Shown: piece after piece, positions 1-47,829 of the stretch | Position numbering within the stretch: the stretch's first letter is position 1 | Layout of the letters: each line of letters begins with the position of its first letter | Assembly: GCF_006345805.1 (NCBI RefSeq) | Contig: NW_021834562.1 | Coordinates: 1-47,829 of the forward strand | Reading direction: 5' to 3' | Length of the DNA stretch: 47,829 bases | Origin: Octopus sinensis | Lineage: Eukaryota | Position numbers and translations under genes: made by a program | Notes under the pieces: model-generated | What the model saw: the letters and a program-made list of their open reading frames with translations, nothing else | What the model was told of the DNA's origin: nothing | The model's database searches: none

Positions 1-1277
1 TATGAGATGATTATAAAGTCAGAAAGCAAGCATACCATGGGTTCGTCATATATATATAGAAACGCAAATACACATATTCACATGCACACAAGCATGTATG
101 TATGTAATATATCTATGTATATAACCTAGTAGATACACAAAATTTAATTCCATAGATGGCAAAAAAAATAATGAACGATAATCGATTTTCGACTATTATT
201 GAGTTCTCAGAAGAGGTGTTTGCACCAAGTTGGTCTATCACAAAAAATACAAGCAGCCAACCTGCTTATATCATAAAAAAAGATCCAGGTGCTACTAATT
301 TGCATAGTATAAGTGTATAGGGATCTCAATCCACGCCGTATCAAGTATGATATAAGTAATCTATATAATAGATATATAAAGAGGGTTGATTTAGCTATTT
401 CTCCGTTGACTGAAAACTAAATGATCGATTATCGAATCATGTGGTTGTATTTTATTTTGCTGAATCCTGGAAAGTGGGAGTTTAAAAAAAAGTTTAGTAA
501 AAGATAAGGGAGATACCTTAAAAAGTTTCGGAAGTACTCTAATCAAATCGCGTAAGGTATTAACGTGAATTATATTAACTAAACATTACGTTGTTATCTG
601 ATTAATAATTCTGGCTCATGCTATACGCGAATGTTACTATACAAGAAATTCCAGTTATTCTTAAGTTCTTAAAAGCATAGCTGGAAATTATAATGTATTA
701 GGATAAAATTTTTCAGCCATTTAGAGCGCACTGATAGGAAGAAGATTATCTTTATTATATTATATGATTACGAAATGGAGAATGGATGGTTATCATCTTC
801 CACTACTAATAGTATGTATCGGAGAATCAGCTAAAATGGCGGCTGCTTGAATCTTTTCCTCTTTTTTTTTTCTTCATCTGGTCTCTGCAAATCTTTCGTC
901 CACGTAGTATTTAATAGCGAAAATATGTAGTTCATCGAGCAGCAGTTAGTGAAAATGCTGGATGCAACTAACATTTGCAATTATTTATGTAACGTTATAT
1001 AGTTTAGAAAGTTCGTTTCCTAGCCTCGAGGTTTCCACTGCAGTCTCACTGCTCATCAGGACGATCAATGCCTTGTGAGTGACTTTCGGAAGCTCGCCAA
1101 TATATATGTATATAATGGAGAAATTATACAAAATTTTACAAAAGTAGATGATGAGTAAAGCACCGGCACAGTTTCGATTACCTGTTGTTATCCGTAGATT
1201 TATTGCAGGAAATTCGTAGTGGTGGTTTGAGTAACATCATTAATAAAATAGATGGAATGAGCAAAAGATTCTATTTG

Positions 1278-1319
1278 GTACGATACATGTTTCGACCCGT
1301 TCTGGATCTCTTCGGGTAC
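1278..1319 (-). ncRNA. Hammerhead-like motif, type I variant
   Basis: Minus strand reads GUAC-CCGAAGA-GAUCC-AGAAC-GGGUC-GAAAC-AU-GUA-uc-GUAC. U4C core, paired helix II, palindromic ACAUGU helix III, 2 extra nt before the 3' arm of helix I. Confidence 0.6.
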
Positions 1320-1389
1320 ATCAATAAGTCTCACTAAAGTTTTCTGATTCGGTTTTACGTACCGCTAAATGTCCATCAACTTTATATAT

Positions 1390-1620
1390 ATATATTATTC
1401 AAAGAAATTCCAACTCTGTCCGTTTTTTGTTTTATTTATATTCTTTATAATATTAATGTAGAATATAGAATGTATAGTATAAATAATATATATATATATA
1501 TAGTAAAATGAAATGAAGTATTGATTGTCTTATTGAATAGATGAAATATTGAATATAAAATATTAAGGGACTAGTACACTTTCATGCGTTATAGCAGTCT
1601 TCAAGGTCCCAGGTTGTGAT
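1390..1620 (-). mobile_element. Short non-coding HHR-bearing element (Penelope pLTR/retrozyme-like); inverted copy at 9025-9250
   Basis: About 230 bp near-identical to the reverse complement of 9025-9250, adjacent to (TA)n. Carries the HHR-like motif at 1567-1610. Confidence 0.7.
1567..1610 (-). ncRNA. Hammerhead-like motif with CUUGAAGA core
   Basis: GGGAC-CUUGAAGA-cUGC-uauaac-GCAu-GAAA-GUGUAC-UA-GUCCC. 5-bp helix I, near-palindromic helix III. Confidence 0.55.
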
Positions 1621-1743
1621 ATTTAAACACATAAGAGATGGCCATAACAGGACATCTGACCCGCTAGAAAAATTTGTTAAACTCCACATAACTATTAGGG
1701 GCAATTTCGAAAGGGAATGAAAAATAAAAACATTTACCCTCTA

Positions 1744-1818
1744 TTTCCTGTACTATGGTTTCAAGCTATCTTCAGCAAATAAAACAATTTACTAGGTGAA
1801 GCTCTCATCAGCAGGAAA
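1744..1818 (-). ncRNA. Type I hammerhead ribozyme, canonical core
   Basis: UUUCCUG-CUGAUGA-GAGCU...AGCUU-GAAAC-CAUA-GUA-CAGGAAA. 7-bp helix I, helix II, helix III, GUA triplet. Predicted cut between 1751 and 1750. Confidence 0.85.
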
Positions 1819-1842
1819 GCCAAGATTAACATATAAAGACGA

Positions 1843-1932
1843 GGCGATACAGAACATTGTTAGCACACTGGACAAAATGCTAAGCTGCCTTCCGTCCGCC
1901 TTCGTTCTGAGTTCAAACCTTGTCTAGGTCAA
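1843..1932 (+). mobile_element. SINE family A, degraded 5' fragment
   Basis: Similar to the family A head (gttagcac...aaatgctaagc...gttctgagttcaaa). Confidence 0.6.
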
Positions 1933-1960
1933 CACACGTAGATATACACATTTATAAATA

Positions 1961-2118
1961 TGGCGGGTTTGCTCCTTTTAACTTTCCGTCTACCGAATCC
2001 ATACACCAAAGCTTTGATTGGCCGATAGCTAAAGAAGACACTTGTGTAAGGCCCCACGCAGTGGAATCGTAACTAGAACCATGTCATTGTAAAGCAAACT
2101 TCTACCATCACAGCCACA
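1961..2118 (-). mobile_element. SINE family B, degraded 5' half
   Basis: Reverse-complement similarity to 7218-7372. Confidence 0.7.
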
Positions 2119-2137
2119 TTTAACAAAGAAACATATT

Positions 2138-2472
2138 TTTTTCTTCCCTTTCTTCACCCTTATCTTCTGCCTCTTTTCGCTTCTTTTTCTTCCCTTTCTT
2201 CACCCTTATCTTCTGCCTCTTTTCGCTTCTTTTTCTTCCCTTTCTTCACCCTTATCTTCTGCCTCTTTTCGCTTCTTTTTCTTCCCTTTCTTCACCCTTA
2301 TCTTCTGCCTCTTTTCGCTTCTTTTTCTTCCTTTCTTCTTCACCCGTATCCTGCTCTTTTCGCTTCTTCTTTTTCTTCCCTTTCTTCACCCTTATCTTCT
2401 GCCTCTTTTCGCTTCTTTTTCTTCCCTTTCTTCACCCTTATCTTCTGCCTCTTTTCGCTTCTTTTTCTTCCC
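2138..2472. repeat. 46-bp polypyrimidine minisatellite, about 7 copies
   Basis: Unit TTTTTCTTCCCTTTCTTCACCCTTATCTTCTGCCTCTTTTCGCTTC starts at 2138, 2184, 2230 and 2276. A variant unit starts near 2322, then perfect units resume. Confidence 0.95.
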
Positions 2473-3434
2473 TCCCACTACATTTTTCTCTCGTTCTAAA
2501 TTTCTTGTTTTCGAGCGGATCTTTTAATGCCGAAATAATTTTTCCTTTTCTCTGCTATCACGACATGTATTTAATTTAAATCTCTCTGCCAGTCTTTACA
2601 TGATATATTAAGGGATTAGGCACGGTTTTAACTAGTGTCCATGTTGGGCGTTTTCGCTTGTTATTTTTTCTATTATGTTTTTTTTTGCTTCTTTCCGTTT
2701 ATTCTTGTAATCGTGTATTACAATTCGTGTGAGAACTTTTATTCAAATACACAATCTACAAGACTTAATCTACAAGACTGTTTGACATGACATTAATAAA
2801 TATATTGAATACTCATTTGTTAGCTGTCAATATGGCTAATATTTGCCTCACACCGAGCTTAACAGTTATTATTAAAAAACAAAGAGGGACATAGACAGAC
2901 AGACAGACAGATAGAGAGAGAAACAAAGAAACGGGCGAGGGAAAAAGCGAGAAACGTAATTACAGAGATGTCATTTGGTGATCGGCACAAGCACATACCA
3001 ATATTGGGAATGTTCTGAATATCGAAGACAACCACAGAAACACTAAAATATGCTAATACATTTATAGAATTAGAAAAATATGCTTGCATACAAATGTAAC
3101 AATTTGTGTAGCTACATTGTTATATGTTTATATGGTTTGCACTAATTCGTTTGAATTATCTAATTATGAAAAATTATGGTCGATACTACACTGACATGAA
3201 TGGCTGCATGGCTTTTTTTTTTCTATTTTCCTTTCTCCATGTTTCAAATGTGTGCGTCGTTTTAGAGAGCGGAGTGCATGTGTCTTCGAAAGTTTGAACA
3301 CGGATGTGTTTATCTCAGGCAACTTAGCAACTTCGTAAAAGGAAAACTACTAAATTAGCACGAGATTGGAGTATGTAGTCTTGTACCCCAGCTTGGTCGC
3401 ATTCCAAACTACGGAAACTAGTAAAAGAATTAGC

Positions 3435-3676
<242 letters not shown>

Positions 3677-4214
3677 TGTGTGTGTATATGTATGTATATA
3701 TTATCATTGCTATTAGTAAAGCACGTATGTTAGAAACTACAATATATTCCATTATGGCGGTTCTTCATTACGAATAATTATAATTATCATGTGAGTGGAA
3801 CTAAGTGAATGCAAATATAACAATAATTAACAATAGTTTTAGTTACATTAACTAATTAAAATAGATTATTCCATATCGTATCCAGCACTTCAGGATATTA
3901 CGGCTAAGATGCCATTAATTCAAACGCGTAGAAAACACTTCAAAATATTTTGAGTTGTTTGTGTTTAAAATTTCATTGAATAACTCTTTTGTCGCTGTCG
4001 TTCTTGCTTTTGTTGTCATAGTGATTGTTGCTTTTCTGGCTGTTTAGCCCCCGGTCAACCTTCGTCAAGTGGACCGAAAGTCATTCCACTTATGATTATC
4101 GAGTTGTTTTACGTAAAGGCTTTGACAAAGATGAAGACGTGAAGACTGAATCGTCAACGAAGGAGGATTTTAAAATGTCACTTATCTAAAACAGGGAAGG
4201 CTTTCAATCTTTCT

Positions 4215-4455
4215 CTCTTTAATGTTTTTTTATTACTTGTTTCAGTAATTGGATTGCGGCCATGCTGGAGCATCTCCTTCAAGAATTTCGTTTTATTCGA
4301 ACAAATCAACCTCGGTAATAATATTTGATAGAACACTGCTACTTATTCTATCTTTCTTTTTGGTCGAACCGCTAAATTATGGGGAAGTAAGCGCGCCAAA
4401 ACCATTTGTCATGCGATGGTGGGGAATAAATACAGACATAAACATACACGCAAAC
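4215..4455 (-). mobile_element. SINE family B, 3' half
   Basis: ttacttgtttcagt...gcggccatgctggagca matches the reverse complement of the family B tail. Confidence 0.8.
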
Positions 4456-4459
4456 ATAT

Positions 4460-5330
4460 AAAGACGGTGGGGGTAAATTGTATTCTATATTCTATATCTT
4501 TAAATTTGCGCATGCGCATTGATTGTATTTTATTTTGTCGTCTACACGGCATATTAGGGTCAGTCGGGCACCGTTTATGAGAAAAACAGCACCATGACAC
4601 ATTTCCCTGTGCCAGAAATTTGGAAACGACATTTTGTACTCTTTGGCATTCGCGCTGGAATCGCCAGTACGAACATTTCAGAGTGTTTAAGTGTCAATCT
4701 GAAGCTATGTACCGATAGCGAGGAAAATCAAAGATCCAGTCAACATCACGGTGTTCGTAGTGATCAATTCATCTTCCCAACCGGCTTCACACTCAACACG
4801 GAGGCCTACATCAAGTGCCTGAAGGAGGTAGTGCTGCCCTGGGTCAAGAGCTGGCAGAAACGTTAGCACGCTGGGTGAAATGCTTAGCGGTATTTCGTCT
4901 GCCGCTACGTTCTGAGTTCAAATTTCACCGAGGTCACATTGAACTTTGCCTTTTATCCTTTCGGGGTCGATAAATTAAGTACCAGCTGCGCACTGGGGTC
5001 GATGTAATCGACTTAATCCCTGTGCCTGTCCTTGTTTGTCCCCTCTGTGTTTAGCCCCTTGTGGGCAATAAAAAATAAGAACGTGGCTACTAGAAGACCC
5101 TGTGTCTGGCAACAGGACTTTGCACCATGCCACACAAGCAGGAGAACCCAGTCGTGGCTGTCAGACAATTTCTGCGACCACATCGCCCCTAACATCTGGA
5201 CACCTAACTTCCCAGACTGCAACCCTCTTGATTATTATGTGTCGGGGTCAGTTGAGCGACAGACCAACAAAACTCCTTGTAACATCAAATACGAACTGAA
5301 GGCAAGGATTATGGCAGCATTCACCAACCC
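4460..5330 (+). mobile_element. Tc1/mariner transposon relic, DD37D (maT-type), internally deleted and SINE-interrupted
   Basis: LNTEAYIKCLKEVVLPWVK | NVATRRPCVWQQDFAPCHTSRRTQSWL...WTPNFPDCNPLDYYV. 37 residues between the second and third catalytic Asp. N-terminal piece at 4594. Confidence 0.85.
4850..5080 (+). mobile_element. SINE family A inserted in the transposase
   Basis: gctggcagaaacgttagc...gagttcaaat (B-box-like)...ctttgccttttatcctttcggggtcgataaattaagtaccag. AAGA at both junctions. Confidence 0.9.
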
Positions 5331-5339
5331 GATCAAAAG

Positions 5340-5505
5340 ACAAAGACAGGTGTATGAACAACAAGCAGTGTATTAGTTTGACGCTCGGGAAAATGAAAAT
5401 GTCTTTTACTTTTCGAGCCTACGCTCTTTAACAGAAAGGAATAAGAGAACATATACAGAGAATGGAAAAAAGCTTGTAGATTCCAGCGGCCCAGCATCGC
5501 GAATA
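5340..5505 (-). mobile_element. Short HHR-bearing element, decayed HHR at 5403-5438
   Basis: CUUU-CUGUUAA-a-GAGC-GUAG-GCUC-GAAA-AGUA-AAAG. Same family as 12880-13030, related to 9310-9508. Confidence 0.65.
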
Positions 5506-5523
5506 CTTATATACATATATTAT

Positions 5524-5720
5524 ACTTCTTTTACTTGTTTCAGTTATTTGACTGTGGCTATGCTGGAGCACTACCTTTAGTCGAAAAGATCGACCCCAGG
5601 ATATATTTTTTGTAATCCTAGTACCTATTTATTCGGTCTCTTTTGCCGAAAGGCTATATTACGGGGAGGTAAACACACAAACATCTGTTGGTAAGCGATG
5701 GTGTGGACAAACACAAACAT

Positions 5721-5725
<5 letters not shown>
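5524..5725 (-). mobile_element. SINE family B, 3' half, running into mixed (TA)/(CA)/(TACA) microsatellite to about 6050
   Basis: Reverse complement of the family B tail. Confidence 0.85.
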
Positions 5726-5757
<32 letters not shown>

Positions 5758-5866
5758 AGCGTGTGTGTGTATATATATGTGTGAGTGTGCATGTATAACT
5801 ATTCCTGTGTATATATATTTACACACACACACACACACATACACACGCACACATACACACACACAC

Positions 5867-5898
<32 letters not shown>

Positions 5899-5952
5899 AT
5901 ATTCATATATGTGCACACAGGAATATGGGCGCACAGACAAAGAAATATATCA

Positions 5953-6057
<105 letters not shown>

Positions 6058-6609
6058 TTATATTGTACAGCACGCATATTGTGATATATGTGTCTACATG
6101 TGTATACATTTAACTGATTCTGGTGATTAATTAGGTTTGTGTATTTTGGTATCCAGATGTCTTTTAATTGAAATACAAAAGACGTATTCGAAAAGCGCTT
6201 TATTCTGTCTCCGCCACGACAGTCCGTCTGTCTCCATTTCGTATATAACTGTGCAACTTCGTCACATGATTAACTGAATCATTTTAGCGTTTTGATTTAC
6301 AATCTTTTAAGTTTGGTGTATGATGGACAAATTATATTTGAATCGAGGTCGTTTGGAGATTTTGTTCATGAATATGCATGAGATATATTCAGTCATGTAT
6401 TGTAATGTGCGTGCATGTGTGTATATGTGGGAGTATGCATATATGTAAATATATATGAGCGTCTGTCTATGTATCTGGTTGTGCGTATGAATGCATATAT
6501 GAACCTAAGTGGGAAGTAGTAATCCGGCTATTGGTCCATGATAAACTGCTTTAAGGATCAATGTTAATATCATCACAGAGCGTTCTTCTAACACATCCAT
6601 GCATAGTCT

Positions 6610-7195
6610 TCTGCTAGCCTTGTGCCAAAATTTAAAACCCCGTTACCGGGCCGAACAAAATGCTAGTGGCATTTCGTCCGTCTTTACGTTCAAATTTCGC
6701 TTTACCTTTTCCTCTTTTCAGGGTCAATTCAATAAGTACCACTTGCGCACTGGGATAGATGTAATCAACTTACTCCTCTCCTAAAATTGCTGGCCTTGTG
6801 CAAAAATTTGAAACCACGTTACTGTGCCGGATAAAATGCTTAATGGCATTTCGTCCGTCTTTACATTCTGATTTCAAAATTCCGCCGAGGTTGACTTTGC
6901 CTTTCATTACTTCAGGGTCGATAAAATAAGTGCTAGTTGAGCACTGGGGTCGATGTAATCGACTTTACTCCACTCTCAAAATTACTGGCCTGGTGCGAAA
7001 ATTTGAAGCCAATATTAAGGCGGCGACGGGTCAGAATCGTTAACAAGTTTTTACGTTTTGATTTCAAAAAGTCGACTTTGCCTTTCATGCTTTCGCTTCT
7101 ATAAAATATAAACCAGTTGAATACTGGGGTCATTGTAACCGACTTTACCCTTTCCATCGAAATTGTTGTCGTGGTGCAAAATTTGAAAGCAGTAT
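6610..7195 (+). mobile_element. Head-to-tail cluster of degraded family A SINEs
   Basis: Repeated gcatttcgtccgtctttac...ggtcga...ggccttgtgc-aaaatttgaaa modules. Confidence 0.8.
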
Positions 7196-7217
7196 CATAT
7201 ATACCAAACATTTCACT

Positions 7218-7415
7218 GAGTGGTTGTGTGGTAAGTAGCTTGCTTAGCAACCACATGGTTCCGGGTTCAGACCCACTGCGTAGCACCTTGGGCAAGTGTC
7301 TTCTACTATAGCCCCGGGCCGACCAAAGCCTTGTGAGTGGATTTGGTAGACGAAAACTAAAAGAAGCCCGTCGTATATATGTATATGTATGTATATATAT
7401 ATGCATGTGTGTGTT

Positions 7416-7456
<41 letters not shown>

Positions 7457-7768
7457 TGTGTGTGTGTGTGTGTTTGCGTGTGTCCCTCCAACATCACTTG
7501 ACAACCCATGCTGGTGTGTTTACGTCCCCGTAACTTAATGGTTCGGCAAAAGAGACCGATAGAATAAATACTAGGCTTACAAAAAATAAGTCCTGGGGTC
7601 GATGTTGGTGTGTTTACGGCCCCATAAGTTAGCGGTCCTATACAAGATACCTATAGAATAAATACTAGGCTTACAAAAAATAAGTCCTGTGGTCGATTTG
7701 CTCGACTAAAAGGCGGTGCTCCAGCATGACCACAGTCAAATGACTGAAACAAGTAAAAGAGTAAAGAG
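7218..7768 (+). mobile_element. SINE family B, full length, with internal microsatellite and about 92-bp internal tandem duplication
   Basis: tRNA-like head (gtggttgtgtggtaag...ggttccgggttcag), accttgggcaagt central motif, (TA)/(TG) tract, tail ...gactgaaacaagtaaaagagtaaa. Segment about 7512-7603 repeated at about 7604-7697. Confidence 0.9.
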
Positions 7769-8257
7769 ACTACTAACATTGTTCCAAAATTTGAAAAAAA
7801 AAATATTTTGGCATAATCTCTTCTACGCATTCGGTTAAAAATTCCGCTGATGTGGAACCTGACCTTAATTCTTCATCGATACGAAAAATTATATTCCATA
7901 TTTAATTTTAAAAAAAAAAAAGCTTTCTCTACCCTTTTCGCACCCAAATTAATCTTTTAGATAGAAATTGTTCTTATCATTAAGGTTATGATTTTATTAA
8001 TTAAAAATTTGGGGGTCACTTTATCAAATATGCCGGCGATTGTTTTAAAAGTAATTACTGATCGACTTTTGCGATCGATATAATCGATTGTTCTCTTTCT
8101 CACAAAAAACAAGAAATCAATAAGGCCGGTACTTCTGATGTGTGAAGAGCTCAACAATTAGCTTTATTTATCCTTCTGCTAGGGATAATTATATTATCAT
8201 TAAAAAAAATGGTTTTCCTTTTAAAACTAAATAATACCGTTAATGGTAATATTAATT

Positions 8258-8672
8258 CTTTCTTAATTTGGCACAAGGAGAGTGCTTTTGAGGGGAGGGG
8301 GAAAGTCGATTTCATCGATACAAGTCCTTAACTGGTACTGGAAACAAGCCTGACCCGAAGTTAACCAGTAATAGCAGCAACACCATTTCGTAATCTTGTA
8401 TATTAGATGTTGCTAAGAGACAAATTTTGAAATTGAAAAAAAAAACACAAAAACAAACTCGAAAATATTTGGGGGAAACCCTTTTCATGAATTCTAAGGT
8501 TAAACGGTACTTATTTGTGCCGGTTAAACGGTCAAACTGGCACTATTTTATCGACACCGAAAGAGTGAAAGGCAAAGTCGATCTCGGTGTAATTTGAACT
8601 CAGAACCGTAAAGCTTCGAAAGAAAAGCTGCTAAGCATTTTTGCCATACGCGCAAACGATTCTACTCAGCAC
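8258..8672 (-). mobile_element. SINE family A, degraded and interrupted
   Basis: gaaaggcaaagtcga...atttgaactcagaac matches the reverse complement of family A. Confidence 0.7.
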
Positions 8673-8965
8673 TATTCAACATTGCCTCAGGCCCCTTTCT
8701 TTCCTTTTGGTATGTTTATCAATCCCAACATTCTTTGTTCCGCGGCTAGCTTGGGGAAACGCTTGCACGTTATCGGCGTACGATTTTCGTATTGTCGTGA
8801 TAATGTAGTTTGTTATTTGGCGCTTATTTCTCCTGCCAACGATAACGGAAAGTACATAAAGACTGCAATCATCTGTGAAAATGGAGCGCTCACCATATAC
8901 GAATATGTGTCTGAGCATGTGTATATATATACATACGTACATACATACATACATACATACATACA

Positions 8966-9001
<36 letters not shown>

Positions 9002-9024
9002 TAAATAGACAGTTGAGACATTCC

Positions 9025-9250
9025 TGTCACAACCTGGGACCTTGAAGACTGCTTAAATGCAAGAAAGTATACTAGTCCCTTAATATTTTATATTCAACAT
9101 TTCATCTATTCAATAAGACAATCAATACTTCATTTCATTTTACTATATATATATTATTTATACTATATATTCTATATTCTACATTAATATTATAAAGAAT
9201 ATAAATAAAACATAAAAAACAGACAGAGTTGGAATTTCTTTGAATAATAT
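9025..9250 (+). mobile_element. Short HHR-bearing element; HHR-like motif at 9036-9079
   Basis: GGGAC-CUUGAAGA-cUGC-uuaaau-GCAa-GAAA-GUAUAC-UA-GUCCC with perfect palindrome AGUAUACU. Inverted copy of 1390-1620. Confidence 0.7.
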
Positions 9251-9309
9251 ATATCCCTCTATACACAATGATACAAACCCCTTTATATTTATATATATAT
9301 ATATATGAC

Positions 9310-9508
9310 CTCATGAGCACCGCCAGCAATTTTTTTCCTCTGTCTTCCCTTCTCGGGATCTTTCCTTCTCCTTTGTTTCCGACGAAGAGCTCTGCTCTAA
9401 ACGTTAAACCCTCTTTCTTCCCTTCTTTCCTGAGCGTTCAATAATACTATATTTGTTCCACGTCCTCGCGTTGTTGTGTTTTTTTGTGTTTTCTTGTTTG
9501 GATTAACT
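9310..9508 (+). mobile_element. Short HHR-bearing element between (TA)n tracts; minimal HHR at 9375-9409 with G12U
   Basis: GUUU-CCGACGA-a-GAGC-UCU-GCUC-uAAAC-GUU-AAAC. Loopless ACGU helix III. Confidence 0.65.
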
Positions 9509-9544
<36 letters not shown>

Positions 9545-9547
<3 letters not shown>

Positions 9548-9712
9548 GTGTGTTTCCAATGGTAACACATTTGTCGCGAAAACAAGGAGCTGTGAGTTCC
9601 TATCCATGCGTACAAAAACCCTATTTTTTCCATCGAGGGCTTATAGGCCCCATTATTAGACTATTCTTTAGTCAATACTCGGTGATCACTTATACGCTTT
9701 AAGCTCATAAAA
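9545..9712 (+). mobile_element. Probable retroposon 3' end with (ATT)n tail; inverted copy at 13090-13225
   Basis: Shared catgcgtac...tcgagggcttata-gcccc...ggtgatc-cttatacg...taagct, followed by (ATT)n. Confidence 0.6.
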
Positions 9713-9772
<60 letters not shown>

Positions 9773-9847
9773 CATTATTACTATTATCATTATTATTATT
9801 ATTTACAGAATTATAAAAAATGGTCACTGCTTACCAAAAGCCATCGC

Positions 9848-9904
<57 letters not shown>

Positions 9905-10222
9905 TTATTTATATATTTATATATACACACATACTTATATGTATGTGTTGTATGTATGCGTGTATACCTTTATGTGTATATCTATGTATGCAGTTGTGTA
10001 TGCATGTATGTATATATGTGGTTTTGTATGCGTGCGTTTTTCTTTTATACTGAAATGTTATTGAAAACACCAGACACGCTTAAGGGGCATACGATCTGTA
10101 TTACTGTGTGCGCGTATGTGTATCTATGTTTGTGTGTGTGTGTGCGTATGTATGTATGTATGTATGTGTGTGACTGTATGTCAATGAACGTGTGTCACTA
10201 TAAGTGTATGTCTGCGACTATG

Positions 10223-10257
<35 letters not shown>

Positions 10258-10563
10258 ATACATGTATGTTAATGTGTGTAGATTTGCGTCATCGTATTTC
10301 ATTGTTTAAATTTTCCCTCATTATAAATTCTGCCAATGTTTCCTTCAAGACCTCCAACCTCACACACAAACCTACACTTTGCTCATTTTCTTTTCTTTTC
10401 TTTTTCTTTTTCTCTTTTTTTTTTTGGTTTTGTTCCTAATATGAATTCAATTGCTTTCTTTCTAAAACACTTAAATATTCAATATTTAAACCGCCTTCGT
10501 CATTTCAGATGTAAATGTCTTAAATAAGAACATTATCAACGGGGAACTTGTTATTTTAGCATT

Positions 10564-10604
<41 letters not shown>

Positions 10605-10619
10605 TAATAATAATAATAA

Positions 10620-10833
10620 TCCTTTCTACTATAGGCACAACTCCTGAAATTGGGGGAAGATAACTAGTCGATTACATCGACCCCAGTGCTCAACTGGTAC
10701 TAATTTCATCACCCCCGAAAGGATGAAGGACAAAGCGAAACCCTTCAGAATTTGAACTCAGAACATAACGACGGATTAAATGCCACTAAGAATTTTGCCC
10801 GGTGTGCTAATAATTCTGCCAGCTCGCTGCCTT
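10620..10833 (-). mobile_element. SINE family A flanked by (AAT)n/(TAG)n
   Basis: Reverse complement of aaggcagcgagctggcagaatt... Confidence 0.85.
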
Positions 10834-10884
10834 TATAATAATAAATATTATAATAAAATAAAATAATAATAATAATAATAATAA

Positions 10885-10946
<62 letters not shown>

Positions 10947-10957
10947 ATTATGATAAC

Positions 10958-11440
10958 AGGGAGTGCATCAACAGTGAAAGAAGAAAGATGGCAGATTATT
11001 TGGTAAACAGTAAACAAGACCTGTTACAGAAGGATTTAGCAAAAATGTACTTGAGATTACTCTTCAATTCCGATCAAGAACAGCCAACGAGATAGAAGAA
11101 ACCCTATTCTGGGTGGAATTACATGGTCAGTTCCACCGTGACAGCATCAAATTAAAAGACCAGTAAGCATCATGGAGGTGGCTTAAAAAGGTTGATCTAA
11201 AAATTAATACGGAAAGCCTAGTAATCGCTGCTTAGGACCAGGCATTGAATACTAACTGAGTGAAAAAGAATACATATCACACAAGTGCAATGGACCTCTG
11301 CAGAACGTATGAGAAGAGGGTCGAAAGCGTGACTCATGGTGTTTGTGCTTGTGAAAGACTTGCACAGAAGGAGTACAAGCGTTGACACAACGAGGTAACT
11401 CAAATTCTCCACTGGCTACTATATCGTATGGGCTACTCGA
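10958..11440 (+). mobile_element. R4/Dong-like non-LTR retrotransposon relic (post-RT region and zinc knuckle)
   Basis: Manual translation: LHGQF...SWRWLKKVDLKINTESLVIAA*DQALNTN*VKKN...LCRTYEKRVESVTHGVCACERLAQKEYKR*HNEVTQILHW. Matches the AAQDQAL / CxxC-H-C / YxxRHN motifs, with three stops. Confidence 0.8.
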
Positions 11441-11541
11441 CCAGAAAAAAATTCTAACTGGACCCCACCTGCAAGGTCATGCGCTATTTATCTTAATATG
11501 AGATCACCATGTCGCGCATATATGGTTGTCATGATGGGTAT

Positions 11542-11856
11542 CATCATCATTGTTCGACCGTGGTCGAGACAATGGAATTTACCATGTTGCGCCAGACTTC
11601 ACGGTCCATCATAGCATTACGGAGGTCCTGTTGCTGGATGCCTGTATCCCTGGAGATTACATCAGGGTAGGAGAGTGTGCGCCCTCTGGTGTTGCGAGTA
11701 GATGGCTTCCAGAGGAGAAGAGTAGAAATTACTTCTTTTTCAGCTCTACAACAATGTCCAGCAAACTGGACTCTCCTACCTTTCACAAGGGATGACACAG
11801 GTGGTAATTTCCCATATATTTGCATTTTGGTTGGATGGCGCCTCCACGAGAGATTT
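11542..11856 (-). mobile_element. RTE-type LINE, 5'-truncated 3' end with 10-bp TSD
   Basis: ORF end SWRRHPTKMQIYGKLPPVSSLVKGRRVQFAGHCCR...AMMDREVWRNMVNS, (TGA)n tail. TGATGGGTAT at 11532-11541 and 11857-11866. Confidence 0.9.
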
Positions 11857-11926
11857 TGATGGGTATACTGAGTTTCGTATATTTTACCCCAGTGTCACTT
11901 TAATCGCATGCACTGCTTTCTCACTC

Positions 11927-11960
<34 letters not shown>

Positions 11961-12753
11961 TAATAATAATAATAATAATGCGAAGTAATTAGGTTAACGA
12001 TATTCTTCATAGCTGTTGTAGCTAAACAATCGCTTCGATAAAACGGTTCGTATTTTTCTATTATATATAGTGAGACAAGTTTAATTACTGTTTGATATGT
12101 CTGTACAACATATACCTGCCTAAAGGAAAAATGATTACAGGTGATAGAGTAATCAGTACTATTCAATTTAAACAATTTATCGCTGAAATTTAGGTAAAAA
12201 TAACGTGATTTTGCCGGTGACTCTGATCTGGATGAAACAACATAATATATTTTGATTAAGCATAGAAATTTATATAATTCCTTTTACGAATTTCCGCCTG
12301 AAAGTTCGTTTAAGTGTGTTGCTAGAAGACTAGTTATTCACTTGACGGCACGACATTGCCAAGGAAAACAAGTAAATGAGCAATAACAACCAGCAAATTC
12401 TATGATCAAATTAATTTAAACTAAAAAATCAATTTTCACTTAAACCTTTGTATAACACAGTCAAAGATAATAGCGAAAATCGAGAATGAACACAAAGCGG
12501 CTGTGCACGCAACCATACATTCTTATTTGCATTAATTCTCATTGAACAATTCACAGGGATATACTTGGAGTGACGAGCCAGTCAGAAATATTCTCGAAAG
12601 CGCTGAAAACAACAGCCTTTAATATATAAACAGGCTAAAATATATTGCTCACCGTTGTGATGTATCCACTTGTGGCCTACTCTCCAGATTTCACAACAAT
12701 ATTTCTGTATTTGAGGTCATGGGCCGTATGCTAATATCATCAGTTTCCAAATT

Positions 12754-12795
<42 letters not shown>

Positions 12796-12802
12796 CACAC
12801 AC

Positions 12803-12835
<33 letters not shown>

Positions 12836-12879
12836 TCACACACGCATACACACGCACATAAACACACATGTTCAGATTT

Positions 12880-13030
12880 ATAGAAAAATAACAAACGAAG
12901 GCAGGTGTAGGAACAAGCAAGTATTAGTTTCACGCTCAGGAAAAATGTAAAAGTCTTTTACGTTTCGAGCCTACGCTCTTTGACAAAAAGGACTAACATG
13001 TAATAGAGTAAATGAAACAGAAATTTGCGT
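12880..13030 (-). mobile_element. Short HHR-bearing element, decayed HHR at 12955-12990
   Basis: CUUU-UUGUCAA-a-GAGC-GUAG-GCUC-GAAAC-GUA-AAAG. Homologous to 5340-5505. Confidence 0.65.
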
Positions 13031-13039
13031 GTGTGTATG

Positions 13040-13085
<46 letters not shown>

Positions 13086-13089
13086 TATT

Positions 13090-13225
13090 TTTAATAAGCT
13101 TAATACGTATAAGCGATCACCGTGCATAATCTAATATTGGGGCATATAAGCCCTCGATAGAAAAAGGTCGGGTTTGCCGTACGCATGGAACTTGAAGCCA
13201 GACCTATATGTATTCGCGAAAATAT
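13090..13225 (-). mobile_element. Second copy of the 9545-9712 element
   Basis: Reverse-complement similarity. Confidence 0.65.
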
Positions 13226-13322
13226 ATCTACACATACGCACACACAAAACACACACACACACATACACACACACACACACACACAGAGACACACACAAAC
13301 ACACATATACATATTATACATA

Positions 13323-13502
13323 TATCTGTAAATTTAATATATGACAATTATTCGCTAGCGTGGATTTCCACCTCAGCATCAGAAACTCAGTTTTATCTTG
13401 GCTACCGAATAATTGTCACATATTACATTTACAGATAAATTCCTGTATTTAAATAATATCGGGGTCTCTTTCTTTCTTTTGTTATCTTACCGTTTTTGCC
13501 AT
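13323..13502 (+). mobile_element. HHR-in-hairpin element, copy lacking the 5' half of the ribozyme
   Basis: 32-bp inverted repeat 13323-13354/13406-13437 (30/32) enclosing gcgtggatttcca...gcatcagaaactc-agttttatc. Homologous to 16210-16397. Confidence 0.75.
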
Positions 13503-13529
13503 AGTATATATATATTTTTTTCACGTTTC

Positions 13530-13869
13530 GTGAAGGCGCATGGCTGACTGGTTAGAGCGTCGAGCTTACGATCCTGAGGTTGTGAGTTCGAATCCCAGGC
13601 CGGGATGCGTGTTGTGTTCTTGAGCAAGACATTTTATTTCACGTTGCTCCAGTTCACTCAGCTGTAGAAATGAGTAGCGACGTCACAGGTGCCAAGCTGT
13701 ATCGACCTTTGTCTTTCCCTTGGATAACACTGGTGGAGTGGAGAGAGAAGGCCGTTATGCATGGGCGACTGCTGGTCTTCCATAAACAACCTTGCCCGGA
13801 CTTGTGCCTGGGAGGGTAACTTTCTAGGTGCAATGCCATGGTCAGTCATGACCGAAGGGGGTCTTAGCA
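13530..13869 (+). mobile_element. SINE family C, full length, 10-bp TSD
   Basis: tRNA-like head (tggctgactggttagagcg...gagttcgaatccc), gttgtgttcttgagcaagac central motif. TTCACGTTTC at 13520-13529 and 13870-13879, inside a family B tail. Confidence 0.9.
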
Positions 13870-13929
13870 TTCACGTTTCAGTCATTTGACTGTAGCCATG
13901 TTGGAACACCGTCTTTAGTCACTTCTATT

Positions 13930-14238
13930 ACTACACCATCACTGCTACTACTACTACTACTCCCACCACTACTACTACTAATCCTACTACTACTACCACC
14001 ACCACCATCACTGCTACTACAACTACTATTCTTACCACTACTACTACTACTACCACCACCACCATCACTACTACTACTACTACTACTACTACTGCTGCTA
14101 CTAGTACTACTACCACCACCACCACCACCACCATCACTACTACTATCACCACCGCCATCACTACTACTACTACTACTAATACTACTACCACCACCGCCAT
14201 CACTACTACTATTACTACTGCTGCTCCTACTATTACTG

Positions 14239-14272
<34 letters not shown>

Positions 14273-14275
14273 AAC
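13930..14275. repeat. (CTA)/(CAC) compound trinucleotide repeat
   Basis: Directly visible. Confidence 0.95.
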
Positions 14276-14766
14276 TAATTGAACAGCAATATCAACAACA
14301 ACGCTGAAGGATCTTCTTAGACGTAGCAAAGAGTGGAGAGCGAACCGGATGTAACATCCGATTGGATCAGATTCAGTATCGCAATGCTTGTCCGTCCAAA
14401 ACGTTAGGCGCTGCAGCACGACAAAGTACGAAGCAATTATTCCTGGTTCTTCCAGTTATTCCCGAAGATTTTAATCGATTTTCATTAAGTGTTGACTAGA
14501 ACTGCCCAACCAAAACTAAAAAATTCGACAACAAAAGCAAACCAACAAAATAGGAAACAAGGGAAAAAAACCATCACAGACTAAAATAGCCCCGGATTGT
14601 AAAAGTCTCCTTTTTTTTTTACTTTTTATTTAATTATTTCTTTTATTTAATTATTTCTTTCTTTTTTGGGATACTTATTTATTTTTTGAATGGATCAATA
14701 CTTGTTTTTATCAACAGATCGATCTGTGAATTAGATAAAGAAAATGAGAGAAGAATTGAGACAGAA

Positions 14767-14807
<41 letters not shown>

Positions 14808-14955
14808 GGGAGAGGGTGAGACAGAGAGAGAGAGAGGGAGAGAGAGAGAGAGAGGGAGTGATATGTAGACAAAGACATCGTGTCGGTATCCGATGGTGAC
14901 TCACTTTTATAAATATATAGATCCTAGATCCTTAGAAAGGTCCCTTGAACTTTGT

Positions 14956-14965
14956 ATTATTGTTA

Positions 14966-14996
<31 letters not shown>

Positions 14997-15001
14997 TATC
15001 A

Positions 15002-15032
<31 letters not shown>

Positions 15033-15266
15033 CATTATTATTGGTGGTGGTGCTGGTAGTGGTGCTGTTGTTGTTTTGTTCATTTTATTGTCATCACTAT
15101 CACCCTCATTATCATCATCATCATCACCACCACCATCACCATCATCATCGTCGTCATCGTCATCATCGTCATTATTATTGCTCTTGTTGCTACTACCACT
15201 ACTACTACTACTACTACTATCACCACCACCACCACCACCACCACTACCGTCAATAATAATAATAAC

Positions 15267-15309
<43 letters not shown>

Positions 15310-15350
15310 TAATAACAACAACAACAACAACAATAACGATAACAATAATC
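14956..15350. repeat. Compound trinucleotide repeat (ATT/GGT/CAT/CTA/CAC/AAT/CAA)
   Basis: Directly visible. Confidence 0.95.
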
Positions 15351-15861
15351 AGAAGAAGAAAAAAGAAGAGAAAATAGAAAAAAAAACAGCAAAAGTGGGA
15401 TCGATGGAAATAATTATCTGCGCATGTGTTGTGAAGATTAGCTGAAGAATACTACTGAAAATGGGAGGTAACTATAGATTTTATTTTCATCATCATCATC
15501 ATCACCATTATTATCACCATCATCATTATGGTGTTGTTGTTGCTATTGTTGTTTTCGTTATTGTTTTGGTCTATTGCTCTATTCCTTGGTGAATTACCAG
15601 GAGACAAGAAATTCAGTTATGTGCTGAAAATTATTTACCCCCCCCCCCCCACCCCGACCCACGCCTCGTCACACCGCCACCTACCGATAGGTTATTTACA
15701 TTAATTCAAAGCCTTTTCTATATTCTGCACAAACAGGACAAACACATACATACGCACACACCACACACACACGCTTACATACAATATACACATACGTACA
15801 TACATGTACACATACATGCATATACACAAAGATTCATATATATACATACATATATATATAT

Positions 15862-15894
<33 letters not shown>

Positions 15895-16150
15895 CGCACT
15901 AACGGAAGGGTATGTTCAAATATAGATGAATAATTGATTGAAATGAATAGACGTTCAGAGAAAATGTAATACAATGTATGGTTGGATGGATGGATAGATG
16001 GTTGGATGGATGGATAGGTGTGTATGTTTGCGTATTCGTATGTGTAAGTGTATGTCGGGTATATATATCTATTTATATATATATGTGTGTGTGTGAGAGT
16101 ATAATATTGAAATAATCGAAAGCACAAACATATATATGTATATATATATA

Positions 16151-16188
<38 letters not shown>

Positions 16189-16209
16189 TATATATATATA
16201 TATATATAT

Positions 16210-16397
16210 TGATAAAAATGGTAAGACAACAAAAGAAAGAAAGAGACCTCGATATTATGTAAATAGAGGAATTTCAATTACTCGGTAACCATGATAAAAC
16301 TCCGAGTTTCGGATGCCGAGTTGGAAATCCACGCCGCCATCTCTTCAGTTATCCGCCTCGACATCCGAATAATTGTCACATATTACATTTACAGATA
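16210..16397 (-). mobile_element. HHR-in-hairpin element between (TA)n tracts
   Basis: Homologous to 13323-13502 in opposite orientation. 16366-16397 is identical to 13406-13437. Confidence 0.75.
16293..16353 (-). ncRNA. Type I hammerhead ribozyme, canonical core
   Basis: GAUAA-CUGAAGA-GAUG...UGGA-uu-UCCA...CAUCc-GAAA-CUCGGAG-UU-UUAUC. 5-bp helix I, long interrupted helix II, GUU triplet. Confidence 0.8.
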
Positions 16398-16723
16398 TAT
16401 ATATATATGCTCAGGCACACACAGGTTATTCTTATGTGGCTCAGAGGGGTACGGAACTAGCATGATGCGGCGTGGGTAAAACACCATATGATGTCGGGAT
16501 CCGCCGCTGATATTGGGGTTTGCATTCTATGCCTTAACCCGAGCATAGAACGGGGCTCAACCCTTTGAGCCTGGAGAGGAATAGAATGACTGGTGTGTGT
16601 CTTTTTGTGGCTACCCCCTTCCTATAATAAAAGATGGTTAATTGGCCTGGGTATATGTATATGCAAGTGTTTATACATACTATTTCCCACTTTCCTGCAG
16701 CCTTTTTCTGTTTGCTTTTTTTT

Positions 16724-16763
16724 TTATCTTGATGAAGGACACTAAGTTCGAAACGTCAATGAC
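16724..16763 (+). ncRNA. Decayed minimal hammerhead-like motif
   Basis: UUGAUGA-a-GGAC-ACUAA-GUUC-GAAAC-GUC. C3U core, helix I poorly paired. Confidence 0.55.
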
Positions 16764-16863
16764 ATTTTTCCTTTTGCGATTCAAGCACAAGACTATAAAA
16801 ACTTGTGAAACCTAGCTCCACTGTGTTCTTTTTTGTCTCTCTTCACTGTAAATATAGATAGAT

Positions 16864-16985
16864 ATTGGCCTGCTCGCTTAGCCAGCGGGGTAGCGTCATT
16901 CGAAGGCTAAAACAATGCGAACGCATTGTGACCAGCGATGTGTAGCAACATCTGATAGCCTGGTCGGTCACGTGATCACGTGATA
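16864..16985 (+). mobile_element. Probable 5'-truncated SINE/LINE 3' tail
   Basis: GC-rich tail with hairpin ACAATGCG-aa-CGCATTGT, ending in tandem TCACGTGA repeats. Resembles an octopus SINE tail from memory. Confidence 0.55.
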
Positions 16986-17058
16986 GATAGATATGAGCAC
17001 GCATATACCTACATATGTTCATATACATGTACAATGTCTTTATCCAACCCTGTATGTA

Positions 17059-17239
17059 TTCTTTTATTTGTTTCAGTCATTTGACTGCGGTCATGCTGGA
17101 GTACCACCTGTAGTGGAACAAATCGCCCCTAGAACTTATTCTTTGTAATCCCAGTGCTTATTCTATCGGTCCTTTTGCCGAATCGCTAAGTTATGGGGAC
17201 GTAAAGACACTAGCACCAGTTGTCAAACTGTTTGATATA

Positions 17240-17298
<59 letters not shown>

Positions 17299-17453
17299 AT
17301 ATATATATATATATATATATACGACGGGCTTCTTTCAGTTTCCATCTACAAAATCCACTCACAAGGCTTTGGGCGGCCCAAGTTGGCACGCAGTGGGACT
17401 GAACCCGGAACCATGTAGTTGTTAAGCAAGCTACTTACCACTCAGCCACTCCC
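17059..17453 (-). mobile_element. SINE family B, near full length
   Basis: Reverse complement of 7218-7768 with small deletions. Confidence 0.9.
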
Positions 17454-17539
17454 ATATATATATATAATTATATATATAATTATATATATAAATAAACACA
17501 CACACACACATACACACACACACACACACAAATAATAAA

Positions 17540-17682
17540 TGCCATGGGTTCGAATCTAGAAATTTCCCCTCCCAAGCACAAATCTGGGCAAGGTTGTTTC
17601 TGGACGATCATCAGTTTGCCATGCATTCCAGGTTCCCCTCTCCACGTCACCGATGTTATCCAAAGGAAAATTAAAGGCCCAT
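17540..17682 (-). mobile_element. SINE family C, 3' fragment
   Basis: Reverse-complement similarity to 13700-13845. Confidence 0.75.
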
Positions 17683-18272
17683 ACTTTTAACAAAAAAATT
17701 TAAAAAATGGAGTCGTAGTTGCGTTTGCCCCCCCCCCCTTAGTCTCCCGGCAACCAATATTTTTGGAACCAGTCCGCCACTTATTATAAACATATTTAAT
17801 ACAATATTTGTTGCTTGCTCGTGTATTATATGCGGAAATTATAACGAATGCAAGAAAGACCCCTTTTTAAATATATATTATTCCCTCTCCGTTAAGAAGC
17901 TTGGTGAAAGATAACGTCAGTTTAAGTAGTCTGGCCGGTCCCGAGGTATCTGAGTTGAGAGAAAATATTTTGTATTCTCGACATGTCGAATTTTAAATTA
18001 GGTATTTATCATATATGGTCTACAGAGAGCTGCTGGACTTGGAGACTTTTATATAAAGTGAGCTGTCACAAATTAAATTAAGATAGATCGTGAATTAATC
18101 TTTTAAAGAATATGGCAGTCTTCGTTTCTCTGTAACAACATTTACACAAAGTAGTCTTCTTTCAGAGAAATTTGTACTCGTATAGTAATATAGAAAGTGT
18201 TTTAAATCAGTCGAGTAGTTATTATATGTGGCGTATTAGACTTATATGTGGCGTGTATGTGCGTGCGTGTGA

Positions 18273-18572
18273 AGAGCTTCTTTTAGTTTCCCTCTACCAA
18301 ATCCACGCACAAGGCTTTTGTTTGCTCGGGGCTATACTAGAAGACACTTGCCCAAGTGAGATTGAACCGGGAACTTTGCGGCTGGGAAGCAAGTTTCTTA
18401 TTTCTTTATTGCCCACAAGGGGCTAAACATAGAGGGGACAAACAAGGACAGACAAAGAGATTAAGTCGATTACCAGTTCATAACTGATACTTATTTAATC
18501 GAGCCCGAAAGGATGAAAGGTATAGTTGACCTCGGCGGAATTTAAACTCAGAACGTAACGGCAGACGAAATG
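18273..18572 (-). mobile_element. SINE family B head fragment abutting a family A copy
   Basis: gaagacacttgcccaag (B), then tttctttattgcccacaagggg...gcagacgaaat (A). Confidence 0.8.
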
Positions 18573-19361
18573 TTTTGCGTGGTGTATCTACGTTTCATAT
18601 GATACACAGATAGCTACTTTAATCTAGCACTGCTTCTGCTGCACATAACGGATTAGCATTCATTTCTTTATTTGATATAATCACTATCATATTTGAAATA
18701 TTAAAACTGTAATTATTCTATTTACGTTGCTTTACTTAATATCAACCACAGAGTCACATGCATAACTCTCACATTACCCGCCACACTATAGTAATTAAGT
18801 AAATAAATAAATAAACATCTATAGCTGTTTGGAGAAGGTATATGTGCTAATCAAGATATATTGTTAATAAAAATATATCAAAACAGGGGATACTCATTTC
18901 ATACAACTAAATTCGAGTTTGAGGGCCTAATTTTTCAGTGAAAGTATATAAGAAATATTGATAATATTGTCTGTATACAGTAACTCACATTTACTTTATG
19001 TCACTTAAATTACTTTATCCATTAATTTTATAATGGATTTTACGATCAATAGTGCCGTTGGTTAGAGAAGTAAATACGCGGATAGGAATAAACACCTATT
19101 GAGAATTTGAATAGGTACTCTAATAATTATAAGGAACCTAAATATAAAGACGGGGAGGTGCTTTTACGTCAAAGTTTGAGTTGCTGGAAAAAATAACGAC
19201 CTAATTTCTCTCAAATAGAAAGTATTGTATTGTAAAAAGAAGGATACGTTTGTTGCTATATAACTAGATACATTAAATATTCTTGAACAAGTGATCAAAA
19301 TTTTGCTGAATTAAGACTAATCCAAAATGTAACGTAGAATAACAACAACATCAACTGTGTG

Positions 19362-19467
19362 TGGAGGCGCAATGACCCAGTGGTTAGGGCAGCGGACTCG
19401 CGGTCGTTAGAACGCGATTTCGATACCTAGACCGGGCATTGTGAGTATTTAGTGAGCAAAAACACCT
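19362..19467 (+). mobile_element. SINE family D, tRNA-like head only
   Basis: ggaggcgcaatgacccagtggttagggcagcggactcgcgg, matching 44695 onward. Confidence 0.8.
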
Positions 19468-19512
19468 AATCGAACTCATAGCCATGCGACTTCACTGTAC
19501 AATATTTAAATA

Positions 19513-19687
19513 GACGTAGGATTAGTTGTGTGGTAAGTAACCTCCTTACAAACCACATGGTTCCGGGTTCATTCCCACTGCGTAGTACGTTGGGCAAGTG
19601 TCGTCTACTATAGCCTCGCGCCGACCAAAGCCTTGTGAGTGGAATAGGTAGACAGAAATTGAAAGAAGCGCGTCGTATGTATGTATG

Positions 19688-19721
<34 letters not shown>

Positions 19722-19999
19722 TGTATGTATGTATGTATGTATGTATGCATGTATGTATGTATGTATGTATGTGTGTATGTGTGTATATGTTTGTGTGTCT
19801 GTGTTTGTCCCCCAACATCGCTTGACAACCAGTGCTGGTGTGTTTACGTCCCCGTAACTTAGCGGTTCGGCAAAAGAGACCGATAGAATAAGTACTAGGC
19901 TTACAAAGAATAAGTCCTGGGATCGATTTGCTCTACTAAAGGCGGTGCTCCAGCATAGCCGCAGTCAAATGACTGAAACAAGTAAAAGAGTAAAAGAGT
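19513..19999 (+). mobile_element. SINE family B, full length, internal (TATG)n
   Basis: Colinear with 7218-7768. Confidence 0.9.
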
Positions 20000-20007
20000 A
20001 TATACAT

Positions 20008-20330
20008 GAAGGTGCGTGGTTCAGCGTTTAGTGTATTCGGCTCACGACCGTAAGGTCGTAAGTCCTATTTCCTGGAAGCACGTTGTGTCACTGTGAAAGA
20101 CATTTTATTTTATTCTATTTTACGTGGCTCCAAAACACTCAACTGGTAAAATAAAGTAATACCTGTAAATCAAAAGGACCAGCCTTTACATATTCTATGT
20201 CATTCTGGATCCCCATGAAAATTATGTTAAGGGTAAGCGCGCCTGCGGTGTTCCGAACCGTTAATTTCACGAGCAGGGTGTTACGTTGGCTGGATCAACC
20301 GGAACCCTTGTCTAACCGATGGAGTGCCTG
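20008..20330 (+). mobile_element. Degraded SINE with family C-like head and family D-like tail
   Basis: gaaggtgcgtggttcag head; gttaatttcacgagcagg...ggaaccct...taaccgatggagtg tail as in 44990-45065. Confidence 0.7.
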
Positions 20331-20394
20331 TTATATATAATAATATACAGGTAGGGCTTAAGAGTACTAAAAATACATAAATGTAGTAAAATAT

Positions 20395-20640
20395 GTATTT
20401 CTTTATTGCCCACAAGGAGCTAAACATAGAGGGGACAATCAATGACAGACAAAGGGATTAAGTCGATTACATCGACTCCAGTGCGTAACTGGTATTTATT
20501 TATCGACCCCGAAAGGATGAAAGGCAAAGTCGACCTCGGCGGAATTTGAACCCAGAACGTAATGACGGGTGGCGAAATAACGCAGAAATACGGCTACGCA
20601 TTTCGCCTGGCGTGCAAACGATTCTGCCAGCTCGCCACTT
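20395..20640 (-). mobile_element. SINE family A flanked by a 136-bp direct duplication
   Basis: 20257-20392 repeated at 20642-20777. Confidence 0.9.
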
Positions 20641-21595
20641 GACCGTTAATTTCACGAGCAGGGTGTTACGTTGACTGGATCAACTGGAACCCTTGTCTAA
20701 CCGACGGAGCACCAGTTATATATAATACTATACAGGTAGCGGTTAAGAGTACTAAAAATACGTAAATGTAGTAAAATTATAAGAGCGTGTGATACAGCGC
20801 AACGATGATAGCAATGGCTGACGAACGCTGTTATTTTTTCAGCAACGCCTTTTATACAGATTGATTACAATGCATTGGATGACATCTTTATAAGAGACAC
20901 TTATATATGACAATTGTCAGGCAGATGATAATAAAAATTGTCCTACTGTATAAAGAAGAATTATCTTCGATTTCTGGCTTATAAGAAAAAATATTAACCG
21001 TTTCCAATCTATGATTCTTTAGCAGTCTTGTACTCGCTGCTAAAATATCTCTCAACATATATCGATTCCCAAACAATAGCTCCAATCGTATTGTACCGTC
21101 GGCTTCCATTTTCTGGTCGTTTCCTTTTGTACTAATTTCTGTTTTATTTTATTTATTAGTTTCCTTTTGCTGTTAGCTTCTGGAAAATATCAATGCTTAT
21201 TTGTATTTGAGGGAAAACGTTGATAAATCTCTATTTTATAACTTTTGTATTCTTTGAAATGAGATGAATTTTTTCCCATCTAGGTGGACATTCTTTCAAG
21301 AAAGAATTGGATTGTTCAGTTTTATCATTCCTTGTTATATTGTCACTACCCTATCCTTTTGTAAAGTTTCTGTCCTGACGTCATCGTAAACCTTCTGTCA
21401 TAACAATGAGACTTCACTGGCGTGACTATTTCGTTTCTTAGAAATTTGCTTAGTAAACTATACTGATTAATACAAAGCTATTTCTCCAACGAAACCTTAC
21501 CTCAACTATATCGAATTATTGTAATTGCAGTTGCTAGGGCTGCGGTTGTTCTTGAAACTCAATGAGTTGCGGTACCGTCTGCAAGTTAACTGCGT

Positions 21596-21643
21596 TGCCT
21601 CTCACTGATGAAGTGTTGACACGCAGAAACATGTTGATTGGCA
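21596..21643 (+). ncRNA. Hammerhead-like motif, intact core boxes, defective cleavage-site register
   Basis: UGCC-uc-UCA-CUGAUGA-a-GUGU-ug-ACAC-gca-GAAAC-AU-GU-UGA-uu-GGCA. Confidence 0.5.
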
Positions 21644-22221
21644 GTTCGGTGACGTCACGCTATAAGGAAAAATTTTTAACATAAAAAGGATGAATCTGCA
21701 ACGGGGGAGACCTGAATGTTATGACAAAATAGCCAGGTCAGAGCATTATAAACAAACAGCATATGTCAACATGAATACATAAGTATATGTGCATGAATAC
21801 ATAAGGTAGTGCTCCAATATGGCCGCAGTCAAATCACTGAAAGAAGTAAAAGAAGAAAAGAATACATTTTAAGCTTCCTAATTTAAGGTTCAGAGGGTGA
21901 GCTGGCATTGTTAGCACATCGAACAGAAACCTCGAATCTGCTACACTCTATATAAATTCCCTACTGGGAATGACCAACTTTAAGACAATCTTACATTGCT
22001 TATAAGCTTTACATCTGGATGGACTCATATTAAACTTTGTTGGACTTTTGGATTTTACTCAAAGGATATTGGAATATTACACATATATACCATTATGCCT
22101 ATAAAACGGATTTATGAACTCAATAACCATACATATCTTACATCTATTTTCTTTCCTCCACCTCACTCTCTATTTTGCATCACATCGAAAATAATTATGA
22201 CTTAATTTTTCCTCTCACACC

Positions 22222-22276
22222 GTCTCCGATGAAGAGATATTATTATTAATTAATATCCTTGAAACAGCTGTAAGAC
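22222..22276 (+). ncRNA. Type I hammerhead ribozyme, U4C variant
   Basis: GUCU-CCGAUGA-AGAGAUAUUA...UAAUAUCCUU-GAAAC-AGCU-GUA-AGAC. Palindromic ACAGCUGU helix III, U-rich tail to (TA)n at about 22345. Confidence 0.75.
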
Positions 22277-22949
22277 CTTTTATCTATAAATGCTCTAATA
22301 TCTATACAGCCTTGTTTTTTTTATCTCATTACGCAAAAAATTCATATATATATATACATATATACATGTGCATGATGTATGTGTGTATATCTATATATAT
22401 AAACATATATATAAATATGTGTGTGTTAACCGGGTTTAATTGATACTCGACTCCCACCTCTCAGTCAATCATTTTCATTGGTAGTTATTACAATATGTTA
22501 TTTGTTCTGTCAGTCATTTTTGCTGAATCACTAAATTATGGGGACATAAACACACGAACACCAGTTTTCAAGCCGTAATGGGTGACAAACACAGATGCAA
22601 AAAAACACACACGCACACATGCACACACGTATCTACTACTATAGATAATAATCTACAGTAGTAGATATGAAAGTAAATAGCTATTAAATTGATTGCTTCG
22701 CATACTAATTAAACTTTTATACGTCTAGTACTCTTCAATAACAGAGATAAGATTAATAGCAGTCACATGGCAGCCATTTGTAACGGTTTATTCAACGGTA
22801 AATGTTGTTCGAAAGGGCAAAAAATGTGAGGATTTTCTGAAGACCGACGAGACGAAACGGGTCAATGATAAAGTAAATAAGGAACTAAGCAAATAAGTGG
22901 AATGTACTTAAGATTTCTCACGTAGTATTTAACTATATTTAATGAATAA

Positions 22950-23210
22950 CTATGTATCTATGTATAGGTGTATGCATATTTATGTACGTGTATAACACAT
23001 ATACAAACAAACACACAGATGTATCACTACTTATTCATATTGAAGTACACACAGAGAGCGCGCCCCCCATTTATAAGCATATGTGTGTGTGTGTATATGA
23101 ATATATATATATATATATATATATACTGAAGTACATACACACACATACTCATATATATAAACCTGTATCTGTTTGCGTGTGCGTCGGGCAACACTATACA
23201 TACATGTATG

Positions 23211-23244
<34 letters not shown>

Positions 23245-23582
23245 ATATTATACATATACATGTACGTATATATATATATATATATATATATGCGTGTGTG
23301 TGTGTGTGTACATATATTTATATATGAATATATATATGAACACGTATATATGTATAATGTATACATACATGTATATGTATGTATAGATATATGCATGTAT
23401 ATATATATACACACACATGATGTGTGTATATATATATATATATAAACATATGTATATATGTGTATATATACGTGTACTAATATAATTGAATGTATGTATA
23501 AGAATATGCATAAACATAGATATCTGTATGCGTTTGTGTGTGTGTGCATGCGTATGCGCACGTATATATATTGAGACAGAAT

Positions 23583-23618
<36 letters not shown>

Positions 23619-47829: not shown

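What the first reader, a model, noticed from the sequence alone, without database searches (positions are those of the whole stretch)
13323..16397. Element family in which a hammerhead caps a 32-bp inverted repeat
Two complementary partial copies reconstruct: IR arm (TATCTGTAAATGTAATATGTGACAATTATTCG) - HHR - inverted arm - pyrimidine-rich tail, about 230 nt in total. The copy at 13323 keeps both arms but lost the CUGAAGA half. The copy at 16210 keeps the full ribozyme but lost most of the second arm. The long stem extends helix I, so cleavage products would stay paired, which could favour religation, circularisation or self-priming. Alternatively it is a fixed Penelope-type inverted 5' pLTR fragment that then amplified.
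Basis: partly seen in the sequence, partly recalled or inferred. Interest (0 to 1): 0.75.

Follow-up and report, generated by a model that had tools for sequence, protein, structure and literature searches.

The report
Truncated Penelope-like retroelement hairpin ends
These two short hairpin-shaped repeats are separate, badly shortened insertions of an abundant Penelope-type jumping gene whose end carries a hammerhead self-cutting RNA motif; the hairpin differs in every copy and is likely a by-product of insertion already described for this class, so the finding is ordinary in kind.

Summary
Both stretches exist as described, but they do not reconstruct one element. They are two independent, very short insertions of a Hydra-clade Penelope-like retroelement (PLE) in (TA)n. 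Each has a direct copy of the element's end (hammerhead, terminus, ~65-nt tail) preceded by an inverted, tail-less, 5'-truncated copy of the same end. The inverted arm is 37 nt at 13323 and about 70 nt (with a 27-nt deletion) at 16397; each junction occurs once in the genome. In 87 other loci, 50 hold such a head-to-head pair; short arms run from 27 to 262 nt, and 51 of 53 pairs carry the tail on exactly one end. The same end lies downstream of a GIY-YIG ORF and brackets a 717-aa ORF with Hydra motifs, a sister of the published Hydra-1_Obim. Inverted truncated pLTRs, one-sided tails, pLTR hammerheads and (TA)n targeting are all published. A fixed IR-capped ribozyme is not supported; in most pairs the arm is antisense to the ribozyme. 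Residual interest: 5' ends pile up just upstream of the ribozyme. The scan noted similar head-to-head PLE hairpins before, on other DNA of this genome.

The parts
13305..13322 (.). TA/CA-rich target, left flank of copy 1
   Evidence: sequence; 61 of 65 tail-less termini elsewhere are followed by a TA/CA run
13323..13359 (-). Copy 1: inverted, tail-less, 5'-truncated pLTR end (37 nt), starting at the inner terminus
   Evidence: 34 of 37 match to the reverse complement of a native end; arm 37, overlap 2
13358..13437 (+). Copy 1: direct pLTR end, truncated inside the helix II loop; holds GAAA (13382-13385) and a helix III with a 2-nt deletion; no CUGAAGA, so no ribozyme
13438..13501 (+). Copy 1: ~65-nt PLE tail (sequence between the two element termini; in full elements it leads into the 5' UTR and ORF)
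   Evidence: alignment A1; L155, L157, L168 continue past it into the ORF
13504..13514 (.). (TA)n right flank of copy 1
16130..16209 (.). (TA)n flank at the tail end of copy 2
16210..16274 (-). Copy 2: PLE tail
16275..16292 (-). Copy 2: remnant of the direct distal arm, followed by a 21-nt deletion that removes the inner terminus
16293..16353 (-). Copy 2: type I hammerhead of the pLTR (helix I 5 bp, CUGAAGA, helix II, GAAA, helix III ACUC-G-GAGU, U at the cut site 16298); cleavage untested
   Evidence: same layout as Hydra hammerheads in File S2 of PMC8557442; no Rfam hit
16356..16397 (+). Copy 2: inverted, tail-less pLTR end, originally about 70 nt; 27 nt deleted between TTCGG repeats, leaving 33 nt plus a 9-nt piece antisense to helix II
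   Evidence: gapped alignment to two native ends
16398..16408 (.). (TA)n flank at the tail-less end of copy 2

Best explanation
The two loci are independent, extremely 5'-truncated insertions of a Hydra-clade Penelope-like retroelement in (TA)n, each made of a tailed direct pLTR end and a tail-less inverted pLTR end, and the hairpin likely forms during integration rather than being a selected RNA structure. Shown: element identity, copy-specific junctions, tail on one end only, TA targets. Inferred from PMC11167929 and these counts: the RT-endonuclease nicks both strands of an AT-rich target; one strand primes reverse transcription at the outer start site (tail end) and the other at the inner site about 65 nt upstream; both cDNAs stop early and are joined head to head, with filler or occasional microhomology. 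Later deletions (27 nt and 21 nt in copy 2, 2 nt in copy 1) wore the copies down. The hammerhead is the ordinary pLTR ribozyme carried along; its cut site does not set the copies' 5' ends.
For: Same end lies in sense downstream of the GIY-YIG ORF end in 21 of 29 loci picked by the protein alone and in 15 of 15 long loci. L155 is pLTR+tail, 717-aa ORF, pLTR, about 2.85 kb, repeats 98.9% identical. L168 has an inverted tail-less end next to the 5' pLTR before the ORF start. ORF motifs RWK, DKT, CxCX5C, CxxC, CxH and no CCHH match the Hydra description; 28 of the first 44 residues equal Hydra-1_Obim, counted by eye. 50 of 87 arm-selected loci hold a pair; 51 of 53 pairs have one tail. 13 of 26 tail-selected loci show an inverted partner, none with a tail. 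Seven kb-scale head-to-head pairs around ORF pieces follow the same rule. Arms of one pair are more alike than arms of different pairs, 91.8% vs 87.9%, 14 pairs. 1 of 96 arm ends lies within 2 nt of the cut site. Papers: PMC8557442, PMC3846280, PMC2377424, PMC11167929, PMC4209133.
Against: The 717-aa ORFs belong to a younger subfamily whose end is only 79-86% identical to the type the window copies belong to; for the window's own subfamily only broken ORF pieces were seen. Pfam and PDB sequence searches gave no RT hit for the 717-aa ORFs and the GIY-YIG hit is below Pfam's cut-off (E 8e-4). No tree was built. Microhomology is weak: 3 nt or more in 8 of 48 junctions vs 10 of 120 in the null, and 35 of 48 show filler or unaligned bases. 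Two of 53 pairs break the one-tail rule as scored (L039, second pair of L113). 37 of 87 loci show no partner arm. One junction does recur (helix III fold-back, 18 loci). Two-strand priming is inferred from another clade; PMC3846280 prefers self-priming on an antisense template.
Confidence: 0.9

Rival explanations
1. One reading: a ~230-nt non-autonomous family in which a fixed 32-bp inverted repeat caps the hammerhead and would favour religation, circles or self-priming.
For: 7 of 48 pairs have this geometry by accident of truncation. For one of them (L073) the hammerhead-constrained fold costs less (6.3 kcal/mol) than in a native pLTR (8.8), so a short arm can favour the fold.
Against: Neither window copy has the geometry; both junctions are unique; short arms span 27-262 nt, median 77; copy 2's constrained fold costs 14.8 kcal/mol because the arm remnant pairs with the core; the tail lies outside the IR and on either arm.
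Confidence: 0.03
2. The hairpin arises by snap-back self-priming of one cDNA or antisense RNA (fold-back on a local palindrome) or by later deletion of the centre of a longer palindrome, not by priming from both target strands.
For: Perfect palindromes centred on helix III at 18 loci; in 10 examined, four variant/orientation types, so repeated origin. One fold-back at helix II (L070). PMC3846280 (passages) argues for self-priming.
Against: Most junctions are asymmetric with filler. Simple fold-back does not by itself explain why the returning arm stops exactly at the other fixed terminus in 51 of 53 pairs.
Confidence: 0.25
3. The copies are monomers of a non-LTR retrozyme (non-coding tandem hammerhead repeat with circular RNA) rather than truncated ends of the coding element.
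For: L004 holds three ~377-nt tandem units, each with hammerhead, tail and ORF start. Many copies stop just 5' of the ribozyme. bioRxiv 10.64898/2026.07.22.740005 (abstract, introduction, part of methods) derives retrozymes from PLE pLTRs.
Against: Window copies are single, not tandem; copy 1 has no core; longer copies continue into the element's 3' UTR and ORF in register.
Confidence: 0.07

Closest known systems
Hydra clade of C-terminal EN+ PLEs, notably Hydra-1_Obim and Penelope-13_HM (Craig et al. 2021, PMC8557442; seen: passages, section 11, supplement parts on Hydra metadata, hammerhead table and protein FASTA passages)
   Same: ORF motifs, short single-ORF element, canonical type I hammerhead near the 3' end with a palindromic helix III (ACUC-G-GAGU as in Hydra-2_aMil and Penelope-16_HM), (TA)n targets; Penelope-13_HM is listed with a 5'-truncated inverted copy at its 5' end
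   Different: A different family: about 64% identity to Hydra-1_Obim over the first 44 residues (by eye) and a different hammerhead sequence; pLTRs are clear here; tail about 65 nt against the 30-40 bp quoted for PLEs
Penelope/Poseidon insertions with inverted pLTR and optional tail: D. virilis Penelope (PMC2377424, passages) and Adineta vaga Pen2a (PMC3846280, passages)
   Same: Direct pLTR plus adjacent inverted, shorter pLTR; inverted repeats that vary in size per copy; tail on one end; palindromes at some junctions
   Different: Other PLE clade; here the whole insertion is often only 100-300 nt and very numerous; target-site duplications cannot be read in (TA)n
Poseidon_Ac in vitro system (Frangieh et al. 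2024, PMC11167929; seen: parts 1-2 of 4, main text and start of methods)
   Same: Two RT start sites that delimit the tail; AT-rich targets; both strands cut and extended; hammerhead cleavage not needed for insertion
   Different: Shown there in vitro, inferred here from genomic copies; there the hammerhead overlaps the ORF start, here the ORF begins about 100 nt after the tail
Metazoan non-LTR retrozymes (bioRxiv 10.64898/2026.07.22.740005, part 1 of 5; PLE hammerheads in PMC4209133, part 1 of 4)
   Same: Type I hammerhead in a short non-coding repeat related to PLE pLTRs
   Different: Retrozymes are head-to-tail arrays with a ribozyme in each unit; these copies are single head-to-head truncations

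Membership tests
Hydra-clade PLE | Single ORF with C-terminal GIY-YIG endonuclease linked to this end | tested here: met
   717-aa open frames in L154, L155; Pfam GIY-YIG E 8e-4 on the L044 C-terminus, below cut-off; end downstream in 21 of 29 loci
Hydra-clade PLE | Reverse transcriptase domain | tested here: inconclusive
   No Pfam or PDB hit; RT-like motifs FDIVDFY, GSYDG, YKDD present and homologous by eye to Hydra-1_Obim
Hydra-clade PLE | RWK motif and DKT in place of DKG | tested here: met
   RMRWK and SDKT in L154, L155 vs section 11
Hydra-clade PLE | CxCX5C linker; CCHH absent; CxxC and CxH around the conserved E and N | tested here: met
   CSCRNKELC, no cysteines between IYE and YVG, CGLC, CPH
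Hydra-clade PLE | Canonical type I hammerhead in the pLTR | tested here: met
   Core intact in 50 of 84 full-length arms, layout as in File S2; no Rfam hit and no covariation; cleavage untested
Hydra-clade PLE | Insertion into (TA)n; length under about 3 kb | tested here: met
   61 of 65 tail-less and 61 of 70 tailed ends abut TA/CA runs; L155 about 2.85 kb
Hydra-clade PLE | Phylogenetic placement with Hydra RTs | not tested
   No tree; reference proteins were seen only in a supplement
PLE insertion structure | Inverted 5'-truncated copy of variable length next to the direct pLTR; tail on one end | tested here: met
Non-LTR retrozyme | Head-to-tail units, each with a complete hammerhead | tested here: not met
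   Window copies are single and head-to-head; copy 1 has no core
Non-LTR retrozyme | Circular or linear monomer RNA | not testable with these tools
   Only assembled contigs were offered

The most novel reading that the evidence does not exclude
The thousands of ~100-300-nt hairpins are run-off products: a PLE dimer starts reverse transcription at both internal sites of the upstream pLTR of one transcript, one per target strand, and both cDNAs run off the RNA's 5' end, a start site about 115-128 nt upstream of the inner terminus, just 5' of the hammerhead. This would explain the near-absolute one-tail rule and the pile-up of 5' ends there (3.0 ends per 100 nt at risk at -99 to -129 against 0.6-0.9 elsewhere; bin chosen after seeing the data), and would make this genome a large natural record of the unresolved PLE integration step.
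Probability: 0.3. Interest if true: 0.5.

Novelty: new member of a known kind. Interest (0 to 1): 0.22.

Why it matters
As a structure it matters little: it is the published footprint of PLE insertion in a further Hydra family. It does warn that stitching partial copies of PLE ends makes false 'IR-capped ribozyme' elements. The useful residue is quantitative. How PLEs make inverted pLTRs and tails is called unresolved in PMC8557442, and this family gives countable rules: one tail per inverted insertion (51 of 53), 5' ends clustered just upstream of the ribozyme and not at its cut site, and a recurrent fold-back at helix III. Young copies with open 717-aa ORFs make these rules testable in vitro for a clade for which the searches made here listed no biochemical study.

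Tried and rejected
Rfam: whole window gave only microsatellite/miRNA noise in the 150 of 184 rows shown; copy 2 alone gave no hammerhead family. Covariation: none in 16 pairs over 12 copies; helices I and II invariant, so uninformative. The repeat finder was swamped by microsatellites. Pfam and PDB on the 717-aa ORF: nothing useful; BLASTP to another PLE ORF weak, E 1e-4. Protein atlas unavailable for this sequence. Microhomology as the main joining route: weak. Cleavage-defined 5' ends: rejected, 1 of 96. Fixed junction amplified: rejected. Neptune or Nematis membership: rejected on linker and CCHH motifs. No tRNA genes and no non-repetitive ORF of 150 aa or more recognised by eye in the window. 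Folding caveat: ViennaRNA cannot model the 1-nt helix III loop or dimers, and even native monomers are not predicted in the active fold. Sampling: 94 of the 100 listed (of 1002) arm matches were fetched, all on the two largest contigs; 3 duplicate loci dropped gives 87; searches used 48 of the 53 pairs (dropped: 2 not scored as one-tail, 1 tandem duplicate, 2 longer than 400 nt); one search dropped 4 of 30 loci already seen; one search dropped 11 of 120. Selection by an exact 32-mer favours little-diverged copies of one subfamily. Supplements of the bioRxiv preprint were not seen and may list octopus families.

Full report
Observation. The window is microsatellite-rich animal DNA in a 2.72-Gb genome; the element's homology to Hydra-1_Obim and the scan's earlier notes point to an octopus. 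Two related stretches lie at 13323-13501 (+) and 16210-16397 (-), and BLAST finds no third copy in the window. Copy 1 has two 32-nt arms, 30 of 32 complementary, around a hammerhead half without CUGAAGA. Copy 2 has a complete type I hammerhead layout and a 21-nt deletion in the distal arm. The arm 32-mer has 1002 exact matches in the genome, a hammerhead-core 31-mer with four degenerate places 3206 and a tail 32-mer 185, controls 0.

The reconstruction is a chimera. Aligned to real, non-inverted ends (L122, L164), the 5' part of each copy is the reverse complement of the element's own 3' end. In copy 1 it runs 37 nt and meets a direct copy truncated at about -82, with a 2-nt overlap. In copy 2 it runs about 70 nt, has lost 27 nt between two TTCGG repeats, and meets a direct copy truncated at about -103. 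The shared '32 bp' is a coincidence of one short arm and one internal deletion. Each junction has one match in the genome at up to one mismatch.

Family anatomy. I fetched 94 of the 100 listed arm matches, 87 loci after removing 3 duplicates. 50 hold a head-to-head pair, 53 pairs in all including tandem duplicates. The short arm is 27-262 nt, median 77. The tail is on exactly one end in 51 of 53; among these the tailed arm is the shorter in 31, the tail-less in 14, equal in 6. The tail-less end stops at the same inner terminus and abuts a TA/CA run in 61 of 65 cases; 61 of 70 tailed ends do so too. A second sample picked by the tail repeats this: 13 of 26 loci have an inverted partner, none with a tail, arms about 40-215 nt.

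The parent element. Long copies extend about 1 kb upstream to the end of an ORF with a GIY-YIG match. Loci picked by that protein alone carry the hammerhead end downstream in sense in 21 of 29 cases, any piece of it in 25, none in 4. Fifteen longer loci all have it. L155 is pLTR with tail, 717-aa ORF, tail-less pLTR; L168 has (TA)n, an inverted tail-less end, a direct pLTR with tail and then the ORF start, that is, the window architecture with the coding part attached. Seven kb-scale inverted pairs also carry one tail. The tail is the sequence between two termini and continues into the 5' UTR in full copies. The ORF shows RWK, DKT, a CxCX5C linker, no CCHH, and CxxC and CxH motifs, the Hydra diagnostics of PMC8557442 section 11. 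That paper's supplement lists Hydra-1_Obim, (TA)n targets, hammerheads with the same helix III, and an inverted 5'-truncated copy on Penelope-13_HM. Against this: HMM and PDB searches did not recognise the RT, no tree was built, and the intact ORFs belong to a younger subfamily (short 3' UTR, CCGAAGA core) while the window copies match an older one (long 3' UTR, CUGAAGA core).

How it most likely works. Shown here: element identity, TA targets, two fixed 3' termini, variable 5' ends, one tail per inverted insertion, arms of a pair more alike than arms of different pairs (91.8% vs 87.9%, 14 pairs, comparisons not independent). Published for Poseidon_Ac in vitro (PMC11167929): both target strands are cut and extended, RT starts at two internal sites that delimit the tail, and hammerhead cleavage is not needed. 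Inferred: each target strand primes at one of the two sites, both cDNAs stop early and are joined head to head. Joining is mostly with filler; microhomology of 3 nt or more is seen in 8 of 48 junctions against 10 of 120 in a null. A minority route is fold-back on the ribozyme's own palindrome: 18 loci have a perfect hairpin centred on helix III, with no catalytic core left, in line with the self-priming idea of PMC3846280 or with later central deletion.

The ribozyme. The core is intact in 50 of 84 full-length arms. It is not an Rfam hit and shows no covariation within the family, so activity is untested. In copy 2 the 9-nt arm remnant pairs with helix II and GAAA in the MFE, and forcing the hammerhead costs 14.8 kcal/mol, against 8.8 for a native pLTR and 6.3 for L073, a chance short-arm copy. 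So a short arm can help the fold in rare copies, but not in these two. Only 1 of 96 arm ends lies at the cut site.

What is left over. 5' ends cluster at -99 to -129, just upstream of helix I: 75 of 191 arms, 3.0 ends per 100 nt at risk against 0.6-0.9 in other bins; 2.5 against 0.5-1.3 with permissive alignment (bin chosen after seeing the data). A pLTR start site with run-off from the upstream pLTR, or RT stalling at the U-run, would explain it; D. virilis Penelope has its promoter in the pLTR (PMC2377424 passages). I could not test this. Five paper searches listed no paper devoted to this family or to such counts, but most subscription journals and Repbase are outside the library.

Verdict. 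Real sequences, ordinary kind: a further Hydra-clade PLE family and its published insertion footprint. Earlier scan notes on other DNA of this genome reached a similar reading. Interest 0.22.

Noticed in passing
L004:500-1760 (G000:C2:33081145-33084365): Three head-to-tail ~377-nt units, each hammerhead + tail + 5' UTR + ORF start, capped by a short inverted arm; retrozyme-like array made from the element's 5' part.
   Followed up: partly
L201-L210 and 8 more loci: Perfect hairpins folded back at the ribozyme's helix III palindrome, tail on one side in 10 of 10 examined, several independent types.
   Followed up: partly
L154-L168: Young subfamily with open 717-aa ORFs has CCGAAGA in place of CUGAAGA in the core and a 6-bp helix I; a natural core variant in the most intact copies.
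   Followed up: no
L031-L120, L171-L200: 5' ends of arms cluster 99-129 nt upstream of the inner terminus, with a smaller peak at 57-58.
   Followed up: partly
L158:7503-8855 and L165:6049-7119: Other PLE ORFs with a CX4CxxC linker and GIY-YIG (Neptune-like, label from PMC8557442 motifs) sit right beside Hydra insertions.
   Followed up: no
L040, L075, L196: Junction filler made of the element's own ORF or 5' UTR sequence, suggesting template jumps within the RNA (read by eye).
   Followed up: no
window 13535-13870 and family D19 (13 copies, e.g. 25915-26033): Dispersed SINE-like repeats with a tRNA-like head (label recalled, not tested); one lies 30 nt after copy 1.
   Followed up: no
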